Shown here: positions 1-64,000 of the stretch, one piece after another | Layout of the letters: every line of letters starts with the position of its first letter | How positions within the stretch are numbered: position 1 is the stretch's first letter | Source: a phage | Length of the DNA: 64,000 nt | NCBI GenBank assembly: GCA_027468165.1 | Contig: GCA_027468165.1_3951.1 | Strand: one strand, 5' to 3' | The notes under the pieces: generated by a model | Databases searched by the model: none | Told to the model about the DNA's origin: nothing | The model's input: the letters and a program-made list of their open reading frames with translations, nothing else | Translations under genes and position numbers: made by a program

Positions 1-17
1 AAAAAAAAAAAATTTTG

Positions 18-111
18 TTGACACTGGTTTTTAAATAGATTAAATTACTAATCAACGGGGAGGGGATGACCTTCCCCACTAAGTAAAACCCTTAAACTAG
101 GAGATTCAAAA
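18..111 (+). promoter_or_regulatory. Early promoter plus conserved leader cassette (copy 1): -35 TTGACA 18-23, 17-bp spacer, -10 TAAATT 41-46, 5' UTR hairpin ~57-77, SD GGAG, ATG at 112
   Basis: Sequence motifs read directly; the same ~75-bp cassette recurs upstream of three other ORFs. Confidence 0.55.
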
Positions 112-312
112 ATGGCTATTATTAACGGTTTAAACATTGAAACTACTCACATCAAAGATATCAAAGTAGGGGATATAGTCCTTTTTCACGGCGTAGAAAA
201 AACCGTCACGGCGAAAGACATCAAAGAGGATTCTTTCATGGGTCGGTCTCTCTTCGGTGATTCTTATTGCTTGGGCTATCGTGCAGTTTTAAAAGTTGTA
301 AAAAATAACTAA
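112..312 (+). CDS. Hypothetical early protein (66 aa)
   Basis: ORF track; strong SD (GGAG) 8 nt upstream within leader cassette. Confidence 0.6.
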   Translation: MAIINGLNIETTHIKDIKVGDIVLFHGVEKTVTAKDIKEDSFMGRSLFGDSYCLGYRAVLKVVKNN

Positions 313-402
313 TAAAGTACTTTACAAGGGGCTTATAGTTCGATAAAGTAAGCCCCAGATAAAGAGCTTTACCACTAAATCCTTAAACTAGGAGATTCAA
401 AA

Positions 403-945
403 ATGAAATGCTTTCACGGTACTACTCAAGAAAACTTCACCAACCTGATTAATAACGGTGATAAGCCATCAGGTGCATGGAATTGTTCGGATATGGACGG
501 CAATTTTTACGTGTATCCAGAAAATAAAATCTATGGCGACGATGAGGAAGAGATAATCTCTGAAGGTATCCAGCAAGCTCTGGGCAATGCCGCTATCACC
601 GCAGCTTTCCAGATGAAAACCCAAAACATTGTTATCTTGGAACTTGATATTCCAGAAGATGAATTAAATGATGATTATTCTTGTGATAATATGGCGAACG
701 TGGCAAGTTTTACAGAATATTTTGATTTAAACTGGATTAAAAAGGTTTACACCACTGAATTTAATGCTATGTTTTCACCATTTTGTCTGCCTTCACTGGA
801 TAACCCGAATTTAAACTATATTGACGAGTCTCTGGAACTTCTCGCTAAAAGCGTTCAACAGTCCGACAGTATTCAAGTTTTTTGTGACATCATGGACACA
901 CTGACGGGAAACATCGCAGAAGAGGATTTAAAGAGTTTTTTCTAA
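403..945 (+). CDS. Hypothetical acidic protein (180 aa)
   Basis: ORF track; preceded by the SD half of the leader cassette (CCTTAAACTAGGAGATTCAAAAATG). Confidence 0.6.
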   Translation: MKCFHGTTQENFTNLINNGDKPSGAWNCSDMDGNFYVYPENKIYGDDEEEIISEGIQQALGNAAITAAFQMKTQNIVILELDIPEDELNDDYSCDNMANVASFTEYFDLNWIKKVYTTEFNAMFSPFCLPSLDNPNLNYIDESLELLAKSVQQSDSIQVFCDIMDTLTGNIAEEDLKSFF

Positions 946-977
946 TAACCTATACAATCACCTTATAAACACTATTC

Positions 978-1000
978 AGCCCCTTGCAGGGGCTTTTAAA
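978..1000 (+). terminator. Intrinsic terminator-like hairpin (AGCCCCT-TGC-AGGGGCT followed by TTTTAAA)
   Basis: GC stem plus T-run immediately after ORF 403-945. Confidence 0.55.
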
Positions 1001-1011
1001 GGGCTTTAATC

Positions 1012-1245
1012 ATGCTTACAACCGTTTACCTTATCCTTTCCATCTGTAATGGTCATTCATGTGATTTTAAAGGTCTCGAGGAGTTTACAGGGAGTAAAGA
1101 AAATACTATTCAGGTTTGCCAGATAGCAAGGCAAGACTACCCCGCCAGTGATGATATACAATGTTATTTTAAGACAGAAGACAGCGACGGCGTTTATTTT
1201 GATAGCGTTGATGGTCAATATGAAATTATCATAGAAAAAGACTAG
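1012..1245 (+). CDS. Hypothetical protein (77 aa)
   Basis: ORF track; weak RBS. Confidence 0.4.
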   Translation: MLTTVYLILSICNGHSCDFKGLEEFTGSKENTIQVCQIARQDYPASDDIQCYFKTEDSDGVYFDSVDGQYEIIIEKD

Positions 1246-1334
1246 ACAAGCCTGATAGAAATCTGTAAATTACTAATCAACGGGGAGGGAATGACCTTCC
1301 CCACTAAGTAAAGCCCTAAACTGGAGTTTTCACA
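1243..1334 (+). promoter_or_regulatory. Early promoter plus leader cassette (copy 2): -35 TAGACA, -10 TAAATT 1266-1271, leader hairpin, SD
   Basis: Near-identical to the copies at 18-111, 2002-2093 and 2599-2689. Confidence 0.5.
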
Positions 1335-1481
1335 ATGTCAAATGCAGTTGAAACGGTTTTTAACAATCCGGTATTTTCAGAGATGATTTTCTCGTTTATC
1401 ATGATGTTACTTGTTAAAACCATGAAAAAGGCCGAAAAATTACACTCAAAGAAAAAAGCTATTGCAAACCGTTTTAAGTAA
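1335..1481 (+). CDS. Small hydrophobic protein (48 aa; below ORF-track size cutoff)
   Basis: ATG placed exactly where the leader cassette predicts; manual translation MSNAVETVFNNPVFSEMIFSFIMMLLVKTMKK... to TAA at 1479-1481. Confidence 0.45.
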   Translation: MSNAVETVFNNPVFSEMIFSFIMMLLVKTMKKAEKLHSKKKAIANRFK

Positions 1482-1529
1482 AGATATAGTATCAATCAAG
1501 CCCACTTCCTAAACTGGAGATTCAAAAAA

Positions 1530-1871
1530 ATGGCTTATGTAACCGTAGTAACCGATAAAGCGGATTCATCTTGGTCAACTCAAGTAAGTGATAAGATGAC
1601 ACCTATGCAGTGCCTAAAATACTTTGAGCAATGGAATAAAGGCGAGGATGTAAGCCCCTTCCAAGTAATGCAGATTATCCATACAGACGACGAAGGGATT
1701 AAAACGGTTTTAAATAGTGAGTACTATGCAACCAGATTTGAGACGAGATGTAAAACGATGAAACTATTACGTGAATCCGGTTACCCTCATATTGCCGCGC
1801 TAATCTGGGATGACTTGCTAAAAAATCAGCGTATCAGTTACGTAAAACCTGAAAAAATATTCATCAGCTAA
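1530..1871 (+). CDS. Hypothetical protein (113 aa)
   Basis: ORF track; preceded by SD half of the leader cassette. Confidence 0.55.
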   Translation: MAYVTVVTDKADSSWSTQVSDKMTPMQCLKYFEQWNKGEDVSPFQVMQIIHTDDEGIKTVLNSEYYATRFETRCKTMKLLRESGYPHIAALIWDDLLKNQRISYVKPEKIFIS

Positions 1872-1903
1872 TCAATAACTTACAAAAAACTTTTAAAAAA
1901 GTG

Positions 1904-1932
1904 TTGACAATACCCCTTGACATTGGTAATGT
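1904..1932 (+). promoter_or_regulatory. Putative sigma70-like promoter (A-tract, TTGACA, 17 bp, TAATGT)
   Basis: Motif AAAAAAGTGTTGACA shared with other promoters in the window. Confidence 0.4.
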
Positions 1933-2001
1933 TGTTCGAGGGGGTTTATCTTAAAGGGATTCACTTAAAAGATTTCTTTAAAGATAAGCTTAAAAAATTG
2001 C

Positions 2002-2093
2002 TTGCAATCAGATATCAAAGCAAGTAAATTACTAATCAACGGGAAGGGAATGACCTTCCCCACTAAACAAAGTCCTAAACTGGAGATTCTAAA
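2002..2093 (+). promoter_or_regulatory. Early promoter plus leader cassette (copy 3): -35 TTGCAA, -10 TAAATT 2025-2030, leader hairpin, SD
   Basis: Repeated cassette. Confidence 0.5.
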
Positions 2094-2624
2094 ATGAACA
2101 AATTTCAAGCTATCAACTATATTCGTTCCGTCAATGTCATGTCAAAGCCTGTAAAAGATACGTATGAATTTCGTTGTAATGGTGTACACTTCGCAACAAT
2201 CACCAAATCAGAAAACGGGGCTTATTACGTTCATCGCCGTAATGTTGCAACCGTTGTAGTCTCTCATTTTATGCAAGCTGTCGCGGAACTTCTCCCGATG
2301 TTTTTGGGTCTTTACTTGGATGAGTGTAAAAACGTTCATAATCACGTTAAAAGCCTTTTAAATAGTTATAAAATGGCTTATGAGCGTTCTATCAAGTCCT
2401 TAAACAAGTTTTACAACGCACCTGAAAATACTGTATCAATGGCCTACGATGTAAATGGTGAGGCGGTGAGTCTCTTTGAAGTGGAAAAAATCAAGCTGTA
2501 CAATTTACTCCCTAACGATTACGCTAAAACCATCGGTGAAGGTTTAACGTTCAATATCAAGAACTTAGAAAAAACTTTAAAAGATATTGAAAAAGACATT
2601 GACGAGACAATCAAAAATCTGTAA
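2094..2624 (+). CDS. Hypothetical protein (176 aa)
   Basis: ORF track; leader cassette upstream. Confidence 0.6.
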   Translation: MNKFQAINYIRSVNVMSKPVKDTYEFRCNGVHFATITKSENGAYYVHRRNVATVVVSHFMQAVAELLPMFLGLYLDECKNVHNHVKSLLNSYKMAYERSIKSLNKFYNAPENTVSMAYDVNGEAVSLFEVEKIKLYNLLPNDYAKTIGEGLTFNIKNLEKTLKDIEKDIDETIKNL

Positions 2625-2689
2625 ATTACTAATCAACGGGAGGGATAACCTCCCAACTAAATAAAACCCTTAAACTAGGAGATTCAAAA
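2599..2689 (+). promoter_or_regulatory. Early promoter plus leader cassette (copy 4): -35 TTGACG, -10 TAAATT 2622-2627, hairpin GGGAGG/CCTCCC, SD
   Basis: Repeated cassette; stem shows compensatory changes relative to the other copies. Confidence 0.55.
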
Positions 2690-2938
2690 ATGGCAACTAT
2701 CCGCGCAATTGTAAATTCTTATGGCTGCTACACTCTGGATGTTAAATTTGATATTGGTGGAACTGATGAATGCTTTTCCTTAGTGAAAACAGTTATCAAG
2801 CAAGTTATCCCAGATTATAACCCTACTGATGACTTCTGGAAAGATGCCGTGAAAGAGGCGTTAAACGATGAATACCATTACCATTACTGGGGTGATTTGA
2901 TTGTATCCCTGTACTACGATAAAAAAGGCACTAACTAA
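2690..2938 (+). CDS. Hypothetical protein (82 aa)
   Basis: ORF track; leader cassette upstream. Confidence 0.55.
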   Translation: MATIRAIVNSYGCYTLDVKFDIGGTDECFSLVKTVIKQVIPDYNPTDDFWKDAVKEALNDEYHYHYWGDLIVSLYYDKKGTN

Positions 2939-2976
2939 TCAACGCAGCGGGGCTAAAATAGCCCCAGATACCTTTA

Positions 2977-3027
2977 AAGCCCCTTTATACTGATTCGATA
3001 GAATCTATCTCATAGGGGCTTTTTTAC
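2977..3027 (+). terminator. Terminator-like hairpin (AAGCCCCT ... AGGGGCTT followed by TTTTTT)
   Basis: 8-bp GC-rich stem with a large loop then T6; downstream of the plus-strand early genes. Confidence 0.45.
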
Positions 3028-3097
3028 GTCCTATCAAATCCCTTCCCTTCCCCTTTCCAGAATCTATCCCACTGATTCGATAGAATCTATCTCATAC
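2990..3097. repeat. 25-bp direct repeat CTGATTCGATAGAATCTATCTCATA (2990-3014 and 3073-3097)
   Basis: Exact duplication read directly. Confidence 0.8.
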
Positions 3098-3396
3098 CTT
3101 AAAAGGCAATAACTTTACAGTTTACCCTATAGCCTTTTATTAAATCAACTTAAATATAAGCCCATAACCCGAAAGGGAAGGGCAACCATTTAAACGCCAT
3201 ATAAAGCCCTATAACGGCCTTATTAACATAACTTAAGGGATTGCATTACCTCACCCTTAAAAGCCCTTTATAAAGCTTTCTAGGGGCTTAAAAGAGCCTT
3301 AAAAGAATCTTATAAGGGTGTAAGCTTTATCATCTCGTTAGTATCTAGTGAATAACTAAAAAGGGCTTGTCAGTGTCTTAAAAGTATGTTATAGGG

Positions 3397-3429
3397 GCTT
3401 AAAAGTTGCTTAAAAGTAGCTTAAAAGTT
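3397..3429. repeat. Tandem 11-bp repeat GCTTAAAAGTW x3
   Basis: Three head-to-tail copies read directly. Confidence 0.8.
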
Positions 3430-3642
3430 ACGTAAATGCTAGCCCCCTTAACATTTTCTTAACAATTTCTTAACAAACCCTACATAGTTATGTTTGTTAG
3501 TAACTTGTTAGCCCCTTGTTAAATCTCTGTTAAAACCATGTAAAAGCCTTGTAAGAACCTTTGGCATAGCCTTTAAAGCCCCTGAAAAGCCCTGTAAGGA
3601 GGTGTCTGTATAGTTGGGGTGTAATTACTAGGGAGAGACTAA

Positions 3643-3683
3643 AAAGGGCTTATAAGGAGCTATAAAGGGCTTTTAAAAGGGCT
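3643..3683. repeat. AAAGGGCT x3 at 22- and 11-bp spacing
   Basis: Read directly. Confidence 0.7.
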
Positions 3684-3779
3684 ATTTAAAAGGTCACTAG
3701 GGATTGGTAACAATACCAATTAAGAGGGAAAGGGAACGATAAGACCAGAGATAGTGACCATGTTAATAGCTTGTTAAAA

Positions 3780-4040
3780 AGGTTAAACACTTGTTAGAAA
3801 CTTGTTAATTATCTTAACAAAATAACTCTTTAAAATTAACTTGTTAGCCCTTGTTAGTCATCTGTTAAGCCTCTGTAAAGACTATTCAGCACTTGTTAGG
3901 ATACTGTTACCCTCTTGTTAAAACTGTTAAGAATCTGTTAAGACCTCTGAAGAGATGTTAAAAGGTTGTAAGAACTGTTAAGAGATTGTTAATGATATTT
4001 TAAAATTCTGCAAAGGGGGTGTTAAGGAGCTGTTAAGGGC
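3780..4040. repeat. Cluster of more than 20 YTGTTAR(G) motifs, many at ~10-11 bp phasing
   Basis: e.g. ACTGTTAAGAATCTGTTAAGACC...ACTGTTAAGAGATTGTTAATG; a second looser cluster at ~4190-4460. Confidence 0.7.
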
Positions 4041-4487
4041 TACCAAGCAGATATACATCTTCTACAGATATTTTTGAGTTCCTTTAAAGACCCTAAAAAA
4101 TGACTTGATAGTTCTATTTTATAAAAAATTTAAAATTCTGAATAATTACCTAGACAGTCTTCTAAAAATACAGGCATAAACAGGCTTATAAGATACCTTG
4201 TTAATACCTTGTTAGACCTTGTGAGATAAGGTCTGTAAAGATATTCCTGTTAAGTTTGTTAAAACAGTCTATATAGAGGCTTAGTAATACCTAGTGAACA
4301 CCTATAGAGGTAACATAGCTAACCTAATGGGTTACTGTTAAGTAACACAGGTAACCTAGAGATTAAGAGGTGTATAGGAGCTTCTAAGAGGGTATAGAGT
4401 GATGGTTAAGGTGATTGTATAGGTTGTTAAGAAGGCTTGTTAGAGGGCTATTTAGAAGGACTATACAGAGGGGCTATTAAGACCACT

Positions 4488-4535
4488 AGATAGATACTAA
4501 GATACTATATAGTACTATATAACTATATATAGAGA
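4488..4535. repeat. AT-rich tract with TACTATATA-type repeats
   Basis: TAGATAGATACTAAGATACTATATAGTACTATATAACTATATATAGAGAG. Confidence 0.6.
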
Positions 4536-4665
4536 GTAAGCTTAAGAAGGTTGTTAAGAAGGGTAGATATTTTATTCACATATGATGGTGACCCAGAGGT
4601 TGGGACAACCGATAAAATTTTATAAAAATTGAAAAGCCCCCAATTAAGGAGGCTCTTAAGATATT

Positions 4666-5259
4666 TTAAACCAGTGTTTCCAGAACTGTCTTCAGTGATG
4701 ACTTGGTTGTCTGATAAAAATGAGTAAATCCATTGTTGTTATCAAATACCAGCATCATGATATCATCTCCATTAATTGGGTACACTCGGATATCATAGTG
4801 AAACCCATTAAAGACAGCAGAACCATTACAGAATGCACTAAAGTCATCCACTGAGATGTACTCTTCATGACCTGTGATTTTTATACAGATACCCTTACTC
4901 GGTCTCTTAGGGTTGATATCTTCCATCACAGACATACTCTGTCCACCAAGAGACACCATAGTGACTACTTTACGGTTCTTCTGTCTAAAGTACATCTTAA
5001 CTTTCTGTAAAGTGTCTTCATAGAACGGATAAGACTTCTCTACAAAGATTCCTTCAAGTGGCTCTTTACCGTTTACAATACCTCTGTTATGACGTACTGC
5101 AAAGATAATTTGTTGGAGCCAGTCAAGATTTTCTTCGGAGAGTGCTTCCCGAATATCATTCCAGTCAAGGACTAGGTAGTTGCCTTCAACCTCTTTTAAG
5201 TTATCTTTTTCCATATCTATCACACCATTATCGTAAAACTTGGTAATCTGGTACTGCAA
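4666..5259 (-). CDS. Hypothetical protein (197 aa)
   Basis: ORF track; first gene of a tightly packed minus-strand block. Confidence 0.5.
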   Translation of the reverse strand: MQYQITKFYDNGVIDMEKDNLKEVEGNYLVLDWNDIREALSEENLDWLQQIIFAVRHNRGIVNGKEPLEGIFVEKSYPFYEDTLQKVKMYFRQKNRKVVTMVSLGGQSMSVMEDINPKRPSKGICIKITGHEEYISVDDFSAFCNGSAVFNGFHYDIRVYPINGDDIMMLVFDNNNGFTHFYQTTKSSLKTVLETLV

Positions 5260-5692
5260 ACTTATTGTTGTTGTTCTTAATGAGGTCTTCTTCTGTTACT
5301 AAAAATGTAAGACCACACAAGTGTGTGTATCTGCTATCATACTCAAATATTTTAAGTAAGTATTTACCATCGTGATAAACAAATTCTACTACACCTTTTG
5401 CAACAATCTTTCCAGTCTTGAAATCTTTAAGAGGGTATACATTACCAACTTTAGGAACTGTTTTCATCTCAGGTTCTTTTAGCTTCTCACCAACTTCTAC
5501 ATCACCTAGTAAGTGAGAACTCTCAAACGCTACATATTGCATATAAGCTTCTGAGCATTCCCAGATAAAGCAACTTACAAGAACCTTAGCAGCATGTCTT
5601 GAACAATTCAACTTATCACAAATCTCTTTGTACATTTCATCTTTAGTTGAGTTATCAAGCATTGCTTTTTGAACAACTTCTTTAATTTTCAT
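5228..5692 (-). CDS. Hypothetical protein (154 aa)
   Basis: ORF track. Confidence 0.5.
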   Translation of the reverse strand: MKIKEVVQKAMLDNSTKDEMYKEICDKLNCSRHAAKVLVSCFIWECSEAYMQYVAFESSHLLGDVEVGEKLKEPEMKTVPKVGNVYPLKDFKTGKIVAKGVVEFVYHDGKYLLKIFEYDSRYTHLCGLTFLVTEEDLIKNNNNKFAVPDYQVLR

Positions 5693-5745
5693 CTTGCTAC
5701 CTTCTAAGTTCCTACAAAGGGGCTATCAAGTAACCCCTCAAGTTG

Positions 5746-5970
5746 TTACTCAGACTTTTCAGTTTTCTTATCGGATTTCTTACTAGCCTTCTTCTCAGCT
5801 TTCTGTTCAGGTTCCTTCTCAGAAGTTGCCTTAATAACCATATCAAGAAGCTCTGATAAGTCACTCTTCAGTAGAGTAACGGGCTGCTCATTGTAGAAGT
5901 TTTTGTCAAGATAATCTTTGAACTCTTCAATAGAAGGAAATCCAAAAATTGGTACAGGTGTCTTAATCAT
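5746..5970 (-). CDS. Hypothetical protein with lysine-rich C-terminal tail (74 aa)
   Basis: ORF track; C-terminus EPEQKAEKKASKKSDKKTEKSE. Confidence 0.45.
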   Translation of the reverse strand: MIKTPVPIFGFPSIEEFKDYLDKNFYNEQPVTLLKSDLSELLDMVIKATSEKEPEQKAEKKASKKSDKKTEKSE

Positions 5971-6046
5971 TACTTAGTTTCTCCATAGGCATCTTTCAAG
6001 ATTGCCTTGTTAATCATTTCAGCGATTGCAAAACGAACACATACAG

Positions 6047-6580
6047 CTATAATTGTAGGTTGCATTCTTTACTTACCTCTTCAAGTTTAACCTCAGAGTC
6101 CTTAAGTCGTTTCTTATGAACTCTGAATCTCATTAGTGCGATGATGATACCAACTAAAGGGACAGCATACAAGTACCAAACATCATATACCTTTGCAGTA
6201 ATCTGTGTAATGGTTAAGTCTTGAGCTATGGAACTGATTGCTGATACTGCCAGTAATGTTGCTAGGAAAAATGCCAGTACCATGACAATACTTAGACAAC
6301 CTCTGGCACGGTGTTCATGCTTAATGCACTTATTCTTTTCGTCAACAACCCTGTTGTAGTCATTTGTAAAGTCTCTGTAGAAGGCTTTCAAGTATTCTTG
6401 ACTGTAGCCTTCAAAGCAACCTGTACCGTACCAATAATCACCACCAAAGTGTGCTATGATACCGGTATCTCCATTTGGTTTGGTTACTCTTAAAGAGACG
6501 TGATGACCAGTCTTCTGGTAATCTATCTTATATCTTTCTTCGTAAATCATTTTCCAACCCCTCTCAATCGTTTGTTCCAC
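6047..6580 (-). CDS. Membrane protein, two predicted C-terminal TM helices (177 aa)
   Basis: Hydrophobic segments LSIVMVLAFFLATLLAVSAI and YLYAVPLVGIIIALM. Confidence 0.5.
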   Translation of the reverse strand: MEQTIERGWKMIYEERYKIDYQKTGHHVSLRVTKPNGDTGIIAHFGGDYWYGTGCFEGYSQEYLKAFYRDFTNDYNRVVDEKNKCIKHEHRARGCLSIVMVLAFFLATLLAVSAISSIAQDLTITQITAKVYDVWYLYAVPLVGIIIALMRFRVHKKRLKDSEVKLEEVSKECNLQL

Positions 6581-6780
6581 TCAAGGTCAACAAGTCTTTG
6601 CAGGACTTTCCCTCTAGGTGTTACACCTTTTAAATCTGCATCGTAGCAACGGTAAAAGTCACCTTCAGCATGTTTACCATAGCATTTTCTGATATTCTGA
6701 CTTCTACGGTATTGTTCTAATAGAGACAGTCTGTAGTAATCTTCAACTGTAGTTAGTTTTTTCATTCTTTCACCACGCAT
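6547..6780 (-). CDS. Hypothetical protein (77 aa)
   Basis: ORF track. Confidence 0.4.
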   Translation of the reverse strand: MRGERMKKLTTVEDYYRLSLLEQYRRSQNIRKCYGKHAEGDFYRCYDADLKGVTPRGKVLQRLVDLEWNKRLRGVGK

Positions 6781-6848
6781 CTTCTTAAGAAACTAAAAAG
6801 GGAACTACCTCTCGATAGCTCCCATCATAGTTAACATTGTATATTCGG

Positions 6849-7430
6849 TCAAGAGTATTTTTTAGGCAGTAATGCGCTACGTTTGTTACTCTCTTCACTC
6901 AACAGTGCGATGAAGTCATCACCTTTGCCTTTCCACGGGCTGAATGAAGGGATATGCTCACGGATGGCTTCAATCACCGTCTTAAGTGCTGTATTTTTCA
7001 TCCACCAATCAGAATCTGCTGATGCCACTACGTAGTATCCACCTTCATCAGTCAGAATTGGCTCTGAGATACATGGTGAAATCAGAGTGGTGATGATTGA
7101 GCCATTGTTCATATAGTATGTGCGCTTCATAACCTTTTCAAGAAGCTTGTGAAGGTCACCAAACAGTGTTACAAGCTCTTTATGGTCAATGTCTTTTTCA
7201 AGATTGGCTCGATACTTCAAAAGTGCAGCATCAACTTCTCTGTCATTAAACTTGAAGTACTGGACTTCCTCAACAAGACAAACACTGATGTTGTTAACAT
7301 TCATAGTCAACTTGCAAACTTTTGCAGGAGAATTGATATTTGGTTGAAAAAGTGCAATACACCCTTCAATGTTTCCAAAATGTTGTACTAATGTCACTTG
7401 TGGAGTGATACTCTGTTGCTCTTCGGACAT
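6849..7430 (-). CDS. Hypothetical protein (193 aa)
   Basis: ORF track. Confidence 0.5.
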   Translation of the reverse strand: MSEEQQSITPQVTLVQHFGNIEGCIALFQPNINSPAKVCKLTMNVNNISVCLVEEVQYFKFNDREVDAALLKYRANLEKDIDHKELVTLFGDLHKLLEKVMKRTYYMNNGSIITTLISPCISEPILTDEGGYYVVASADSDWWMKNTALKTVIEAIREHIPSFSPWKGKGDDFIALLSEESNKRSALLPKKYS

Positions 7431-7774
7431 TACAGTTTCCTCATTAAATACTTTTTAAGTTGTGTGTTAGGCTTCTCAAAAACTTCTATAGAAGATATCT
7501 TAACAGATTCACCACGCATACCTGTATGTTTGAATATATAGTACTCTAACATACCTATATACTTTGCTGGTAAGTCATGCTTGACATACACCGTTACAGA
7601 ATCTTCAAATTCAACAACCTTTGTACCATCTTTGTAGTTAAACTCTTTAGGATGGTCGTATTTGTCGATGTCGTACATTAAAAAGAGTCTTTTCCGTTGC
7701 ATATCAAGCTTATTGGTTAAAGACTCTTTGATATCTGAGAAGTTTTTGTACACTGTGACATGGAGCTTACTCAT
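7430..7774 (-). CDS. Hypothetical protein (114 aa)
   Basis: ORF track; start/stop overlap with neighbours. Confidence 0.5.
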   Translation of the reverse strand: MSKLHVTVYKNFSDIKESLTNKLDMQRKRLFLMYDIDKYDHPKEFNYKDGTKVVEFEDSVTVYVKHDLPAKYIGMLEYYIFKHTGMRGESVKISSIEVFEKPNTQLKKYLMRKL

Positions 7775-8060
7775 CGTTAAACTCTCTGACGAAGAAATAG
7801 TTGACTTTGTTATTCCCTACCATAAGGTCAAAGCAGGTGTTCTCAAAAGGTTTGTTGTAGGCATCATATGAGGTGTATGTATCAGCTACTTGTTTAGTGT
7901 TGAGCTTTTTACTTGATGGATTTAAGAGGCCACCATACAGTTTCTTGATAGCCTCTTCTACAACAGACCAGATAATTTCGTCAGTAATTTCTTCGTACAG
8001 GTCAAGTTCACGCTCTAGTGAGAAGTCACAAATTGGGAAAATAACCTGTACTTTACTCAT
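7767..8060 (-). CDS. Hypothetical protein (97 aa)
   Basis: ORF track. Confidence 0.5.
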   Translation of the reverse strand: MSKVQVIFPICDFSLERELDLYEEITDEIIWSVVEEAIKKLYGGLLNPSSKKLNTKQVADTYTSYDAYNKPFENTCFDLMVGNNKVNYFFVREFNDE

Positions 8061-8455
8061 TAACGAATGACCTGTGTTACCTGAATAGCTTCAGTTACTG
8101 ACAAATCACCAACCGTTTCTTCTTTGACGAAGGTGAAGGTCAGTTCAATAGGCTCTTGCTCTTCTTGCTCAACAGGAACACCATTAAGCTCATCAAAGAT
8201 TGATTGAGTTGTCCAGTCTTCTCCACCATCTGGGTAGTGGATTGCGTAAAGTGGAAACTCTAAATTATACCAAGCAAAAACAGGGCAACCATCTGCATCA
8301 TCTCGGCATCTGTGAAGGCATGTGTTTGTACCTTCAAAATGCAAATGGAGATTACCATTCTCCTCAAAGATGAGAGCATCTTGCAGGTCTAGTTCCTCAT
8401 TTTCGCTGTAACGGCTGACATCGACTTTAACGTGAATATGACTGTTATTATTCAT
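8060..8455 (-). CDS. Hypothetical acidic protein (131 aa)
   Basis: ORF track. Confidence 0.5.
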   Translation of the reverse strand: MNNNSHIHVKVDVSRYSENEELDLQDALIFEENGNLHLHFEGTNTCLHRCRDDADGCPVFAWYNLEFPLYAIHYPDGGEDWTTQSIFDELNGVPVEQEEQEPIELTFTFVKEETVGDLSVTEAIQVTQVIR

Positions 8456-8846
8456 AAAAACCTCTCTCTGCTTGTTTTATCTTTTCTTTGAGTGTTTCAC
8501 AACGCTCTATGTGATATTTTGCTTCACACTCGTGAGTTGCTAACTCTCTTTCAAGTAGAGTTTTATAATAACCTGACAATTGCTCTGTTGTCAATGGGTG
8601 TTCAGAAATAATATCTAATCCACTTTCTCCAAGAGGGTTGAACCGACCGTACTCATCTACTTTGTAAATCTCGAACCTGAAAAACCCATTCTTAGCACGG
8701 GTAATAGGTGATAGTTCAGCTAACTCTACAGTGAACTTTGTAGAAACCTCGTCACCCCTTACTACAATCTGACTGCCAATAATCCTCACCATTGAACCAT
8801 CACGAGTGTACTTAAAAGTCCCAAAGTCACTAGCCCAAAGCTTCAT
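8448..8846 (-). CDS. Hypothetical protein (132 aa)
   Basis: ORF track. Confidence 0.5.
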   Translation of the reverse strand: MKLWASDFGTFKYTRDGSMVRIIGSQIVVRGDEVSTKFTVELAELSPITRAKNGFFRFEIYKVDEYGRFNPLGESGLDIISEHPLTTEQLSGYYKTLLERELATHECEAKYHIERCETLKEKIKQAERGFYE

Positions 8847-8859
8847 AATTTTCTCCTTA

Positions 8860-8887
8860 GAAAATAAAAAAGGCTCCCGAAGGAGCC
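8860..8887 (-). terminator. Intrinsic terminator on minus strand (GGCTCC-TTCG-GGAGCC followed by T-run)
   Basis: Perfect 6-bp GC stem; plus-strand A8 tract is a T-run on the minus strand; lies just downstream of the lysozyme gene. Confidence 0.7.
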
Positions 8888-8897
8888 TATGAAGATA

Positions 8898-9362
8898 TTA
8901 CTTTGGGTATACACTGTCAAGATAAATGTCAGCTTCCATTCTGCGTCTGTTTTTCAGGCCGTTTGAAGTGACCTTCTTACCTTTGACCGTAACCTTGTTC
9001 CACCACTGCATAGCTTCTGCACAACCTACCTTGTTACCAGCGTTGTGGCGCTTGATAAATGTAGAATCCTGCATAGCTGTGATACCGATGTTGTATGTTT
9101 CACTTACAAGTGCATCGAACTCGTTCTGAGAGGTTGGAACCTTGATGGCTTTATTCACTGCTGCAACGAACTTCTCAACATCTGCAAGAAGATACTGTTC
9201 AGCTTGTTCAGCGGTAATTTTCATACCCATCTTAACAGGTTTTCCGTCAATACGGATTGTACCATACCCGATTGTTGGGATTCCGGCAGAGTCTTCGTAA
9301 GCCTCTAACTTCAGACCTTCAAAGAACTTAATAGCCTCCAAACCTTTTCTTGAGAGTTGCAT
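8898..9362 (-). CDS. T4-type lysozyme (GH24 endolysin)
   Basis: N-terminal LEAIKFFEGLKLEAYEDSAGIPTIGYGT matches the T4 lysozyme catalytic E/D/T region; SD GGGGAGG upstream. Confidence 0.8.
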   Translation of the reverse strand: MQLSRKGLEAIKFFEGLKLEAYEDSAGIPTIGYGTIRIDGKPVKMGMKITAEQAEQYLLADVEKFVAAVNKAIKVPTSQNEFDALVSETYNIGITAMQDSTFIKRHNAGNKVGCAEAMQWWNKVTVKGKKVTSNGLKNRRRMEADIYLDSVYPK

Positions 9363-10246
9363 TATGCCTCCCCTGCTGGGTTAACTGTAACTGTTGCCGC
9401 ATTAGATGTTACAGAGCCACCTGCACCAGTAACTACACAAGTGTAGCTTCCTGCATCAGCAGCAGTTGCACCTTCTTTGGTATAAGTTGCAGCAGTTGCA
9501 TTGAGGATATCTTCCTCACCTTTCTTCCACTGGTAACCTGTTGCACCAGTTGCCACAACATTCAGTGTTAAGGTCTCACCTTCAGTGATTTCTTGATTGG
9601 CTGGTTGTTGAGTGATAACTGGCAAAGCATTCACGGTTACTGTTGCTGCATCTGAGGTGACACTTGTCCCGCCCTCTCCAGATACAACGCAAGTGTATGA
9701 ACCAGCGTCAGAAGGTGCTACGGATTGTTTTGTGTAAGTTGCAGAAGTGGCACTAGGGATGTCCTCACCATCTTTCTTCCACTGATAACCAGTGGCATTA
9801 GATGCAACAACACTCAGAGTAAGCGTTCCACCTTCATTGACTGTTTGGTTTGTTGGTTGCTGAGTGATTGATGGTGGTGTGATGGCATCTTTCAACTTAG
9901 CATTCAGCATTGAGAACGGCTTAACTCTTGCCAACCATTCACAATACACTGTGTCAACGTCTTTACCATTAATGATTGCATACTGTAAATCCATGAAGAA
10001 ATCAGCAGTTCTCATCTGTGCACCAACACTGTAAAGGAGTTCATCACTAAAAGGAACTTTGTAGTCTGGTTTGTAGTCAAACTTCGCAACCTCTGCAATA
10101 TCAGCTTCAGGCCAATATGAGCTATAGGTGAGTGGTAAAATAGCTTCTTGATATGTTCTAAAATCATATCTCTTACCAGCCTTTACATTTGCAATGAAAC
10201 CCTTTACAAATTCTTTGAAGTCTGGGTAAGTCTTTGCTTTAATCAT
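9362..10246 (-). CDS. Protein with N-terminal domain of unknown function plus two tandem Ig-like domains
   Basis: Two ~85-aa repeats (ITQQPTNQTVNEGGTLTLSVVASNATGYQWKKDGEDI... and ITQQPANQEITEGETLTLNVVATGATGYQWKKGEEDI...); stop overlaps lysozyme start (TAATG). Confidence 0.6.
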   Translation of the reverse strand: MIKAKTYPDFKEFVKGFIANVKAGKRYDFRTYQEAILPLTYSSYWPEADIAEVAKFDYKPDYKVPFSDELLYSVGAQMRTADFFMDLQYAIINGKDVDTVYCEWLARVKPFSMLNAKLKDAITPPSITQQPTNQTVNEGGTLTLSVVASNATGYQWKKDGEDIPSATSATYTKQSVAPSDAGSYTCVVSGEGGTSVTSDAATVTVNALPVITQQPANQEITEGETLTLNVVATGATGYQWKKGEEDILNATAATYTKEGATAADAGSYTCVVTGAGGSVTSNAATVTVNPAGEA

Positions 10247-10614
10247 TTCTTTTTAGCCTCTAAACGTGCGTTTAATCTAAAATAGCCTTTATGTTGTGGA
10301 GACACATCACTAACAACAATACCTTCAACCTTATAACCCTTACCAATTACATACTGGATACCCATAAGAAACGTACCAAGCCCAACAATGTGGAACATTG
10401 GGTATAGTAACTTATCTGAATCTGGGAGCTTAATTTCTGGGTTATAGGTGGGTTGTTCGGCAGTTGGTGTAATATCCTCTTCAGGCCATTTACTCATTCT
10501 CCATGTTAAAGGTGATGCAATAACATCGTTAAGATTGTATCTTTCACCATTCTCCACGGAGTGGATATAGGATTGTAGGAAGCAATAAAAGTCTTTTGCA
10601 CTCTTAGCCTTCAT
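10243..10614 (-). CDS. Paralog of the N-terminal domain of the 9362-10246 product (123 aa)
   Basis: Shared pattern AK..DF...RY...WPE.DI...Y.P..K.P.SD.LLY...QY.I.GK between the two proteins. Confidence 0.55.
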   Translation of the reverse strand: MKAKSAKDFYCFLQSYIHSVENGERYNLNDVIASPLTWRMSKWPEEDITPTAEQPTYNPEIKLPDSDKLLYPMFHIVGLGTFLMGIQYVIGKGYKVEGIVVSDVSPQHKGYFRLNARLEAKKK

Positions 10615-10627
10615 TAAATATCCTTAT

Positions 10628-10658
10628 AAACAGATAAAGGGGCATCAGCCCCTGTTTA
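10628..10658 (-). terminator. Hairpin GGGGC-ATCA-GCCCC with T-rich flank on minus strand
   Basis: Read directly; intergenic between two minus-strand genes. Confidence 0.4.
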
Positions 10659-10661
10659 TAC

Positions 10662-11252
10662 TTAAGCTTTGGTCTTAAGTAGGTTCTTAAGTTTTTTGAG
10701 ATTCATGCTCTCGTCAAACTTAAAACCAAATCCATTGACATAATCAATGAACTCGGATTTCTTACTAAGTGATAGTGCGTAACTCATATCAAAGTTATTA
10801 CTTGTTTCTGCGTCTGGACTAGAGTTCACATCAAATGAAATTTCTGTAGGCTCTTGCTTGCTACTTCTCATATTATCAATCAATAGACAGGTGTAGTTCG
10901 CTGGATAGAAGTTAACACTCCCATCAACATACCCATACTTATTATTGTGAATAAGGCTTGAAAATACCTTAAGAAATGTTTCTGAGTCGTGGCATACAAG
11001 TTTGAATTGGCTGCATTCTCCAAGAGCCACTAAAGAGTAAGGACTTTCACTATCAATGTCATAGTTTGGGTTTGATGTTGTAACCGTCACACGCATCAGG
11101 TTATTGGCAATAGTCTTCTGCTTAAAAGAATTTGGAACATAGTGAAGACCTCTATCACACTGATTAACTAACTCTTTCAATAGGTCATTTGCATATGGTG
11201 AATTAATTGATACAGAGCCATCACTATTATAATTAAAACTTACTGTTAACAT
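10662..11252 (-). CDS. Hypothetical protein (196 aa)
   Basis: ORF track. Confidence 0.5.
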   Translation of the reverse strand: MLTVSFNYNSDGSVSINSPYANDLLKELVNQCDRGLHYVPNSFKQKTIANNLMRVTVTTSNPNYDIDSESPYSLVALGECSQFKLVCHDSETFLKVFSSLIHNNKYGYVDGSVNFYPANYTCLLIDNMRSSKQEPTEISFDVNSSPDAETSNNFDMSYALSLSKKSEFIDYVNGFGFKFDESMNLKKLKNLLKTKA

Positions 11253-11479
11253 TTTTCAGTTCTCCTGCGATTTATGATTTTGCTGCAATAGAGAAACGAA
11301 GTAAACTCACTGGAAGAAACCATTAAGTGTTGTTCACTAGATTGAGCCATTGCCCTGAAATACATTCCAGTCAAAGCATCGTAGTGACTATTCTTTCCAA
11401 TTGAGGTTATATAGCCATGACTCTTTGCAGTTTTATATAAATCTATAATATCTGCGATTTCTAATTGGGAACTACACAT
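11246..11479 (-). CDS. Hypothetical protein (77 aa)
   Basis: ORF track. Confidence 0.4.
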   Translation of the reverse strand: MCSSQLEIADIIDLYKTAKSHGYITSIGKNSHYDALTGMYFRAMAQSSEQHLMVSSSEFTSFLYCSKIINRRRTEKC

Positions 11480-11714
11480 AGATAATCCTCTTGTCTTCTG
11501 TAATTTTGAAAGAACAGGTACAGACCAATTTCAGAGGACGAATAGTAGAGTAACTCTACCCTTTTTGATTCCTTACAGTGATTGGTATTTTTACCTTTCT
11601 TCGGGTTGTTTGATTTTCTCATTAAGTCTCCTTTGTAGAACAAGGCAGACCTACAGCTTTAAGTAAGATGGTACAGTAATCCATACAACAAGTCAAGAAC
11701 TATTGCAAGTTAAA

Positions 11715-11765
11715 AAAGTTGTTGACAAAGGACTTGACAAGGTGTAGGCTTATAAATACTTAGAA
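11715..11765 (+). promoter_or_regulatory. Putative promoter region at the minus-to-plus strand switch (tandem TTGACA boxes, motif ACTTGACAAGGTG)
   Basis: AAAAAAGTTGTTGACAAAGGACTTGACAAGGTGTAGGCTTATAAAT; the -10 element is ambiguous. Confidence 0.35.
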
Positions 11766-11871
11766 GATTACTTAAAAGGTTCCTCTAAAAAGGCTATTTA
11801 AACAGATATCTTTCTGGATATCTATCTTTTATCTTAAAAGCCTTTTAAGAGGTCTTATAAGAGGCATACCA

Positions 11872-12243
11872 ATGAAAAACAGAACAAACAAAGGCCAGTT
11901 TAAAAAAGGCCAGTCTGGAAACCCATCTGGAAGACCAAAAGGCTCTCGTAACAAAAGCTCTCTCGTAAAAGCTCAACTGACCATTGATAATTCTGCTGAG
12001 TTTGCTGCAAAGCTGTTTGAGGCGATTGTTACAAGGGACGCTGCTAAGCTTGCAGAGTTCGGTTTGACGACTGACGATGTAAACCTGAAGTCAATGATGG
12101 AAGCTGGTAAAACTATCATGACCCACTCAGCAGGTGAGATGAAAGCAATTGCAGCAGACACTAAGAAGACTCCTGATAACGGTGGTCAACAACAGACAGA
12201 TAACAAACCAACGTTCTCTGCTGTAGCAACTCTCAAAAAATAA
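11872..12243 (+). CDS. Small basic protein with N-terminal GNPSGRPKG motif (123 aa)
   Basis: ORF track; motif recurs in many uncharacterised phage proteins, function not assigned here. Confidence 0.5.
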   Translation: MKNRTNKGQFKKGQSGNPSGRPKGSRNKSSLVKAQLTIDNSAEFAAKLFEAIVTRDAAKLAEFGLTTDDVNLKSMMEAGKTIMTHSAGEMKAIAADTKKTPDNGGQQQTDNKPTFSAVATLKK

Positions 12244-12250
12244 TTTTAAA

Positions 12251-12285
12251 AGGTGTTGACAGACTCTACAAAGTTGCTCTAAAGT
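12251..12285 (+). promoter_or_regulatory. Putative promoter: A-tract, TTGACA 12256-12261, 18 bp, TAAAGT 12280-12285, with inverted repeat GACAGACT/AGTCTGTC bridging -35 and -10
   Basis: Read directly. Confidence 0.5.
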
Positions 12286-12324
12286 CTGTCACATCAAACA
12301 ACAAATGAGAGAAGAGAGTAAAAT

Positions 12325-13740
12325 ATGAGCGAGTTATTTAAACATGCGCACCTTCATACAGGTCGAACTGAAAATGGTGCTGTAAACCATACTTCATCAA
12401 TGTCTGCTCTGGTAGACTTCTACAAAGCCGCTGGCTCAAGCCGTAGCAATGTAGAAATCTTACCAGACCTGTTCTACAAAGCTTTGCGTGAGGATGTTGA
12501 TGTTGCAGTTCGTATTTTACTGCATATGCGAGATGTACGAGAAGGTATGGGCGAGCGTAAAGCTTTCCGAACTGTTTTACTTCAAGCAATTGAAGATAAG
12601 GTTTTAGAGCCTACACAGGTTCTTCGCATCATGGATAAGATTGCAGAACTTGGTCGTTTTGATGACTTCAAAATCTTCGTAGGTACTCGTTTTGAGACAG
12701 ATTCCTTCAAACATTTAGAAGCAGCATTACTAGACCCTGCAACAGCAGGTTTAGCAGCTAAGTGGTTGCCACGAGTAAAACCACGCCACAAACAGTTTGT
12801 AAAACGTTTCTGTAAGTTTGCAAACTTGAGTGAGAAGGAGTATCGCACACTGTTATCTGCACTGTCTGATACGGTTGAGCAAAAAATCTCTGCTAATGAT
12901 TTTGGTAAGATTGACTACAGCAAGATTCCTTCACTCGCTGCTGCACGTTACCAAAAGCTCTTTAACCGTAAAGATGGGGAACGTTACAAAGCTTATATCG
13001 AGTCACTCTCAAAAGGTGAGGCTAAGATTAACGCTGGTGCTGTTTACCCATACGATGTGATTAAATCTATTAAGTATGGTAATGCAGATGTTGCTAATGA
13101 GCAGTGGAAAGCACTTCCAAACTGGATGGCAGAAGGTGAAAACATCTTGTGTATGACTGATGTCTCAAGCTCAATGTCTTGGGTGAATCTTGGTTCAATC
13201 ACTGCCCTTGATATTGGTGTATCCCTTGCCTTGTATGTAGCAGAACGCAATACAGGTTGCTTTAAAGATGAGTTAATGGTCTATTCAACAAACCCTCATT
13301 TCATTGAACTGAGTGGTGATTTACGAAACCGTCATCGTCAGGTGATGCGACATGTTGAATATGGTTCAACTAACTTACAAGCAGCTTTTGACCGCATTCT
13401 TGAGGTAGGTAAGCGAAACAAATTGACTCAGAAAGATATGCCAAGTAAGCTTATCATCTTCTCTGATATGGAGTTTAATCAGGTTGATGGTGCAAATGGT
13501 CGTACAAACTTTGAAGCAATTCAGAGTAAGTACAAAAAAGCTGGATATGAGATGCCACAACTAGTATTCTGGTACTTAGCAAACCGTAATGGTACTTGCG
13601 AAGTGTCTGTTAAGGATAATGGTGTAGCAATGGTATCAGGGTTCTCTCCAGCCACTTTAAAAGCTCTGCTTGGTGGTGAGAAGTTTGACCCAATCAGCGT
13701 AATGCTCAAAGCAGTAATGATTGACCGTTACATCTGGTAA
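12325..13740 (+). CDS. von Willebrand factor A (vWA) domain protein with MIDAS motif; N-terminal ~270 aa unassigned (possibly TROVE-like)
   Basis: DxSxS motif (CMTDVSSSMS) followed by a vWA-like beta strand (KLIIFSDMEF); strong SD; sits immediately upstream of the tRNA array. Confidence 0.65.
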   Translation: MSELFKHAHLHTGRTENGAVNHTSSMSALVDFYKAAGSSRSNVEILPDLFYKALREDVDVAVRILLHMRDVREGMGERKAFRTVLLQAIEDKVLEPTQVLRIMDKIAELGRFDDFKIFVGTRFETDSFKHLEAALLDPATAGLAAKWLPRVKPRHKQFVKRFCKFANLSEKEYRTLLSALSDTVEQKISANDFGKIDYSKIPSLAAARYQKLFNRKDGERYKAYIESLSKGEAKINAGAVYPYDVIKSIKYGNADVANEQWKALPNWMAEGENILCMTDVSSSMSWVNLGSITALDIGVSLALYVAERNTGCFKDELMVYSTNPHFIELSGDLRNRHRQVMRHVEYGSTNLQAAFDRILEVGKRNKLTQKDMPSKLIIFSDMEFNQVDGANGRTNFEAIQSKYKKAGYEMPQLVFWYLANRNGTCEVSVKDNGVAMVSGFSPATLKALLGGEKFDPISVMLKAVMIDRYIW

Positions 13741-13752
13741 AAAGTTTTAAAA

Positions 13753-13787
13753 AGGGTATTGACAATGTGTTTGATACCCTTTAATAT
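13753..13787 (+). promoter_or_regulatory. Putative promoter: A-tract, TTGACA 13759-13764, 17 bp, TAATAT 13782-13787
   Basis: Near-consensus sigma70 elements; likely drives the tRNA array. Confidence 0.55.
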
Positions 13788-13842
13788 GTTCTACATAGAA
13801 ACGAAATGAGAGCTTTTCTAAGATACTGAAAATATTTTAAAA

Positions 13843-13878
13843 AAGTTCTTGACAACCACTAAAAAATAATGTTAAAGT
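13843..13878 (+). promoter_or_regulatory. Putative promoter: A-tract, TTGACA 13849-13854, 18 bp, TAAAGT 13873-13878, inverted repeat AACCACT/AGTGGTT
   Basis: Read directly. Confidence 0.5.
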
Positions 13879-13904
13879 GGTTACATAGAGTTTGAAAAGT
13901 TTAT

Positions 13905-13981
13905 CTCTGTTTAGCTCAGCTTGGTAGAGCGTTCCGTTTGGGGCGGTAAGGCCGGAGGTTCAAGTCCTCCAACAGAGACCA
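13905..13981 (+). tRNA. tRNA-Pro (anticodon UGG)
   Basis: Manual fold: acceptor CTCTGTT/AACAGAG, D-arm GCTCAGCTTGGTAGAGC, anticodon loop TTTGGGG, T-arm GGAGG-TTCAAGT-CCTCC, CCA encoded. Confidence 0.7.
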
Positions 13982-13988
13982 AATTAAT

Positions 13989-14066
13989 GTTCCAGTAGAC
14001 AAAATGGTATAGTCACCACTCTTTCAAAGTGGATATTTGAGGGTTCAAATCCCTTCTGGAACGCCA
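13989..14066 (+). tRNA. tRNA-Glu (anticodon UUC)
   Basis: Acceptor GTTCCAG/CTGGAAC, anticodon stem-loop CCACT-CTTTCAA-AGTGG, T-loop TTCAAAT, CCA encoded. Confidence 0.75.
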
Positions 14067-14073
14067 GTTTTGA

Positions 14074-14146
14074 CAGAAGACCAATTGCAGCAAACTTAAT
14101 CTTATTCATCTGACACGAAATCGGACAAAGAAGAGATTTGGTCTGG
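14074..14146 (+). repeat. tRNA-spacer element E1 (5' CAGAAGACC ... 3' GGTCTGG)
   Basis: Conserved termini able to pair (AGACC/GGTCT); starts 8 nt after tRNA-Glu and ends 12 nt before the next tRNA. Confidence 0.5.
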
Positions 14147-14157
14147 TCATTAAGAAT

Positions 14158-14234
14158 TGCGGGTATAGAGAAAGGGCGTCTCACATGTCTCATTAGCATG
14201 GTATCGGCAGGTTCGACTCCTGCACCCGCCTCCA
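14158..14234 (+). tRNA. tRNA-Met (anticodon CAU), initiator-like
   Basis: Anticodon stem-loop CATGT-CTCATTA-GCATG, T-arm GCAGG-TTCGACT-CCTGC, acceptor with unpaired 1:72 position; D-arm atypical. Confidence 0.55.
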
Positions 14235-14240
14235 ATTTTG

Positions 14241-14300
14241 CAGAAGACCGTATGCAGCAATAAACTACTTTTTGCGGATAAAAGAAAAAACACGGTCTGG
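14241..14300 (+). repeat. tRNA-spacer element E2 (CAGAAGACC ... GGTCTGG)
   Basis: Same terminal motifs and same placement relative to flanking tRNAs as E1. Confidence 0.5.
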
Positions 14301-14311
14301 CAATGTATTAA

Positions 14312-14385
14312 GGTTAGGAAGCACATAAGGTATGTGCGGTCGCCTGTTAAGCGAATGGCACAGGGTTCGAATCCCTGACTAACCG
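14312..14385 (+). tRNA. tRNA-Asn (anticodon GUU)
   Basis: Acceptor GGTTAGG/ACTAACC, D-stem GCAC/GTGC, anticodon loop CTGTTAA, T-arm CAGGG-TTCGAAT-CCCTG. Confidence 0.65.
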
Positions 14386-14396
14386 CAAATTTAAAT

Positions 14397-14484
14397 GTGT
14401 CGTTATCCCGTAGATGGTAGCGGTGGGGACTGTAAATCCCTTGTCATTGAGACTCGGTAGGTTCGACTCCTACACGGCACACCA
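14397..14484 (+). tRNA. tRNA-Tyr (anticodon GUA), long variable arm
   Basis: Acceptor GTGTCGT/ACGGCAC, anticodon loop CTGTAAA, ~14-nt variable arm, T-arm GTAGG-TTCGACT-CCTAC, CCA encoded. Confidence 0.7.
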
Positions 14485-14545
14485 ATTTTGAGAGGGCTAT
14501 TTAGCCCCTCCCTTAAAGGGTTCTTACGAGTATCCTTTAAAGGAG

Positions 14546-14619
14546 CAGAAGACCAAATACAGCAAGTTACTTAAAATTTCAAGCTAATTTAATTTTGAAA
14601 AATTTAAAACTTGGTCTGG
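14546..14619 (+). repeat. tRNA-spacer element E3 (CAGAAGACC ... GGTCTGG)
   Basis: Same terminal motifs. Confidence 0.5.
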
Positions 14620-14632
14620 CTCAACAAATTTA

Positions 14633-14763
14633 CAGAAGACCGTTTACAGCAAAACTTAAACAATCTATTTCTCGGTAAAGAAAAGGCGAAGGTTCGATTC
14701 CTTCACTCGGCAGATGTCGAGTTGGTGTAATGGTAGCACTTAAGATGATAAACAACGGTCTGG
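14633..14763 (+). repeat. tRNA-spacer element E4 (CAGAAGACC ... GGTCTGG) enclosing a tRNA-like fragment
   Basis: Same terminal motifs; interior contains T-arm and acceptor-like hairpins. Confidence 0.5.
14688..14739 (+). other. tRNA-like fragment in permuted order (T-arm + 3' acceptor strand, then complementary 5' acceptor strand + D-arm); no anticodon arm
   Basis: GAAGG-TTCGATT-CCTTC then ACTCGGC, 4-nt gap, then GTCGAGT + TGGTGTAATGGTAGCAC; the two acceptor strands are complementary. Confidence 0.3.
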
Positions 14764-14866
14764 TAATTATCTTTGCAGTAGCTTATGTGGCTAATTATGT
14801 CGTCCCATGAGTGCCGATGAATTTCCTTAGCATGATTCTAGATTAGCTTAATAGGAAATGACTCTA

Positions 14867-14887
14867 CAGACCCTTTAGCAAGGTCTG
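14867..14887 (+). repeat. Minimal spacer element E5 (CAGACC-CTTTAGCAA-GGTCTG)
   Basis: Shares the AGACC/GGTCT closing stem and GCAA motif with E1-E4. Confidence 0.4.
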
Positions 14888-14914
14888 CGTAGGTTACTGC
14901 AAAGATAATTTAAT

Positions 14915-14990
14915 GGAAGTGTAGCAGAATGGTGATGCGGCAGACTTTTAATCTGACAGGCGACGGGTTCGAATCCCTCCACTTCTACCA
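14915..14990 (+). tRNA. tRNA-Lys (anticodon UUU)
   Basis: Acceptor GGAAGTG/CACTTCT, anticodon loop CTTTTAA, T-loop TTCGAAT, CCA encoded; T-stem weak. Confidence 0.6.
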
Positions 14991-14994
14991 ATAT

Positions 14995-15071
14995 GGTTCA
15001 GTCGCAGATAAGGTAATGCAAGGGTCTCATAAGCCCTATGAATGTGGGTTCGATTCCCATCTGAACCTCCA
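14995..15071 (+). tRNA. tRNA with anticodon CAU (elongator Met or Ile-lysidine)
   Basis: Acceptor GGTTCAG/CTGAACC, anticodon stem-loop AGGGT-CTCATAA-GCCCT, T-loop TTCGATT, CCA encoded. Confidence 0.65.
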
Positions 15072-15072
15072 A

Positions 15073-15148
15073 GCTGGTATAGTTAAGAAGGTTATAACAC
15101 TCCCCTGATAAGGGAACATCGGTGGTTCGATTCCACCTACCAGTACCA
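15073..15148 (+). tRNA. tRNA-Ile (anticodon GAU)
   Basis: Acceptor GCTGGTA/TACCAGT, anticodon loop CTGATAA, T-arm GGTGG-TTCGATT-CCACC, CCA encoded. Confidence 0.7.
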
Positions 15149-15157
15149 ATTTCAATA

Positions 15158-15192
15158 AAGTTGTTGACATTGATATGTGACCACTTTATAGT
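15158..15192 (+). promoter_or_regulatory. Putative internal promoter: A-tract, TTGACA 15164-15169, 17 bp, TATAGT 15187-15192
   Basis: Near-consensus sigma70 elements. Confidence 0.5.
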
Positions 15193-15484
15193 AACTAAAA
15201 TACTTCATAATATGTATAATTCAAACACCAATACATGAGCGTTAGACGTAACACAATGTGGGGAAATTTGTTGTACATATTCTGAATAGTTTTCGTTGCG
15301 TAGCGTCTATTTTGCAAATTTAAAATAAATGCAAACGACAATGTTTTTCTGGCAGTAGCTTGATAGGCTAAACACCAGTGAGGTCTTCCAATCCCTCATC
15401 AAAGAATTTGGCGTACTCGCCCACGGTATGATTAATAAGGTGGGCATCTTTAAGGGTTTTTTAAGAGAGTCTTTAAAGATTAAT

Positions 15485-15561
15485 GCACCCTTAGTTCAAC
15501 TGGACAGAACAAATGACTTCTAATCATTAGGTTACAGGTTCGAATCCTGTAGGGTGTGCCA
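15485..15561 (+). tRNA. tRNA-Arg (anticodon UCU)
   Basis: Acceptor GCACCCT/AGGGTGT, D-stem GTTC/GAAC, anticodon stem-loop AATGA-CTTCTAA-TCATT, T-arm ACAGG-TTCGAAT-CCTGT, CCA encoded. Confidence 0.75.
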
Positions 15562-15576
15562 GTTTAAGAGGTATAT

Positions 15577-15918
15577 ATGAAGAACGGCTCTATAGGAGAA
15601 ATTGCAACTCAACTTGAGTTTATGAAGATGGGATATGAAATCTACTCACCAGCAACTGACAATGCTAGGTATGATTTTATAGCTCACAAAGACGGTAAAC
15701 TTTATAAAGTTGAAGTTAAATCCACCTCAAGGAAAGTTAGAGATGTATGGAAAGTGCAACTAAAGAGAGTTCATTCAAATAGAAGTTCAAACAGAATAGC
15801 TAACTTTGATAACACGTTAGTTGATTTCTTATCAGTTTATATTGAACCTCTTGAAAAGGTTATAATCCTTAAAGCTAAAGACGTTACTTCAAAAACTGAG
15901 TTAAGCTTAAGGGTTTAG
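15577..15918 (+). CDS. Small PD-(D/E)xK nuclease-like protein (113 aa) embedded in the tRNA array
   Basis: Motif D(FIA)...KVEVKS resembling the PD...(D/E)xK catalytic core; strong SD. Confidence 0.5.
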   Translation: MKNGSIGEIATQLEFMKMGYEIYSPATDNARYDFIAHKDGKLYKVEVKSTSRKVRDVWKVQLKRVHSNRSSNRIANFDNTLVDFLSVYIEPLEKVIILKAKDVTSKTELSLRV

Positions 15919-16027
15919 ATTATCTTCTGTAAGGAGGTGGTCTGTATCTCATGTTTCCAGAACATGTAAATAATCTGAGAAGGGGCTTTACAGTGTTGCG
16001 AAAATACGGTAAGCTTCGAATTATAGT

Positions 16028-16110
16028 ATGGGACGATGTTAAGACTCTAAGGCATGAGCAACGGCTTCCAACACCGTTTCAAAGGGGTTCAACTCCTCCG
16101 TCCCATGCCA
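16028..16110 (+). tRNA. Atypical tRNA-like gene, possibly tRNA-Trp (anticodon CCA) with enlarged D-region
   Basis: Perfect acceptor ATGGGAC/GTCCCAT, anticodon stem-loop ACGGC-TTCCAAC-ACCGT, T-loop TTCAACT, CCA encoded; D-region ~7 nt too long. Confidence 0.4.
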
Positions 16111-16122
16111 AGTCTTATTAGG

Positions 16123-16210
16123 GGTAGGTAGCGGCTAATGGTAGCCAAACTGTCTTGAAAACAGTTGCCACTGTAGAGATACGGTGAGGGTTCGACTCCT
16201 TTACTTACCG
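16123..16210 (+). tRNA. tRNA-Ser (anticodon UGA), long variable arm
   Basis: Anticodon stem-loop ACTGT-CTTGAAA-ACAGT, ~20-nt variable arm, T-loop TTCGACT. Confidence 0.6.
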
Positions 16211-16465
16211 CCTAATAAGATTTAAAGCCAAGCTTCATTCGGATGTTGCTTTGGTATCCCTCGTGTATTGTCGTACACAAGTAAAGCACCTAGTAGGTGT
16301 CACGGAGAAGAGATAATATCAAGCTCTCCAAAGGTTCTAGTCACCGGATTAAACAAGACTATGCAAAGGCCTATTTAGGTCTTTTTAGAGGGCTTCTAAG
16401 GTTATTACAGCTTGTTGTGGAACCTTGTTGCTTAGGTTCTTAGAAGTTCTCTAAAAAGATTTAAT

Positions 16466-16543
16466 GGGAGATTGACGGTAATTGGTAAACCTATCTCGCT
16501 TAGAACGAGATGTTTGAGGGTTCGAATCCCTTGTCTCCTACCA
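16466..16543 (+). tRNA. tRNA with anticodon UAG (Leu), short variable region
   Basis: Acceptor GGGAGAT/GTCTCCT, anticodon stem-loop TCTCG-CTTAGAA-CGAGA, 5-nt variable region, T-arm GAGGG-TTCGAAT-CCCTT, A73, CCA encoded. Confidence 0.6.
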
Positions 16544-16550
16544 AATTAAT

Positions 16551-16626
16551 GCAGGTGTAGCAAAATGGTTATGCGGCTGACTCTTAATCAGTAAGACGAT
16601 GGGTTCAATTCCCTCCACCTGTACCA
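16551..16626 (+). tRNA. tRNA-Lys (anticodon CUU)
   Basis: Acceptor GCAGGTG/CACCTGT, anticodon stem-loop GCTGA-CTCTTAA-TCAGT, T-loop TTCAATT, CCA encoded. Confidence 0.65.
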
Positions 16627-16632
16627 GACATT

Positions 16633-16708
16633 GGGGATGTAGTTTACATGGTTAAAACATAAGTTTTGCAAACTTAAGTACAGGGTTCAATTCCCTGCTT
16701 CTCCACCA
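16633..16708 (+). tRNA. tRNA-Ala (anticodon UGC)
   Basis: G3:U70 wobble pair in acceptor stem, D-stem GTTT/AAAC, anticodon stem-loop TAAGT-TTTGCAA-ACTTA, T-arm CAGGG-TTCAATT-CCCTG, CCA encoded. Confidence 0.75.
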
Positions 16709-16714
16709 ATTAGT

Positions 16715-16789
16715 GCATCCATAGTTTAAACGGGAAAATTACAGTCTTCCAAACTGAGGTTGAGGGTTCGATTCCCTCTGGATGCTCCA
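16715..16789 (+). tRNA. tRNA-Gly (anticodon UCC)
   Basis: Acceptor GCATCCA/TGGATGC, anticodon loop CTTCCAA, T-arm GAGGG-TTCGATT-CCCTC, CCA encoded. Confidence 0.7.
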
Positions 16790-16796
16790 AATTAAT

Positions 16797-16873
16797 GCTG
16801 CTTTCGTATAATTGGCTATTACACATCCCTTGTAAGGATGGAAATGCAGGTTCGAGTCCTGTGAGCAGCACCA
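16797..16873 (+). tRNA. tRNA-Thr (anticodon UGU)
   Basis: Acceptor GCTGCTT/GAGCAGC, anticodon stem-loop CATCC-CTTGTAA-GGATG, T-arm GCAGG-TTCGAGT-CCTGT, CCA encoded. Confidence 0.75.
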
Positions 16874-16968
16874 ATTCAGAGGTCAAGTGAAAGACCGCTG
16901 GTGTCAACTGAAGACCGTAACAAATTCCACGGAGTTGAGTTAGCGGCACAACTTCAGACCTCTTTCAT

Positions 16969-17043
16969 ACTCGCTTAGTTTATATGGTAAAACACCACCC
17001 TTACAAGATGAAGAAAAAGGTTCAAGTCCTTTAGTGAGTACCA
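16969..17043 (+). tRNA. tRNA-Val (anticodon UAC)
   Basis: Acceptor ACTCGCT/AGTGAGT, D-stem GTTT/AAAC, anticodon loop CTTACAA, T-arm AAAGG-TTCAAGT-CCTTT, CCA encoded; anticodon stem weak. Confidence 0.6.
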
Positions 17044-17044
17044 T

Positions 17045-17122
17045 GTTCCAGTATCCCAATTGGTAGAGGATGCAAGCTCAAACCTTGTACTAGTGACGGT
17101 TCGAATCCGTCTTGGAACACCA
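17045..17122 (+). tRNA. tRNA with anticodon CAA (Leu), short variable region
   Basis: Acceptor GTTCCAG/TTGGAAC, anticodon stem-loop GCAAG-CTCAAAC-CTTGT, 6-nt variable region, T-arm GACGG-TTCGAAT-CCGTC, A73, CCA encoded. Confidence 0.6.
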
Positions 17123-17236
17123 ACTTTAGGAGAGCACTGTGAGTGATAAGTCAATAGCAAAAAAGTTTAGAGCGTCATACCTAAACAGACGTAAAAACAG
17201 AGATTGTGAAAAACTGTATGGTGTTCTTGTAGGTAA

Positions 17237-17312
17237 GCAGGATTAGTTCAAATGGATAGAGCAACAGTCTACGAAGCTGTTAATAGGGGTTCGAATCCCT
17301 TATCCTGCGCCA
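17237..17312 (+). tRNA. tRNA-Arg (anticodon ACG)
   Basis: Perfect acceptor GCAGGAT/ATCCTGC, anticodon stem-loop ACAGT-CTACGAA-GCTGT, T-loop TTCGAAT, CCA encoded. Confidence 0.75.
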
Positions 17313-17331
17313 ATTTAAAGAGGCTATTTAG

Positions 17332-17889
17332 ATGAGATATTTGAAGTATGCTTCATGGATTTTCTTAGCTTTGTTAGAGCCATTTGCAGCAATCTTAGCA
17401 GTTATCTTAGCACCTTTCGTAGTTCCATTTTACAGTGAGAAGAAAGGACACTTACCTTTCGGCTTCAGATGGATGGAAACATACGACAACCCAATTGATG
17501 GTGATAAAGGTCATGTCGAACGGTGGGCTAAGATTAGAAAGATTGGTAAGCTCGGTGTCTACATGCAGAGAGTTGGATGGCTCTGGAGAAACAAAGCTTA
17601 TAACTTCTCTTACCATGTGTTAGGAAGAGATGTAAAAGATGTTACTAAGTGGAAAGGTAATATCAATGTAAGTTCTAACCCTGAAGATAATCAGACAGGT
17701 TATCTCCTAATGTGGAACAGTAATGCTTGGGGGTTATTCGCTTTTATCCCATCAATTAAAGTCTTTGGTAAACAATTCTACTGGAGAATTTATGTTGGGT
17801 GGAAACTTAAAAGTGTTGTCCCAGAAGAAAGAGCATTCTCAAGGGAAAGAGTTATGTTGGCATTCTTTATTCATCCACTGAGAAAGTAA
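17332..17889 (+). CDS. Membrane protein with hydrophobic N-terminus (185 aa) embedded in the tRNA array
   Basis: ORF track; N-terminal segment WIFLALLEPFAAILAVILAPFVVPF; ATG 20 nt after tRNA-Arg. Confidence 0.5.
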   Translation: MRYLKYASWIFLALLEPFAAILAVILAPFVVPFYSEKKGHLPFGFRWMETYDNPIDGDKGHVERWAKIRKIGKLGVYMQRVGWLWRNKAYNFSYHVLGRDVKDVTKWKGNINVSSNPEDNQTGYLLMWNSNAWGLFAFIPSIKVFGKQFYWRIYVGWKLKSVVPEERAFSRERVMLAFFIHPLRK

Positions 17890-17897
17890 AGATTTAA

Positions 17898-17973
17898 AGG
17901 GGATTAGTTTACAAGGTTAAAACCTCGGTCTTTGAAATCGAAGAAGTTGGTTCAATTCCAACATCCCCCGCCA
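17898..17973 (+). tRNA. tRNA-Gln (anticodon UUG)
   Basis: D-stem GTTT/AAAC, anticodon stem-loop TCGGT-CTTTGAA-ATCGA, T-arm GTTGG-TTCAATT-CCAAC, CCA encoded; position 1:72 unpaired. Confidence 0.65.
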
Positions 17974-17975
17974 AT

Positions 17976-18054
17976 GCTCCATTACTCCAATTGGCAGAGA
18001 GGCCAGACTTAAAATCTGTGTTATGTATCGGTTCGAATCCGATATGGAGTACCA
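17976..18054 (+). tRNA. tRNA with anticodon UAA (Leu), short variable region
   Basis: Acceptor GCTCCAT/ATGGAGT, anticodon loop CTTAAAA, 7-nt variable region, T-arm ATCGG-TTCGAAT-CCGAT, A73, CCA encoded. Confidence 0.6.
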
Positions 18055-18059
18055 AATTT

Positions 18060-18135
18060 AGCGGTATAGCATAACTGGCAATGCAACAGTCTCTGAAGCT
18101 GTCTTATTAAGGTTCAAATCCTTATGCCGCTGCCA
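18060..18135 (+). tRNA. tRNA-Gln (anticodon CUG)
   Basis: Acceptor AGCGGTA/TGCCGCT, D-stem GCAT/ATGC, anticodon stem-loop ACAGT-CTCTGAA-GCTGT, T-arm TAAGG-TTCAAAT-CCTTA, CCA encoded. Confidence 0.7.
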
Positions 18136-18166
18136 CTTCTAAGGGTTCTTACGAGAGTCCTTAAAT

Positions 18167-18242
18167 GTGGCCTTATCATAAATGGTAATGACCCATGCTG
18201 TGAACATGGTCTATACGGGTTCAAATCCCGTAGGTCACCCCA
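18167..18242 (+). tRNA. tRNA-His (anticodon GUG)
   Basis: Acceptor GTGGCCT/AGGTCAC, D-stem TCAT/ATGA, anticodon stem-loop CCATG-CTGTGAA-CATGG, T-arm ACGGG-TTCAAAT-CCCGT, C73, CCA encoded. Confidence 0.75.
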
Positions 18243-18247
18243 ATTTA

Positions 18248-18324
18248 TAGTCCAAGTAGCTTATATGGTTAAAGCGCGTGTCTGAAAAACATGAGAAGAG
18301 GGTTCAAATCCCACTGGACTACCA
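18248..18324 (+). tRNA. tRNA-Phe (anticodon GAA); ends uncertain
   Basis: D-stem GCTT/AAGC, anticodon stem-loop CGTGT-CTGAAAA-ACATG, T-loop TTCAAAT; acceptor pairing admits two registers. Confidence 0.55.
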
Positions 18325-18340
18325 ATTTCAAAGGTGCTTA

Positions 18341-19075
18341 ATGAAAGAGATGACAGAACAAGGTAAGGAGATTTTTAATCTCTTAAAAACTGGTAGAGGG
18401 TTTTCTAATCCCCTTATTACTGGTGCAGCAGTTCTCGGTGGAACCGTAGCTGCCTCTACATCACTTGTAAGCTCTATTAGCTCTGTAACAGACCCTACAA
18501 TAAAGGATAAACTTGTTGCGGCTGGACTTACAACAGTTCTGCTTAACAGCTTTACAACGAGTCTGACAAGCACTACATCAACCACTAAGACACTGACAGA
18601 TTACGGTCAAAAGTCCATTGATGAGTTTTCATCACGTATGCAGGTAGCAAAAGGATATTCCAATGTTATGGGTGCAGCAGGAGAACAAGTCGGTTGTACA
18701 CCATTTAGTGGTATTATGGGTGTTGCTACAGAGTACGGTCAAAAAGCTATTGACACAATTAACAGTACACTAGATGGTGTTAATGATGTATTAAGTGACT
18801 TACAAGATGCTATTGATAAAGGTCTTGATACTGTTTCTGATTTAGCTAATCAGGCTGTTAGTAAGATTAATGAAGGTATTTCGAAGATTACAGCTTATGC
18901 AAATGAAGTTGTGCAGATGATTGAAGAAGAAGCTGCCCTTATTGCAGAGTACCTTAAAACGAATATCAATGGGTTCTTAGCAGGTATCTTACCAGACTGG
19001 TTTGATGATGCTTGTAAAACTGGTGTGATTGACACTATTGCAACACCAGAAATGAAGAGCGCATTACAGAAATAA
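18341..19075 (+). CDS. Hypothetical Ser/Thr-rich protein (245 aa from the ATG at 18341)
   Basis: ORF-track frame trimmed to the first ATG downstream of tRNA-Phe (MKEMTEQ...). Confidence 0.5.
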   Translation: MKEMTEQGKEIFNLLKTGRGFSNPLITGAAVLGGTVAASTSLVSSISSVTDPTIKDKLVAAGLTTVLLNSFTTSLTSTTSTTKTLTDYGQKSIDEFSSRMQVAKGYSNVMGAAGEQVGCTPFSGIMGVATEYGQKAIDTINSTLDGVNDVLSDLQDAIDKGLDTVSDLANQAVSKINEGISKITAYANEVVQMIEEEAALIAEYLKTNINGFLAGILPDWFDDACKTGVIDTIATPEMKSALQK

Positions 19076-19076
19076 T

Positions 19077-19169
19077 GGAAGATTAACCCTAAAAGGTAAG
19101 GGAGCAGTTTGCTAAACTGCCAGTAGCTGAGAAATCGGTGTACCAGTTCAAGTCTGGTATCTTCCTCCA
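19077..19169 (+). tRNA. tRNA-Ser (anticodon GCU), long variable arm
   Basis: Acceptor GGAAGAT/ATCTTCC, anticodon stem-loop GCAGT-TTGCTAA-ACTGC, ~21-nt variable arm, T-arm ACCAG-TTCAAGT-CTGGT, CCA encoded. Confidence 0.6.
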
Positions 19170-19173
19170 ATTT

Positions 19174-19249
19174 GAATCCGTGACAGAAATGGCTATGTGC
19201 CTGTCTGCAAAACAGGTTTATAAGGGTTCGAGTCCCTTCGGATTCTCCA
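19174..19249 (+). tRNA. tRNA-Cys (anticodon GCA)
   Basis: Perfect acceptor GAATCCG/CGGATTC, anticodon stem-loop CCTGT-CTGCAAA-ACAGG, T-arm AAGGG-TTCGAGT-CCCTT, U73, CCA encoded. Confidence 0.7.
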
Positions 19250-19286
19250 AATTATTTTACTCTCTCTCAATTAAAATAATAATAAT

Positions 19287-19346
19287 GCCCTGCTATAAGT
19301 ATTCTTCCTTTCGCTACCGAAGAGTATTTTTAGACAGGGCTTTTTT
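19287..19346 (+). terminator. Terminator-like structure (GCCCTG ... CAGGGC followed by TTTTTT)
   Basis: Closing GC stem plus T6 after the tRNA array. Confidence 0.5.
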
Positions 19347-19411
19347 ACAGAGTTATACTTTATAAGAAGCCTTATACAGTATGTCTCTGACGTACATTGT
19401 GGTTTCTCCTT

Positions 19412-19436
19412 GACGGTCTCTGTACCGTCTTTTTTA
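19412..19436 (+). terminator. Intrinsic terminator (GACGGT-CTCTGT-ACCGTC followed by TTTTTT)
   Basis: Perfect 6-bp stem plus T-run. Confidence 0.7.
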
Positions 19437-19471
19437 AGGGGAAACATAATTAATTATTTGGAGAAAACATA

Positions 19472-19672
19472 ATGAGTGAGAACGTTTATAAAGAACTTTA
19501 TGAAGCCAATAAAAAGCTGGAATTTATGCAGACTACTATTATGGCAATTGCAGACAGATTGTCTGTAGCAACAGGTATTGATATTAAAGAAGCATCTATG
19601 GATGCACTTCTTGATGCTGTTGATGCAAAGTTCGAAGTTAAGAAAGAAGAGACTGCTACAGACTCTGAATAA
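19472..19672 (+). CDS. Hypothetical small protein (66 aa) upstream of terminase
   Basis: ORF track; SD GGAG. Confidence 0.45.
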   Translation: MSENVYKELYEANKKLEFMQTTIMAIADRLSVATGIDIKEASMDALLDAVDAKFEVKKEETATDSE

Positions 19673-19693
19673 TTCTATTTGCGGAGGTGCTTA

Positions 19694-21295
19694 ATGGACT
19701 TAAATGCTGTTAAGCAGAAGCGAGTGGAAGATGTTAGGAAAGTCCTAGCTGGAGAGTTGGGGCTTTCTGATGAAGTAAAAGAAATTATCAAATCATTCGG
19801 TAAAGACCCCTCTAAATTCCTTCCAACTCAAATTCTGACTTTATTAAGATACACACCAGACCAAGTTAGACTTATCTTCAAATTGATGACTGATAAGAAC
19901 TATGTAGCCCCTCAGCCGGGTTCTCAAGAGGTGTTTTTAAATACTAATGCTGACTTGGTTTTATATGGTGGTGCTGCTGGTGCTGGTAAAACTGCTGCAT
20001 TGTTAATGGACTCTTTAAGGTTTATTGAAGACCCTAACTATAATGCTGTATATTTCCGTCGAAATACAACACAGTTACAAGGTGGTTTATGGCCTGCTGC
20101 AAAGAAACTATTTGGTAAGTTTGGTGGGGTTCCTCACGAGCAGAAGATGACTATCACATTCCCTTCTGGGGCAACTATCAAGTTCACCTACCTAGAACTT
20201 GAAAAGCACGCTGAAGGTCATCAGGGTATTGAATACTCGGCTATTTACTTTGACGAAGGTACACACTTCTCTGCTTCACAGATTTCATACCTACAGACTC
20301 GTCTACGTTCTGGGGCTGAAGGTGATTCATACATGAAGATTTCTATGAACCCAGACAGAGACCATTTTATTTATGATTGGGTAGAACCCTTCTTAGATGA
20401 AGAAGGTTACCCAGACCCTGAGAAGTGCGGTCGTATTCGTTGGTATGTTATGAATGATGGTGTGATGGTTTCTGATTGGGAGAGAGACAAGATTCTTGAA
20501 ATGTTCCCTCTTGAGATTCCTCAGACATACACCTTCATCTCTGGTACGATTGATGATAACCCAATTCTTGACTTCTTAGAGCCTAAATATCGTGGTAAGT
20601 TGGAAAACAACACACCTGTAAACGTTGCAAGACTTCGTTTCGGTAACTGGAAGGCTCGTGCAGAAGGTTCAAACTATTGGCAAAGACAATGGTGTGAGAT
20701 TGTTGATTCACTCCCAGAAGATGTATTTGATGTCAGAGCATGGGACTTAGCAGCGACTTTACCATCTGAGATTAACCCTAACCCAGACTGGACAGCGGGT
20801 GTTAAGATGGGTAAATCTAAAAAAGACGGTTGCTATTATATCATTGATGTAGTAAGATTTAGAGATAGACCCTCTGGAGTCGAAACACAAATTAATTTGA
20901 CTGCTGAAAGTGACGGTAAGCGAACTGGTATTTTTATCCCTCAAGACCCAGGCGCTGCTGGTAAATCCTATGCAACATCCCTCATCAGGAAACTTGCCGA
21001 GAAAGGTTATCGCGCAAGAGCTAAACCAACAAATAAAGATAAAGTTACCCGCTTTGCGGGATTTTCTGCTGCTTCTGAAGCTGGACTTGTAAAAGTCTTG
21101 AGAGGTAGTTGGAACGAAGCTTATTTCCAAGAACTTGAAGGTTTTTGTGGTGATGGCAAAACTAAAGATGACCAAGTGGATGCTACCAGTGATGCTTTCA
21201 ACAGTCTTAACGAAGTTAAATTATTCAAGCCACCATCAATGGGTGCTCATACAGACTTAGTGAGAGGAAACCCATATGAGGGGCTTAGACGTTGA
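19694..21295 (+). CDS. Terminase large subunit
   Basis: Walker A (VLYGGAAGAGKT), size, position upstream of portal; start trimmed to ATG 19694. Confidence 0.8.
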   Translation: MDLNAVKQKRVEDVRKVLAGELGLSDEVKEIIKSFGKDPSKFLPTQILTLLRYTPDQVRLIFKLMTDKNYVAPQPGSQEVFLNTNADLVLYGGAAGAGKTAALLMDSLRFIEDPNYNAVYFRRNTTQLQGGLWPAAKKLFGKFGGVPHEQKMTITFPSGATIKFTYLELEKHAEGHQGIEYSAIYFDEGTHFSASQISYLQTRLRSGAEGDSYMKISMNPDRDHFIYDWVEPFLDEEGYPDPEKCGRIRWYVMNDGVMVSDWERDKILEMFPLEIPQTYTFISGTIDDNPILDFLEPKYRGKLENNTPVNVARLRFGNWKARAEGSNYWQRQWCEIVDSLPEDVFDVRAWDLAATLPSEINPNPDWTAGVKMGKSKKDGCYYIIDVVRFRDRPSGVETQINLTAESDGKRTGIFIPQDPGAAGKSYATSLIRKLAEKGYRARAKPTNKDKVTRFAGFSAASEAGLVKVLRGSWNEAYFQELEGFCGDGKTKDDQVDATSDAFNSLNEVKLFKPPSMGAHTDLVRGNPYEGLRR

Positions 21296-21311
21296 TAGCT
21301 AGGTGAGAAGA

Positions 21312-22778
21312 ATGGCAGATATTACAGAAACACAAGAAAGCTTACCACCATTTAGAATTGGTGAAGTAGGTTCTTTGGGTCTGAAGGTTAAGAATGGTAG
21401 AATCTATGAAGAACCTCGTCAGGCACTAAGGTTCCCTGAAAGTATTAAAACTTTCCAATTAATGATGCGTGACCCTGCTGTAGCAGCATCTGTAAATATT
21501 ATTAAGATGTTTGTCAGAAAAGTCAACTGGAGATTCGTACCTCCAAAGGGAAAAGAGCAAGACCCTAAAATGCTTGAAAGAGCAGACTTCTTTAATTCTT
21601 TAATGGATGACATGGAGCATGATTGGGCAGATTTTATTAACTCTGTAATGTCATTCTGCACTTATGGGTTCTGTGTTAACGAAAAGGTTTATAAGAAACG
21701 TCAGGGTAAAAAAGGAAAGTACCAATCGAAATTTGACGATGGTCTAATTGGGTGGGCTAAATTACCAATCAGAAACCAGTCAACGCTTGATAAGTGGTAT
21801 TTTGACGAAGACTTTAGAAAAGTTACTGGTGTCAGACAAAATCTAAGAAATGTTTCACATATTGCTGGAGCAATTAATCTTGGAGAAAGACCACTAACAA
21901 GAAAACTCCCACGAGCTAAATTCATGCTGTTTAAGTATGATGATGAGTATGGTAACCCAGAAGGTCGTTCACCATTACTTAATGCTTATGTACCGTGGAA
22001 GTATAAAGTACAGATTGAAGAGTATGAAGCCGTTGGTGTTTCAAGAGACTTGGTAGGTATGCCAAAGATTGGTTTACCACCAGATTATCTGGATGAAAAT
22101 GCAGAACCTGAAAAGAAAGCTTTCGTACAATACTGCAAAACTGTTGTTAACGATATGATTGCTAACGACAGAGCAGGTTTAATCTGGCCTAGATATATCG
22201 ACCCAGATACTAAAGAGGATATTTTTGAGTTCTCATTAGTTTCTAGACAGGGTGCTAAAGCATATGACACAGGCTCTATCATTGACAGATATTCCAAGCA
22301 GATTATGATGGCATTTATGTCAGATATTCTTGCTATGGGTCAGTCAAAATATGGTTCATTCTCTCTTGCAGATTCTAAGACAAGCCTATTGGCTATGTCA
22401 GTAGATATTCTGCTGAAGCAAATTAAGAACGTAATCAACCGTGACTTAGTTGCACAGACTTATGCTCTTAATATGTGGGATGATGAAGAACATGTGCAAA
22501 TCACATATGATGATATCGAAACTCCAGACCTTGAAGTAATTGGTTCTTACATTCAGAAGACTGTTGCAGTAGGTGCTTTGGAAGTTGACAAAGAGCTATC
22601 TAACAAACTTAGAGAGCATATTGGTCTTCCTCCTGCTGATGAGTCTCAGCCAGTATCTGAAAAGCTTTCTCCAAATAGCCAAAGCCGTTCAGGAGATGGT
22701 TATAAGACCGCTGGAGAAGGTACTGCAAAGACACCTTCAGCGAAAGACCCAAGCACAGCAAATAAGGCAAATAAATAA
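21312..22778 (+). CDS. Portal protein (putative)
   Basis: ~490 aa ORF directly after terminase; start trimmed to ATG 21312. Confidence 0.6.
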   Translation: MADITETQESLPPFRIGEVGSLGLKVKNGRIYEEPRQALRFPESIKTFQLMMRDPAVAASVNIIKMFVRKVNWRFVPPKGKEQDPKMLERADFFNSLMDDMEHDWADFINSVMSFCTYGFCVNEKVYKKRQGKKGKYQSKFDDGLIGWAKLPIRNQSTLDKWYFDEDFRKVTGVRQNLRNVSHIAGAINLGERPLTRKLPRAKFMLFKYDDEYGNPEGRSPLLNAYVPWKYKVQIEEYEAVGVSRDLVGMPKIGLPPDYLDENAEPEKKAFVQYCKTVVNDMIANDRAGLIWPRYIDPDTKEDIFEFSLVSRQGAKAYDTGSIIDRYSKQIMMAFMSDILAMGQSKYGSFSLADSKTSLLAMSVDILLKQIKNVINRDLVAQTYALNMWDDEEHVQITYDDIETPDLEVIGSYIQKTVAVGALEVDKELSNKLREHIGLPPADESQPVSEKLSPNSQSRSGDGYKTAGEGTAKTPSAKDPSTANKANK

Positions 22779-23278
22779 TGGCTGAAGTTATCTCTATTTC
22801 AAATGCTACACGAGTGCATTCGTATAGAGGTGTCCTTATCATCACTGATAAGCTATCTGTAGAGGCTGGCTCAAGGGTCAGCCTTTCAGGTTATGTTAGT
22901 GATGGTGGAGCCTCTGACGTTTTCACTATTTGCAGGTTACTTGATGCACCAATGAGTGGAAAACCGTTTATTTCAGGAAATTGTAGTGAAATTGTTAAAA
23001 TTCCATTTGACAGTTCATGCCTTTTGGGTGTAAAGTTATATAACTGCGAGAATAAACGTATCAATGTTAATAGCATTGAAGCCGCTTTCATTACCCTCGA
23101 CACTGCATTTCAATCTCCAATGACAGTTAATAAAGAAACAAACAGACTTGAATACATTTTTTCACAAAATGATTACAAAGTACTTGTCAAAGGTAAAGTA
23201 TATGATATGATTGTAAATGTGGTAGATGAATCTGGTAACCATTCAACAGTCCTTAAACAAAAAGTAAGGTTTAATTAA
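22778..23278 (+). CDS. Hypothetical head-module protein (166 aa)
   Basis: ORF track; translationally coupled to portal. Confidence 0.5.
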   Translation: MAEVISISNATRVHSYRGVLIITDKLSVEAGSRVSLSGYVSDGGASDVFTICRLLDAPMSGKPFISGNCSEIVKIPFDSSCLLGVKLYNCENKRINVNSIEAAFITLDTAFQSPMTVNKETNRLEYIFSQNDYKVLVKGKVYDMIVNVVDESGNHSTVLKQKVRFN

Positions 23279-23610
23279 TGGGAACATTAACTATTGATGG
23301 TAAGAATAAAATCCTCGCCACGCTAACCCCAACGACTATTATTTTACACAATGTAGACCCAACGGCAGACCCTACAGCAAATAAGGTTACTCAGCCAGTG
23401 GCTATTTATTTTTCTGAACCGGATAATGGCTTAATTGCCTCAGAAGACACAGTTAATATTACTGTCCCAGCTTCTGCAACGGTCTCACACTATAGCTTGT
23501 GGGATGCTAACGATAAATGCGTGGCAACTGGTGCTCTTAGCAAACCTCAATTCTTTGCTGAAGAAGGTATCTATGTTATCTCTTCAGTCTCTGTAGATTT
23601 AAACAAATAG
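23278..23610 (+). CDS. Hypothetical head-module protein (110 aa)
   Basis: ORF track. Confidence 0.5.
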   Translation: MGTLTIDGKNKILATLTPTTIILHNVDPTADPTANKVTQPVAIYFSEPDNGLIASEDTVNITVPASATVSHYSLWDANDKCVATGALSKPQFFAEEGIYVISSVSVDLNK

Positions 23611-23621
23611 GGTGAGTAAAA

Positions 23622-24968
23622 ATGAGTTCGAATATCTTCAGACTTGCTGATAGATTATTCAACCAACCTTTACTAGCCACTGAATCATTAGCTCACTCAG
23701 CAGCAACTTATGTGAATAACAGATTGCTGGGTGATGTCCAAGCAGCAGTAAACTTTGATAAACCTAAAGGTGAAGCAAGAAGTCTTTTAAAAGTAAAAGA
23801 TGACATTGCTATTATTCCTATTATGGGTGGTTTAACTCATCGTATGACATTCATTGATGCAATGTGTACAGGTGGTCTAAGCTCTTATGAAGGTTTACGT
23901 AGAGGCTTTGACGAAGCTTTAGCAGATGAGTCAATTAAGACTATTGTTCTGCATATTGATTCTGGTGGTGGTGAAGCTTCAGGTTGCTTTGAATTAGCAC
24001 GTCACATTATGGCTTCAAGAGGCCAAAAGAAAATTATTGCTTATGTAGATGAGTTCGCTTGTTCCGCTGCATATGCTCTTGCATCTTCTGCTGAAGAAAT
24101 TATTGCATCACCAGATGCAGATGTTGGTTCTATTGGTGTAATCATGGTTCATCAGGAATTAACTAAGGCATTTGAAAAGAATGGCGTAACAATTAACGTC
24201 ATTAAAGCTGGTGAGTTTAAAGGTATGGGTTCACCATTCCAAGCACTTTCAGAAGAAAGCAAAGAAAGACTTCAAAAGAGAATTAATGATACCTACGCAA
24301 CCTTTACAGGTTTTGTAGCTGAATCTCGTAATCTCTCTGAAGAAGCTGTAAAGAATACTGAGGCGAATGTTTATTCTGCTCAGGAAGCTCTTGAACTTGG
24401 TTTAATTAACTCAATCATGTCTCAAGATGATTTCTTAAATTACTTACAAGGTTCTGAAGAGGCTCCTGTAAGTTTAAACGTTAACAATTCAGGTGAAGAA
24501 ATGACTGAACAAGAAAAGCAAGAACTAGAAGCTTTGCGTCTTCAGGTTGCTCAAATGAAAGCTAAAGAACAGGAAGCTGCTTTGTCAGATTTGACTAATA
24601 AGATTTCTGCTTCTGCTGAAGCTTTTGGATTTGATGCAAAAGAAGCTGCAACGACTATTTTAGGTGCTGGTCTTGATAACCCTCTGAGTGTTCTGTTTAT
24701 GAATGCTATGGAAGGTGCTAACCAGAAACTTAATGAAACTATCGCATCCCATGCTTCTGCAATGGAAGAAAAAGAATCAGAGATTACCAAGCTGAAAGAA
24801 ACTGCTGGTGCTGTTCTTGAACATTCCAACGCTATGGAAGAAGTGGGTAATGACGGCGAAGCTGATTTGGTTGAAGAAGAAAAAGAACCAGCTAAGAATG
24901 CTTCCGAAGACACCGCTGAACAACGCAAACTGGCTCTCCAGAATGCTCTAAAATCTCTTATCAAATAA
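23622..24968 (+). CDS. Prohead protease (S49/ClpP-like) fused to coiled-coil scaffold-like C-terminus
   Basis: IIPIMGGL...VLHIDSGGGEASG...AYVDEFACSAAYALA matches the SppA/ClpP-type fold; C-terminal half is E/K/A-rich. Confidence 0.65.
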   Translation: MSSNIFRLADRLFNQPLLATESLAHSAATYVNNRLLGDVQAAVNFDKPKGEARSLLKVKDDIAIIPIMGGLTHRMTFIDAMCTGGLSSYEGLRRGFDEALADESIKTIVLHIDSGGGEASGCFELARHIMASRGQKKIIAYVDEFACSAAYALASSAEEIIASPDADVGSIGVIMVHQELTKAFEKNGVTINVIKAGEFKGMGSPFQALSEESKERLQKRINDTYATFTGFVAESRNLSEEAVKNTEANVYSAQEALELGLINSIMSQDDFLNYLQGSEEAPVSLNVNNSGEEMTEQEKQELEALRLQVAQMKAKEQEAALSDLTNKISASAEAFGFDAKEAATTILGAGLDNPLSVLFMNAMEGANQKLNETIASHASAMEEKESEITKLKETAGAVLEHSNAMEEVGNDGEADLVEEEKEPAKNASEDTAEQRKLALQNALKSLIK

Positions 24969-24979
24969 GGAACACAACA

Positions 24980-25357
24980 ATGGCATATCAAGGTTTTACT
25001 AAGTTAGGTAAAAGAGAACCTCTGAATGATATCATTCTTTGGGAACAGGTTACCCCAACAGGCCACTCTCGTAAAGAGTACACTCCGGTTGCTTCAACAG
25101 AATACCGTGTAGGTGAAGTTCTGAAAGCAGATGGTACTAAGGTTACAGCAGGGCAAGAAGCTCAGGCTGACTCTGTATGTATCGTTAACTTTTATGCAGA
25201 CTCACAACTGTCTTATCACGGTCAGTTGAAAGTGGTAGGTATCTACCGCGATGCAGAACTGAAAGACATGCTTACTCTTGAGTCTGGTGTTAATGCTGAG
25301 AACGTCAAGAAAGCTCTGGCTGCTAAAGGTATTGATTTCTTACCAACTGGCCTGTAA
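24980..25357 (+). CDS. Hypothetical head protein (125 aa; possible decoration protein)
   Basis: Position between protease and capsid genes. Confidence 0.45.
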   Translation: MAYQGFTKLGKREPLNDIILWEQVTPTGHSRKEYTPVASTEYRVGEVLKADGTKVTAGQEAQADSVCIVNFYADSQLSYHGQLKVVGIYRDAELKDMLTLESGVNAENVKKALAAKGIDFLPTGL

Positions 25358-25390
25358 TAACAATAATAAGACATTCTGGAGAATTTTACA

Positions 25391-26503
25391 ATGTTGACTA
25401 ATTCTGAAAAAAGCAGATTTTTCCTTGCTGACCTGACTGGTGAAGTCCAGTCTATCCCAAATACTTATGGGTATATTTCCAACTTAGGTCTGTTCCGTTC
25501 AGCACCAATTACCCAAACTACTTTCCTGATGGACTTAACTGATTGGGATGTTAGCTTGCTTGATGCGGTAGACCGTGATAGCCGTAAAGCAGAGACTAGC
25601 GCACCTGAGCGTGTTCGTCAAATCAGCTTCCCAATGATGTACTTCAAAGAAGTTGAAAGCATCACTCCTGATGAAATTCAGGGTGTACGTCAGCCAGGCA
25701 CTGCAAACGAACTGACTACTGAAGCTGTAGTACGTGCTAAGAAGCTGATGAAGATTCGTACCAAGTTCGATATTACTCGTGAGTTCCTGTTTATGCAAGC
25801 TCTGAAGGGTAAAGTTGTTGATGCTCGTGGTACTCTGTATGCTGACCTGTACAAGCAGTTCGACGTTGAGAAGAAGACTATTCACTTCGACCTTGACAAC
25901 CCTAATGCTGACATCGACGCTTCTATTGAAGAACTGCGTATGCACATGGAAGACGAAGCTAAGACTGGCACTGTAATCAACGGTGAAGAAATTCACGTAG
26001 TTGTTGACCGTGTATTCTTCAGCAAACTGACTAAGCATCCTAAGATTCGTGACGCTTATCTTGCACAGCAGACTCCACTGGCTTGGCAACAGATTACTGG
26101 CTCTCTGAGAACTGGTGGTACTGACGGCGTTCAGGCTCATATGAACACCTTCTACTACGGTGGTGTTAAGTTTGTCCAGTACAATGGTAAGTTCAAAGAC
26201 AAGCGTGGTAAGGTTCACACTCTGGTGAGCATTGATGGTGTTACTCAGGACGGAACTGTAGGTGTAGGTCACGCTTTCCCTAACGTTTCTATGCTGGGTG
26301 AAGCAAACAACATCTTCGAAGTGGCATATGGCCCATGTCCTAAGATGGGTTATGCAAATACACTTGGTCAGGAACTGTACGTATTCGAATACGAAAAAGA
26401 CCGTGACGAAGGTATTGACTTTGAAGCTCACTCTTACATGCTGCCATACTGTACTCGTCCTCAGTTGCTGGTAGACGTTCGTTCTGACGCTAAAGGCGAA
26501 TAA
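25391..26503 (+). CDS. Major capsid protein (putative)
   Basis: 370-aa ORF with strong SD after protease/scaffold; call is positional. Confidence 0.6.
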   Translation: MLTNSEKSRFFLADLTGEVQSIPNTYGYISNLGLFRSAPITQTTFLMDLTDWDVSLLDAVDRDSRKAETSAPERVRQISFPMMYFKEVESITPDEIQGVRQPGTANELTTEAVVRAKKLMKIRTKFDITREFLFMQALKGKVVDARGTLYADLYKQFDVEKKTIHFDLDNPNADIDASIEELRMHMEDEAKTGTVINGEEIHVVVDRVFFSKLTKHPKIRDAYLAQQTPLAWQQITGSLRTGGTDGVQAHMNTFYYGGVKFVQYNGKFKDKRGKVHTLVSIDGVTQDGTVGVGHAFPNVSMLGEANNIFEVAYGPCPKMGYANTLGQELYVFEYEKDRDEGIDFEAHSYMLPYCTRPQLLVDVRSDAKGE

Positions 26504-26524
26504 TATTCTTAAGGAGGGTTATGA

Positions 26525-26974
26525 ATGTGTTATACAGGCGACCCAGCCAATAACCCTCTTGATAGAGTAAGAATCCTCTGCACAGACACCAATAATGATG
26601 AAATTCTTATTGAGCAGTCTGTGCTAGAGTGGTTCTATCTAGAATCTGGAAAGGATGAAAAGAAAGCAGCCATCAAAGCTCTTAAATATTTACTCTTTCA
26701 AGTAGCCAAGATGGGAGATGAGAAGGTTGGTGGTGTTTACTTACGTAACTCTTCCAGATTCAAGTCTCTGAAGGCTGTTTATGACGACCTTGTTAAAAGC
26801 TCTGTTTCAGGACTACCCTATGCAGGTGGTATTAGTCAGTGTGATATTGACATGCGTCGTCATAATCCTTGCTCTGTCAAGAAATACACAGAATATGGTG
26901 ATGCTGCTAGATACGAAGGCAGAGATTACTGCAACCGTGTTAATGGCGTATTTATTATCGAGCGAGATGAATAA
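26525..26974 (+). CDS. Hypothetical head-tail joining protein (149 aa)
   Basis: ORF track; position. Confidence 0.45.
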   Translation: MCYTGDPANNPLDRVRILCTDTNNDEILIEQSVLEWFYLESGKDEKKAAIKALKYLLFQVAKMGDEKVGGVYLRNSSRFKSLKAVYDDLVKSSVSGLPYAGGISQCDIDMRRHNPCSVKKYTEYGDAARYEGRDYCNRVNGVFIIERDE

Positions 26975-27456
26975 TGGTTAAAAGGGTTATTCACCCCGCT
27001 AGAGCAAAATTAGTCGGGGCTATGAAGAACTTGCACACGGCTAATGCTCAAGTTGGGTATTTTCAAGAACAAGGTCAACATAGCTCTGGTTTTTCTTATC
27101 CTGCTTTAATGTACTTACAAGAAGTTATTGGGGTTCCTTCAGCTTCTGGTAAAGTATATCGTAGGTTGTTTGAAATCACTATGATGCTAAACAGACAGAC
27201 CTTGTTAGAGCAGACTAAGAAGAATCTATATAAGCAACTTAGCAGTCTCAACACAGACCCTTCAAACACCTTAGAAGCATTTGCAAAGAATGCTCAGAAG
27301 GCAATTAAAAGAGGTTTTGGTAATTCTGCTATCCTCCCTCCTAACGCACCTTCCACAGTCAAGAAAAAAGGCTTTAACGCACCTCTTGTTGAGACAGGTG
27401 ACTTAAGGGATAACCTTGCTTATAAAATTTCTACTAAGAAGGGTATTAAAAAATGA
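26974..27456 (+). CDS. Hypothetical head-tail joining protein (160 aa)
   Basis: ORF track; coupled starts. Confidence 0.45.
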   Translation: MVKRVIHPARAKLVGAMKNLHTANAQVGYFQEQGQHSSGFSYPALMYLQEVIGVPSASGKVYRRLFEITMMLNRQTLLEQTKKNLYKQLSSLNTDPSNTLEAFAKNAQKAIKRGFGNSAILPPNAPSTVKKKGFNAPLVETGDLRDNLAYKISTKKGIKK

Positions 27457-27854
27457 GACTCTTAAACAGACACAGCTTTATAGTAAAGCGTAAAGTCTCT
27501 GAAGACGGTTATTATAATGATGATGGTGATTGGGTAGCTTCACAAGATATTGTAGAGGTTAACTGTAAAGGTAATATCCAGCCATACATCAAAGGTTCTG
27601 TAAAGAATGGTACACAGATTGCTTTACCGGAAGGTATTAGGCTTACCGATACAAGAATCCTGTATACTACATATAAACTTAGAACTTCAGATGATGTAGA
27701 GTGGAATGAGTCTGATATTGTTATGATTGATGGTCATGAGTATGAAGTATTTATGACTATGGATTGGTCACAGCAATTAGCCCATACGTCCCATTATGAA
27801 TATATCATTATTAGAAGGGATAAAATGAATGCAGTTAGAAACAGCAGAACTTGA
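27453..27854 (+). CDS. Hypothetical protein (133 aa)
   Basis: ORF track. Confidence 0.45.
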   Translation: MRLLNRHSFIVKRKVSEDGYYNDDGDWVASQDIVEVNCKGNIQPYIKGSVKNGTQIALPEGIRLTDTRILYTTYKLRTSDDVEWNESDIVMIDGHEYEVFMTMDWSQQLAHTSHYEYIIIRRDKMNAVRNSRT

Positions 27855-28428
27855 AAAAGGTCTAGTTAGAACCTTAGTGGATGTTATTGGTCACAGACTA
27901 GCTCGTGATAAAAATAATAGACCAAATGTAATTAGAGCTTACCCTTCTGATAACTCAAATGACAAAGGTTTAAAACCTGACCAGCCATTCATTACCGTAT
28001 ATTGTCAAGATGCTGCAACACCTTATGGTTGGGTTCTTGATAAGTTTGTTGAGGATGATGTAGTTTGCTACAGAATTGCTTTTCAGATTCCAGTATTGAT
28101 TACGGTAAATGGTAAAGGTGCTCACAGTATTATGCTTGAGCTTAAACAACGATTAGAGATGAGTTCAGTCAGAGATTTAATTCTTGAAGAGACAGGAGCT
28201 ACAGTTCTAGATACTGGAGCTATCCCAAATGACTATACTTATCTTAATACAGATTTCGAAAATTCTGCACCTCTTGTTGTAACTCTTGTAAAAAATTCAG
28301 TCCTGAAAGATGAACGTGGAGGTATTATTGAACGTGTCATCGTTGATGGTGAATTAGTTTACGAAGAAGGACAAGAGCCACCAGAATATACTATCCATCT
28401 AGATGTAGACTCCAAAGGGGTAAAATAA
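27829..28428 (+). CDS. Hypothetical protein (199 aa)
   Basis: ORF track. Confidence 0.45.
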   Translation: MQLETAELEKGLVRTLVDVIGHRLARDKNNRPNVIRAYPSDNSNDKGLKPDQPFITVYCQDAATPYGWVLDKFVEDDVVCYRIAFQIPVLITVNGKGAHSIMLELKQRLEMSSVRDLILEETGATVLDTGAIPNDYTYLNTDFENSAPLVVTLVKNSVLKDERGGIIERVIVDGELVYEEGQEPPEYTIHLDVDSKGVK

Positions 28429-29781
28429 ATGTGGAATCCAATTGTTAATGTAGATATTACATTGAACACCGCAGGAACTACAAGAGAAGGTTTTGGGCTA
28501 CCACTATTTTTAGCTTCAACAGATAACTTTGAAGAAAGAGTGCGTGGTTACACTTCCTTAACTGAAGTTGCTGAAGATTTCGATGAGAAGTCTGCTGCAT
28601 ATAAGGCTGCTAAACAACTTTGGAGTCAAACTCCTAAAGTAACTCAGCTTTATATTGGTAGACGTGCTATGCAGTACACTGTATCAATTCCTGATGCCGT
28701 TACCGAAAGTACAGACTATTCTTTAACTGTAGCTGCTGGCGGTGGAATTTCTCAACCATATCAGTATACAGCAAAAAGCTCAGACACTGCTGAAGTAGTG
28801 TTGCAACAGTTTAAAACACAGATTGAAGCTGACCCAACAATCAAAGATAAGGTTTCTGTGAACGTAACTGGTAGTGGTTCTTCTACCACAATGGTTATTA
28901 CCAAAGCTGGTGATAATGATTTTGTGAAAGTAACAACTACAGCACAAACAGTGTCAATTGCAAGTACAACTGCTGATACAGCGTCAACTGCTCTGGCAGC
29001 CATTGAAGCTTATTCTACTGACTGGTATTTCATTGCAGCAGAAGACAGAACTCAACAGTTTGTCTTAGCAATGGCTTCTGAGATTCAGGCTCGCAAGAAA
29101 ATCTTCTTCACTGCTAACTCTGATGTAGCAGCACTGCAAGGCACAGAATTAAACAGTGCAAATGATGTTCCAGCACAGCTTGCTAAGAACATGTACACCC
29201 GTACAGTTTGCTTGTGGCATCACACAGCAGCAGAAGACTATCCAGAGATGGCATACATTGCTTATGGTGCTCCATATGATGCAGGTTCAATTGCTTGGGG
29301 TAACGCACAGTTAACTGGCGTAGCTGCTTCTCTACAACCATCTAATCAGAGACCTCTGACAAGTATTCAGAAGTCAGCTTTAGATGCACGTCACTGTAAC
29401 TTTATTGACCTTGATGGTGGTGTTCCAGTGGTTCGTAGAGGGATTACTTCTGGTGGGGAATGGATTGATATCATCCGTGGTGTTGACTGGTTAGAATCAG
29501 ACCTGAAAACTTCTCTGAGAGACTTGCTAATTAACCAGAAGGGTGGTAAGATTACTTATGATGATACTGGTATTACCCGTATTCGTCAAGTCATTGAAAC
29601 CTCTCTACAAAGAGCAGTCAACAGAAACTTCCTGTCATCTTACACAGTTAATGTTCCTAAAGCCTCTCAAGTTGCTTTAGCAGACAAGAAAGCTCGTATC
29701 CTGAAAGATGTTACCTTCGCAGGTATCTTAGCAGGGGCTATCTTGGATGTTGACTTGAAAGGTACAGTGGCTTACGAATAA
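28429..29781 (+). CDS. Tail sheath protein (putative)
   Basis: 450-aa ORF followed by a 148-aa ORF, chaperone pair and tape measure, the conserved contractile-tail gene order. Confidence 0.55.
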   Translation: MWNPIVNVDITLNTAGTTREGFGLPLFLASTDNFEERVRGYTSLTEVAEDFDEKSAAYKAAKQLWSQTPKVTQLYIGRRAMQYTVSIPDAVTESTDYSLTVAAGGGISQPYQYTAKSSDTAEVVLQQFKTQIEADPTIKDKVSVNVTGSGSSTTMVITKAGDNDFVKVTTTAQTVSIASTTADTASTALAAIEAYSTDWYFIAAEDRTQQFVLAMASEIQARKKIFFTANSDVAALQGTELNSANDVPAQLAKNMYTRTVCLWHHTAAEDYPEMAYIAYGAPYDAGSIAWGNAQLTGVAASLQPSNQRPLTSIQKSALDARHCNFIDLDGGVPVVRRGITSGGEWIDIIRGVDWLESDLKTSLRDLLINQKGGKITYDDTGITRIRQVIETSLQRAVNRNFLSSYTVNVPKASQVALADKKARILKDVTFAGILAGAILDVDLKGTVAYE

Positions 29782-29796
29782 TAGAGGTAAATTGGA

Positions 29797-30243
29797 ATGG
29801 CTATGTATCAGCAATATTCCCCTAAAGACGTTGTATGTAGCTGGAACGGCATTGCTATTGAAGGCTTTGCTCCAGATTCATTCTTACGTCTACAGAGAAC
29901 ATCACCACTTATTACACCAGTTGTAGGTGCAGGTGGTCAGGTTGCTCTGACAAGAAATGCAGACAAGACAGGTACTATTGAGATTGAGCTAATGCAGACT
30001 TCTCTCTCTAATCAGATGCTTTCTGCAATTCAAGCTAAACAAGACAATATGGAACTTGAAGAAGATATCTCTTCTAACTTCGTAATCTACGACCCATCAG
30101 GCTCTGTTCTGGCAACTGGTATTAATGCTTGGTTGCAGGAACTACCACAGATTGAACTTGGTCGTGACCAGAACTCTAAGACTTGGATTTTTGGTTGTGA
30201 GAAGCTAGACTACACTTCTACAATTCCAGCGTCAAGTGTTTAA
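29797..30243 (+). CDS. Tail tube protein (putative)
   Basis: Position and size; followed by a strong terminator. Confidence 0.5.
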   Translation: MAMYQQYSPKDVVCSWNGIAIEGFAPDSFLRLQRTSPLITPVVGAGGQVALTRNADKTGTIEIELMQTSLSNQMLSAIQAKQDNMELEEDISSNFVIYDPSGSVLATGINAWLQELPQIELGRDQNSKTWIFGCEKLDYTSTIPASSV

Positions 30244-30255
30244 TAAATCCTATAA

Positions 30256-30288
30256 GGGGGAGACTTTAAAAGGTCTTCCCCTTTTTTG
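30256..30288 (+). terminator. Intrinsic terminator (GGGGGAGAC ... GTCTTCCCC followed by TTTTTT)
   Basis: Long GC stem plus T6 after sheath/tube genes. Confidence 0.8.
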
Positions 30289-30316
30289 TTTCTTTTAAAA
30301 GTATTAAGGAATCACA

Positions 30317-30715
30317 ATGAAAACAGAAGCTAGAGTAATTAATGGTAAGAAAGTAAATATCGTTCTGCTTGGGGCAAGAGATGGTATTAAGATGTCTATG
30401 AAGTTGGGTAAAATTGTTGTTCCGACTTTTGCACAGATGCTATCAAGTCTGACTGATAAAGATAAGAAAGAAGTCCCAATGGTTCCATTTAAAGAACTTG
30501 TTGAGGCTTGTTTTGACAGAATTGAAGAAATTAACCTTGAAGAAATGGCTACCATGTTATTTCAAGGGGCAACTGTTGATGACTTCCCACTTAATATTGA
30601 TACATACTTCCAAGCAAACTATGGTGAATTTATTGATTACTTAGCATTTGCGCTGGAGGCAAACTTCGGAAGTTTTTTCGAAGCAAGCATTTTCAAAAGC
30701 CTAACTTCTCAGTAA
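30317..30715 (+). CDS. Tail assembly chaperone (G-like)
   Basis: Position immediately upstream of tape measure; slippery heptamer near 3' end. Confidence 0.6.
   Translation: MKTEARVINGKKVNIVLLGARDGIKMSMKLGKIVVPTFAQMLSSLTDKDKKEVPMVPFKELVEACFDRIEEINLEEMATMLFQGATVDDFPLNIDTYFQANYGEFIDYLAFALEANFGSFFEASIFKSLTSQ
30673..30679 (+). promoter_or_regulatory. Candidate -1 programmed frameshift site T_TTT_TTC
   Basis: X_XXY_YYZ heptamer in frame of ORF 30317-30715; the -1 frame is open from here through ORF 30718-30957. Confidence 0.5.
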
Positions 30716-30717
30716 AC

Positions 30718-30956
30718 ATGGGTAACACTCTACAGACACCACTAACTGATGCTGCTGTAGAGGCAACCTATGAAGAAGCAGACGAGATGAAATTTGTGCT
30801 TGCTATTTATGGTATGGAAGGGTGTAAAGAAACACTTGACCAACTCTTTGCTATGACATTCTCTGATTTATTATCATTGAGACAATTTCTTGAAATTCAG
30901 AGGTCGTATAAAGAGGAAATTGCTTACAACGAACTTAGAAGAGCAGGAAAAATGTA

Positions 30957-30957
<1 letters not shown>
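30718..30957 (+). CDS. Tail assembly chaperone extension ORF (GT-like; probably expressed by -1 frameshift from 30317)
   Basis: ORF in -1 frame relative to upstream chaperone; abuts tape measure start. Confidence 0.5.
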
Positions 30958-36359
<5,402 letters not shown>

Positions 36360-36360
<1 letters not shown>

Positions 36361-37829
36361 TGGCAGGATTAACTACAACAGGATTACAAACTCTAAGATA
36401 TCAGGAAATTTTTGATAATATCAAATCAAGACTTCTTAGAGATATTTCACCAAACCTTGACGTTTCTGAAGATAGTCAATTAGGCCTCTTCCTAGCTTCA
36501 ATTGCAAGGTCTTTAGCAGATACTCACGAGATTCTATCAGAAGTCTATGATGGTGGAACAATTGACAAGGCCGAAGGCTTTAACCTTGATGATATTACCG
36601 CTTTAAACGCTGTATATAGGTATGTTGCACAGGCAACAAGAGGTCAGGTGGAGTTTACTGGAACAACTGGTGCTACCATTCCTTCAACAACAAGATTAAG
36701 AAGTACTGCCGGAAACATCTTTTATCCAGTTAACAACATTACCCTTACCCCATCATATTGTGTTGAAGCTGTCCTTGAAGTTAACTCTTTACGAACTGAT
36801 GCAGATTATGTTATTATTATTGATAACGTCATTTTCTCATATAAACCAACCTCATCAGATACAATCACCACACTTCTAACAAAATTAGCAGAAGCTATTA
36901 ATGGTGGTATTGTAGCAAAGGCAGAAGTCATTAATGATGGAGCAGCATTAAAAATCTATAAAGATGAGGGTGATATCATTGCAAGAACAAACCCTATGGT
37001 TGTCACTGCAACAACGTTTCTGACCTTTACAAAAATTACAACTATTTCAGATGTAGTAGCTGAAGAGGTTGGTGCTACCCCTGCTTTAGCTGGTACACTT
37101 ATTGAGATTGAGACAACTGTTGATGGTCTTGACAGTATTTATAACAGATATGACTTAACAACTGGTAGAAACGAAGAAACTGACACAGAACTTAGACAGA
37201 GATATTTAGAGTCCTTAGCAGTTACTGGTGTAGGAACTTTGGATGCAATTGTAGCTGCTGTTAAAAGAGTTCAAGGTGTCTCAGATGCTTCAGGTGTTGA
37301 AAATGATACTGAAGAAACAAACTCAGAAGGTCTCCCACCAAAATCTTTTAAGATTGTTGTAGTTGGCGGTCAAAATGATAATGTTGCTCAAGCAATCTGG
37401 GATACAAAACCTGCTGGTATTAGAGCTTATGGCTCAATTTTTGGTACAGCCCATGATTTAGGTGGTTTAGCACACAATATCTATTTTAGCAGACCAACAC
37501 CAAAATACGCATTTGTTAAGGTCTCTTACTCTCTATATGATGAAGAAAGCTTGACAATCCCTGAAGAGGATATCAGAGACAGTATTGTACAAGGTATTAA
37601 TGCCTACGGAAGAACTCTTAAGGTTGGTAATGATGTTATCCCTAACAGAATCTATGGACATATCTATGACGTAATTAAAGGTATTGAGATTAATGAAGTT
37701 AAAGTAGCATTATCAAATAACCAATCAGTTCCACCTAGTGACGGACAATATACTACAGCAAGAATTACTGTTGACGGTGACCAATATACTGTTTGGGAAA
37801 GCAGCCAGTATACCATCACTAAGGAGTAA
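36360..37829 (+). CDS. Baseplate wedge protein (gpJ-like, 489 aa)
   Basis: Position and size. Confidence 0.5.
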
Positions 37830-37831
37830 TA

Positions 37832-38686
37832 ATGTTTGAAAAGATTGATAGTGTTTATTACAAAACACTTGATGAACGAACTGTAACACAGTTTAAAGAT
37901 AAGTTTATCTACACAAGCATCTTGAAAGCAGTCACTGATGAGTTACAAACGCTAGAGGATGTTTGCTGGCAGATGCACACAGAGAGAAATATCAGGACGT
38001 CAGTAGGCCAACAACTTGATAATATTGGCTCACTGATTAAAGTTCCTAGACCTTTAGGTGCTGATGATGAAACATATAGAGCTATGCTTTATATCCAAAT
38101 CTTCCTAAGACGCTCTGACACTACTCCTACATTCTTGCAAAAAGCAATTATGACACTGTATGGTGCAACTTTCTCTCAGATTTTTGAGCATATTACTCCT
38201 AAGACTGGTGGTATCGTTATCCGTATTAACACCAGAAAAAACGTTCTTGATGCTGCATATACGCTATCAAAGATTTCTGCAACAACCACTGGTTCTGCTG
38301 TTATCTTAAGAGATGTTACTTTAAAGGGGACTGCTTGGACACCTGTAGAGGTTGCTGATTCAGCACTTGCCATTGTTGATGATAAAGAGAACTGGTTTGT
38401 AACTGATGCTAACAGAGGTCTGGTAACAAATAACACTGGTGGCTCTCTGGAGTCTAACCTAGTAGGGAGTCTTGCAGATGCTGGTGTTATTGATGGTTAC
38501 TTTAAGGTTGACAGAACAGCAAACTCACAGAGTGATGATTACATGACTGTAGATAGGTCTAATAAAAGTGGATATTTCATCATTGGTAAAGAAGCTGTTG
38601 CAGGTGGTGCATACGGAATCATGGCTGAGGTTGCACAAATTGTCAAAGGCAGAAAAGATAAATCACAACAAGAAGGAAATTCTTAA
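37832..38686 (+). CDS. Baseplate/tail-fibre attachment protein (284 aa)
   Basis: Position. Confidence 0.45.
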
Positions 38687-38988
38687 TGGCAGTTTTAAAT
38701 TGGTCTACAAATGAAGTGGATACCGATGGTAATCAGTTAAAAGTTTTACCACCACCGGAAATTCAAGAGACAGGTCTTTTAAAGGGTGAGCCTATGGGTA
38801 GGCAGTGGTTCAACTATATTATCAACTACCTGCTGAATAAAGTAAACGGCACTGTTGGTGAAGTTCGCTCATATGCAACTGAGCAACCAGATTTAGTGGC
38901 TAATGGCTGGAATCTGATTAAGTCTGAGACAGGGACTGCATCAACAAGTACAAGAAACCTTTACACATATGAATATGTAGGAGCTTAA
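38686..38988 (+). CDS. Hypothetical tail protein (100 aa)
   Basis: ORF track. Confidence 0.45.
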
Positions 38989-38990
38989 TA

Positions 38991-40166
38991 ATGGCAGTAG
39001 GTGAAATTCAAATTAGTGCCTTGCCACAAGCGGCCTTACCAATTGATTTGAGTGATATCTTCCATCTTAAGCAAGGTGTTGAGGATAAAAGATGTACGCT
39101 TGAACAATTGTTAGCACCTCACGCATCTTTGAGGAATAACCCTCATGGTGTAACTAAATCACAAGTTGGTCTTGATAATGTTATTAACTCTCTACAATTA
39201 GTTGCAGCTAATAACTTGTCAGACATTGTGAATGTTGCTGAGGCAAGAGCGAATCTGCAAATTATGTCTTCAGATGAAGTGAACAGTTTAATTAAGAGAC
39301 ATATCGACGACAAAAGCAACCCACACAATACAACTAAAGCACAGGTTGGGTTAAGTAATGTTCAGAACTGGACAACATCAAACCTGTACAATGAAGATGC
39401 TGATAAGTATGCTACCGCGAGAGCAGTGAATAATTTATACAAAGCTATCCAAGCATCATATCCAGTAGGGACTATTCATCTATCTGTTAACTCTACTAAT
39501 CCATCTACTTACTTGCTTTGTGGGGGTACTTGGGAGTTAGTATCTAAAGGTAAGGCACTAGTTGGTTATGATACAGATTCTAGACCTGTTGGTTCAACGT
39601 TTGGTTCTCAGACTGTAGCATTAACAAATAATAATTTACCGGCGCACACCCACTCTATCTATTTAACAGGTGGTGGCCATACACACTCTGCAAGTGTATC
39701 TATCTCCAGTTTTGATTATGGTTCAAGAAGTACATCAACTTTCGATTATGGTACGAAGGCAACCGATGGTGCTGGTGCTCACACTCACACTTTTAGTGGC
39801 ACGACAAGTAATGCTGGTAACCACAACCATAGAGTACCACTGAGAGGTAATGATAGGAGTGGGTGGAATGCTATTACCGCGTCTGCTGATGCTGGGGTTG
39901 GTAACGCTTCGTATACTGATTTAGCAGGTGCTCACACCCATAGCTTCTCAGGCACAACTGCATCATCTGGTGCTCATAGCCATACTGTTGCAATTGGTGC
40001 TCATAGCCACACTGTTAGTATCGGTTCACACAGTCATACTGGCACTGTTACTGTTTCTAGCTCAGAGCATACGCACTCAGGCACATCTGGCTCTGTTGGT
40101 GGTGGTCAGGCTTTCAGTGTTGAGCAGCCATCTTTTGTAGTATATGTATGGCAGAGAACAGCTTAG
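38991..40166 (+). CDS. Tail fibre protein with His-rich (HxH) C-terminal module
   Basis: Repeated GAHTHS/HSHTV motifs; C-terminus ...AFSVEQPSFVVYVWQRTA paralogous to the end of the next gene. Confidence 0.65.
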   Translation: MAVGEIQISALPQAALPIDLSDIFHLKQGVEDKRCTLEQLLAPHASLRNNPHGVTKSQVGLDNVINSLQLVAANNLSDIVNVAEARANLQIMSSDEVNSLIKRHIDDKSNPHNTTKAQVGLSNVQNWTTSNLYNEDADKYATARAVNNLYKAIQASYPVGTIHLSVNSTNPSTYLLCGGTWELVSKGKALVGYDTDSRPVGSTFGSQTVALTNNNLPAHTHSIYLTGGGHTHSASVSISSFDYGSRSTSTFDYGTKATDGAGAHTHTFSGTTSNAGNHNHRVPLRGNDRSGWNAITASADAGVGNASYTDLAGAHTHSFSGTTASSGAHSHTVAIGAHSHTVSIGSHSHTGTVTVSSSEHTHSGTSGSVGGGQAFSVEQPSFVVYVWQRTA

Positions 40167-40176
40167 TTTCTTTACA

Positions 40177-40199
40177 GGGGCTTTATAGCCCCTTTTAAG
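40177..40199 (+). terminator. Intrinsic terminator (GGGGCT-TTATA-GCCCC followed by TTTTAAG)
   Basis: Read directly. Confidence 0.7.
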
Positions 40200-40212
40200 A
40201 GGAAAATTTATA

Positions 40213-42744
40213 ATGGCAGATTACAAATTGAGTCAATTAAACTCAATCGACACAATCCGTTCAGATGACCTTCTTCATGTCAGAGTTAAAAAGAGACCTG
40301 AAATGCTGGGTGATGAAGACCGTCGAATGACCTATCAAGACTTTTTAGCATCTTTTAAGCTTGAAAGATTTGTTCAGATTGCTGGTAGTAATATGACAGG
40401 TGACTTAGGGATTGTTAAGTTACTTTATGGTGGTAAGGCAGTCTTTGACCCAACAGGCTCTTCTGAGATTACTATTGGGGATGTTTTAAAGACTTTTAAA
40501 ATCAACGCAAGCGGCCTTAAACTAACTATTGCAGATGCTTCAAGGTCGGCAACTGTTTATCATACTCTGAATAAGCCAAGTCCTAATGAACTTGGGATGA
40601 GAACTAATGAAGAGAATGATGCAAGATATGCAAGGCTTGCTATTACAAACACATTCTCTGGAACTCAGAACATTCAAGGTGATGCTAACTTACTTCGCCT
40701 TAGAAACCAAAATGCAAACAAAGCACAATATATTGAAGGTGTAAACCTAGATGGTTCGGCTAGATGGTGGGTTGGTATTGGTAGTAATGGCTCTGACGAA
40801 GTAAAGCTGTACAATAACAAATACAACACAGCAGTGATTGTTGCAAACAATATCTCTGTGAGTAGGTCTTTAGCAATCACTGGTCAAGTTCAACCATCAG
40901 ATTTCTCTAACTTAGATGCTAGATACTTTACTCAGACAGTTGCTAATCAGAGATTTGCACAGTTAGCTGCTAATAACAATTTCACTGGTACTAACACTTT
41001 TAGCAGAAATCTAACTATCATTAGTGACAGTGCTGCTTTAAGGTTGAAAAATGCAACATCTAGTTCCCTATTTATTCAGGGAGTTAACTCTCAGAATGCC
41101 AACAGATGGTATGTAGGGAACGGTGATAACACCGCCTCTGTGTTACTACACAACTATGTATACAATTCAAATATTAGGCTCGATAATGGATATATCTCAG
41201 TCAACCAGAATTTCAGAATCACTGGTCAAGTTCAACCTTCTGATTGGACTAACATCGACTCTAGATACATTCCGGTAGGAACTTTGAGTAATCTTGCTAA
41301 ACTAAGTGATGCAAACACTTTCAGGTCTTCACAAGTAATTCTCAAAGATGAACTATCGTTACAGCTAAGAAACACTGTTCAGGATAAGCCACTATACCTT
41401 GCTGGTTATAACGCTGATAATGTGAGAAGGTGGTTCATCGGGAATGGGGAGCCAGCAGACCCAACTAAACTCATTATTTACAATGATAGGACTGGTACTG
41501 CTATTTTCATGCAAGATGACTTCTTGCTGAACAAAACAGTCAGAATTGCTGGTCAAGTACAACCTTCTGATTGGACTAACATTGATGGTCGATACTATAA
41601 CAAGTCATCAGCAGATAATAGGTATCTAAGAGTAAGAAGCACTGGATTTAACACCAGCGGTGTGGATAAATGGGCTAAGATTGCAACTGTCACCATGCCA
41701 CAAACAACATCAACAGCAGTAATCGAGTTGTTTGGTGGGGCTGGGTTCAACTTTGGTGCATATGACCAAGCCTGTAAAACAGAAATTGTTCTTAGAACAG
41801 GTAATAACAACCCAAAAGGATTAAATGTTGTTGCATGGAAAAACTCACCAAATGGTGTTGTGACGGAAATTGGGTATGTTAACACATCTGGCGATAATTA
41901 TGACATCTATTGCAAAGCTACTCGTTATCAAAATGCTACGACAGCTAGGGTTCAGTCATCAGATAATGCAACAGTACAACTGTTTGCAACCCCAGAGACA
42001 TACGATAATGCTCCAGATGACTATGTTGCTGGGACAATTGCTTATTATTATACTAGTCTCTTGAAACCAACCCCTTCAGATATTGGTGCATACACTAAAG
42101 GAGAAACTGACCAGAAGATTGCACAGGCAATTAGTGACTCTACAGACCTGAATAAAATCTACCCAGTTGGTATTGTAACGTGGTTTAACAGTAATGTTGA
42201 CCCTAACACAGCGTTGCCTGGGTTAACTTGGACGTATCTGAACAATGGTGTTGGTAGAACTATCAGAATCGCAGCAGCAAATGGTTCAGATGTTGCTACA
42301 ACTGGTGGTTCAGATTCTGTAACGTTATCTGTTGGTAACTTACCTTCACACACGCATAGTTTCTCTGCTACCACGTCGTCGTTTGATTACGGCACTAAAA
42401 CCACGAATAACACCGGGGCGCATACGCACAGTGTGAGCGGTACAGCCGCAAGTGCCGGAAACCATACTCATAGTGTCAAAGGCGCATCAGCAGAAAGACG
42501 GTACACATCAAGTGGGTCAACAAATGAGGTAGTGGCTGCGGTCAATATGAATACAAGTGCTGCAGGAGCGCACACTCATAGTGTCAGCGGCACAGCTGCA
42601 TCTGCAGGTGCTCACGCACATACTGTCGGTATTGGTGCTCACACCCATACAGTTAGTGGTAACACTGGTGGTACAGGTTCTGGTTCAGCATTTAGTGTTA
42701 CTAACCAGTTCTACAAGTTGATGGCTTGGGTAAGAACTGCTTAA
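40213..42744 (+). CDS. Long tail fibre protein (843 aa) with three internal repeats and His-rich C-terminal module
   Basis: Repeats ITGQVQPSD(F/W)(S/T)N(L/I)D(A/S/G)RY; C-terminal HxH module shared with 38991-40166. Confidence 0.7.
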   Translation: MADYKLSQLNSIDTIRSDDLLHVRVKKRPEMLGDEDRRMTYQDFLASFKLERFVQIAGSNMTGDLGIVKLLYGGKAVFDPTGSSEITIGDVLKTFKINASGLKLTIADASRSATVYHTLNKPSPNELGMRTNEENDARYARLAITNTFSGTQNIQGDANLLRLRNQNANKAQYIEGVNLDGSARWWVGIGSNGSDEVKLYNNKYNTAVIVANNISVSRSLAITGQVQPSDFSNLDARYFTQTVANQRFAQLAANNNFTGTNTFSRNLTIISDSAALRLKNATSSSLFIQGVNSQNANRWYVGNGDNTASVLLHNYVYNSNIRLDNGYISVNQNFRITGQVQPSDWTNIDSRYIPVGTLSNLAKLSDANTFRSSQVILKDELSLQLRNTVQDKPLYLAGYNADNVRRWFIGNGEPADPTKLIIYNDRTGTAIFMQDDFLLNKTVRIAGQVQPSDWTNIDGRYYNKSSADNRYLRVRSTGFNTSGVDKWAKIATVTMPQTTSTAVIELFGGAGFNFGAYDQACKTEIVLRTGNNNPKGLNVVAWKNSPNGVVTEIGYVNTSGDNYDIYCKATRYQNATTARVQSSDNATVQLFATPETYDNAPDDYVAGTIAYYYTSLLKPTPSDIGAYTKGETDQKIAQAISDSTDLNKIYPVGIVTWFNSNVDPNTALPGLTWTYLNNGVGRTIRIAAANGSDVATTGGSDSVTLSVGNLPSHTHSFSATTSSFDYGTKTTNNTGAHTHSVSGTAASAGNHTHSVKGASAERRYTSSGSTNEVVAAVNMNTSAAGAHTHSVSGTAASAGAHAHTVGIGAHTHTVSGNTGGTGSGSAFSVTNQFYKLMAWVRTA

Positions 42745-42822
42745 TCCCTTATTGACTGATTGTTAAGATGGTGTTAATATTCTTTAGGGTATTCTCACCA
42801 TCTTGGCTGATGAGGTGATTAA

Positions 42823-43020
42823 ATGCCTACAATCCTAGCAATTCTTCTAAAAAATCTAGGTAGCTTCTTCTGGAAACTTATTTTATCCCTTCTAAGTGAA
42901 TACATGATTGAGAAAGTGTTCTTTAGGCTTGCAAGATACCTTGCGAGTAAAACAGACACACCTATTGATGATGAGTTCGTAGATAACTTAGAAAAAGCTT
43001 TTAAGGGGGAGAATAAATGA
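42823..43020 (+). CDS. Small membrane protein, holin-like (65 aa)
   Basis: N-terminal hydrophobic helix, charged C-terminus; call is tentative. Confidence 0.4.
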   Translation: MPTILAILLKNLGSFFWKLILSLLSEYMIEKVFFRLARYLASKTDTPIDDEFVDNLEKAFKGENK

Positions 43021-43388
43021 AGTGGCTAGAGGAAGCTTTTAAAAATAATATTGGTGCAATTGTAGTTGGTATTTTTAGTGTTATCGGAATGTATACCACG
43101 ATGCAAGTTTCAAGTGGTAAACAAGAAGTGTCTGTCTCAACAAAGTTACAACAGTTGGATAATTACACAAGTAGTAACTATTCAGCTATTCGTGATTTAC
43201 AGTCTGACATGAGACTTATTCAGTTAGGGATGGAGAACCAGAAAGTTCAGTTAGAGAATGTTAAGGGTGAGAACGCAAAACTTACCAAAACTCTTGATAA
43301 ATTCTCTGACAGTGTGAATAATCTGGCCCAATCAGTATCAGCCCTCCAAGCTATTACTGAGAAGAACACAAAGAATACTGAAAAGTAA
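43017..43388 (+). CDS. Membrane-anchored coiled-coil protein (123 aa; spanin-like or lysis accessory)
   Basis: N-terminal TM (IGAIVVGIFSVIGMY) then heptad-like region. Confidence 0.4.
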   Translation: MKWLEEAFKNNIGAIVVGIFSVIGMYTTMQVSSGKQEVSVSTKLQQLDNYTSSNYSAIRDLQSDMRLIQLGMENQKVQLENVKGENAKLTKTLDKFSDSVNNLAQSVSALQAITEKNTKNTEK

Positions 43389-43393
43389 AGTTT

Positions 43394-43425
43394 AAGGCTC
43401 CTTTTTACGGGAGCCTTTTTTGTTT
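43394..43425. terminator. Bidirectional intrinsic terminator (AAGGCTCC-TTTTTAC-GGGAGCCTT plus T-run)
   Basis: Between convergent genes ending at 43388 (+) and 43425 (-). Confidence 0.8.
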
Positions 43426-44324
43426 TATTTACCTACTGACAAAGGTGCTTCAATCTTCCCTGCATGTTGGTAATTGTTAATACCACCAATAAAGTCACTT
43501 GCAGTGAGATGTTTCAGGTCACTTAAAGTATTAAGTGGAAGACCAATCTCAAAAGTTGGTGCATGGAACTCTTCATTGTTCATCAGTTCATAAACCTGCT
43601 TCATATGATTCTGATAAATCTGAGTATCTCCAAAGACACCTATCAAATATCGTGGAGTGTATCCAGTCATCTTACAAAGAACTTCCAGAATAAAACCGTA
43701 AGATGCAATATTAAACGGAAGTCCTAAAAAGGTATCTACTGAACGCTGATACCATTGTAAGTCAACTTCACCCTCGTTAGTAATATAAATCTGAAACAGA
43801 ACATGACAAGGTGCTAGAGCCATTGAGTTTGCTGCAATATCTGCTGCATTCCAAGCATTAACAAGCATGTAACGGTCTGTGATATCACCCTTCATCTTTG
43901 TTACTAAGGTCTCTAACTGGTCTACAACACAACCGTTATGACCTTCAAAGTTTCTCCACTGAACTCCATAGATTCTTCCACCTGCATCTTCTAACCAATC
44001 TTGTTCAGAAGAATAATTAGAGCTTAACCAGCGTTTAAAATCATCTGACCAGATTGTCCAACGTTCTCCGTCATTTTCACCCCAAGTGCGATAACGGAGT
44101 TCGCCAAGCTTATTCTCACCATTCAGGAACCATAAAGCTTCCCCAATAACTTGCCGTGTAAACACCTGTTTAGATGTTAAGAGCGGGAAACCAGTTCGCA
44201 TATCAAAACGAAACTGAGGTGGAGCAAATGCAGAGATAACATCTCCAGTTCGTGTAGTACGCAGTTCACCGACGGATAAAACATGGTTCAGGATATTTTT
44301 ATAACTTGAATCTGCTTGTGACAT
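43425..44324 (-). CDS. thyA: Thymidylate synthase
   Basis: Full-length ThyA hallmarks including the catalytic Cys region (ALAPCHVLFQ) and GDTQIYQNH. Confidence 0.9.
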   Translation of the reverse strand: MSQADSSYKNILNHVLSVGELRTTRTGDVISAFAPPQFRFDMRTGFPLLTSKQVFTRQVIGEALWFLNGENKLGELRYRTWGENDGERWTIWSDDFKRWLSSNYSSEQDWLEDAGGRIYGVQWRNFEGHNGCVVDQLETLVTKMKGDITDRYMLVNAWNAADIAANSMALAPCHVLFQIYITNEGEVDLQWYQRSVDTFLGLPFNIASYGFILEVLCKMTGYTPRYLIGVFGDTQIYQNHMKQVYELMNNEEFHAPTFEIGLPLNTLSDLKHLTASDFIGGINNYQHAGKIEAPLSVGK

Positions 44325-44325
44325 A

Positions 44326-44871
44326 TCAAAAGTGTCCTTTTACTTGTGGAACATAAATTTCAAAAGTTGCTTTACCATCCTCTGATGGTTTTGACTGTAC
44401 CTTTGTAAATACACGACCATCATACAACTTCTCGAAGAAGTTTTCAAAAGGTAAATGTACAGTGACCTCTTCAGTAACTTTATGGAAAACTGTATGGAAC
44501 ACTACATCAGCATACGGTAAAGCATTGACAAGGACACCTGCACCACCAATTACAAAGACATCTTCATCAATAGAGCTATCAAGATACTTCAAAAATGCTC
44601 CAAATGACTCTTTACTGGCTTTTGCATACATTACGTCATCTTTGCCAAAGTCTATACCTAAGTATGGTACAGAGTTTGTTAATATGAGGTTTGCACGTTC
44701 TGGTAAAGGTTTACTACCCAGAGTCTTGAAAGTCTCATTACCCATCACTACTAAGTTGTTTTTAGTGAGTCTCTTAAACTCTTGCATATCCTGTTTATGT
44801 CGAGGCCACGGCATACCAGTTGGAGTACCAAACTCACCATTTTCGCCACTTGCAAAGATTAATTTAATCAT
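44326..44871 (-). CDS. folA: Dihydrofolate reductase
   Basis: DHFR hallmarks (MPW..., LVVMGNETFKTLG...R.N.ILT, VIGGAGV); translationally coupled to thyA. Confidence 0.8.
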   Translation of the reverse strand: MIKLIFASGENGEFGTPTGMPWPRHKQDMQEFKRLTKNNLVVMGNETFKTLGSKPLPERANLILTNSVPYLGIDFGKDDVMYAKASKESFGAFLKYLDSSIDEDVFVIGGAGVLVNALPYADVVFHTVFHKVTEEVTVHLPFENFFEKLYDGRVFTKVQSKPSEDGKATFEIYVPQVKGHF

Positions 44872-45128
44872 TTTGTAAATCCTTTCTTAATGAACCAGTT
44901 GATAACATTCTTCACAGCTTTATTACTATGGTAGATTAAGTGTGGTGTAGGCTGGTATAAACCATAAGCCCAGAAAGCAATGATTTCATTACATCCTGTA
45001 CACCTTGTACTCTCTTCGGCAATATGACCGTGGACTATTTCACTTACCTCACCTTGTAAGTCTGTACACCCACAATGTGGGCATCGGATAGGTGTTCCAT
45101 CAGACTCATAGCAGTGTTCAATTTTCAT
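44868..45128 (-). CDS. Small zinc-ribbon protein (86 aa)
   Basis: CPHCGC ... CTGCNE cysteine pairs. Confidence 0.5.
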   Translation of the reverse strand: MKIEHCYESDGTPIRCPHCGCTDLQGEVSEIVHGHIAEESTRCTGCNEIIAFWAYGLYQPTPHLIYHSNKAVKNVINWFIKKGFTK

Positions 45129-45644
45129 TTATTTAACCTCAAAAACTGGCTCAAGAACCAATATAAAGTCTACACAGTCATCTTCTTCATCCAGAATACC
45201 ATCAAAGTTCTTAGGAACGAAGTCGAAGAGGCTCATAACAAAACAGTCAGAAGTAACCCTAATAGTGCCTCCCATATTCTCTACAGTCAACACTGTACGG
45301 CTTTCTTTTACCTCTCGAAGAAGATTGCTCACAAAGTCATCTAAGAAGTACTTCATCAGTGACTTAAAACCTTTAGGGTAATCTGTACCAGAGTATGTTT
45401 CAATCTGAGGTACAAGCTTAACATTTATACTAGTCTTTGTTAAGAACGTATTAGAGAACATGCTATCAGGTAACTTGCAAACAGTCTTTCCAGTACCTTC
45501 ATGTTCAATCTCAACAAAACCAGCTTCATCGCCACATGTAACTATTTTAAAAGATGCTTCATTCTCATACTGTGAAGCCATAAACTTTTTAAGCATCTCT
45601 TTAAGGAAATCTGCATGGGCATCTTGTAAGAAGATATCAATCAT
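45129..45644 (-). CDS. Hypothetical protein (171 aa)
   Basis: ORF track. Confidence 0.5.
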   Translation of the reverse strand: MIDIFLQDAHADFLKEMLKKFMASQYENEASFKIVTCGDEAGFVEIEHEGTGKTVCKLPDSMFSNTFLTKTSINVKLVPQIETYSGTDYPKGFKSLMKYFLDDFVSNLLREVKESRTVLTVENMGGTIRVTSDCFVMSLFDFVPKNFDGILDEEDDCVDFILVLEPVFEVK

Positions 45645-45657
45645 AGTTAATCACCTA

Positions 45658-46017
45658 TTATGGGAACAGACACTTAATGTCATCGTTTTTGAAAACGAAG
45701 CTTGTGTAATTGTGACCATCAACGTCCAGCCAAACAGCCTGAACATCTACACCATCAAGGTTGTGGTAAAGCTCTTTGATGAAGTGGTCTTTCACAATCT
45801 GACTGCTAGTTGTTTCCAGCTTAATGTTTGAGATTGCTGAACCTACAGCCATATAACCCATGACACGTTTCTTCTCAGTATGATTAATCTTACCATCTTT
45901 GTAAGTCATAATGAGATTGGAAAGAATCTTTGCACCGTAATGCTTCTCAAGGTGAGTAGGTACACCATAAAAACCTAGTGCGAAGTTTTCAGAGTGGATA
46001 ATGTTTTCACGTTTCAT
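45658..46017 (-). CDS. Hypothetical protein (119 aa)
   Basis: ORF track. Confidence 0.5.
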   Translation of the reverse strand: MKRENIIHSENFALGFYGVPTHLEKHYGAKILSNLIMTYKDGKINHTEKKRVMGYMAVGSAISNIKLETTSSQIVKDHFIKELYHNLDGVDVQAVWLDVDGHNYTSFVFKNDDIKCLFP

Positions 46018-46018
46018 A

Positions 46019-46348
46019 TTAATCTGCCAACCTTAAATTGAAGTTAACACCAAATTTTTCACATACTCCCAACATAAACTCAAGGGAGACATTGCCAGTG
46101 AGATTGATTATGTTGGATACACGAGCCTGAGAGATACCACAAATTTTAGCAACTTGCTCTTGAGAAAGACCTCTGGATTTAATCTCTCTCTTAAAACGAT
46201 GTGCAACGAAATCTCTCATTTCGTCTACATCCATTGGACAAATATAACTCCCCATTTCAGCCTCTCTGTCAGCCTCCCAATCATCTTGTGGAGCATAAGG
46301 GTCAAAAACCTCATTCATCTTTCTTCTTCCGTTTGCGTGAAGTGTCAA
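46019..46348 (-). CDS. Helix-turn-helix (XRE-like) DNA-binding protein
   Basis: LSQEQVAKICGISQARVSNI matches the classic HTH pattern. Confidence 0.6.
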   Translation of the reverse strand: MTLHANGRRKMNEVFDPYAPQDDWEADREAEMGSYICPMDVDEMRDFVAHRFKREIKSRGLSQEQVAKICGISQARVSNIINLTGNVSLEFMLGVCEKFGVNFNLRLAD

Positions 46349-46523
46349 TCAATGAATCTATGTTTGTAGCTCTAACCTTTTCACGTTCATCGTTAAGATA
46401 ATCGTCAAGAGCCTTTTCAATCTGTGAATCATCTTGACAGATAACTGTAAAGACTGTAAAGCCGTCTGTATCATCAATTATCTTACCATAACCGCTTCTG
46501 GGATGTAACTTTTTAAGAGCCAT
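46311..46523 (-). CDS. Hypothetical protein (70 aa)
   Basis: ORF track; overlaps neighbour by 38 nt, start uncertain. Confidence 0.4.
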   Translation of the reverse strand: MALKKLHPRSGYGKIIDDTDGFTVFTVICQDDSQIEKALDDYLNDEREKVRATNIDSLIDTSRKRKKKDE

Positions 46524-46524
46524 A

Positions 46525-46908
46525 TCAAATACCTGTGCAGCTTCTGTTTTCTAAGAAATACTCAACACCATACATAGCTTTTTGCATCAAATCTTCTTTA
46601 AACTGGATACGATGATTAAGCATAGCCTGTACATCAATATCATCATGGTGCTTCTCTTTAATATTTGCAGATTGCAGGAAATACTCTGCAAGAACACGAT
46701 ACTGATAGTCAGTTACCTTATCAGTCATCTCTGTTAAAGACTCTTCAGAGATTGGTTTAAGTAACTCACCATTAGCCAGAGCAACACCTTTAACAATCTG
46801 GCAAGTGTCTTCTGGAACACCTGATAAGTCCACATTTGGGAGTTCTGTTGCATTGACTGGTAAATTCATTGCCATAACCATTGCAGCAGCTAATAAAATC
46901 TTTTTCAT
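46525..46908 (-). CDS. Secreted/periplasmic protein with cleavable signal peptide (127 aa)
   Basis: N-terminus MKKILLAAAMVMAMNLPVNA then TELP. Confidence 0.55.
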   Translation of the reverse strand: MKKILLAAAMVMAMNLPVNATELPNVDLSGVPEDTCQIVKGVALANGELLKPISEESLTEMTDKVTDYQYRVLAEYFLQSANIKEKHHDDIDVQAMLNHRIQFKEDLMQKAMYGVEYFLENRSCTGI

Positions 46909-47173
46909 AATGACCTCAAAGTTATATTAAATTTTGTATTACATCGAGTATAAAAATAAGCTATAACACCTGACTTGTCAACAGATTTTATAGCTTATTT
47001 GGCAGATTTTTATAAGGCTACTACCATCCTTCCATACCAAACCCTACCTTACCAAACCATACAATACTGAACCTCACTTAAAACCCTCTTAGAAGACTCT
47101 TAAGTGATGCTGGTGAGTACCCGTTGGTTTATGCTGCTCAGTATACTCACCAAATTTTCTATGTCAACAACTT

Positions 47174-48277
47174 TTATTCATAATCTCGTATAACGAGACC
47201 AACAGGGAACTGTAAAGAACCCTTACGAGTCATCTTCTGGAACTGAACCGTTAAAGGCTTCCCGATAAACTCTTCAGGATGTTCAGCAAGATACTGTTTT
47301 TTCTCATGAGTAGTCTTCCATGAGACATCTACAAAGACGTTAGGGAGAGTCTCTACAACAAACTTGCCATGACCACGCTTATCAGTCTTTACACCAGTTA
47401 CTTTAAACTCTTCAGTGTGCATCTTCTTGTGCTTAATCAAGAAGTATGAACGGTGACAACACTCATAGAAGGAGTATTCAGAAATTGAACGGTACATTGC
47501 ACCTTCAAACTTAGCTTCAACCCATTTATCATGAGCTTCATCAAACTCTTCCCAAGAATTTACACGACGAGATTTAACAGGAACAACTTTACAGCCATCT
47601 CTAAAGTCATTCAATGGTGAAGTCTCAATAATATCTCTACGCTCAGGCCACGTCTTAGTGCTGTCACAGATATCATACCAGTAAAACTTGAGCAGGTGTC
47701 TGTCAGGATTGTCTTCATTTTTAATCATAGAGACAATATCTTCTAAGTCCCACCCATGAGCATAAATCTCTCCATCAAATTCATCAACATCTTTGTGGAG
47801 CCTTAGCATTGCCATAATGTCAGGTATTAGTTCAGTAGGGATTTTGTAAACAGTATTCTCACGAGAGTATGCTGTAAATACACTGCCAATACTCAAGTGC
47901 CTTGAAATCCTACAACGTACACCATCCAGTTTTGGTTGAGCATCAGCAGGGAATTTCAAATACTTTGCATGACTAACCTTTGCAGCATCATGAGCAAGCT
48001 GAACACCTACCTTTTCAGTATTCTGTGCAGACTCTTTTGTGTAAGCATAACCTTTGCGGTCAACTTGCTTTTTATACTTAGCAGAAACTTCAAAGAGAGC
48101 TTGCTGTTCAGCGTTACGCTCATTCTTTTTACCGATGTTTTTAGGTTCTGCTGTATACTCTTCAAACATCATCTTGCCATTTTCTTTACCGTAGGTTGTA
48201 ATAACTTTGTCACCTACAGCAACGCATGACCAGACATTGAAAGAGCCATCTTTATTTTGTTTGTACAGAATTGTCAT
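47174..48277 (-). CDS. ATP-dependent DNA ligase (T7-type, putative)
   Basis: Nucleotidyltransferase motif I KxDGxR (PKLDGVRC), motif III-like FDGEIY; start trimmed to ATG with SD GAGG at 48275-48277. Confidence 0.7.
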   Translation of the reverse strand: MTILYKQNKDGSFNVWSCVAVGDKVITTYGKENGKMMFEEYTAEPKNIGKKNERNAEQQALFEVSAKYKKQVDRKGYAYTKESAQNTEKVGVQLAHDAAKVSHAKYLKFPADAQPKLDGVRCRISRHLSIGSVFTAYSRENTVYKIPTELIPDIMAMLRLHKDVDEFDGEIYAHGWDLEDIVSMIKNEDNPDRHLLKFYWYDICDSTKTWPERRDIIETSPLNDFRDGCKVVPVKSRRVNSWEEFDEAHDKWVEAKFEGAMYRSISEYSFYECCHRSYFLIKHKKMHTEEFKVTGVKTDKRGHGKFVVETLPNVFVDVSWKTTHEKKQYLAEHPEEFIGKPLTVQFQKMTRKGSLQFPVGLVIRDYE

Positions 48278-48470
48278 TTTTAACCTCTGAGTGATACCAA
48301 GTGTAACAAGCATTACATGCGTAAAGCTCTAAGTCATTTTTATCTGGTTTATGGAAACAGTTTGACCCACAACGACACCGGAATAGCTTACCATCAACAC
48401 GAAGAATGAATGTTTCAAGCTCACCATCTTCTGTAAGAACTGCGTTCTTAAATTTATCTTCTACAGTCAT
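48252..48470 (-). CDS. Small Cys-rich (zinc-binding) protein (72 aa)
   Basis: CRCGSNC ... CNAC. Confidence 0.45.
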   Translation of the reverse strand: MTVEDKFKNAVLTEDGELETFILRVDGKLFRCRCGSNCFHKPDKNDLELYACNACYTWYHSEVKNDNSVQTK

Positions 48471-48521
48471 TTTCTCTTACCACCAATTTCTACGTCAATA
48501 ACTTGAACATCACCAGCAACA

Positions 48522-48782
48522 TCACTCAATAACCGTAGTATGTGATTGACCGTTTTTACCATAGCTGTAAGATGTTGTTGTTTGAGAGTTTGGACATCTG
48601 ACAACAACAATGTCTCTGCTTATGGTATCACCATGTAACTTATAGACTTTGCAATCTTGCATCTCTGGTGGGAGGCTGTAAGAAGCATTTTTATCTTCAT
48701 AAGAAGGGTTGCAGCCAGATAGAAAAATAACACCAAGTGCAATTACTGCTTTCCACATAATACCTCCCCTATTACTGTTCAC
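48522..48782 (-). CDS. Small lipoprotein (lipobox LSGC)
   Basis: N-terminus ...MWKAVIALGVIFLSGC: basic n-region, hydrophobic core, lipobox cysteine. Confidence 0.55.
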   Translation of the reverse strand: MNSNRGGIMWKAVIALGVIFLSGCNPSYEDKNASYSLPPEMQDCKVYKLHGDTISRDIVVVRCPNSQTTTSYSYGKNGQSHTTVIE

Positions 48783-48944
48783 GATGTTCTACTTCTCTGT
48801 ACGTTCGTCGATAGATTATAATAAGCTGTGCTAACTCGTTGCTTTTCACATCTGAACGTAGCAGTTGCCAATCAAAACCTTTACCGACTCTTCCATACAA
48901 ACTAAATAATTTTACTTTGTGTTTCATTTTGGTGTCCCTAATAC

Positions 48945-49172
48945 TCAGAGGCCAATACTAATACGTTCACCCTTAAGGACTCCTGTACGGTCTCTTGCAA
49001 TCTTACCGTCAACAATAAGAATGTGCGCAGACTTTAAAGATTCACTATTAAAACCTTTTACGAACTTACTAGGCATCACCACAATAAGCATCTCTTGAAT
49101 CAACTCTGGAGTATAGCAGTTGTTGTGAAGTTGCTGAATAACGTCTGCAAGTGTCATTTTTGATGTCTCCAA
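48945..49172 (-). CDS. Hypothetical protein (75 aa)
   Basis: ORF track. Confidence 0.4.
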   Translation of the reverse strand: METSKMTLADVIQQLHNNCYTPELIQEMLIVVMPSKFVKGFNSESLKSAHILIVDGKIARDRTGVLKGERISIGL

Positions 49173-49363
49173 TACTCAATGTCAATAAGTTCTTGTGCAA
49201 TGCTTTTCAGATTACCTTTCAAGAAAACCTTCTCAGAACCTGAAAGAGATGAATTATCAATTAGCCTGTTCATCCTCTCAAACAACTTCTGCTTACGATT
49301 CTTGATAGTCTCCTTTGAAGCACCTTTCATCATTGCTGCATGGGTTCTTCCACGGTGGCTCAT
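49154..49363 (-). CDS. Hypothetical protein (69 aa)
   Basis: ORF track. Confidence 0.4.
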   Translation of the reverse strand: MSHRGRTHAAMMKGASKETIKNRKQKLFERMNRLIDNSSLSGSEKVFLKGNLKSIAQELIDIEYWRHQK

Positions 49364-49424
49364 AAGCCCTCCTATATAAGATATTGTATAAGGTACTCTT
49401 CCATGAGCACCTTGTCAATACTAA

Positions 49425-49979
49425 TCAGTGTACTTCAAGCCAATTTTTACCAACTTTACCAGTACCAGTTACAAGCGTTTCCTCCTTAAGCCCTAAATTT
49501 CTTGACGCTTGACCATACATCCAGTCAATTACTGCTTTAACATCCTGCGTCATGTCTTCTGGGCACTCCCAACTATTCTCATCGTGATATGCTAAAAGCA
49601 ATCTAGCGCCAATAGCTGGTTTTCGACCATTCAACTTTGTAAGACCCTCTTCACAAGTTCTTCTACAAGCAAGGTTGATGGCTTCATTCTGAACCTGACT
49701 TTCAGAACCCATAAGCAAATAATTCAATAACTTATGTGGAGATTTACACCACAACCAAGCTCCAGCAACCTTTACAAACCCTCCTTTAGAGATTGCGGCA
49801 GTCTTACCAAATACCTCTTCAAGAGCCTTCTTAGTAGCTTTGAAGTCTGCTTCTAAATTATCCAGCAGCTTCTTAATTTTAGGGAGACGTACAAAGTATG
49901 TTTGCTTAGTTAAAGCACCCTCCTCAGTTGTAGATGCTTTAATCGTCTTAGCAAATTTCTCATCGCCAGCCCCGAACAA
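49425..49979 (-). CDS. DNA polymerase (family A), C-terminal segment / exon 2 (motif B second half and motif C)
   Basis: Begins FGAGDEKFAK (second half of the T7 gene 5 / Klenow O-helix motif) and contains LLAYHDE (motif C); no ATG or SD at its 5' end. Confidence 0.7.
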   Translation of the reverse strand: MFGAGDEKFAKTIKASTTEEGALTKQTYFVRLPKIKKLLDNLEADFKATKKALEEVFGKTAAISKGGFVKVAGAWLWCKSPHKLLNYLLMGSESQVQNEAINLACRRTCEEGLTKLNGRKPAIGARLLLAYHDENSWECPEDMTQDVKAVIDWMYGQASRNLGLKEETLVTGTGKVGKNWLEVH

Positions 49980-50778
49980 TACATCTGGTCAATACACTCG
50001 CAAGGTGTACCAGTTCTCTTATGAACTTCTCCGCATTTCTACGGAGTGTCGGACTATATCACGTAGCAGTGATGCTACCGTTGCACTTGGGAATGGTCAT
50101 TAGCTTACCACCCTACTCTACTCAGTTCATACGTTAAGTATGCCTTTCGATAGTCTCTGAACGTTTCTCTGTTAGGAATCTCTATAGTTATGTTATTTAC
50201 TTAGGTAGTCAATTGCTCTTTGCATATTATCAACGCTATCTGCAAGCAACCCCAAAGCTCTGTTGCAATTGTGGCATAACATACCTCTTACCTTTCCGGT
50301 TTTATGGTCATGGTCAACAACAAGTTTAGCCTTGTGTCGTGAACCATTCATGATAAAACCTTCACCGCCACAAATTTGACATTTGTAATCACAGTCACGG
50401 AGTAGAGCTTCAACCTCTTCTCTTTCCAATCCATATGTTCTTAGGTAGTAATTCTTAACTCTACCTTTCTCACCGCAATGTGACGAACAATAAACTTGCC
50501 TTGCTGTTCTCGGCATGAACACCTTCTCACAACTAGGACATTTCTTAGTAAGAACCCTGTGTTCTGCCCTTCTGTCAAACTTTAATACACAACTTCTGCA
50601 CCGTTTCTGATTGTATTGGTATGGTTTAAACTCCGTACCACACTCAGTGCATAATCTCTCTTCGTAACCTGCCATTGTCTCTCTCCTTGTTTTAGGAGTC
50701 CTAACAGAGACTTCGCTGCTGATTACCATATCTTTACAGACTTAGGCTTCCAGCAATTCACAACGTTTTACATGCGCC
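49980..50778 (-). mobile_element. Intervening sequence (~0.8 kb) splitting the DNA polymerase inside motif B; carries an HNH endonuclease ORF (candidate group I intron)
   Basis: Polymerase motifs A and first half of B lie upstream, second half of B and motif C downstream; boundaries approximate. Confidence 0.55.
50193..50729 (-). CDS. HNH homing endonuclease
   Basis: HNH core DHDHKTGKVRGMLCHNCNRALG plus two N-terminal Cys4 zinc-finger-like clusters. Confidence 0.8.
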   Translation of the reverse strand: MVISSEVSVRTPKTRRETMAGYEERLCTECGTEFKPYQYNQKRCRSCVLKFDRRAEHRVLTKKCPSCEKVFMPRTARQVYCSSHCGEKGRVKNYYLRTYGLEREEVEALLRDCDYKCQICGGEGFIMNGSRHKAKLVVDHDHKTGKVRGMLCHNCNRALGLLADSVDNMQRAIDYLSK

Positions 50779-52955
50779 ACTGACGCATAAATGCCATTTT
50801 TGGCTTTCTTACGACCTTTACTAATTTCTTGAAGAAGACTTGCATCCTGTGTAGCTCGACATGTCAAGATGTCTTCCTCTTTATTAAGACTGAAGTAGAT
50901 ACTATTTAAAGTATGTGCATCAGTTCCTGAGTACACCACGTACAAGTCATTTTCCGAATCATAATGCAAATACTTGTCAATCTCTGGGTTTAGATACTGG
51001 TCAAAATGTTTGCAATAATATCTACCATCCTCTTGTTTGACAAACTCAACCTCTTCTTTACCCTCTGTCACTGCTTTGGTGAACTCTTTATCACCCATAA
51101 AGTTACACAGCAGTACAAGTTGCGCGCTATTCATATCTGCTGAAACAATATTAGTTCCTTCTTCACAAGTCCAAACTTCCCTCATAGGTGCTCCATAGAC
51201 AGCAGCACCAGACGGTACGTTTACAATACCATATTGTGTCATACGTCCAGTTGAAGTACCAAATACCATTGCACCAGCACTAAGGCGACCATCTGGACGA
51301 ATCTGGTTCAACCAACCTTTTTCATCATCCTTTGAGTTCTCAATAGTTCTGCGTCGGTGCATCAAAGTATAGTACTTAGCAATCTTCTGTCCAAGCTCAC
51401 CTTCAATCGTATCATAAGATGATTCAGTAAGTTTTGGTGAAGTCCTAATCAGACAAGGTTCAAGCAAATCTGTGTACTTCTTCACAGACCAGTTATGCTC
51501 AATGTACTGGACACCTTCGTGTTCAACATAGCTCAAACCACACCGTTCCACCATCTCATCCCACTTAGGATGCTTTGTAATCATCTTTTTGTTGTCTTTG
51601 AAGCGACAAACCTTAACAGGACGACCATCAGAGTCTTTCTTATAGTTCCAGTCATCTGGAATCCAACCAACTGATTTCAAGTAGTCTTTAACAACTGCTA
51701 CCTGAGTCATACGAGAAACTTCGAACTCAATTGGTGTATATGGTGCATCAATCAAACCTGTGTAGCGACTTGACTCAAGTTCAAAGTGGTTAACAACATG
51801 GCTGTTATAGTACTTCACAGTTTTAACTGTTTTTACTGGCTTCCAGTCTTTGCACTTCTTACCAATCTTTGCATTCAACTCATTGCAAATTGCACGAGCA
51901 TCCTTCATTGCTACAAAACCTTCCTTGTACTCTTCACCAGTTACGGAGTTGGTTGGTGTATAGCAATTCCGCTTTTCAATGTTAAAAATCTTTGTAGTTG
52001 GCTTACCAAATGGCTTGATTTCATATGTCTGCATCTCACCGTTACGTACCTGCTGACGATACTTTGTCTTAGGGTACTTGGTAATTCTCTTCAGTCCATC
52101 TGCATGGCCGAATGCTTCAACATACTCATTCCAAGCTTTTGCAAACTCTTCTCCAGTGACTTTGCCTTTGGTCTTAATAGTTGGAGGAAGATGTGGTTCA
52201 ACTTCTGAAGCAAGCTCATTAGTCAACTTGTCAAGTTCCTTTACATGGAACTCCATAAGCTCTTTATCAGCTTTCCAACCATTGATAGCTTGTTGACTCA
52301 TCCAGAAAGATGTTTCTTTAGCTCGCATGTAGGTTTCATAGGTGTCTACGCCACACTTCTTCAGCTTGAGATATTCATTATCCAGTGCACGTTTAGTTTT
52401 GGCGTTAATACGGATATCTTCTACAACACGAGTGAAGATTTCTGCATTCCACACACCCCAATGTTCAATCTCTGGTTTACGTACACCAACACGAGCACCC
52501 CATGCTGCCAAGCCATGAGCACCTTTATAGCCCTTTGGAGTTGGTCTATCCATCCACTGAACACGAGACTGGATAAGAGAATCCTGAAAGAAATTACTCC
52601 ACGGCTTACACTTTGGATTATCAAAGTTCCACAAATCAGGTGCAATGTGATTGAAAACCCACCAGTCATACCCTAAACCATTATGGATGCAAAGTCGTTT
52701 TGCCTTTAACGCAAACTCAATACCTTCACGCAAACCACCCTTAATGTACTTGGTATACTTGTGACCGAGGATAGGCTCATCTGTAAAGACCCATACAGGT
52801 GGCTCTTCATCGTCAGATTTATAGTCTGCGAAAGCCATTACGTGCACTTTAGTGAACTCAAGGAGTAAACCATCAGTTTCTGTATCACCAACTAAATGTA
52901 AGTTTTTAAAATCTACGTTTTCCATTTTTACTCCCTCTAAAATCATTAACCACAT
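50742..52955 (-). CDS. DNA polymerase (family A), N-terminal segment / exon 1 (exonuclease domain, motif A, first half of motif B)
   Basis: Motif A IVSADMNSAQL (Klenow LIVSADYSQIELR), then RKKAKNGIYASV (T7 RDNAKTFIYGFL); the frame runs on 11 codons to a stop. Confidence 0.85.
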   Translation of the reverse strand: MWLMILEGVKMENVDFKNLHLVGDTETDGLLLEFTKVHVMAFADYKSDDEEPPVWVFTDEPILGHKYTKYIKGGLREGIEFALKAKRLCIHNGLGYDWWVFNHIAPDLWNFDNPKCKPWSNFFQDSLIQSRVQWMDRPTPKGYKGAHGLAAWGARVGVRKPEIEHWGVWNAEIFTRVVEDIRINAKTKRALDNEYLKLKKCGVDTYETYMRAKETSFWMSQQAINGWKADKELMEFHVKELDKLTNELASEVEPHLPPTIKTKGKVTGEEFAKAWNEYVEAFGHADGLKRITKYPKTKYRQQVRNGEMQTYEIKPFGKPTTKIFNIEKRNCYTPTNSVTGEEYKEGFVAMKDARAICNELNAKIGKKCKDWKPVKTVKTVKYYNSHVVNHFELESSRYTGLIDAPYTPIEFEVSRMTQVAVVKDYLKSVGWIPDDWNYKKDSDGRPVKVCRFKDNKKMITKHPKWDEMVERCGLSYVEHEGVQYIEHNWSVKKYTDLLEPCLIRTSPKLTESSYDTIEGELGQKIAKYYTLMHRRRTIENSKDDEKGWLNQIRPDGRLSAGAMVFGTSTGRMTQYGIVNVPSGAAVYGAPMREVWTCEEGTNIVSADMNSAQLVLLCNFMGDKEFTKAVTEGKEEVEFVKQEDGRYYCKHFDQYLNPEIDKYLHYDSENDLYVVYSGTDAHTLNSIYFSLNKEEDILTCRATQDASLLQEISKGRKKAKNGIYASVAHVKRCELLEA

Positions 52956-52974
52956 ACATTACTGCAAAAAATTA

Positions 52975-53020
52975 TAAAAAGCAAGTTGACAATGTACTTG
53001 ACAAGGTGTTAATCTTTGCG
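52975..53020 (+). promoter_or_regulatory. Putative promoter region at the minus-to-plus strand switch (tandem TTGACA boxes, motif ACTTGACAAGGTG)
   Basis: AAAAAGCAAGTTGACAATGTACTTGACAAGGTGTTAATC; same arrangement as 11715-11765. Confidence 0.35.
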
Positions 53021-53182
53021 AAGTGGGTTTTTACTTAAAAGGTTACTTAACAGTTTAACTATACAGATACTTTAAAACTCTTAAAAGATTATTTAATAGC
53101 TTTTAAAAAGCTTTAAAGTATAACGTATAGAATACGTTAAGATAAAAGATTAAAACTTAATAGTTACTTAAAAGAGGCTTAC

Positions 53183-53605
53183 ATGCAGAAAATGTTTGTT
53201 CACCCAGACATAGCTGACTTTGTTAGAGCTTTGCAGAAGTTGGAAGAACTTGACATTGCTGCTCAACGGGAATATGCTCACCATCACAGGAGAATGGTTG
53301 ATATACAACATGAAATAGAGTTGTCTGAAAACTATGAAGATGACTTAAAATGCTCTGTATTTGAGCATATGAAAGATGTTGCTACAGCGAGACGTAAAGC
53401 TAAAGACACAGTTGCTTTACTAGATTCTCTTAAAAAGAAGTTGCAAAGTGGTACAGACCTGTGTAATCTAGCGTCACTGATTAATGATGTTGAAACTTCT
53501 TGGGATAGGCATTACTATCCACGTTCTGAAAAGACACTTGACTTTTCTTCATCCGAAAACTTAAAATGCTCTAGAAAGAAACTTAACCAACTGAGAGAGA
53601 AATAA
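53183..53605 (+). CDS. Hypothetical protein (140 aa)
   Basis: ORF track. Confidence 0.5.
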   Translation: MQKMFVHPDIADFVRALQKLEELDIAAQREYAHHHRRMVDIQHEIELSENYEDDLKCSVFEHMKDVATARRKAKDTVALLDSLKKKLQSGTDLCNLASLINDVETSWDRHYYPRSEKTLDFSSSENLKCSRKKLNQLREK

Positions 53606-53606
53606 T

Positions 53607-54419
53607 ATGAACACTACTGTAGACCAGATGCTTAAAGAAAAAGGTGTTGACGAAGCATTCTTAATCAATGCCGTAGAAAGCATGGCTATGATTCTTCGTG
53701 GAAACAACTACACAGAACAGTTTATGCCTGCAAGCTATAACTTGCCTAAAGACAAGTCTGATAACGGTGCTTTTGCAGAACAGGTTAACATGATGCTGTG
53801 CGACAAGAAACTTGCTTTAGCATCCATCGTTGTAGGTGTTGATGCTCTTGCAGAGTTCATCTTTTATGAGATGCAGAAAAATGACTATATTGCCATGACC
53901 TCTGAAGAAAAAGACTCGCTACTACTCTTAGATAATAATGAGCTAGTTGACCTGTTAATTTCGTCAACGAGTGCTGTTATGGCTGCTCTTGAGAAGCGCA
54001 TGGAAGAGAAGCTGTCACGATATGAAAAACTTGATTGGGGTGTAGAAGAGTTAAACCCACGAATCAAAGAGATTATCCAGCAAACCAAAGATTCTTTGGA
54101 AGAAGCTGTGAAAGATGATTCCGTAGCTGATGTAGAACCACTACAGGTGAAGGTCGCTCTGATGATTCCAGCTATTTCTACAATGATGAATATCGTTGCA
54201 CTAATCCAACTTTCACAGATGTTGGGTGTAACCATTGAGTTCGTTGAGGAGATGACTGGTGGTGTCAGTATGCAAGCAATCAATGATGTTTTGGTAAACA
54301 TTGGTGCTTCAATCATTGAAGAGAAGCTGCGTATTAACTTTGGTGATGATTTTGTGAAGCAAGTATCAGCTATGGCTGAAAAAGAGTATTCACAGATTAA
54401 TACCGACCAACTGCACTAA
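53607..54419 (+). CDS. Hypothetical acidic protein (270 aa)
   Basis: ORF track. Confidence 0.5.
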   Translation: MNTTVDQMLKEKGVDEAFLINAVESMAMILRGNNYTEQFMPASYNLPKDKSDNGAFAEQVNMMLCDKKLALASIVVGVDALAEFIFYEMQKNDYIAMTSEEKDSLLLLDNNELVDLLISSTSAVMAALEKRMEEKLSRYEKLDWGVEELNPRIKEIIQQTKDSLEEAVKDDSVADVEPLQVKVALMIPAISTMMNIVALIQLSQMLGVTIEFVEEMTGGVSMQAINDVLVNIGASIIEEKLRINFGDDFVKQVSAMAEKEYSQINTDQLH

Positions 54420-54436
54420 GTCTTTATAAACCCTAC

Positions 54437-54462
54437 AAGCCTCCTTAGTTGGGGGCTTTTTT
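54437..54462 (+). terminator. Intrinsic terminator (AAGCCTCC ... GGGGGCTT followed by TTTTTT)
   Basis: Read directly. Confidence 0.6.
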
Positions 54463-54481
54463 AGTAATGAAGGGAGGTAGA

Positions 54482-55225
54482 ATGAGTAGTATTATTGCAT
54501 TTACTGGAAAGGCACGTTCTGGAAAAGACACCTCATGCTCTATTGTCAAGAATATCTTAGAAGATGAGTATGGCTACAATGTTGCAGTAATGGCCTATGC
54601 AGACAATCTTAAGCTATCTGCGTCAAAGATATTTGACCTGACTTGGAATGACCTTTACGGAGAAACTAAAGAGACTCCACAGGTTTTTGATTTATCATAC
54701 CCTGAACTTATGAGTAAAGTTACGGAAGCTATGGAGTTCACCTTCAGAGATGAACGTTACCATATGGACTTTAAGCTTATGTCTGAGTTAACCGGACGAT
54801 TAATCATGGAACTTAAGAGGGTTGCTAAACCAACTCTATTGACACGTCTGGGTTTTAGCAAGAAGTATAAATTCTCATCAAGACAAATTCAACAGATTTG
54901 GGGTACTGAAGTTATCCGTAAAGTTATGGGTGACAAGTTCTGGGCTAAAGACCTTGAAAAAAGAATGGTAAACTTCTTTGATGTTTGCTCACTTAGGAAT
55001 CAAGAAGGTGTTGTTTTAATCAGTGACTTAAGGTTTGACTCTGAAGCTGAGTGGTTGAGCAGATTTGCACACCAAACTATTGAAGTAAAAAGAGACAATG
55101 TGGACAAGGTTTCATCACATGTTTCAGAAAATGGAATTTCTACTAAATATGCGCGTGACATTATCCATAATAATGGTACTCTTGAAGACCTTGAAAACAA
55201 GCTAAGAGCTATCCTGAAAATTTAA
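54482..55225 (+). CDS. Deoxynucleoside monophosphate kinase (T4 gp1-like)
   Basis: P-loop GKARSGKDT matches T4 dNMP kinase (GVKRSGKDT); start trimmed to ATG with SD AAGGGAGG. Confidence 0.65.
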   Translation: MSSIIAFTGKARSGKDTSCSIVKNILEDEYGYNVAVMAYADNLKLSASKIFDLTWNDLYGETKETPQVFDLSYPELMSKVTEAMEFTFRDERYHMDFKLMSELTGRLIMELKRVAKPTLLTRLGFSKKYKFSSRQIQQIWGTEVIRKVMGDKFWAKDLEKRMVNFFDVCSLRNQEGVVLISDLRFDSEAEWLSRFAHQTIEVKRDNVDKVSSHVSENGISTKYARDIIHNNGTLEDLENKLRAILKI

Positions 55226-55233
55226 AAGAGAGA

Positions 55234-55434
55234 ATGAAGATGAGAGTAAAAGATAATTTCAAAGTTATTGACCATCGTTTAGTGGAACTCTCATCTCTTT
55301 CCAATGAGGTAATGATTGAACGTCTTAAGAGAGTTGAATCACGAAGGAAAGAGATTGCAGATGAAATTCATGAACTGGACAAGATTGAAAATGGATTGAA
55401 GGCAGAACTACAACGAAGAGGTGCTAATGTCTAA
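55234..55434 (+). CDS. Small coiled-coil protein (66 aa)
   Basis: ORF track. Confidence 0.4.
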   Translation: MKMRVKDNFKVIDHRLVELSSLSNEVMIERLKRVESRRKEIADEIHELDKIENGLKAELQRRGANV

Positions 55435-57412
55435 AGGTCGTAAATTGAAAGAGGCTGGTCAGTTTATTGGTCATTGTGCATGTCCACGTTGTGGTTCATC
55501 AGATGCTGGTTCAATCTACCATCATGACGATGATTCTTATTCGATGACTTGCTTTAGCTGTAACAAAGGTTTCCCAGAGTGGGATTTTGATAAAGGACAA
55601 ATCGTGAGCACTTATTCTACTGGTTCAGATAATAAAAACCGTACTTTCCGTGGAATGGATTTAGACGATGTAAAAGAAAACCTAGAAGCAATGGACTTGA
55701 AAGATAGGAAGATTCCTGCAAAAGTCCTTGAACGTTTAGGTATCAAGGTTGACATTGATAGTGACGGTGAAATTGATGCACATTTCTATCCGACTTACAA
55801 ACGTAATGAAGATGGCAAGCTAGAACATGTTGGTTATCGTGTTCGTCACCGTTACCCAGAAGACCATCCAAAAGAACACCTACGTGGTAAGTTAAAAGAC
55901 TTTTCAGGTGGTGTTGGAGATATTAAAGGCGAACTGGCAATGTTTGGTTCATGGATTGCTCCAGAAGGTGGTAACCGTTTATTCATCTGGGAAGGTGAGA
56001 TGGAATGTGCGACAGCTATCTACATGACTTCTTTGGCAATTAAAGATAAGTCTCGTCGTAAGAATTACTGTCACGTATCTGTTCCATCAGGTGCAAACAT
56101 TAAGTCTATCAAAGACAACTATCAGTACATCACATCATTTGATGAGATTTACTTGTGCTTTGATAACGATGAAGCAGGTGCTAAAGCCACTAAAGAGGCT
56201 GCTGGTATCCTCCCTATTGAGAAGGTTCGTTTATTCCAGTATCCAGAAGGTGTAAAAGACCTTAACGAATGGTGGACAAAGTTCTATAAAGAGAAAGATA
56301 CAGTTCTGGAAGGATTTAAGCAGCGTATCTACAACGCACCTCGTTACTGCCCTGCTGGTATCAAGAACTTCGCAGATGGTTTTGAGGCAATGAAGAATCG
56401 TGGTCAGATTCCATTGATTCCTTTCCCAGAGTCTTTCGGAGATTTGAACAGGCTGACTTATGGTGGTTATGGTTTAGGTGAGATTACAACTATTGCAGCA
56501 CCATCTTCAGTAGGTAAGTCAGCTTACACTCGTGAGATGATTTATTCAGCTTGGAAAGAAACTGATTATAATATCGGTGTAATTCCTGTAGAAGATACCT
56601 ATGAAGAGTTGATGGAGATGCTCTGTGCAATTCACCTGAGCAAACAGATTTCTGAGATTCCTTATGACGAACGTGATTGGGATGAATTAAGGGGGGCACA
56701 CGCAGAGCTTTCTAAAGGTCGTCGAATCCATATCGTTGACCATCAAGGGGCAATTGACCAAGATAACCTGCTAGAGTTTGTTGACTATCTTGTTAATAGT
56801 TTAGACTGTAAGATTATCATCCTTGACCCTATTACGTTGGCTCTGTCACGTTCAGATACGGATGAAGAGGAAGTTTTGTCTGAGCTATTGCGTCGTTGTA
56901 AACGCTACCAGTATGCGCAGGTAAACGTGTGTCACGTTCGTAAGAGTGCAGGTGGTCAGAAAGCCAACTCTGAAGGTGGAGATATCTCTGAAGAGGATAT
57001 TAAGGGTTCTGGTGCATACTTCCAGATTTCCATGAACAACATTCTGTTAATGCGTAACAAGGTTGACCCAGACCCTGTTAAGAAAAACTTGACAAAAATC
57101 AAGTTAACTAAGTGCCGTCGTCATGGTAAGTCAACAGGTATTGCTGGACACACTTGGTACAATCCAGACACAGGACGTCTTATCAAAGCTTCTGGATGTG
57201 GTGTTGATATTGATGGTGCAGCAGAAAATATTCGGCAACAGTTTGGTATTGGTGAAGCCGAAGACCATTACGATGACTCTTTGCCACATTATGAGGATGA
57301 AGTGTTTGACCGTGAGACTGGTGAAGTCTATACTGAAGAGCAGCGTCAAAGCTCAACGATTCCACCTGTATTAAGTGAGGATGCAGATGACTGCCCATTC
57401 GAAACTGAGTGA
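55421..57412 (+). CDS. Primase-helicase (T7 gp4-like)
   Basis: N-terminal Cys4 zinc ribbon (CPRCGSSD...CFSCN), central TOPRIM-like region, C-terminal Walker A (AAPSSVGKSAYT). Confidence 0.85.
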   Translation: MLMSKGRKLKEAGQFIGHCACPRCGSSDAGSIYHHDDDSYSMTCFSCNKGFPEWDFDKGQIVSTYSTGSDNKNRTFRGMDLDDVKENLEAMDLKDRKIPAKVLERLGIKVDIDSDGEIDAHFYPTYKRNEDGKLEHVGYRVRHRYPEDHPKEHLRGKLKDFSGGVGDIKGELAMFGSWIAPEGGNRLFIWEGEMECATAIYMTSLAIKDKSRRKNYCHVSVPSGANIKSIKDNYQYITSFDEIYLCFDNDEAGAKATKEAAGILPIEKVRLFQYPEGVKDLNEWWTKFYKEKDTVLEGFKQRIYNAPRYCPAGIKNFADGFEAMKNRGQIPLIPFPESFGDLNRLTYGGYGLGEITTIAAPSSVGKSAYTREMIYSAWKETDYNIGVIPVEDTYEELMEMLCAIHLSKQISEIPYDERDWDELRGAHAELSKGRRIHIVDHQGAIDQDNLLEFVDYLVNSLDCKIIILDPITLALSRSDTDEEEVLSELLRRCKRYQYAQVNVCHVRKSAGGQKANSEGGDISEEDIKGSGAYFQISMNNILLMRNKVDPDPVKKNLTKIKLTKCRRHGKSTGIAGHTWYNPDTGRLIKASGCGVDIDGAAENIRQQFGIGEAEDHYDDSLPHYEDEVFDRETGEVYTEEQRQSSTIPPVLSEDADDCPFETE

Positions 57413-57482
57413 TAGTTATAAAAGAGAGGGGTTCACACCCTTCTTTGAAGAAAAAAGTTTAAATAAATTTCAGGAAGAGTGT

Positions 57483-57511
57483 TTGACAAAGATTGATAGG
57501 TTCTATAGAAT
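57483..57511 (+). promoter_or_regulatory. Putative promoter (TTGACA 57483-57488, 17 bp, TAGAAT 57506-57511)
   Basis: Near-consensus sigma70 elements upstream of the small ORF at 57665. Confidence 0.5.
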
Positions 57512-57664
57512 GCTCCACATGAAATGCAATGGGGGAGTTGAGATAAAACAAGATTTCCACCAGAGCATGATTACGGTCATCATTGCGCTACCTCAGCATA
57601 ATATTAGTTGGCTGTTTATAATTAAAGAAAATGTGTTTGAATATCAAGTATATCGGAGAATATC

Positions 57665-57814
57665 ATGAAACACTCTAAAGCATTTGAAAAAGTTTTTGGG
57701 GATTCCTTAAAAGCCACTGCTGGCAAACCAGCAAAATACTATGAAGAGAAGCGTGTAAGAACTGGAAAAACTGCACGTAAAGCAGCTTCTAAAGATAAGC
57801 ACAATTTCCAGTAA
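57665..57814 (+). CDS. Small basic protein (49 aa; below ORF-track size cutoff)
   Basis: SD GGAGAA 5 nt upstream of ATG; manual translation MKHSKAFEKVFGDSLKATAGKPAKYYEEKRVRTGKTARKAASKDKHNFQ. Confidence 0.4.
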   Translation: MKHSKAFEKVFGDSLKATAGKPAKYYEEKRVRTGKTARKAASKDKHNFQ

Positions 57815-57821
57815 TTAATGT

Positions 57822-57850
57822 TTGACAATAGAGTATCAACAAATTAGAAT
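57822..57850 (+). promoter_or_regulatory. Putative promoter (TTGACA 57822-57827, 17 bp, TAGAAT 57845-57850)
   Basis: Near-consensus sigma70 elements upstream of the SSB gene. Confidence 0.55.
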
Positions 57851-57886
57851 TGGTACTCTTCATAAATTGAGATAGAGGTTTAAATA

Positions 57887-58744
57887 ATGTCTAAAGTTGT
57901 TAAAATGAAAGCTCCGGTAGAGAAGTACAATGGTACTGAACGTCAAACTCTGCGTTACCTGCTGAAAGATGTTTGGTTTTATTACCTGAACACTTCACCA
58001 CGTCCGGCAAAAGGTAAATCCATTGATAAGAAATTCCCAGGAAAAGATTGTAACTACAGTGTTTCAATTCTGGCAGAGGATGGTAACAAGCTGTTTAAAG
58101 AGTTTACTAAGTCTAAGAAAAACCCAGAAGGTTGGGATAAAGTTACTACTGAAGCAGTTGATGCAGATGACTTCGAAGAGAAGTTTGGTTGCAAACCACC
58201 ATTTGAAGCAGACACTTACCATATCTTGAAAGTAAGTCGTGCAGCAGCTTATAAAGATGGTGCTGTGTGGACAGCTAAACAGTCATTCCCTGTAATGCTG
58301 ATTGAAGAAGTAAATGGTAAGCGTGTAGCTGTTAAACAGCCGATGAAGAAAATCAAAGCTCAAGCATCTGACAAACATGAAGATGACAAGAACTATGATG
58401 TAATTCATCCAGATATTGCAGTCGGTAACGGTTCTTTTGGTAGTGTGATTCTTTCTACTCACTTCTACACTTTTGAGAACAATGTTCTGACAAAACCTAT
58501 TCAGGAACAGTTTATCATTGATACCCTTGTACCTTACACTGGTGGTAACGGTGCTAACGGTGAACCTGAACTGGATGAAGACGAACTGGCTATGCTTGGT
58601 CTTGATGGTGTTGAAGATAACGGTGAAATCACTGAAGAAGACGCAAAAGACCACAAACCTTCGAATGATTCTGATGATGGTGACGATGAAGACTTGCCAG
58701 ACCCAGATGACGAAGAAGATGAAGACTTCGATACAGAAGACTAA
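57887..58744 (+). CDS. Single-stranded DNA-binding protein (T7 gp2.5-like) with acidic C-terminal tail
   Basis: Position between helicase and exonuclease; C-terminus DGDDEDLPDPDDEEDEDFDTED. Confidence 0.55.
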   Translation: MSKVVKMKAPVEKYNGTERQTLRYLLKDVWFYYLNTSPRPAKGKSIDKKFPGKDCNYSVSILAEDGNKLFKEFTKSKKNPEGWDKVTTEAVDADDFEEKFGCKPPFEADTYHILKVSRAAAYKDGAVWTAKQSFPVMLIEEVNGKRVAVKQPMKKIKAQASDKHEDDKNYDVIHPDIAVGNGSFGSVILSTHFYTFENNVLTKPIQEQFIIDTLVPYTGGNGANGEPELDEDELAMLGLDGVEDNGEITEEDAKDHKPSNDSDDGDDEDLPDPDDEEDEDFDTED

Positions 58745-58762
58745 TCTCTAAAAGTTACTTTA

Positions 58763-58790
58763 AAGCCCTGTACTTGGTATGGGGCTTTTT
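58763..58790 (+). terminator. Intrinsic terminator (AAAGCCC ... GGGGCTTT followed by TT)
   Basis: Read directly. Confidence 0.55.
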
Positions 58791-58806
58791 CATATGGAGA
58801 GTCACA

Positions 58807-59847
58807 ATGGAGAAGTATACGCTAACAAAACTTCCCGATTCAGTTACACATGTCTTTATTGACTCTGACAGTATTGCCTATAAAGGTGCTTGTGTAGTTG
58901 AGAAAGCAAAATATAAATATGTCAATAAACTCACAGCAGAAGAATCTGAACCATTTGATAATGCAAAAGATGCTGCAAGATGGTTAGCAGACCAGAGAAT
59001 CTTTGTAGAAGAGCTTGGCCTAACATTTGATGAAGATGAATGGGAAAGACAGACTTGGAAAGAAGCTAAGAGTGAAAAAGAAGCTATCATGGCTACTCAG
59101 CAGGTTCTTCAGGAATGGCTTAAGGTTGTTGGTAAAGAAAGAACTTGGGTAGGTTATTTAACAGAGAAGGGTGTGCATAAACATAAAGACGTTAAAGGTC
59201 TTGAGCACCAATATCAAGGTAACCGTAAAGATGCTGTCACACCAACACACTTAGTTGCTTGTCGTGAATATCTTTTATCCAGACCAGAGTTCAAACTCTT
59301 AAAGGGTGGATTCGAAGCTGATTCCATCGTAATTGCTAAAGCTGAAAAGATGGGTAAGAAAGCTGCTCTTATGAGTATTGACAAAGACCTTCGACAAGCT
59401 GAAGGAACCTATTGTATTGATATGACTTATGAAAAATCACCACTAATTTTTATCGCTGATAATAACGTTGGTGATATCTGGGATTGTCCTATCAAATCAA
59501 AACCAAAAGCTGCAAAAACAGTTGGTGTAGGTTTTAAATTTTTGTGTTATCAGGCTGTTGCTGGTGATAATGCAGATAACTACTTCGGTCTTAAAGGTGC
59601 TGGAAAAGTAGCTGTGATGAATGCTTTAGATGGTAAAGAGACCTATAAAGAGTGTCTTGACGCTATCTATGAACTCTATGCTAAAAAAGAGTCTTATACC
59701 TATGTATCATGGGATGGACAGACTGTTACAAAAACACCATTAGAGTTAATGGAGCAGCATTTCTGGGTAGCATATCAAGAGAGAAATCCAAAAGATAATT
59801 TCTCTTTTAAGAAATATAATTGGGAGCCGTGTATGAATGAAGATTAA
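58807..59847 (+). CDS. 5'-3' exonuclease (T7 gp6 / FEN-like)
   Basis: Pattern HVFIDSDSIAY...YQGNRK...MSIDKDL...AVAGDNADNYFG parallels T7 gp6; start trimmed to ATG with SD GGAGAG. Confidence 0.65.
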   Translation: MEKYTLTKLPDSVTHVFIDSDSIAYKGACVVEKAKYKYVNKLTAEESEPFDNAKDAARWLADQRIFVEELGLTFDEDEWERQTWKEAKSEKEAIMATQQVLQEWLKVVGKERTWVGYLTEKGVHKHKDVKGLEHQYQGNRKDAVTPTHLVACREYLLSRPEFKLLKGGFEADSIVIAKAEKMGKKAALMSIDKDLRQAEGTYCIDMTYEKSPLIFIADNNVGDIWDCPIKSKPKAAKTVGVGFKFLCYQAVAGDNADNYFGLKGAGKVAVMNALDGKETYKECLDAIYELYAKKESYTYVSWDGQTVTKTPLELMEQHFWVAYQERNPKDNFSFKKYNWEPCMNED

Positions 59848-60334
59848 AGGATTTGGCAATTGTCCTACCTATGGTCATTGGGTATCTTTATGTGGGGAAG
59901 TTGACCCCACTAAACATTTTGGTTTTGTCTACCTAGTGTACTGCAAAAAGACTGGACAGTATTATTTGGGTAAAAAACAGCTTAATAGTGTGACCAAAAG
60001 AAAAGTTGCTGGCAAGACTCGGAAGAAGGTAGTCACTAAGGAGAGTGATTGGATGACTTATGAGACTTCTTCTGAGTATATTAAGAAAGATATCGAGAGC
60101 TTTGGAAAAGAATTTTTTGACTTTTACATTATCCAAACCTACTACACGAAAGGTGGCCTAGTTTATGGTGAAGCAAACCTCCAACATAAATTCGATGTAA
60201 TGACAAAAAGGATTGACTCTAAGCTCAGACTCTTCTACAATGCCAATATTGCAGCAATTAAGTTTATTACTAAAGAAACTTATGAAGATGCTGAAAAAAG
60301 AATCCATAAGATAATGAAAGCAAACTGTGCTTGA
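59837..60334 (+). CDS. GIY-YIG domain protein (possible free-standing homing endonuclease)
   Basis: GFVYLVYCKKTGQYYLGKK aligns with the I-TevI GIY...YIG core. Confidence 0.5.
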   Translation: MKIKGFGNCPTYGHWVSLCGEVDPTKHFGFVYLVYCKKTGQYYLGKKQLNSVTKRKVAGKTRKKVVTKESDWMTYETSSEYIKKDIESFGKEFFDFYIIQTYYTKGGLVYGEANLQHKFDVMTKRIDSKLRLFYNANIAAIKFITKETYEDAEKRIHKIMKANCA

Positions 60335-60340
60335 TAACTA

Positions 60341-60586
60341 TTGAGAGAGAATAAAATGTTTAACAAAAGTAAAGCTGTGAGTCATGTAGCAAAGGTTGAC
60401 AGCAAGATTGAAGAACTTGAGCGCATTCTTGCAAATGCCAGAGAGTCAATAATTAAAGAAGTTGAAGCTGTTGAATCTCAAATGCAGCACCTAATGCTTA
60501 AACGTCAAGAGTTACGTGAGCATCTGGAATATATTGAAACACGAGAGCTAAAAGTTAACAGATTTTTAAGGAGTCCGAATGTTTAA
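60341..60586 (+). CDS. Hypothetical coiled-coil protein (81 aa)
   Basis: ORF track. Confidence 0.45.
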   Translation: MRENKMFNKSKAVSHVAKVDSKIEELERILANARESIIKEVEAVESQMQHLMLKRQELREHLEYIETRELKVNRFLRSPNV

Positions 60587-61334
60587 CTCAAGAGAATCAG
60601 TAAAAAACTGGAATCTTCGTTGCGGAAACACCCAAAAGCAACCTTACAGTGATGAGTATTGGGAATCTTTGAAATCCCAGTCTCTGTGTATGCTTGAAGA
60701 AGCAAAAGAGCTTGTAAAAGCAATTGAAGAGAAAGACCCCATTGAGACACTGGATGCTCAGGCAGATTTGCAATATGTTCTTGACGGTTTGATTTACCTG
60801 TCACAACATGACCATAACGGTGCTATGAAAGCTGTTTGCCATAATAATGACCTGAAGTATACAGACGACTATGAAGAAGCTTTAAAGCGTCTTGCAGATG
60901 TTGAGAAGCGTACTGGTCAAGAGTGTATCATTAGAATGTCAGTGGTTGATGGTAAAGAGTGGTATGCGATTGTCCGTGCAGCCGATGGGAAGATTATGAA
61001 GCAATCAAATCTCCCTAAAGTACAGCTTGGTGAATACATTGTAGAGCTTGAAAGCCAAGAACTTTTTGTGGTAGTATCTGAGACATGCGTTATCTGCAAA
61101 GGTATTGTAGGTAGCTTAAAGGATTTGGGTGTAGATGGTTTTGTAGAAGTTAATCCAATTACCTCTAAAGCAGATAAAGATTTCTGTAAAGAGAATGGAC
61201 TATGGATTGCAGATATTGTCTACTACGATGGTGAGCAGTTCCATGTAACCTCATACCCGAAACTGAACTATGATGCTAATAACCTGAAGTGCTGGTTAAA
61301 AGGGGTTGGTTATAATGGATTCACAGAACATTAA
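60579..61334 (+). CDS. Protein with MazG-like NTP-pyrophosphohydrolase-like N-terminus and CxxC-containing C-terminus
   Basis: N-terminus EEAKELVKAIEEKD...LDAQADLQYVLDGLIYL (EExxE...D pattern); C-terminal ETCVICKG; both assignments tentative. Confidence 0.4.
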   Translation: MFNSRESVKNWNLRCGNTQKQPYSDEYWESLKSQSLCMLEEAKELVKAIEEKDPIETLDAQADLQYVLDGLIYLSQHDHNGAMKAVCHNNDLKYTDDYEEALKRLADVEKRTGQECIIRMSVVDGKEWYAIVRAADGKIMKQSNLPKVQLGEYIVELESQELFVVVSETCVICKGIVGSLKDLGVDGFVEVNPITSKADKDFCKENGLWIADIVYYDGEQFHVTSYPKLNYDANNLKCWLKGVGYNGFTEH

Positions 61335-61638
61335 TAAAGAAGGTGTGGCTCAGAAGAGCCACTTCTCAAACTACAATATCTCTATGACGGTGTTTATGTA
61401 TGACCCGTTACTTGAGAAGTATGGTGAGACTCCAGATACACTTCTGGATAATGAACAAGTTTTAAAAGCAGTTCTGTACAAATACGGGATTGATATTGAG
61501 AAAGAGTATTCTTTTGAAATCTGTCAACACAGGAATACTTTTGGCAAAGTTGTAATGGCTCCACTCTTCATGGGTGTAGAAAGAACTGACTATGGTTGGT
61601 TATATCTAAAAAGAAACTTGGAGAAATACCGTGTCTAA
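61306..61638 (+). CDS. Hypothetical protein (110 aa)
   Basis: ORF track. Confidence 0.45.
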   Translation: MVIMDSQNINKEGVAQKSHFSNYNISMTVFMYDPLLEKYGETPDTLLDNEQVLKAVLYKYGIDIEKEYSFEICQHRNTFGKVVMAPLFMGVERTDYGWLYLKRNLEKYRV

Positions 61639-61966
61639 AGCAAAAAAGCTATCTTATGATGACATTATCTCAGGTGCTAAATTAGGTGTTGATAGTATCG
61701 GACAAGATGTTAAGCACGAGGACACAGTTATGTACTGTGACGACCGAAGAGGTAGAAGTGCAATCTTGTTTGGAAGAATTGTTTGCAAAATGCGAGGCAA
61801 TTACGTTGTTGCAGACATGGATGTGAATGTCACACAAAAACTTGAAACAATTATGGATGCTAGTGCACCGTCATGGTTCCTGAATTGTATGCACACTTCT
61901 TCAGTCACAAAAGTAAGTGATAAGTTTTACGATATGTGGCAGAATGAGCAAATTTTCAAGATTTAA
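61631..61966 (+). CDS. Hypothetical protein (111 aa)
   Basis: ORF track. Confidence 0.45.
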   Translation: MSKAKKLSYDDIISGAKLGVDSIGQDVKHEDTVMYCDDRRGRSAILFGRIVCKMRGNYVVADMDVNVTQKLETIMDASAPSWFLNCMHTSSVTKVSDKFYDMWQNEQIFKI

Positions 61967-61972
61967 ACTAGG

Positions 61973-61994
61973 GAGCCTCTTCGGAGGCTCTTTT
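61973..61994 (+). terminator. Intrinsic terminator (GAGCCTC-TTCG-GAGGCTC followed by TTTT)
   Basis: Perfect 7-bp stem plus T-run. Confidence 0.75.
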
Positions 61995-62012
61995 CATCTG
62001 TAGGATTTAAAA

Positions 62013-64000
62013 ATGATTAAGACAATTAAAAAATCAAACGGTACAGTAGTAAACTTTGACCCAGAAAGACTGAATAAGTGGGCATCATGGGCAGATAAGC
62101 GTGGTATTATCTGGTCAGAAGTCACTATGGAAGCCATGAAACGTGTCTATGAAGGTTGCACTACAAAAGAGATGCACCAAGCCATGATTGATGTTTGTGT
62201 TGATAAACAAACTCAAGAGTACTCAGATATGGCTGGACGGCTACTTCTGGGGATTATCTACAAAGAAGCCTTTGGAGGCTTTACTAAGGTTCCTACGCTG
62301 ATTACCTTCGTTAAAAATATGGAGAGAGCAGGACTTTGGGAGAAGATGGACTATTCTCAGGAAGAGCTTGAATATCTGCAAGGGTACATTGTGCACTCAA
62401 AAGATATCTCTTACGGTTATGCAGTCCTGAAACAGTTCAGAGACAAGTATGGTATCCGTGATATTAAAACGGGAAGACTTTTTGAGTCACCACAATTTAT
62501 GTTTATGGGTATGGCTATGAAAGCCTTCGAGAAGCAACCAAAGCACCGTAGACTGCAAGATGTTATCAAGCTGTACACTTACCTATCTGACCTGAAGATT
62601 AATGCTCCTACGCCTTATCTGAATGGTTTAAGAGCTACTAAATCAGGTTATGCGTCATGCTGTTTGATTAAGGCAAACGATACTGCTGAGTCACTTGGTA
62701 TTGCTGCAAAGGTTGCTTATGATATGACTACGAAGCAAGCTGGTATTGGTATGCTGATGGAGACTCGTACTATTGGTGATGGTATCCGTCAAAATACTAT
62801 CGAACACATGGGTAAACTACCTTATTACAAGCTTGTACGTTCATCTGTAGAGGCAAACAAACAAAAGAGCCGTGGTGGTTCAGCTAACAACTTCTACACC
62901 GCTCTAGACCCGCAGATTGAAGATTTACTGCGTTTGAAGCACCCTACAACGGTTCCTTCGAAACGTATTAACGAGATGGACTACTCATTTGGTACAAATG
63001 ATTATTTCTGGCAGTGTGTTCAATATGATACAGACTGGTTGCTATTCTCTTACAAGGATGCACCAAAGCTCTATGACATGTTCTACACAGCATCTGCTGA
63101 TGAGTTTGCTATGGCAGTTGGTCACGCAGTACATTCAGGTGTTAAGCACAGACGGGTGAAGGCTCGTGAAATTGCTAAACTGTTTATCCAGCAGCGTTAT
63201 GCAACAGGCCGTGTGTACCCATTCTTCACGAATAATGCAAACACACATACACCATTTAAAGAGCCTTTGAAGATGTCAAATCTTTGTATGGAAATTGTGT
63301 TGCCAGTGTACGGCTTTGAGAAAGAGACAGACCTTTACAGAGATGATGCTGTGAAAGAGGATGGTGAGGTAGCTCTTTGCTTCCTAGCTAGTTTGGTTGC
63401 AGGGAGAATTTCAGAAGATGAATACGCTGACGTTGCTTATTATGCTCTTGCAATGGTTGACTCCGTTATCGACCTTATGGATTATCCGTATCCGTCGATG
63501 CGCAACCATGTTCAGAAGCGTCGTTCTGTTGGGATTGGCCTTACAAATGTGGCTCATTACCTTGCGAAAAACTACGTGAACTACTCTTCAAGAGCAGGTA
63601 AGACAAAGCTTCATGAGCTTGCTGAAATGCACTCTTACTATTTACACGAAGCTTCTTTAAGACTTGCTAAAGAACGTGGTGTACCTGAGTATATGCAGTT
63701 CACTAAGTATCCTGAAGGTTGGGTTCCTCCGAAAACAGCTAACAGGAAGATTGATGAGAAGCATGATGCAAAACTTCGTTATGATTGGGATGACTTAGCA
63801 CAACGTATTAAAGAAAATGGTGGAATCCGTAACTCTGTATTAGAAGCTTACATGCCTAATGAGAGTTCTTCACTGGCAACTAATACGACAAATGGCCTGT
63901 ATCCAATTCGTGACTTTATTTTAACTAAAAAGTCTGCAACTGGTAACGTACTGTTTATTGTTCCAGACTACGAAGAGTTGAAGTATGTCTATGAAATTGC
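62013..64000 (+). CDS. nrdA: Ribonucleotide reductase class I large subunit, 5' partial (runs off window end)
   Basis: ATP-cone-like N-terminus (MIKTIKKSNGTVVNFDPERLNKW) and active-site motif SNLCMEIVLP; no stop before 64000. Confidence 0.75.
   Translation, partial: MIKTIKKSNGTVVNFDPERLNKWASWADKRGIIWSEVTMEAMKRVYEGCTTKEMHQAMIDVCVDKQTQEYSDMAGRLLLGIIYKEAFGGFTKVPTLITFVKNMERAGLWEKMDYSQEELEYLQGYIVHSKDISYGYAVLKQFRDKYGIRDIKTGRLFESPQFMFMGMAMKAFEKQPKHRRLQDVIKLYTYLSDLKINAPTPYLNGLRATKSGYASCCLIKANDTAESLGIAAKVAYDMTTKQAGIGMLMETRTIGDGIRQNTIEHMGKLPYYKLVRSSVEANKQKSRGGSANNFYTALDPQIEDLLRLKHPTTVPSKRINEMDYSFGTNDYFWQCVQYDTDWLLFSYKDAPKLYDMFYTASADEFAMAVGHAVHSGVKHRRVKAREIAKLFIQQRYATGRVYPFFTNNANTHTPFKEPLKMSNLCMEIVLPVYGFEKETDLYRDDAVKEDGEVALCFLASLVAGRISEDEYADVAYYALAMVDSVIDLMDYPYPSMRNHVQKRRSVGIGLTNVAHYLAKNYVNYSSRAGKTKLHELAEMHSYYLHEASLRLAKERGVPEYMQFTKYPEGWVPPKTANRKIDEKHDAKLRYDWDDLAQRIKENGGIRNSVLEAYMPNESSSLATNTTNGLYPIRDFILTKKSATGNVLFIVPDYEELKYVYEI

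Follow-up and report, generated by a model that had tools for sequence, protein, structure and literature searches.

A tRNA array with three short leucine genes

The window analysed here is the whole 64,000-nt stretch of a Felixounavirus, a Felix O1-type phage with 39% GC. ARAGORN and Rfam delineated an array of 25 tRNA genes in it, at positions 13905–19249 and all on the plus strand, with spacers that are often 1–10 nt long (1 nt between Val and Leu(CAA), 2 nt between Gln and Leu(UAA)). A few small ORFs are scattered within the array, which also holds a tRNA remnant at 14685–14713. Immediately upstream is a conserved gene whose annotation is RNA-binding protein, and the late module follows directly downstream, with the terminase at 19679–21295. 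A promoter scan of the array returned 14 promoter-like sites against 14.8 in shuffles, which is no excess; promoter-like sites at 13759, 13849 and 15164 and a terminator-like hairpin at 19412–19429 are suggestive only. A look through the 15 ORFs of at least 300 aa in the window for a phage-encoded LeuRS gave no match to any synthetase family: 13 hit other families and two hit nothing, which rules out such an enzyme among them.

Three genes of the array are leucine tRNAs of class I shape, called by ARAGORN on the plus strand: tRNA-Leu(UAG) at 16466–16543 (Rfam score 44.5 bits), tRNA-Leu(CAA) at 17045–17122 (46.1 bits, with alignment) and tRNA-Leu(UAA) at 17976–18054 (47.5 bits, with alignment). 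In ARAGORN's output they measure 78, 78 and 79 nt with their encoded CCA and 75, 75 and 76 nt without it. Their variable regions contain no stem and read UGUUU in Leu(UAG), ACUAGU in Leu(CAA) and GUUAUGU in Leu(UAA), that is 5, 6 and 7 nt if a 5-bp anticodon stem is assumed. ARAGORN's own counts of 4, 5 and 7–8 nt differ because the anticodon stem is extended in two of the three, and the Leu(CAA) region likewise shrinks to 5 nt when U26-A44 is taken as a pair. Set against the class I form, a helix-free variable region of 4–5 nt, Leu(UAG) has 5 nt, and Leu(CAA) has 5–6 and Leu(UAA) 7 nt according to where the anticodon stem is taken to end.

The same array supplies three class II comparators, all on the plus strand: tRNA-Tyr(GUA) at 14397–14484 (88 nt, a 15-nt variable region with a stem), tRNA-Ser(UGA) at 16123–16212 (90 nt, a 20-nt variable arm) and tRNA-Ser(GCU) at 19077–19169 (93 nt, a 21-nt variable arm). 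A short variable region is thus seen in 3/3 Leu versus 0/3 Ser/Tyr genes, and this split, together with its recurrence in every relative examined, argues that the arm pattern is not due to chance. SerRS and bacterial TyrRS make use of the long arm, and its retention in the Ser and Tyr genes fits that use. The sequence-only reading that first drew attention to these genes had reported the three anticodons with coordinates that ARAGORN reproduces exactly on the plus strand, lengths of 75–76 nt with variable regions of 5–7 nt (borne out by ARAGORN and our segment table), A73 in all three, and long arms in both Ser tRNAs and in Tyr, which indeed have variable regions of 15–21 nt with stems. Its caution that software might assign other anticodons or find a long arm came to nothing, as ARAGORN and Rfam gave neither.

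Leucine identity elements and folding

All stems are intact in the three leucine tRNAs, and the anticodons UAG, CAA and UAA each lie in a 7-nt loop with U33. The discriminator A73 is followed by CCA in every case, and Leu(UAG) and Leu(UAA) share a G1-U72 pair. All three have U8, A14 and A15, and in each the variable region ends in a U (U48), with which A15 would pair. G18G19 and A20a are likewise found throughout, G18G19 in the leucine-type placement four bases after position 13, and the T loop UUCGAAU of all three keeps U54, U55, C56 and A58. The D arm is of the leucine type, with a 3-bp stem and 13:22 unpaired, and in Leu(CAA) and Leu(UAA) it is laid out as in the tRNA-Leu of E. coli and T4: each has a 3-bp D stem and an 11-nt D loop (CAAUUGGUAGA in Leu(CAA), CAAUUGGCAGA in Leu(UAA)), and positions 8–25 span 19 nt in both, as they do in E. 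coli leuZ, leuW, leuX and leuQPV and in T4 tRNA-Leu. In Leu(UAG) the same interval is an atypical 20 nt, with one extra base in or beside the D arm, and its D-stem register is ambiguous between a C-C mismatch and a 3-nt connector.

[quoted passage not shown] Judged by sequence, the three phage tRNAs hold this E. coli-type leucine identity set complete, and the sole textbook feature absent from them is the long arm. E. coli leuZ(UAA), leuX(CAA), leuW(UAG) and leuQPV(CAG) and T4 tRNA-Leu(UAA) share with them A73, U8, A14, A15-U48, a 7-bp acceptor stem, the 3-bp D stem with its 11-nt loop (xAAyyGGyAxA), a T loop UUCRAxU and leucine anticodons. They differ in being 85–87 nt long with a variable region of 13–15 nt, a stem-loop except in leuX, whereas the phage genes have 5–7 unpaired nucleotides; the anticodon loop also differs, being CUUAGAA with A37 in phage Leu(UAG) and UUUAGGU with G37 in host leuW. 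In the crystal structure of E. coli LeuRS the C-terminal domain contacts arm positions 47f–47i, and 47n is also a listed recognition feature (PMC6614811); the phage tRNA-Leu may have lost part of their affinity for LeuRS with the missing 47f–47i contacts.

Close parallels include laboratory products, the engineered and SELEX-derived arm-less E. coli tRNA-Leu (Larkin 2002 and Asahara 1998, summarised in PMC9976931): these retain A73 and the D/T-loop contacts, as the phage genes do, and E. coli LeuRS continues to leucylate and edit them. They are constructs, some without an anticodon arm, whereas the phage genes are natural, complete and conserved, with working anticodon arms. Streptomyces coelicolor has a natural short form, a type I tRNA-Leu(CAA) with a 5-nt variable loop that exists beside long-armed tRNA-Leu and a single LeuRS (PMC6614811). 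Its loop is ACAGC with C48, and its LeuRS ignores A73 and depends on a special leucine-specific domain, so that on the tRNA side the phage genes, with U48 and A73, are not of the Streptomyces type. Animal mitochondrial tRNA-Leu also has the class I shape, with A73 and A14 as its main identity elements (PMC9976931), but its structure is relaxed and it is served by a dedicated mitochondrial LeuRS, while the phage tRNAs have the canonical elbow G18G19/U55/C56 and presumably rely on the host's cytoplasmic enzyme.

All three genes match RF00005 end to end (model positions 1–71 fully matched) and score above its gathering score of 29 bits, the alignment placing just 1–4 inserted bases in their variable regions. 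Within the array only Ser(UGA) scores lower (33.2), and Phe (45.0) and Ser(GCU) (46.2) lie in the same range. Minimum-energy folding returned the cloverleaf for Leu(UAG) alone among the three, with z-scores of −1.4 to −2.1; so weak a folding signal is typical of AU-rich unmodified tRNAs, and covariation is the preferred evidence. The D-arm irregularity of Leu(UAG), the low Rfam scores and the non-cloverleaf minimum-energy folds of the other two nevertheless count against the genes encoding working tRNAs.

Covariation came out clearly. Eight phages supplied 18 class I Leu tRNAs for this comparison; 96.5% of cells are paired, and changes on both sides occur in 18 of the 20 pairs. In 500 shuffles neither the pairing nor the covariation score was ever equalled, and paired cells came to 34–52% in slid controls. 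These results bear on whether the genes are decaying, arm-less pseudogenes, a reading to which the Rfam scores among the lowest of the array, the lack of a minimum-energy cloverleaf in two of three and the presence of a tRNA remnant elsewhere in the array lend some colour. We regard it as highly improbable: no stem, conserved tertiary position or encoded CCA has been lost, the genes are kept with compensatory changes in Felixounavirus, Suspvirus, Mooglevirus and Kolesnikvirus, and the same architecture occurs in 131 distinct viral sequences. Conservation and covariation speak in the same way against the outcome, named with the original observation, that these would be classed as pseudogenes.

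Distribution among phages and cells

Short tRNA-Leu genes are conserved, and covary, across the four sampled genera of Ounavirinae (the four just named), and the comparison with related phages that the sequence-only reading had proposed as a check finds them in every relative examined. They also occur in some T5-like, Aeromonas, Avunavirus and Acinetobacter phages. Long-armed tRNA-Leu is found in T4 (87 nt), T5 (85 nt) and E. coli K-12 (85–87 nt). A single Tequintavirus slot, Ala-Leu(UAG), holds an 85-nt Leu gene in T5 versus a 77-nt one in NBSal003; a short tRNA-Leu in T5 itself, which such a T5-like relative had suggested, was ruled out, T5 having one 85-nt Leu(UAG). By pairwise identity, a measure too noisy for inferring origins, the Leu(UAG) of the window is nearer to that of T5-like phages than to that of Moogle.

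We then took a census with one length-neutral pattern over viral contigs and bacterial and archaeal genomes, confirming matches with ARAGORN, which makes it a motif-limited sample. It yielded 36 short-arm and 36 long-arm Leu tRNAs in viral contigs (n = 72 confirmed) versus 6 short-arm and 93 long-arm in genomes (n = 99 confirmed), an enrichment of the short form in viruses with a Fisher p of 3e-11. This suggests that the short form is common in phage tRNA arrays and rare in cells. That tRNA-Leu of bacteria and known phages is class II, as the sequence-only reading presumed, therefore holds for E. coli K-12, T4 and T5 and fails for a Streptomyces coelicolor tRNA, for many Felix O1-type GenBank records and for half of the viral sample; by the same token, class I leucine tRNAs are unusual, as had been supposed, for cells and for T4 and T5, but not for phage tRNA arrays, where 36/72 are short.

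The distinct class I Leu tRNAs of viral origin number 131; A73 is present in 130 of them, U48 in 128 and a 19-nt D region in 106, and the variable region is exactly 5 nt in 104. In the viral loci that carry class I Leu, all but one of the 78 Ser tRNAs and all but two of the 34 Tyr tRNAs keep long arms. For 24 of the 131 the nearest neighbour is a class II sequence, and there are class I/class II pairs with the same acceptor, anticodon and T stems, such as L047/L103 with 88% core identity. Loss of the arm appears from these sequences to be recurrent, with more than one origin.

Such a pattern invites the idea that arm loss is a counter-defence, in which short tRNA-Leu would escape a host tRNase or toxin that reads the class II long arm and leucine decoding would persist after the host's tRNA-Leu had been destroyed; this is compatible with the genes being ordinary leucine acceptors. 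The viral enrichment and the apparent repeated loss (the L047/L103 pair and the 24 of 131 with class II neighbours) both speak for it. Phage tRNAs are reported to evade tRNA-cleaving defences (PMC10264068, PMC11464382, PMC11555353), human SLFN11 and SLFN14 are reported to cut type II tRNAs, and Schlafen nucleases are active in bacterial anti-phage defence (PMC13056530). Yet no known bacterial system picks out class II tRNAs, or tRNA-Leu by its arm, and the one characterised bacterial Schlafen cuts class I Lys, Met, Ala, Val, Phe and Ile tRNAs in the anticodon arm (PMC13056530), which leaves bacterial Schlafens unsupported as the class II-specific nuclease. Moreover, the Ser and Tyr tRNAs of the same phages, with their arms kept, would remain exposed, T4 and T5 cope with long-armed tRNA-Leu, and relaxed constraint on the arm, expected because LeuRS does not need it, accounts equally for the data. 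We therefore consider counter-defence an unlikely explanation of the loss. A broader version, in which arm loss is a recurrent virus-specific adaptation and cells keep the arm for a reason other than charging, such as its being read by an immune nuclease or another host factor, seems to us more doubtful still. Phages would then delete the arm time and again, hiding their leucine tRNAs from that factor without losing charging by the host LeuRS. If it were true, short tRNA-Leu would flag an undiscovered host system aimed at class II tRNAs and would offer a natural way into the question of what the long arm of tRNA-Leu is for.

Codon meaning, charging and decoding

TTA, TTG and CTA make up 27.6%, 13.1% and 10.4% of the window's leucine codons, and UUA, UUG and CUA are far commoner in this phage than in E. 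coli. In late genes, TTA, TTG and CTA align with leucine, in all six of its codons, in Erwinia and Acinetobacter phage orthologues, and they do so at the same rate as CTT and CTG; we rejected recoding of UUA, UUG or CUA on these codon alignments. They also bear on whether tRNAs with leucine anticodons might be charged with another amino acid, or ambiguously, so that these codons are recoded or mistranslated. The class I shape is indeed that of non-leucine tRNAs, and in the isotype models of tRNAscan-SE reported for the Shigella phage Sf14, the homologue of Leu(UAG) scores 65.7 for Ile2 and 63.4 for Lys, close to 67.4 for Leu (PMC12482277). The leucine model nonetheless ranks first for all three Sf14 homologues (67.4, 49.1 and 60.2 bits; PMC12482277), the phage tRNAs carry the complete E. 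coli leucine identity set including A73 and A15-U48, and TTA, TTG and CTA not only match leucine as CTT and CTG do but swap with those host-read codons. Host tRNAs, moreover, would have to read the same codons as leucine before the phage tRNAs appear. Mischarging is accordingly very improbable.

The same codon bias weighs against a role outside translation, for instance one in which the RNAs divert a host defence protein that binds tRNA, or regulate as tRNA-like molecules. Phage tRNAs are reported to be able to neutralise defence systems (PMC11464382), and the conserved gene just upstream of the array is annotated as an RNA-binding protein; however, the anticodons fit codons that the phage over-uses, and a conserved aminoacylation identity set and CCA end would be superfluous for a pure decoy. 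We give this role hardly any credence.

The reading we prefer, at a probability of about 80%, is that the three genes give this Felix O1-type phage working leucine tRNAs, of bacterial type with only the variable stem-loop lost, which the host LeuRS would charge with leucine. They would share transcription with the other genes of the array, and host enzymes would do the trimming, the CCA being already encoded; the host LeuRS would then attach leucine, and the tRNAs would decode UUA and UUG (anticodon UAA), UUG (CAA), and CUA with other CUN codons (UAG). Their purpose would be to supply the UUA-, UUG- and CUA-rich genes of a 39% GC phage. We infer the expression, processing and charging, as well as the reason for the arm loss, from sequence features. 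Charging with leucine draws indirect support from the isotype ranking and the codon alignments. One result counts against it: E. coli LeuRS did not charge the S. coelicolor tRNA-Leu(CAA), the one bacterial type I tRNA-Leu tested (PMC6614811).

A 2023 review describes tRNA-Leu as long-armed everywhere but in animal mitochondria (PMC9976931). In our literature search the only bacterial exception found was Streptomyces, with its specialised LeuRS (PMC6614811), and neither full-text searches nor the papers on Sf14, on T5 and defence, on tRNA identity and on non-canonical tRNAs turned up any account of a phage tRNA-Leu with a short arm. The genes described here look like natural, conserved arm-less tRNA-Leu obliged to work with an ordinary enterobacterial LeuRS, and would represent in vivo what was long ago found in vitro, the indifference of E. 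coli LeuRS to the arm. The question of why cells keep the tRNA-Leu arm becomes testable with such natural variants.

Short tRNA-Leu may also serve as a marker of phage-derived tRNA arrays. Many GenBank records of Felix O1-type phages already annotate the short genes as tRNA-Leu; some use the label tRNA-OTHER or recognise just two of the three genes, and annotators should be aware that these genes are mislabelled or missed in such records. Neither the distribution nor the annotation alters the purpose proposed for the genes.

Structure and setting of the leucine tRNA genes

ARAGORN called 25 tRNA genes on the + strand of the window between 13905 and 19249, among them tRNA-Leu(UAG) (16466-16543, +), tRNA-Leu(CAA) (17045-17122, +) and tRNA-Leu(UAA) (17976-18054, +), at exactly the positions and with the anticodons assigned by hand in the sequence-only reading. 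The lengths of 75-76 nt and variable regions of 5-7 nt proposed there are borne out by the ARAGORN structures and by a segment-by-segment parse: the UAG and CAA species have 75 nt and the UAA species 76 nt before CCA, with the variable regions UGUUU, ACUAGU and GUUAUGU, respectively, none of which contains a helix. All three have a 7-bp acceptor stem and an encoded CCA, and they carry A73, which that reading had also noted. The Rfam tRNA model matches each end to end (44.5-47.5 bits; gathering score 29), with only 1-4 inserted bases in the variable region. The claim that the serine (UGA, GCU) and tyrosine tRNAs keep their long arms likewise stands, since Tyr(gta), Ser(tga) and Ser(gct) of the same array are 88-93 nt long with stem-bearing variable regions of 15-21 nt.

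The array is 94-96% identical to those of Felixounavirus phages of Escherichia and Salmonella; 313 phage records match it, Felix O1 included, with 202 covering at least 80% of the query, and most annotated matching records list three tRNA-Leu genes at the array. It is flanked by the late module (terminase, portal, protease, capsid) and, directly upstream, by a conserved gene (12325-13740, +) for a 471-aa protein with DUF2828 and DUF7788; phages Moogle and SUSP1 have its counterpart, annotated as an RNA-binding protein, in the same place. Spacers between neighbouring tRNA genes often measure 1-10 nt. All but two of the 25 genes encode CCA, the exceptions being tRNA-Asn (14312-14386; G73, then CAA) and tRNA-Ser(UGA) (16123-16212; G73, CC, then U), which has the lowest Rfam score of the array, 33.2 bits. 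A promoter scan of the array returned sites not above chance. The 430-bp gap at 14485-14914 holds an apparent 3' half of a tRNA (14685-14713), in which an acceptor-like strand comes after a T arm (GAAGG-UUCGAUU-CCUUC), and the window is without the tRNA-Asp that Moogle and other relatives carry right after Tyr. A PD-(D/E)XK endonuclease ORF lies within the array (15577-15918, +), and HNH endonuclease genes occur elsewhere in the arrays of relatives (L013, 2626-3030) and of T5 (L332, hegA-hegF); endonuclease genes inside arrays are consistent with mobile endonucleases driving tRNA gene turnover.

Leucine identity and codon reading

To place these tRNAs beside long-armed ones, E. coli K-12 leuZ, leuW, leuX and leuQPV and the T4 tRNA cluster were run through the same program. 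The E. coli and T4 tRNA-Leu are longer (85-87 nt, T4 at 87 nt) with variable regions of 13-15 nt, but outside that region the window's leucine tRNAs are laid out in the same way. In the segment parse they share U8, a purine at position 9 and, except in Leu(UAG), a 3-bp D stem with unpaired 13:22, and their 11-nt D loop, xAAUUGGyAxA, supplies A14, A15, G18, G19 and A20a. The last variable base is U, the partner of A15, the T loop UUCGAAU provides U54, U55, C56 and A58, and A73 completes the set. A 2023 identity review lists this same set as the elements needed by E. coli LeuRS (PMC9976931), and leucylation is uncorrelated with the sequence and folding of the arm, arm-less variants still being charged (PMC9976931; also the introduction of PMC6614811). 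Because the identity set is complete and the arm dispensable, host LeuRS would probably charge the phage tRNAs with leucine, which is further supported by tRNAscan-SE isotype scores that rank Leu first for all three homologues in Shigella phage Sf14 (PMC12482277). By analogy with the tRNAs of T4 and T5, they would be made as part of the array and used in translation, with trimming presumably by host enzymes. No aminoacyl-tRNA synthetase family matched any of the window's 15 ORFs of at least 300 aa; 13 match other families and two match nothing.

E. coli LeuRS failed to charge a Streptomyces type I tRNA-Leu(CAA) (PMC6614811). The variable loop of that tRNA reads ACAGC, with C48, and the Streptomyces enzyme ignores A73 (PMC6614811), so that the tRNA is without two E. 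coli determinants kept by the phage tRNAs. E. coli LeuRS contacts arm positions 47f-47i with its C-terminal domain in a crystal structure, and some loss of affinity is therefore possible for the phage tRNAs.

The window has 39% GC, and leucine in its 54 long ORFs is encoded by TTA (27.6%), CTT (26.7%), CTG (15.1%), TTG (13.1%), CTA (10.4%) and CTC (7.0%). In E. coli, CTG makes up about half of leucine codons and the UAA, CAA and UAG isoacceptors are minor species; set against this usage, the three phage tRNAs cover codons that the phage over-uses. Across terminase, portal, protease and capsid, TTA, TTG and CTA codons of the window stand opposite leucine in 50-71% of cases in Erwinia phage phiEa21-4 and in 38-52% in Acinetobacter phage Rocket; CTT and CTG do so at the same rate, all six leucine codons occur among the partners, and these alignments gave no sign of recoding of the three.

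Leu(UAG) is the exception in its D arm, with 20 rather than 19 nt at positions 8-25, and its D stem can be drawn either as A10-U25, a C11-C24 mismatch and G12-C23 or, in a shifted register, as a 3-bp helix plus a 3-nt connector; the irregular arm is identical in SUSP1 and similar in Rocket. The gene is ~76-85% identical to T5-like class I Leu(UAG) and far less like the same-slot gene of Moogle, although pairwise tRNA identities are too noisy for inferring origins (compared loci: window 16466-16543; L013 3375-3452; L005 7994-8071; L001, NBSal003, 8003-8079; L003 3920-3996), and this sequence likeness suggests that Leu(UAG) may have been replaced between phage lineages. Its anticodon loop (16499-16505) reads CUUAGAA with A37, and that of E. 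coli leuW reads UUUAGGU with G37. In the host tRNA, m1G37 protects the reading frame, a modification for which the phage tRNA lacks the guanosine. Among viral Leu(UAG) loops CUUAGAA is the most frequent, in short-armed (36) and long-armed (19) tRNAs alike (loci L014-L211), and is thus a phage trait separate from arm loss; the same anticodon-loop differences are listed in the Sf14 paper (PMC12482277). Of the 17 distinct class I leucine tRNAs of named phages, 12 have an acceptor stem closed by a G1-U72 wobble (alignment A1, columns 1 and 77), the window's UAG and UAA species among them. The wobble also occurs in 53 of the 131 class I sequences of viral origin and, among the fetched E. coli genes, in leuZ only.

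Conservation and covariation among relatives

Short tRNA-Leu genes were called by ARAGORN in every Ounavirinae genus sampled, namely in Suspvirus SUSP1, Mooglevirus Moogle, and Kolesnikvirus phiEa21-4 and Hafnia SPARTY (anticodons CAA, AAG, UAA), and also in the more distant T5-like Tequintavirus NBSal003, an Avunavirus, Aeromonas phage AhSzw-1 and Rocket. They measure 77-79 nt with CCA, and the adjoining Ser and Tyr tRNAs keep long arms. When 18 short leucine tRNAs were aligned and the cloverleaf pairs counted, 96.5% of cells held a standard pair and both sides had changed in 18 of 20 pairs. None of 500 shuffles reached the observed pairing or covariation score, and sliding the 3' partners by 1-3 columns left 34-52% of cells paired. 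SUSP1 Leu(UAG) has the acceptor, D and T arms of the window's gene and a compensated anticodon stem (CCAUC/GUUGG vs UCUCG/CGAGA). Such pairing and compensatory change mark the genes as selected for tRNA structure, not as decaying copies. Minimum-energy folding is less telling, as it yields the cloverleaf for the window's Leu(UAG) only, with z-scores of -1.4 to -2.1 for the three. That they are pseudogenes, that their products are mischarged, or that these serve a non-translational role are all very improbable readings, each contradicted by the identity-set, covariation and codon evidence.

Spread of the short form and loss of the arm

For a census of class I (short variable region, no helix) and class II (long-armed) forms we used a pattern independent of arm length (AATTGG and, after a gap, a YAR anticodon loop, then another 15-34 bases and GTTCRA), covering one D-loop motif, YAR anticodons only and the first matches returned per scan, each checked by ARAGORN. 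The first 80 stretches listed from IMG/VR viral contigs gave 36 class I and 36 class II tRNA-Leu and 23 matches without a tRNA call; the first 120 from GTDB bacterial and archaeal genomes gave 6, 93 and 23, a difference in class I share with Fisher p = 3e-11. The 36 viral class I sequences comprise 35 distinct ones in 32 clusters at ~90% identity, and viral loci with class I matches only are tRNA-rich (median 12 tRNAs per locus). The six genomic class I cases (L219, L241, L274, L326, L249, L269) lie in Gordonia, Herbiconiux and an Actinomycetales assembly, which agrees with what is reported for Streptomyces, as well as in Planctomycetota and Ahniellaceae assemblies.

All viral loci fetched together hold 131 distinct class I tRNA-Leu, with A73 in 130, U48 in 128, a 19-nt D region in 106 and exactly 5 variable bases in 104. 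With the variable region removed, the nearest neighbour is class I for 107 of them and class II for 24, and in pairs such as L047/L103 the acceptor, anticodon and T stems are identical and the difference is essentially the arm; neighbours and pairs of this kind point to repeated loss. L047/L103, L016/L101 and L074/L200 (IMG/VR) share identical or near-identical stems and 87-88% core identity, one member with a long arm and the other with 5 bases, and resemble snapshots of arm deletion.

The simplest reading is relaxed constraint, LeuRS not needing the arm. SerRS and bacterial TyrRS do need it, which matches the leucine-selective loss: in viral loci with class I Leu, short arms occur in 1 of 78 Ser and 2 of 34 Tyr tRNAs. 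An arm-less tRNA-Leu should be no SerRS substrate, provided that SerRS has this need. Loss of the arm as counter-defence, an escape from a nuclease recognizing class II tRNAs, would fit the viral enrichment and repeated loss, as well as the cleavage of type II tRNAs by human Schlafens and the activity of bacterial Schlafens in phage defence; yet the characterized bacterial Schlafen cleaves class I tRNAs, Ser and Tyr tRNAs keep the arm, and T4 and T5 manage without losing it, so we consider it unlikely. The phage genes are ordinary in function, and they are natural material for testing the reason why cells retain the arm.

As a kind, class I tRNA-Leu is known from animal mitochondria and Streptomyces, and many GenBank records already label genes of the window's type as tRNA-Leu; new here is the generalization on phages. 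The 2023 review has tRNA-Leu long-armed everywhere but in animal mitochondria (PMC9976931), and the Sf14 study, which analysed tRNAs homologous to these, is silent on the variable arm (PMC12482277). In the full texts searched we found no account of phage tRNA-Leu being class I, and the form may have been noticed earlier in older subscription papers. A tRNA specialist would be mildly surprised.

The class II state of the classical models T4 and T5 may be why the short form escaped comment. T5 itself has no short tRNA-Leu, its only one being a Leu(UAG) of 85 nt whose variable region has 13 nt (L332, 9625-9709, -), whereas NBSal003 of the same genus carries a 77-nt class I Leu(UAG) (L001, 8003-8079, +) in the same Ala-Leu slot, so the two forms replace each other in nature. 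The two genes of this tRNA-Ala-adjacent slot look unrelated, and the T5 GenBank record notes that an anticodon-changed version of its tRNA-Leu(UAG) works as an amber suppressor.

Follow-up and report, generated by a model that had tools for sequence, protein, structure and literature searches.

The tail module of this phage raises the question of whether two adjacent open reading frames (ORFs), lying immediately upstream of the tape measure gene, are two independent genes or encode a short protein and its frameshifted extension. We analyzed a stretch of 64,000 nucleotides (GenBank assembly GCA_027468165.1, contig GCA_027468165.1_3951.1), here called the window, in which a sequence-only reading had proposed that a U_UUU_UUC heptamer joins the two ORFs by a programmed -1 frameshift. 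On the basis of the comparative sequence data, we consider it highly probable that the two ORFs form a tail assembly chaperone pair expressed by -1 frameshifting, like G/GT of lambda and E/E+E' of P2.

Gene order and reading frames at the chaperone locus

Region 28400 to 33300 of the window was 97.6% identical to Salmonella phage S19cd and matched approximately 300 phage records, nearly all of them Ounavirinae of the genus Felixounavirus. As judged by sequence, the window comes from a Felix O1-like myovirus of this genus of Salmonella and E. coli phages. Felix O1-type chaperone genes also turned up in records named after Gram-positive hosts (GU169904.1, OK283618.1, and WP_252560994.1). "Staphylococcus phage SA1" and a Staphylococcus hyicus assembly showed 97% identity, and "Listeria phage LPML1" is classified within the Ounavirinae. 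Contamination or mislabelling likely accounts for these host names.

On the plus strand, the order of features was sheath, tube, a terminator-like hairpin, G (ORF1), T (ORF2), and tape measure. The tail sheath gene (28429 to 29781) matched phrog_205, tail sheath, with an E value of 3e-123, as well as Pfam DUF3383, and is annotated as tail sheath in relatives. The tail tube gene (29797 to 30243) matched phrog_280 and Pfam PF11681, the latter also labelled Phage_Tube_PhiTE; by analogy with gpV of lambda, its product would be the partner of the T domain. The tape measure gene (30957 to 33203) matched phrog_4036 with 1,514 bits and Pfam TMP_3. Between the tube gene and G, at 30254 to 30293 on the plus strand (hairpin at 30254 to 30283), a 13-bp stem followed by TTTTGTTTCT resembled a strong intrinsic terminator, and the record of phage Meda also places a terminator in the gap between the tube gene and G. 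Such a hairpin would reduce transcription of the chaperone and tape measure genes relative to sheath and tube. An Rfam scan of 30200 to 31100 gave a single match, to GibS, lying on this terminator; it scored 26 bits, far short of the gathering score of 115, and was discarded.

G (30317 to 30715, plus strand) encodes a zero-frame product of 132 amino acids and is identified as a tail assembly (tape measure) chaperone by Pfam PF21822, Phage_TAC_15 (E value of 3e-19, 70 bits, cutoff of 22), and by phrog_1613 (E value of 2e-48), with further matches to other PHROG tail assembly chaperone families. Its own ribosome-binding site pairs with the anti-Shine-Dalgarno sequence at -6.1 kcal/mol. A search of the sequences of solved structures with a G profile returned nothing below an E value of 0.5. 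The second frame, ORF2 (30718 to 30957, 79 amino acids), matched phrog_4963, "tail assembly chaperone," from end to end. The complete T segment, read in the -1 frame from 30679 to 30957 on the plus strand, comprises 92 sense codons and a stop codon and matched the same family with an E value of 3e-55.

The zero-frame codons of G run AGT (30671), TTT (30674), TTC (30677), and GAA, which places the heptamer T_TTT_TTC at 30673 to 30679 in the X_XXY_YYZ register. Bases and codons agree with what the sequence-only reading had stated for this site, the candidate -1 shift site by sequence, register, and conservation, and no other in-frame XXXYYYZ heptamer occurs within ORF1. The same reading had held that the -1 frame is open through ORF2 up to the start of the tape measure gene, and this was borne out as well: from 30637 onward, the -1 frame meets no stop codon before the TAA at 30955 to 30957. 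It contains ORF2, and its stop codon overlaps the tape measure ATG at 30957 (TAATG). The +1 frame stops after 6 codons. Bases 30679 to 30715 are coding in both frames.

A shift at the heptamer would yield a GT fusion of 213 amino acids, composed of residues 1 to 121 of G followed by T (MKTE...EANFGSFF-RSKHFQKPNFSVNMGNT...RRAGKM). Its -1-frame peptide HFQKPNFSVNMGNTLQTPLTDAAVEATYEEADEMK begins upstream of the ATG at 30718, where the -1 frame encodes HFQKPNFSVNM, and this ATG corresponds to Met-135 of the predicted fusion. The predicted Glu-C peptide across the junction is ...ANFGSFFRSKHFQKPNF... A protein search with the fusion as a query returned proteins of G length alone, with no T-only and no naturally fused match. 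The profile of phrog_3840 (158 positions) matched the fusion through residue 151, with 162 bits compared to 146 bits for ORF1 alone, suggesting that this family profile already holds -1-frame sequence from some of its members.

The feature is ordinary and already known, since annotations of close relatives place a frameshift at this very site. Four such relatives, Salmonella phage Meda (MH586731, Felixounavirus) and the Citrobacter phages Moogle, Michonne, and Mijalis (Mooglevirus), share the gene pair, the TTTTTTC, and the join, and the records of Meda and Moogle contain joined coding sequences. The -1 fusions that we rebuilt were identical, residue for residue, to the deposited proteins AXY86324.1 (Meda, 213 amino acids) and YP_009145710.1 (Moogle, 212 amino acids); Michonne has a deposited product of 212 amino acids in the same protein cluster, and the genome announcements of Moogle and Mijalis mention the frameshift. 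These four phages diverge from the window by only a few percent, and their annotation rests on homology and pattern, not on experiment. Elsewhere in the genus, most records show the two ORFs as separate, among them RefSeq entries and that of Felix O1 itself. In the literature searched, we found no experimental detection or test of GT for any member of the clade, and the papers on cryo-electron microscopy of Bas63 and on gene essentiality do not address the frameshift.

Conservation of the slippery run and the Buttiauxella locus

Across the window, 72 long ORFs with a total of 16,915 codons contained 76 in-frame XXXYYYZ heptamers, i.e., about 4.5 per 1,000 codons, and the chance of finding one inside the 26-codon overlap is roughly 0.1. 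Of the 76, only the heptamer at 30673 to 30679 was followed by a long -1 frame, with 92 codons, the next longest being 26. The layout could in principle be a coincidence or, homopolymers being prone to indel errors, a sequencing or assembly error, in which case the true gene would be one unbroken ORF or T would be noncoding. The comparative data are, as far as sequence can tell, the decisive evidence for more than chance.

The annotated phages compared were from Mooglevirus, Suspvirus, and Kolesnikvirus, together with LPML1, Pectobacterium phage Wc4, and Alteromonas phage PT11-V22; further homologous loci came from 50 IMG/VR contigs and three Logan contigs. One of the two peptide patterns used for retrieval from IMG/VR contains SFF, which biases the amino acid motif but not the codons. 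In all lineages with T in the -1 frame (23/23, with G identities to the window of 25 to 81%), the x-Phe-Phe motif was encoded by NNT TTT TTY, namely, AGT TTT TTC in Ounavirinae-like phages and AGT or ACT TTT TTT in marine phages. Wherever the contig extended that far, the -1 frame of the 23 lineages reached to within 22 nucleotides of the tape measure ATG; in the annotated phages it ended 0 to 9 nucleotides from it. The +1 frame was closed in all 23. One GC-rich distant homologue had CCTTTTT in place of the slippery run.

Codon usage separates the run from the amino acids that it encodes. Across 20 lineages, the other Phe codons of the same G genes were TTT and TTC in a ratio of 76 to 65, and the Phe located two codons upstream, within the Asn-Phe motif, was TTC in 12 lineages and TTT in 8. 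Serine has six possible codons, and in this set of 20 lineages the serine of the slip site was always AGT. The conserved Ser-Phe-Phe accounts for part of the T-richness but not for the codon choice, and, judged by these codons, conservation of the T-run extends to its nucleotides, far more strictly than the encoded residues would demand. The slippery run is under nucleotide-level selection.

The T protein is conserved as well. T was at least as conserved as G in four of five comparisons between genera (0.80 versus 0.73, 0.89 versus 0.79, 0.49 versus 0.45, and 0.52 versus 0.36), the exception being Wc4 (0.27 versus 0.42). This protein-level conservation argues against a noncoding T, and the identical T6C run and frame layout, present in 24 distinct Felixounavirus sequences, in independent genera, and in metagenomes, speak against an error of sequencing or assembly. 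As sequence comparisons go, these data effectively refute both coincidence and artefact, to which we assign a negligible probability.

Within the genus, only 5% of the T codons varied synonymously (24 distinct sequences, segment 30638 to 30957), compared to 42% for G, 37% for the tape measure gene, 21% for the tube gene, and 31% for the sheath gene. We considered this low diversity as the mark of a nucleotide-level element, but it was gone in the comparisons between genera, and we do not tie it to the frameshift. A recent sweep or recombination may explain it better than an RNA element would.

A natural control was provided by the chromosome of Buttiauxella noackiae (JPRU01000001.1, 4001 to 7179), where a tail module, probably a prophage, encodes a G homologue 45% identical to that of the window. 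There, Asn-Phe-Gly-Ser-Phe-Phe is encoded by AAC TTT GGC TCA TTC TTC, which is not slippery. The chaperone gene, of 126 amino acids, is followed by a separate contiguous G'-T ORF of 201 amino acids and then by the tape measure gene, and both chaperone proteins show similarity to Phage_TAC_15. Residues 76 to 208 of the window fusion aligned with residues 59 to 194 of the 201-amino-acid protein, across the junction, with an E value of 5e-13 (at the junction, NFGSF--FRSKHFQKPNF in the fusion and NFGVFLSFVVKPFVKPDF in Buttiauxella). Since this ORF is colinear with the fusion across the junction, G and T sequences do occur joined in an ordinary, unshifted protein. Precisely where separate G and G'T genes make slippage unnecessary, the T-run is missing, and the separate genes of Buttiauxella are a duplication-based alternative to frameshifting.

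Routes to the T segment

The conserved T domain could also be made from a gene of its own, with ORF2 translated from the ATG at 30718 to 30720 (plus strand), for instance, by termination-reinitiation, and with the heptamer as a mere by-product of Ser-Phe-Phe. Annotations usually begin a distinct ORF of 79 amino acids at this ATG; two separate ORFs are listed in most GenBank and RefSeq records, the stop codon of G lies only 2 nucleotides before the ATG (TAAACATG), and Felixounavirus, Mooglevirus, and Suspvirus all have an ATG at the start of T. However, the ATG lacks a ribosome-binding site, its predicted pairing with the anti-Shine-Dalgarno sequence amounting to +0.7 kcal/mol, compared to -5.1 to -8.8 kcal/mol for 12 neighbouring gene starts. 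It is also confined to these three genera. In LPML1, Wc4, Kolesnikvirus, the three Logan lineages, and the marine relatives, which have a conserved T, there was mostly no ATG, GTG, or TTG over the first 16 to 60 codons of T, and annotators of such start-less relatives left a gap of about 240 nucleotides or called a tiny ORF there.

The comparative data bear on the same point. NNT TTT TTY in 23 of 23 lineages is not demanded by the amino acids; the run was lost exactly where T leaves the -1 frame, as in Buttiauxella; and the -1-frame residues that precede the ATG-encoded methionine, RSKHFQKP, recur in relatives and align with the contiguous Buttiauxella ORF. We consider an independently initiated T very improbable, and the ATG at 30718 is most likely an internal methionine codon of GT, although in this genus, with the ATG so near the G stop codon, some free T may still arise by termination-reinitiation. 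For annotation, this implies that the 79-amino-acid ORF, listed as separate or hypothetical in most Felixounavirus records, most likely encodes the C-terminal portion of a 213-amino-acid frameshift product.

The same GT protein could be obtained if RNA polymerase stuttered on the T6 run, adding one U to some transcripts, which would then be translated normally. Homopolymeric T-runs can cause such slippage, and the marine relatives carry T7. In E. coli genes, AAAAAAA and UUUUUUU are underrepresented in all frames, possibly due to transcriptional slippage (PMC4066793). Insertion of one U yields an identical protein (S-F-F-R), so the two routes look alike in the sequence of the product. Against stuttering speaks the run itself, which in the 23 lineages was kept at 6 or 7 bases, never longer, and always in the X_XXY_YYZ register, which matters to ribosomes but not to the polymerase. 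For a bacterial RNA polymerase to slip efficiently, a run usually has to be some 9 bases long or longer. We regard transcriptional slippage as an unlikely source of GT.

Under the favored model of ribosomal frameshifting, ribosomes would initiate at the ATG at 30317, and most of them would stop at 30713 to 30715, releasing the 132-amino-acid G. A minority would pause with two tRNA-Phe on UUU in the P site and UUC in the A site of U_UUU_UUC, slip back by one base, re-pair on UUU UUU, resume at CGA (30679) in the -1 frame, and read to the stop codon at 30955 to 30957, producing the 213-amino-acid GT. By analogy with lambda, G would coat the tape measure protein and the T domain would recruit the tube protein, neither chaperone being part of the virion. 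No downstream structure would be needed for the shift, and the GGAGG upstream of the heptamer, separated from it by 13 nucleotides, may raise the slip rate, as in dnaX.

Sequences flanking the heptamer and known frameshift systems

The sequence-only reading had suggested a search for a downstream stimulatory structure; single-sequence folds, alignment consensus, and z-scores per lineage revealed no conserved downstream RNA structure in the Ounavirinae. In the window, the 50 nucleotides after the heptamer (+3 to +52) folded at -3.2 kcal/mol, with a z-score of +0.39, and the RNAalifold consensus of 8 Ounavirinae sequences reached -4.9 kcal/mol with 0 compensatory pairs. In the absence of such a structure, the frameshift rate may therefore be low. 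The candidate stems near the site were rejected. The only stable one, an 8-bp stem formed by CUCUACAG and CUGUAGAG (30728 to 30735 and 30754 to 30761), has its base about 37 nucleotides downstream, which is too far compared to the 5 to 9 nucleotides of a dnaX-type signal, and is not kept in Moogle. A hairpin around the T-run (CUUCGGAA/UUCGAAG) and a terminator-like match at 30653 to 30669 were dismissed as stimulators, as they contain the slip site; both arise because the conserved motif has Glu (GAR) and Phe (TTC) codons.

Upstream, a Shine-Dalgarno-like GGAGG is located at 30655 to 30659 on the plus strand, 13 nucleotides before the heptamer. Its predicted duplex with the anti-Shine-Dalgarno sequence, -9.3 kcal/mol, is in the top 0.5% of 15-mers within 3 kb on each side of the heptamer and as strong as those of real ribosome-binding sites in the window. 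The GGAGG did not vary among 24 distinct Felixounavirus sequences, and 15 of 21 lineages had a similar element (GGAGG, AAGGAG, or AGGGAG) 11 to 13 nucleotides upstream; LPML1, Kolesnikvirus, and three further lineages (L065, L056, and L058) lacked it. When synonymous codons were resampled given the amino acids, the strength of the element gave P values of 0.07 to 0.84 per lineage, the lineages not being independent. In experiments, effective Shine-Dalgarno-like stimulators lay 6 to 17 nucleotides upstream; in E. coli, even an unstimulated U_UU.U_UU.C gives shifting above 0.1%, and H_HH.U_UU.Y ranks with the most efficient motif classes (PMC4066793).

Taken as sequence evidence, these observations are suggestive only, and the GGAGG is a hint of an upstream Shine-Dalgarno-like stimulator. 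A tentative and rather doubtful extension to the whole clade (Ounavirinae and marine Myoalterovirus-like phages) would be that frameshifting is tuned in a dnaX-like manner by the Shine-Dalgarno-like element 11 to 13 nucleotides 5' of the U-run, not by a downstream structure, with free T made in addition by reinitiation at the T ATG in Felixounavirus, Mooglevirus, and Suspvirus. Anyone recoding the tail module of these therapeutic and typing phages must leave the T-run intact, and probably the sequence just upstream of it as well.

Marine loci from IMG/VR, including L044, L051, L053, L056, and L058, showed a small hairpin 2 to 6 nucleotides after TTTTTTT (for example, AAAGGGU...GCCCUUU and GGAAACG...CGUUUUCU), with z-scores down to -3 and stems that differ between lineages. 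These hairpins may be lineage-specific stimulators, absent from the window.

The G/GT-type chaperone pair with a conserved programmed frameshift was reportedly described by Xu, Hendrix and Duda in 2004. The proposed match of the locus to this arrangement was upheld by gene position, similarity to Phage_TAC_15, the slip site within the overlap, the -1 extension, an ATG without a ribosome-binding site, and conservation of the T-run. As in lambda, the chaperone and its -1 extension share one start and lie between the major tail and tape measure genes. Lambda is a siphovirus, whereas the phage of the window is a myovirus, and the two systems have no detectable sequence homology. The roles of G and T in the window are assigned by analogy. 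The slippery site of lambda is G_GGA_AAG. Lambda makes abundant G and rare GT, in a ratio of about 30:1, and neither protein is found in the virion (PMC5009743).

P2, too, is a contractile-tailed phage whose chaperone pair, E/E+E', adjoins the tape measure gene and whose -1 shift occurs on a T6 heptamer. That heptamer ends in G and the one of the window in C, and the P2 products have 91 and 142 amino acids, compared to 132 and 213 here. P2 uses TTTTTTG without a downstream hairpin (PMC3091744). No P2 family was among the Pfam matches of G at an E value of 1 or less; the likeness is one of mechanism only. The dnaX gene of E. coli resembles the window in combining a heptamer with an upstream Shine-Dalgarno-like element, but it has a strong downstream hairpin, of which none was seen here, and its shift truncates the protein, whereas that of the window would extend it. 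For the G/GT paradigm, the locus adds nothing new; it offers a clean comparative demonstration, in that all 23 lineages retain the run, which is gone where G and G'T are encoded by separate genes.

The window also contains 25 tRNA genes, clustered at 13905 to 19249 on the plus strand. Among them is a tRNA-Phe(GAA) gene (18249 to 18324), the product of which would read the two Phe codons at the slip site.

Follow-up and report, generated by a model that had tools for sequence, protein, structure and literature searches.

The fibre locus and its genomic context

The stretch analyzed (hereafter the window) is a phage sequence of 64,000 nucleotides, in which two tail-fibre genes were located on the + strand at 38,991–40,166 and 40,213–42,744. 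The first encodes a short fibre of 391 aa, the orthologue of Bas63 gp26, Felix O1 gp76 and wV8 gp82, and the second a long fibre of 843 aa, the orthologue of Bas63 gp27, Felix O1 gp77 and wV8 gp83; both were assigned from the ORF, the PHROG family and synteny. The PHROG scan placed the short fibre in the tail-fibre family phrog_2097 (1.1e-135) and the long fibre in phrog_4277 (E = 0). A sequence-only reading of this DNA had called tail-fibre genes here, and its two ORFs proved exact, with PHROG tail-fibre families and Bas63 orthology for both. The short fibre shares 75% identity with Bas63 gp26, in identical synteny, and 95–97% with its counterparts in wV8 and fBSPA4, while orthologues from Erwinia, Pectobacterium, Yersinia and Hafnia phages show 41–47% identity. 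The long fibre is 62% identical to Bas63 gp27 and fully identical to a public protein (P0001) from an 87.6-kb contig.

Judged by its sequence, the source phage is a Felixounavirus (Felix O1-like myovirus), with a structural module ~97% identical at the nucleotide level to many Felixounaviruses and gene-for-gene synteny with Bas63, wV8 and Felix O1. The gene order shared with Bas63 comprises wedge 2, wedge 1, platform, short fibre, long fibre, two small ORFs, td and frd, and the genes flanking both fibres are 85–100% identical to their Bas63 counterparts. Baseplate wedge 2 (489 aa, Baseplate_J, Pfam PF04865; 95% identical to Bas63 gp23) and wedge 1 (284 aa; 85% identical to gp24) occupy 36,360–38,686 (+), with roles taken from the Bas63 literature, and are followed by the 100-aa long-fibre platform at 38,686–38,988 (+), which is 88% identical to its orthologue Bas63 gp25. 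In Bas63, gp26 and gp27 were located on the virion by cryo-EM, with the long fibre attaching at the platform gp25, wedge 2 holding the short fibre and wedge 1 holding the platform (PMC12609058). By orthology, the N-terminus of the short fibre would attach to wedge 2, and the long fibre would attach via the platform protein encoded just upstream. A terminator-like hairpin, GGGGCT-TTAT-AGCCCC followed by TTTT, was read from the sequence between the fibre genes (40,177–40,196, +); it scores under the threshold of the terminator consensus scan, and a Rho-independent terminator is annotated at the same intergenic position in wV8.

The C-terminal module shared by both fibres

The two fibres were found to share a histidine-rich C-terminal module, detected by BLASTP (E = 3e-29, 40% identity, short fibre 157–342 and long fibre 650–814) and by profile-profile comparison with hhalign (E = 3e-33, short fibre 152–391 and long fibre 645–843). 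Measured against composition-preserving shuffles, the Smith-Waterman score of the complete module reached z = 25.3; taken separately, its His-rich part reached 19.0, the C-terminal tail (AFSV...VRTA) 10.2 and the collar 5.6. The pairwise alignment of the C-termini that had been proposed as a check is thus formally significant. The shared module and its conserved tail, as described earlier, were borne out, but the length of ~100 aa was not: the module measures ~200 aa in the long fibre and ~240 aa in the short fibre, about twice the earlier value, because the collar domain is included. The N-terminal parts of the two fibres are unrelated in sequence (z = 1.8; no hhalign match). This agrees with the Bas63 paper, in which the baseplate-binding N-terminal domains are described as structurally conserved without apparent sequence conservation (PMC12609058); pLDDT is <50 in this part of our fibre models.

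Such a shared module could also arise if neighbouring genes had recently been duplicated or were still undergoing gene conversion, rather than from two long-separate lineages using the same tip fold. The fibre genes are indeed adjacent on the same strand, and repeated HxH-coding DNA is common to both, the best stretch being 96 nt at 76% identity. However, the proteins are only 40–44% identical within the module, separate orthologues of each gene occur throughout the genus (and of the short fibre also beyond it), and the long-fibre cassette described below is nearer to T-even and prophage genes (92–96% at the nucleotide level) than to the short fibre (76%). Duplication or conversion is already disfavoured on these grounds and is highly improbable.

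HxH motifs and the T4 gp37-type tip

The short-fibre collar (~aa 152–215; 39,444–39,635, +) is of the T4 gp10/gp37 D10 type, scoring 68.6 bits against Pfam PF21939 Gp10_C (cutoff 27) and matching the T4 gp10 structures 2FKK and 5HX2 as well as the collar of 2XGF. The needle follows at aa 216–365 (39,636–40,085, +), aligned to T4 gp37 882–1009, with HxH motifs at 219, 230, 264 and 278 on the ascending strand, a tip at ~aa 281–312 that is the most variable segment of the protein, and motifs at 315, 329, 338, 347 and 360 on the descending strand. The C-terminal strand (aa 366–391, ending ...GQAFSVEQPSFVVYVWQRTA; 40,086–40,163, +) leads back to the collar and aligns with T4 gp37 1010–1026 (NIAFNYIVRLA). 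Nine HxH motifs is the majority type, found in 55 of 69 short fibres.

The long fibre carries six HxH motifs (713, 737, 751, 787, 801 and 810), and Pfam PF03335 Phage_fiber (GxHxH) was reported for this fibre only (33.2 bits, cutoff 20). Its collar and first HxH box (aa 645–719; 42,145–42,369, +), delimited by hhalign to the short-fibre collar, are Felixounavirus-specific and retain >90% identity across all 120 long fibres compared, with a weak PF21939 score of 21.8 bits that lies under the cutoff of 27. The tip spans ~aa 754–786 (42,472–42,570), and the C-terminal strand (aa 813–843, ending ...GSAFSVTNQFYKLMAWVRTA; 42,648–42,741, +), also Felixounavirus-specific, is ~100% conserved among the 120 long fibres. 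Like that of the short fibre, this tail aligns with T4 gp37 1010–1026 at the T4 C-terminus.

Homology to the T4 gp37 tip structure 2XGF (Bartual et al. 2010; Islam et al. 2019, PMC6957217) was detected for aa 145–362 of the short fibre (E = 2.7e-26) and aa 701–822 of the long fibre (5.9e-17; profile 1.5e-22). The spacing of the motifs also matches that of the T4 tip. In T4 it runs 915–929 (14), 929–966 (37), 966–980 (14), 980–989 (9) and 989–998 (9); in the short fibre 264–278 (14), 278–315 (37), 315–329 (14), 329–338 (9) and 338–347 (9); and in the long fibre 737–751 (14), 751–787 (36), 787–801 (14) and 801–810 (9). The histidines of the HxH motifs show no or almost no variation among 60–61 homologues, while the tip between them is hypervariable. 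The resemblance to metal-coordinating myovirus fibre tips that had been suspected from the letters is thus supported by both homology and spacing. The structure models, monomer only, were poor (pLDDT 66.5 and 54.5, pTM 0.29), and a Foldseek search with the short-fibre model returned nothing significant.

In the T4 tip, one iron ion is bound per HxH motif of the trimer, seven in all; alanine at the iron-binding histidines abolishes plaque formation, and residues of the tip bind LPS and OmpC (PMC6957217). By homology, both fibres presumably form trimers whose HxH motifs would bind metal. Each tip would consist of a collar domain, a needle and a small tip, with every chain running out along the needle and back to produce a six-stranded intertwined beta-structure, and the small tip at the turn would contact the host receptor. 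Two histidines from each of three chains would make up one octahedral metal site (iron in T4), so nine sites are predicted in the short-fibre needle and six in the long-fibre needle. The receptor of the genus is most likely a lipopolysaccharide structure, as suggested by the LPS dependence of the genus in the literature; it is not certain because tips of the T4/lambda type can also recognize OmpC, a porin.

The long-fibre shaft

Three internal repeats of ~100 aa had been noticed in the 843-aa protein, and exactly three were recovered, at aa 126–237, 240–351 and 352–460 (40,588–41,592, +), each 109–112 aa long with pairwise identities of 37–44%. Each consists of a helix and a beta-domain and closes with the invariant linker ITGQVQPSD[FW]xNxDxRY. 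An HMM built from the repeats found three copies in the long fibre and none in the short fibre, Pfam PF20744 gp37_trimer matched three stretches of the long fibre (E = 1.5e-66, 220.9 bits, cutoff 21.7), and at the DNA level the copies are in register with spacings of 342 and 327 nt. The beta-domains reach pLDDT 65–90 in the monomer model. By sequence, the repeats match residues 48–117 of T7 gp17 (4A0T) at ~1e-4 to 5e-6, and by fold, with a low-confidence monomer model and an identity of only ~12%, they match T7 gp17 (~4e-4) and T4 gp34 (4UXE/5NXH; ~3e-3). The repeats behave as discrete cassettes whose position differs between phages.

A fourth beta-domain, common to T-even gp37 distal shafts, was placed by PHROG matches at ~aa 476–629 (41,638–42,099, +); ~aa 446–637 show 30–42% identity to T2/T4-like gp37 in tblastn. 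It is modelled at pLDDT 65–85 and occurs as two allelic types within the genus. The shaft would accordingly comprise three homologous helix-plus-beta-domain units and this fourth beta-domain.

A putative imported tip cassette and module exchange

A putative imported cassette at aa 720–812 of the long fibre (42,370–42,647, +), covering its distal needle and tip, was recognized from its nucleotide identity to T-even and prophage genes and from its GC3. It is 278 nt in length, is bounded by HxH boxes and carries five of the six long-fibre HxH motifs. The cassette is 96.4% identical at the nucleotide level to gp37 of the T-even Mosigvirus G2285 and 91.7% identical to an E. coli prophage stfR, and matches were found in 1,946 of 5,426 E. 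coli genomes, whereas megablast against 50,697 phage records gave no match in any other Felixounavirus. Nearly all amino-acid differences from these donor-type genes are located in the tip. The GC3 of the cassette is 41%, compared with 28–31% in its flanks and in the equivalent short-fibre region.

Strong purifying selection, or convergence towards a constrained fold, could be proposed for this near-identity in place of horizontal transfer, and the segment is in fact repetitive and structurally constrained. Yet the 96.4% identity is one of nucleotides, counted over synonymous sites as well; the long fibres of other Felixounaviruses, though of the same fold, diverge strongly here and none matches by megablast; and the deviating GC3 also speaks against it. 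This explanation, already disfavoured, is barely credible. The long-fibre distal needle and tip would instead have been acquired recently from the T4/lambda Stf fibre pool, a direction of transfer that we infer.

The comparison with related phages, suggested earlier as a means to detect module exchange, was strongly positive. Pairwise identities are bimodal, the modules occur in 84 combinations among the 120 long fibres, and every module pair passes the four-gamete test. The modules diverge strongly but are bordered by invariant linkers and HxH-box sequences, an arrangement that points to evolution by cassette exchange.

The HxH boxes might, in these fibres, serve mainly as conserved DNA anchors for tip-swapping recombination and not as metal sites. 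The cassette starts just past the first HxH box and ends within the last, each of the 120 long fibres has conserved boxes on either side of its hypervariable tip, and exchanges within conserved adhesin motifs have been described in the literature (Tetart et al.). Nevertheless, the histidines are invariant even where neighbouring codons differ, which indicates conservation at the protein level, and their spacing is that of T4, whose histidines bind iron and cannot be replaced by alanine without loss of plaques (PMC6957217). A mainly recombinational role is unlikely, and since anchoring and metal binding are compatible, it is more an addition to the metal reading than a rival of it. As a whole, the region 38,991–42,744 very probably encodes two trimeric receptor-binding fibres with T4 gp37-type tips that have undergone cassette exchange.

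The missing gp38/Tfa chaperone

In both donor-type genes of the cassette, Mosigvirus gp37 and prophage stfR, gp38/Tfa lies directly downstream. No gp38/Tfa gene was detected in the window by tblastn with four chaperones or by HMM against its 534 ORFs (best E = 0.38–0.47; positive controls 1e-15 to 1e-128), with ~24 kb of the genome lying outside the window, and none was found at the fibre loci of seven other Felixounaviruses. T4 gp37 and lambda Stf tips need gp38/Tfa, a point that counts against the explanation favoured here.

One proposal that would account for the missing gp38/Tfa is that the tail AFSV...VRTA is an intramolecular chaperone cleaved after trimerisation, as in endosialidase-type and T5 L-shaped fibres; the tail is ~100% conserved within the genus, and the 64-kb window yielded no separate chaperone gene. 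Against this, Pfam, PHROG and NCBIfam scans revealed no Peptidase_S74 or other chaperone domain, the tail is just ~20–25 aa long, and the aligned T4 residues 1010–1026 stay in the crystal structure 2XGF as part of collar D10 (PMC6957217). A cleaved chaperone is therefore very unlikely, and the tail is better regarded as a collar strand of the T4 gp37 type.

A broader reading, possible rather than probable when all of its parts are taken jointly, is that the cassette moved very recently among three unrelated phage groups, namely a virulent Felixounavirus, a T-even Mosigvirus and the lambdoid prophages carried by about a third of complete E. coli genomes, and afterwards gained amino-acid changes in its tip only; that chaperone dependence maps to the collar and C-terminal part and not to the HxH needle; that Felixounavirus collars may be chaperone-independent scaffolds accepting tips from the T4/lambda pool; and that the shaft repeats may be position-swappable cassettes recombining at the invariant linker.

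Comparison with known fibres

The nearest characterized system is Bas63 (Escherichia phage JohannRWettstein; Sci Adv 2025, PMC12609058), a phage of the same genus for which cryo-EM shows short fibre gp26 and long fibre gp27. Bas63 and the source phage agree in several respects: collar, HxH needle and head are present in both fibres, the HxH motifs of the long fibre number six, and helices separate the beta-domains of its shaft. The Bas63 short fibre contains seven HxH motifs compared with nine here, while the long fibre of the source phage is 59 aa longer and differs in the allele of its fourth beta-domain and in its tip, which is putatively imported. The Bas63 paper counts five beta-helix domains, whereas sequence methods find three homologous repeats here. 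In the Felix O1 genome paper of 2010, both fibre C-termini were already noted to resemble T4 gp37, and gp77 was detected in virions (PMC3185647). Felix O1 gp76 is 74% identical to the short fibre with a different tip (33% over aa 271–330), and gp77 differs from the long fibre in repeat 3, the fourth beta-domain and the tip.

The T4 gp37 tip resembles both fibres in its collar/needle/tip topology, in the C-terminal strand returning to the collar and in the position of the tip between the third and fourth T4-equivalent HxH motifs. In contrast to T4, the collar and C-terminal strand here are divergent and Felixounavirus-specific, the motifs number nine or six instead of seven, and the fibres attach directly to the baseplate, whereas T4 gp37 sits in the distal half of a four-protein fibre. 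The T4/lambda family of enteric receptor-binding proteins (Magaziner & Salmond 2022, PMC9659904), which includes lambda Stf (orf-314), StfR and G2285 gp37, has ~215 aa in common, including the collar (YPIGAPIPWPSD...) and the C-terminus NIAFNYIVRLA, and always has Tfa/gp38 directly downstream. Lambda orf-314 matches both fibres (2e-29 and 1e-22), but only aa 720–812 of the long fibre (distal needle and tip) are of that type, and the fibres have neither the T4/lambda-type collar and C-terminus nor a downstream gp38/Tfa gene. In Shigella phage Sf14 (Ounavirinae, another genus; Commun Biol 2025, PMC11821841), two fibres, each a single protein, are retracted along the tail. The distal tip of the longer fibre resembles T4 gp37, the shorter fibre is described as having its receptor-binding-like domain mid-fibre, and no homologues of Mu-type chaperones were found in the genome.

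Implications

The two-fibre architecture is documented in the Felix O1 paper of 2010 and in the Bas63 cryo-EM study of 2025, so this finding was already known; it is textbook-level for the genus, and the additional results are of modest practical value. The sole new detail is that the long-fibre tip would have been copied recently from unrelated phages or prophages, the direction again being deduced. The cassette borders mark exact junctions, used in nature, at which receptor specificity could be exchanged: between SHTHSFSA and TTSSFDYG on the left and between GIGAHTH and TV on the right. The variability of the shaft was called unexpected by the Bas63 authors (PMC12609058), and recombination of the shaft repeats at the invariant linker, if true, would explain it. 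The results further suggest that no cognate chaperone may be needed for the display of T4/lambda-type tips on Felixounavirus long fibres, which would be relevant to host-range engineering of Felix O1-like phages for therapy and biocontrol. On this reading, a strictly virulent phage would obtain its receptor-binding tip from a pool that also supplies the resident prophages of its host.

Locus of the fibre genes

Both fibre genes lie on the plus strand, the short fibre at 38991-40166 (391 aa) and the long fibre at 40213-42744 (843 aa), exactly where the sequence-only reading had placed them. Upstream is a baseplate block encoding a Baseplate_J protein of 489 aa, a baseplate protein of 284 aa and a 100-aa protein, while two small ORFs follow the long fibre, with thymidylate synthase and dihydrofolate reductase thereafter on the opposite strand. 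The upstream structural module is ~97% identical at the nucleotide level to many Felixounavirus genomes and each gene has its counterpart, in the same order, in wV8, Felix O1 and Bas63, so the window comes from a Felix O1-like myovirus. One public protein, annotated as hypothetical and encoded on an 87.6-kb contig of an E. coli assembly, has exactly the sequence of the long fibre. Neither fibre had a model in the NCBIfam scan, and both genes are labelled hypothetical in many Felixounavirus records.

The 46-nt gap between the fibre genes harbors a hairpin (GGGGCT-TTAT-AGCCCC, then TTTT) at 40177-40196, which might lower the expression of the long fibre relative to the short one. The wV8 annotation has a Rho-independent terminator at the same spot; the hairpin went unflagged in the consensus terminator scan. 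Both fibre genes contain overlapping ORFs of 60-96 aa in other frames, several on the minus strand and one at 39928-40140 (plus strand, alternative frame), which lies inside the His-rich region and encodes a Leu/Val-rich low-complexity peptide; these are most likely by-products of repetitive codons rather than genes. The motif NPHxxTKxQVGLxNV was observed twice in the N-terminal rod of the short fibre, at aa 50-64 (39138-39182) and aa 110-124 (39318-39362), and in PHROGs this stretch alone matches numerous phage fibre families that have nothing else in common, among them proteins of jumbo phages and Gram-positive phages.

The shared C-terminal module

The C-terminal similarity of the two fibres is formally significant, with a BLASTP E-value of 3e-29 and a profile-profile E-value of 3e-33 between short-fibre residues 152-391 and long-fibre residues 645-843. 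Compared with composition-preserving shuffles, local alignment of the whole module reached z = 25; the His-rich part scored 19, the C-terminal tail 10 and the collar 5.6, while the N-terminal parts are unrelated (z = 1.8); the His/Gly/Ser/Thr-rich composition cannot account for the similarity. The two proteins thus end in the same module, as had been read from the sequence, but its size had been put at ~100 aa and is in reality ~200-240 aa, roughly double, because a collar domain precedes the His-rich part. Two other readings were considered and rejected: that the module arose by recent duplication or by gene conversion between the fibre genes, and that the fibres carry a cleaved C-terminal intramolecular chaperone.

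The receptor-binding tip of T4 gp37, solved as crystal structure 2XGF, is a homologue of both C-termini (E = 2.7e-26 and 5.9e-17; 1.5e-22 with a profile), which bears out their reading as receptor-binding fibre tips; trimer formation, metal binding and the receptor we infer from this homology and the literature. T4 gp37 comprises a collar (811-881 and 1010-1026), a stem (882-931 and 960-1009) and a tip (932-959), its needle holds seven iron ions through HxH histidines, and its tip residues bind LPS and OmpC (Islam 2019, PMC6957217). In a three-protein alignment the HxH spacing is conserved. T4 gp37 has 14 residues on the ascending strand (915-929), 37 across the tip (929-966) and 14, 9 and 9 on the descending strand (966-980, 980-989, 989-998), and the short fibre has the same values (264-278; 278-315; 315-329, 329-338, 338-347), while the long fibre has 14 (737-751), 36 (751-787), and 14 and 9 (787-801, 801-810). 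Compared with T4 gp37, the short fibre carries one additional HxH per strand (230 and 360), giving nine motifs, whereas the long fibre, with one descending HxH fewer and a reduced ascending stretch, has six. The fibre tails, AFSV...VRTA, align with NIAFNYIVRLA of T4, which forms the strand running back to the collar. The HxH histidines show no or almost no variation in 60-61 homologues, with a hypervariable segment between the strands. The AlphaFold2 monomer models were too poor for assessing metal sites (pLDDT 66.5 for the short and 54.5 for the long fibre; pTM 0.29); Foldseek gave no match at E < 1e-3 for the poor short-fibre model, and its pore-forming-toxin matches are spurious, being drawn by a long hairpin.

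This architecture has already been published. The Felix O1 genome paper (2010, PMC3185647) reported T4 gp37-like C-termini for both gp76 and gp77 and found gp77 in virions. In the cryo-EM structure of the Felixounavirus Bas63 (2025, PMC12609058), the short fibre gp26 is 430 Å long and binds wedge 2, and the long fibre gp27, 630 Å in length, binds the platform trimer gp25. Each consists distally of a collar, a needle with HxH motifs and a head that resemble those of T4 gp37, and both tips vary across the genus; the long fibre has beta-helix domains with helical turns between them, like T4 gp34. In direct comparison, identity to Bas63 is 75% for the short fibre, 62% for the long fibre, 88% for the platform, 85% for wedge 1 and 95% for wedge 2. 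The short fibre of Bas63 has seven HxH motifs as published, compared with nine here, and nine is also the count in most homologues (55 of 69). In GenBank MZ501086 (Bas63), bas63_0026 (gp26) is labelled 'long tail fiber protein' and bas63_0027 (gp27) 'tail fiber protein', opposite to the cryo-EM assignment.

Shaft repeats and mosaicism of the long fibre

The three internal repeats proposed for the long fibre were recovered at aa 126-237, 240-351 and 352-460, with pairwise identities of 37-44%. A repeat HMM found exactly three copies, Pfam PF20744 matches three times, and the DNA copies are in register, spaced by 342 and 327 nt. Fold matches of the shaft in the long-fibre monomer model (T7 gp17 and T4 gp34) are weak though sensible, and agree with the sequence matches and the Bas63 paper.

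The short fibre is 95-97% identical to those of known phages, whereas the best match of the long fibre in the phage collection reaches only 79.6%. Among 120 public long-fibre variants, residues 1-140 and 621-718 exceed 90% identity in every pair, while the three repeats and the tip show bimodal pairwise identities, either ~20-40% or 70-100%; because of this bimodality, repeats and tip are discrete alleles and did not arise by gradual drift. A threshold of 70% identity separates nine, 13 and 11 types of repeats 1, 2 and 3, two of the fourth domain and 14 of the tip. These types occur in 84 combinations and every module pair passed the four-gamete test, so that comparison with related phage fibres, together with the tip cassette described below, gave strong positive evidence of module exchange. 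When units were also delimited by the invariant GQVQPSD linker, independently of alignment, the same cassette type was located at different positions in different phages: in P0083, the long fibre of Salmonella phage DaR-2019a, the types that form repeats 1 and 2 of the window occupy positions 2 and 3, and in another public fibre, P0070, the units at positions 2 and 3 are identical to each other. Such changes of position imply register-shifting recombination at the linker. The Bas63 authors found the shaft variability unexpected and offered three explanations, recombination not among them (PMC12609058).

A probably imported tip cassette

None of the other Felixounavirus long fibres in the set of 120 has the tip type of the window, and a 45-aa tip query had no match in an index of 5.8 billion proteins. 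To call the tip an orphan is wrong, since tblastn and megablast located it in the T-even phage vB_EcoM_G2285 (a Mosigvirus), where it is part of gp37, among the side tail fibres of lambdoid phages, and in 1,946 of 5,426 complete E. coli genomes, where prophage stf genes carry it; its uniqueness holds only among Felixounavirus long fibres. The segment 42370-42647 (aa 720-812, 278 nt) is 96.4% identical in nucleotides to G2285 gp37; for stfR of E. coli 2014C-3061 the figure is 91.7%, and there was no match in any other Felixounavirus among 50,697 phage records. The left edge of the homology lies immediately after the first HxH box and the right edge within the last one, while the surrounding collar and C-terminal strand stay Felixounavirus-specific. 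Convergence as the source of this identity was rejected. The short-fibre tip DNA had no match in E. coli genomes.

The cassette stands out by a third-position GC of 41%, compared with 28-31% in its flanks and in the corresponding part of the short fibre. By overall GC (53%, equal to the 54% of the whole stfR gene) it looks no less foreign in the T-even gene (41% overall) than in the window. These values suggest that the cassette came from a prophage-like source; which way it was transferred is inferred. Of the 10 nucleotide differences from G2285, seven change amino acids, all inside the tip (aa 756-779), where no synonymous change was found, and 19 of 23 differences from stfR also fall in the tip. 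This clustering fits diversifying selection on the receptor-contact surface.

Tip exchange of this kind recurs, as 17 other long fibres among the 120 (P0065, P0104, P0039 and P0002 among them) carry a T4-like tip that shares 60-90% identity with the OmpC/LPS-binding tip of T4 gp37 (residues 929-968); receptors like those of T4 may thus serve some Felixounaviruses. In the prophage locus 503-5119 of the E. coli 2014C-3061 chromosome, a recombinase-family gene follows the stfR-tfa pair with the cassette, reminiscent of invertible tail-fibre segments, an arrangement that would offer this tip pool another route of diversification.

No gp38/Tfa-type chaperone found in the window

A downstream gp38/Tfa has been reported as constant in the T4/lambda receptor-binding protein family (Magaziner & Salmond 2022, PMC9659904), and this assembly gene directly follows the fibre gene in G2285 and in the prophage. 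No chaperone of this type was found by tblastn with four chaperones and an HMM in the 534 ORFs of the 64-kb window (best E ~0.4; ~24 kb of the genome lies outside), with cross-family positive controls at 1e-15 or better, nor at the fibre loci of seven other Felixounaviruses. In Sf14, a related ounavirus that also has two fibres, the genome yielded no Mu-type fibre chaperone (PMC11821841). Either the Felixounavirus collar and C-terminus fold without chaperone help, or another factor acts.

The two small ORFs after the long fibre, 42823-43020 (65 aa) and 43017-43388 (123 aa, with a coiled-coil-like segment), are unlikely to be tip-specific chaperones: they have hydrophobic N-termini and predicted membrane segments, and they match Bas63 gp28 and gp29 at 100% and 95% identity while the fibre tips differ completely; they do not co-vary with the tips. 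The second is annotated as holin in some records; the Felix O1 genome paper found no holin-lysin cassette (PMC3185647). A terminator-like hairpin lies beyond both, at 43394-43417.

Implications

The observation of two HxH fibres and its interpretation were right and both were already known, and the feature itself is ordinary. What is added is modest, namely a recent cross-family tip cassette, shaft cassettes that swap positions and a missing chaperone, and these additions stay within the classical picture of tail-fibre mosaicism.

Follow-up and report, generated by a model that had tools for sequence, protein, structure and literature searches.

The stretch of DNA analysed here (the window, 64 kb) is a Felixounavirus genome, that of a Felix O1-like virulent myovirus. 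Two small genes with predicted export signals lie on its minus strand, at 48522-48782 and 46525-46908 in the maximal extent given by the earlier note: a lipoprotein gene, located between the polymerase and ligase genes, and the gene for a 127-aa secreted protein. Both lie in the polymerase-ligase-dTMP synthesis block; the earlier note had placed them in the replication block. The lipoprotein gene has soluble small ORFs as its neighbours, and the tail-fibre genes (38991-42744) are approximately 5.8 kb away from it. The features of the locus are as follows.

46019-46523, minus strand: downstream genes, predicted from the ORF list and from synteny in relatives to share a transcription unit with the 127-aa gene
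46019-46318/46348, minus strand: Cro/C1-type HTH regulator (HTH_3, E 2.7e-10; phrog_1373, transcriptional regulator)
46311-46523, minus strand: 70-aa ORF downstream of the 127-aa gene, predicted in the same unit
46525-46908, minus strand: gene of the 127-aa secreted protein, PHROG 4332 (phrog_4332, E 3e-67)
46849-46908, minus strand: predicted signal peptide of the 127-aa protein, residues 1-20 (MKK, ILLAAAMVMAM, NLPVNA before TE)
46953-46981, minus strand: proximal promoter-like site, TTGACA-17-TATTTT (10/12), 45 nt upstream of the start of the 127-aa gene
47140-47167, minus strand: distal promoter-like site, TTGACA-16-TATACT (11/12), extended motif AAGTTGTTGACA, directly 3' of the ligase stop codon
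48522-48758, minus strand: lipoprotein gene, 78-aa precursor from ATG and 63-aa mature protein, PHROG 902 / Pfam DUF4884
48711-48722, minus strand: lipobox L13-S14-G15-C16, PS51257 core IALGVIFLSGC, with FLSG directly before C16
48763-48769, minus strand: Shine-Dalgarno sequence GGGGAGG, 4 nt upstream of the ATG at 48758, in the context ACAGTAATAGGGGAGGTATT directly before ATG

We then examined the start and the export signal of the lipoprotein. The ORF at 48522-48782 does exist, but this is the maximal ORF, with a GTG start at 48782 and 86 aa, whereas the in-frame ATG at 48758 is the one preceded by a strong Shine-Dalgarno sequence; the 78-aa precursor read from this ATG begins MWKAVIALGVIFLSG, followed by the lipobox cysteine. 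Felix O1-type alleles lack this ATG, and for them the GTG start is obligatory (MNNKVKSCVKAMVALGVIFLAGC). Counted from the ATG, the signal consists of a K3 n-region, the core AVIALGVIF and LSG before C16, which is Cys24 from the GTG start, and both the PROSITE PS51257-type core and the G+LPP lipobox pattern were matched from either start. A pattern test for PS51257-type precursors found every element in place, namely a positive n-region, an uncharged hydrophobic core and [LVI][ASTVI][GAS]C with the cysteine within approximately residues 15-35. The window contains 1,363 ORF/start combinations with a length of 35 aa or more, and of these the lipoprotein ORF and one spurious TTG ORF are the only ones with the lipobox pattern. 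The predicted lipidated Cys16 is the first mature residue and is followed by Asn+2 and Pro+3. In Enterobacterales, Lol avoidance follows an Asp+2 rule; the lipoprotein, with its Asn+2, is predicted to be sorted to the outer membrane.

The signal of the 127-aa protein runs from an n-region (MKK) through a hydrophobic core of 11 residues to a VNA/TE junction that fits the -3/-1 rule, i.e., the n, h and c regions of a Sec signal peptide with small residues at -3 and -1. Moreover, these are conserved: Mooglevirus homologues, with 33% identity, keep the signal peptide (MKKLLVGIVALGMSFSAAA, then M) and both cysteines, so that the cleavable signal peptide claimed by the earlier note stands as one of Sec type. 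A crude signal-peptide filter was passed by 4 of the 165 ATG-ORFs of at least 45 aa, and a core starting at residue 4 was found, among these four, in the lipoprotein and the 127-aa protein only. The mature 127-aa protein has 107 aa, is acidic and predicted to be all-helical, and contains the invariant Cys36 and Cys124. It is specific to Ounavirinae, as the 259 records of its gene are all Ounavirinae-type.

Selection on both genes was assessed next to their distribution. The mature parts have dN/dS values of 0.074 (lipoprotein) and 0.053 (127-aa protein), indicating strong purifying selection, while the signal peptides, on tiny substitution counts, gave 0.78 and about 1.9, respectively; a low value in the mature part beside a relaxed signal peptide is expected when the latter is cleaved. 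Each protein has two invariant cysteines in its mature part, both genes were present in 25/25 related loci compared, and within the genus the lipoprotein varies more (60-97% identity) than its neighbours do. A chance origin of the export signals is untenable given the conservation of the lipobox cysteine, of the signal peptide and of the cysteines, together with the dN/dS contrast. The same data bear on whether one or both ORFs might be chance ORFs or decaying, functionless genes, a reading that could draw on the label 'hypothetical protein' in all records of both proteins and on a few frameshifted metagenomic homologues (P0013, P0014). Against mature dN/dS values of 0.07 and 0.05, presence in all 25 loci, the 259 records of the 127-aa gene, the strong Shine-Dalgarno sequence at the lipoprotein ATG and cysteines that are invariant across distant homologues, it is effectively refuted, and we give it next to no credence. 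Judged from their sequence features and conservation, both genes very probably encode exported phage proteins from the replication-gene block.

The 127-aa gene is the first gene behind conserved near-consensus sigma-70-type promoters. The extended motif of the distal site has three exact matches only in the window, and in Mooglevirus relatives the 127-aa gene has the same motif directly ahead of it. The core of the proximal site, from the -35 hexamer through TATTTT, is identical in 18/18 Felixounavirus loci, and its -35 hexamer falls within the loop formed by a 19-bp inverted repeat (46954-47000, 89% complementary). Conserved promoters of this kind, directly upstream, fit the early expression of the 127-aa gene suggested by the earlier note; for both genes, the early timing is deduced from promoter motifs and from the surrounding genes. 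No relevant transcriptomics of Felixounavirus turned up in a literature search.

The lipoprotein was matched by the phrog_902 profile over residues 1-76 (E 5.3e-17). Its Pfam label rests on the precomputed annotations of homologues (PF16225, i.e., DUF4884, on 26 of 28), since a direct local Pfam-A scan of the lipoprotein gave no DUF4884 match. With clusters counted at 50% identity, a profile search returned 1,096 cluster representatives at E<=1e-3 and 507 at E<=1e-10. A lipobox is present in essentially all 172 members inspected, 161 with the strict pattern and the other 11 with a relaxed lipobox or merely a long N-terminal extension; the lipobox of the window protein, described by the earlier note, is canonical and its cysteine conserved. 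The +2 residue varies (E, D, N, S or G, with Asp in 30 and Glu in 33 of the 161 strict-pattern members); membrane placement is thus not conserved, which weakens the idea of a single outer-membrane target. Residues C36, V52, V53, C55 and P56 are invariant. The family shares the motif Y-x-LP…DC-x-[IV]Y, a near-invariant VVRCPNSxT[ST]T core and a size of 75-120 aa, and the lipoprotein of the window is indistinguishable from its other members.

Members occur in Ounavirinae, jumbo phages, Vibrio 114-kb phages and Aeromonas T4-like phages, and also in Acinetobacter, Cronobacter and Serratia myoviruses, always among early, replication or recombination genes. Across 12 diverse loci no conserved neighbour gene was found beside the lipoprotein gene, and a search with P0046 found no cultured T1-like member. 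The VVRCPNS motif had no copies in the bacterial genomes of the GTDB representatives; DUF4884, with Bacteroides chromosomal members such as BT_3183, is not strictly phage-only. Overall, PHROG 902 / DUF4884 is a large uncharacterised family of stand-alone phage lipoproteins.

In sequence searches of Pfam, NCBIfam and the PDB, both proteins gave signal-peptide-level or noise matches only, and across Pfam, NCBIfam, PHROGs and the PDB no homology links either of them to any function. The AF2 model of the lipoprotein, moderately confident only as a whole (pLDDT 67), has five beta strands with a pLDDT of about 80 over residues 21-60, and its hairpin strands 37-42 and 50-54 set C36 opposite C55. This model had no fold match among PDB entries, and its structure matches in BFVD were other uncharacterised phage lipoproteins only. 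The model of the 127-aa protein is helical in secondary structure and, at a pLDDT of only 39.6, too poor for fold comparison; the protein had no PDB sequence match at E<=10. From these predictions, the 78-aa precursor would be exported through Sec, receive its lipid at Cys16 and be processed by signal peptidase II, leaving a 63-aa mature lipoprotein whose small beta-sheet domain would face the periplasm, its beta-hairpin probably clamped by a Cys36-Cys55 disulfide. The 127-aa protein, acidic and helical, would be cut after VNA20 and go free into the periplasm, with a disulfide between Cys36 and Cys124.

We then turned our attention to the function of such a lipoprotein, for which the earlier note had invoked T5 Llp. 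If it acted like Llp or Cor, it would bind the periplasmic face of the phage's own outer-membrane receptor and inactivate it, so that superinfection would be blocked and progeny would not be lost on cell debris. In size and layout the resemblance is close: T5 Llp (77 aa) and T1 Cor (75 aa) likewise have a short lipoprotein signal, a mature domain of approximately 60 aa and two further cysteines, and the siphophage proteins Llp of T5, Cor of T1, phi80 and N15, and Rtp45, all lipoproteins with precursors of about 75-78 aa and two extra cysteines, are regarded as outer-membrane proteins that face the periplasm. Llp is made shortly after infection (bioRxiv 10.64898/2026.03.26.714494). The predicted outer-membrane sorting of the lipoprotein, its probable expression ahead of the late genes and its variability within the genus would also agree with such a role. 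Nevertheless, hhalign of T5 Llp and T1 Cor against the family profile covers the signal peptide only, and with signal peptides removed the probability falls to 0.1%, so that homology to Llp and Cor was rejected; the lipoprotein has no structural match to any PDB entry. The cysteines of Llp and Cor lie near the two termini of the mature protein, in contrast to C36 and C55 here. The lipoprotein did not match phrog_1119 (Cor), which one jumbo-phage homologue matches weakly (E 0.0015). Moreover, llp of T5 is divergent from oad and cor of T1 lies just after the tail genes, whereas the lipoprotein gene is not adjacent to receptor-binding genes, nor does it co-vary with the long tail fibre. A Mantel test of lipoprotein against fibre alleles, crude in that it covers only 15 Felixounavirus genomes and takes the long tail fibre as a stand-in for the true receptor-binding protein, gave a rho of 0.06 (p 0.30), and 0.07 against the C-terminal 450 aa of the fibre; an initial rho of 0.50 was driven by an outgroup and truncated fibres and became 0.06 once these were removed. 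Furthermore, FhuA or LptD is the receptor in the Llp, Cor and Rtp45 systems, while LPS, and not a protein, is the reported receptor of Felix O1-type phages (PMC8594841), and the same conserved core recurs in Vibrio, Aeromonas and Acinetobacter phages and in jumbo phages. Masking of the phage's own receptor is thus very unlikely, and while the observation of the earlier note is correct, if routine at the level of annotation, the Llp mechanism it proposed is unsupported.

An outer-membrane spanin of Rz1 type, or a second one, acting at the final lysis step would also be a small lipoprotein of outer-membrane type whose periplasmic domain contains cysteines, and in Felix O1-like phages the genes for lysis are dispersed over the genome (PMC4319497). 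However, relatives have a canonical overlapped pair elsewhere, as in phage E9 at 78.0-78.8 kb (L004 28243-28753), where an 89-aa lipobox ORF (MSG before C) overlaps the gene of a 115-aa Rz-like i-spanin, which has a transmembrane segment at its N-terminus; the matching region falls outside the window. No i-spanin-like gene overlaps or adjoins the lipoprotein gene, no conserved neighbour is found in any family member, and homologues sit in a replication and not a lysis context. In addition, the mature domain is modelled as a folded beta domain and not as a proline-rich extended chain. With a canonical pair elsewhere in relatives, the lipoprotein was rejected as an o-spanin, a role we regard as extremely improbable.

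Apart from spanins, the characterised lipoproteins of virulent coliphages (Llp, Cor and Rtp45) are exclusion factors (PMC9586334, PMC12685063), which supports the same role for the lipoprotein, and exclusion may then proceed by a mechanism other than masking of the phage's own receptor. We tentatively propose, as a possibility short of an even chance, that the lipoprotein has a conserved binding partner in the periplasm or envelope, supplied either by the host or by incoming phages and distinct from the phage's own receptor, for exclusion after adsorption. The envelope of the infected cell would be made refractory to, or protected from, secondary attack, i.e., exclusion in a broad sense. The 127-aa protein would be an early periplasmic factor specific to Ounavirinae, in the same compartment as the lipoprotein, with no joint action implied.

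It is also conceivable, if rather doubtful, that the two proteins modulate host envelope physiology, lysis timing or envelope-based defence and are not directed at other phages: they would act on the turnover of peptidoglycan, on envelope stress signalling or on when lysis occurs, or neutralise a host defence located in the envelope. The wide distribution of the lipoprotein and its conserved core suggest a conserved host target, and sorting signals that vary between inner and outer membrane fit a target that is soluble or associated with peptidoglycan. In addition, the 127-aa gene heads an operon with an HTH regulator and has a promoter within a palindrome, suggesting regulated, host-takeover expression. 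Against such a role, searches of Pfam, NCBIfam, PHROGs and the PDB gave neither protein a resemblance to any known lysozyme inhibitor, antiholin, spanin or anti-defence protein, and both genes lie apart from the scattered lysis genes that relatives carry.

A more far-reaching form of the exclusion proposal, which we consider unlikely, is that DUF4884 lipoproteins are widespread, unrecognised periplasmic 'immunity' factors of mostly contractile-tail phages that neutralise a conserved step of envelope penetration. The membrane-tethered lipoprotein would then block, e.g., the tail-tip lysozyme or the puncturing device of incoming phages, independently of receptor identity, as a functional analogue of T4 Spackle in non-T-even phages. 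Spackle (gp61.3), a helical, disulfide-bonded protein, acts in the periplasm, where it excludes incoming T-even phages by inhibiting their tail lysozyme. The lipoprotein of the window is its possible functional analogue by analogy only, and by analogy only the 127-aa protein is like it a small, early-exported protein of a contractile-tail phage; no PDB chain resembles the 127-aa protein in sequence, and the pLDDT of its model is 39.6.

Altogether, our best guess, held with low confidence, is that both are early proteins that act in the periplasm against some conserved target of the envelope. Felix O1-like phages serve in the diagnostics and biocontrol of Salmonella, and the behaviour of phages in cocktails is influenced by factors for exclusion or envelope remodelling. 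Moreover, as the lipoprotein family spans virulent phages of Enterobacterales, Vibrio, Aeromonas and Acinetobacter, with more than 1,000 clusters at 50% identity, a function for one DUF4884/PHROG 902 member would annotate hundreds of phage genomes.

The region at 46300-49000 shares 92-96% identity with 260 phage records, nearly all of them from Felixounavirus or from related Ounavirinae, including VpaE1, JohannRWettstein (Bas63), wV8 and Felix O1. The minus strand carries every gene from the DNA polymerase (52955) to the thymidylate synthase (43425): the polymerase is followed by small ORFs, the lipoprotein gene, a 72-aa ORF and the ATP-dependent ligase and, after a 265-bp gap, by the 127-aa ORF, a 70-aa ORF, an HTH regulator, further ORFs, DHFR and thymidylate synthase. 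Felixounavirus and Mooglevirus keep this order, and the two genes considered here were both found in 25 of the 25 related loci compared:

48522-48782, minus strand, maximal ORF of the lipoprotein, GTG start
46525-46908, minus strand, 127-aa protein

The polymerase gene is split in the window (49425-52955, minus strand) into a 737-aa N-terminal ORF (50742-52955) and a 184-aa C-terminal ORF (49425-49979), interrupted by a 178-aa HNH endonuclease ORF (50193-50729); in relatives one ORF of ~906 aa encodes it. The junction is spanned, at 50666-50755, by a weak match to a group I intron (RF00028; 24.8 bits, E 0.003, under the gathering score), and the arrangement suggests an intron with a homing endonuclease. 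Just 3' of the tail-fibre genes, a 123-aa ORF (43017-43388, plus strand), annotated as hypothetical in relatives, has a transmembrane-like N-terminal segment (residues ~12-30) and a coiled-coil-like tail, and is a candidate membrane or lysis protein.

From the ATG at 48758, located 4 nt after GGGGAGG, the lipoprotein reads MWKAVIALGVIFLSG/CNPSYEDK… (78 aa; slash, predicted cleavage point). Felix O1-type alleles (MNNKVKSCVKAMVALGVIFLAG/C) lack this ATG and must therefore start at the GTG, which makes the coordinates of the earlier note legitimate; the PROSITE PS51257 core and the G+LPP pattern are both matched from either start. When 1,363 ORF/start combinations in the window were scanned for lipobox patterns, only this ORF and one spurious TTG ORF matched. 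Over 18 Felixounavirus loci, dN/dS of the lipoprotein was 0.074 in the mature part versus 0.78 in the signal peptide, and that of the 127-aa protein 0.053 versus ~1.9, the latter from tiny signal-peptide counts, with neighbouring genes at 0.03 to 0.19. The lipoprotein signal claimed earlier is thus borne out by lipobox patterns, conservation and purifying selection on the mature part.

A 162-bp in-frame deletion (window 48467-48562, minus strand, junction ~48522) follows directly on the final sense codon of the lipoprotein gene and sits at a TGAxGTT microhomology, which restores the stop codon. It takes 54 codons from the downstream ORF (phrog_4427), leaving a 31-aa remnant versus 85 aa in Felix O1 and Bas63, so that this ORF appears dispensable. 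None of the 16 relatives measured has the deletion, their spacing being 217-745 nt versus 52 nt here.

The 127-aa protein begins with a standard Sec signal, MKK-ILLAAAMVMAM-NLPVNA/TE, in which positions -3 and -1 are V and A. A crude signal-peptide filter passed 4 of 165 ATG-ORFs, and a hydrophobic core starting at residue 4 was seen only in this protein and the lipoprotein. Mooglevirus homologues (33% identity) retain the signal peptide (…SFSAAA/M) and both cysteines, C36 and C124; the cleavable signal peptide reported previously accordingly holds, given its Sec-type n/h/c layout and its retention in these homologues. The protein belongs to PHROG 4332, catalogued without function and present in 259 records whose organism names form the same set as the DNA-level relatives of the region; Pfam, NCBIfam and PDB searches returned no relative. 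Its AlphaFold2 model, unreliable at pLDDT 39.6, suggests an all-helical protein.

The 127-aa gene is the first after the 265-bp gap, which holds two sigma-70-like sites and several repeats:

distal sigma-70-like site, 5' of the 127-aa gene, TTGACA-16-TATACT, 11/12
proximal sigma-70-like site, 5' of the 127-aa gene, TTGACA-17-TATTTT, 10/12
46954-47000, 19-bp inverted repeat with the proximal promoter's -35 hexamer at its centre
47028-47057, tandem CCTnCCnTACCAAAC repeat
47111-47152, palindrome covering the distal promoter's -10

All 18 Felixounavirus loci share an identical proximal-site core, and Mooglevirus relatives carry AAAGTTGTTGACA-N16-TATACT directly 5' of the gene; such conserved promoter-like sites support early transcription of the 127-aa gene by host polymerase. 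The exact extended -35 AAGTTGTTGACA occurs three times in the window, at 11716-11727 and 15158-15169 (plus strand, probably within the tRNA gene region, judging from relatives) and at 47162-47173 (minus strand). One-mismatch copies lie at 12250 and 13843, and at <=2 mismatches 31 matches were observed against 13.5 +/- 4 expected; these sites appear to form a class of strong early promoters that is specific to the phage. As an insertion hot spot, the gap itself (46909-47173) measures 265 bp in this genome and 85-2,135 bp among relatives, where it frequently contains extra ORFs; as minus-strand RNA, its folding is far better than that of shuffled sequence (z = -4.1). The HTH regulator of the operon may use the inverted repeat as its operator; alternatively, the repeat may serve as a terminator/attenuator.

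The lipoprotein matches PHROG 902 (E 5e-17), catalogued without function; the label DUF4884 (Pfam PF16225) is indirect, as it derives from a precomputed match on homologues and a local Pfam-A scan of the lipoprotein gave no match. An exhaustive profile search recovered 1,096 representatives (50% identity) at E<=1e-3, 507 of them at E<=1e-10, mostly 75-120 aa long. A strict lipobox is present in 161 of the 172 sequences inspected, the other 11 having a relaxed lipobox or merely a long N-terminal extension, and C36, V52, V53, C55 and P56 are invariant, inside a VVRCPNSxT[ST]T core. The family occurs in Ounavirinae, in jumbo phages (Serratia BF, Erwinia, Yersinia fHe-Yen9-03, Escherichia WPEC5, G17), in Vibrio phages (~295 records of 114 kb), in Aeromonas T4-like phages (Aeh1, phiAS5) and in phages of Acinetobacter, Cronobacter, Serratia and Pectobacterium, always among early, replication or recombination genes and with no conserved neighbour across 12 diverse loci. 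A scan of 185,579 GTDB species genomes gave no copy carrying the VVRCPNS motif; DUF4884 does have Bacteroides chromosomal members (BT_3183). The AlphaFold2 model shows a five-strand beta domain (mean pLDDT 67, ~80 over residues 21-60) that places C36 and C55 at the base of the 37-42/50-54 hairpin, which would fit a disulfide between them.

C-terminal extensions are conserved in two subsets of family members (P0037, P0038, P0089, P0101 and P0041, P0045, P0046, P0057, P0078), and their types, a …VIDGxxYxK tail and a helical …LKKLTxEE(R/K)KxLG… tail, suggest optional add-on modules. In Salmonella phage GE_vB_B3 (MG969406.1, UNVERIFIED, 109 kb), the lipoprotein, ligase and neighbours are broken by multiple frameshifts, likely sequence errors rather than pseudogenes, which makes the record's 47% tblastn identity to the lipoprotein artefactual.

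The earlier note had proposed that the lipoprotein blocks the phage's own receptor, as T5 Llp does. The alignment of T5 Llp and T1 Cor with the family profile is confined to the signal peptide; once signal peptides were removed, a profile of 169 DUF4884 sequences matched the Cor/Llp alignment at 0.1% probability. Moreover, the cysteines of Llp and Cor lie close to the two ends of the mature protein, whereas those of the window lipoprotein are at 36 and 55, and llp and cor directly adjoin receptor-binding tail genes, whereas this gene lies between polymerase and ligase. Across 15 genomes, lipoprotein and long-tail-fibre alleles did not co-vary (rho 0.06, p 0.30), nor did neighbouring genes; an outgroup and truncated fibres had artificially raised a first-pass rho to 0.50. 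Felix O1-type phages are, in addition, reported to depend on LPS rather than on a protein receptor (PMC8594841). On all these results, membership in the Llp/Cor family was rejected; they also make Llp-type masking of the own receptor unlikely, and exclusion by another mechanism is possible.

A role as o-spanin was also rejected, as a spanin pair sits elsewhere in the relative Escherichia phage vB_EcoM_E9 (78.0-78.8 kb, outside the window), where an Rz-like i-spanin is overlapped by an 89-aa lipobox ORF, and published notes on Felix O1-like phages likewise list separate spanins. The overlapped pair spans 78042-78552 of the E9 record (28243-28753 in our sequence L004); the o-spanin ORF (MKRLSQSFIMFVLLIIMSG/C…, 28484-28753) is missing from its annotation, which gives only the i-spanin and a different small ORF.

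Sequence and conservation give good support to export and anchoring, which we regard as highly probable. The Asp+2 rule governs lipoprotein sorting in enterobacteria, and by inference from it the lipoprotein, with Asn at +2, should be sorted to the outer membrane. Across the family the +2 residue varies, often being Asp or Glu, and the target is thus not necessarily an outer-membrane protein; that the core is near-invariant in phages whose receptors are unrelated suggests a conserved partner in the periplasm or envelope. As the characterised non-spanin lipoproteins of virulent coliphages are, to our knowledge, exclusion factors, we tentatively propose that the lipoprotein may act in receptor-independent exclusion or protection at the envelope level. 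The main rival, modulation of host envelope physiology, lysis timing or envelope-based defence, is only slightly less likely. Overall, the observation of exported proteins was correct, but the mechanism attached to it is mostly unsupported. Both genes are ordinary conserved members of already catalogued families without assigned function, and what is of broader interest is only how large the DUF4884 lipoprotein family is and how widely it is spread among phages.
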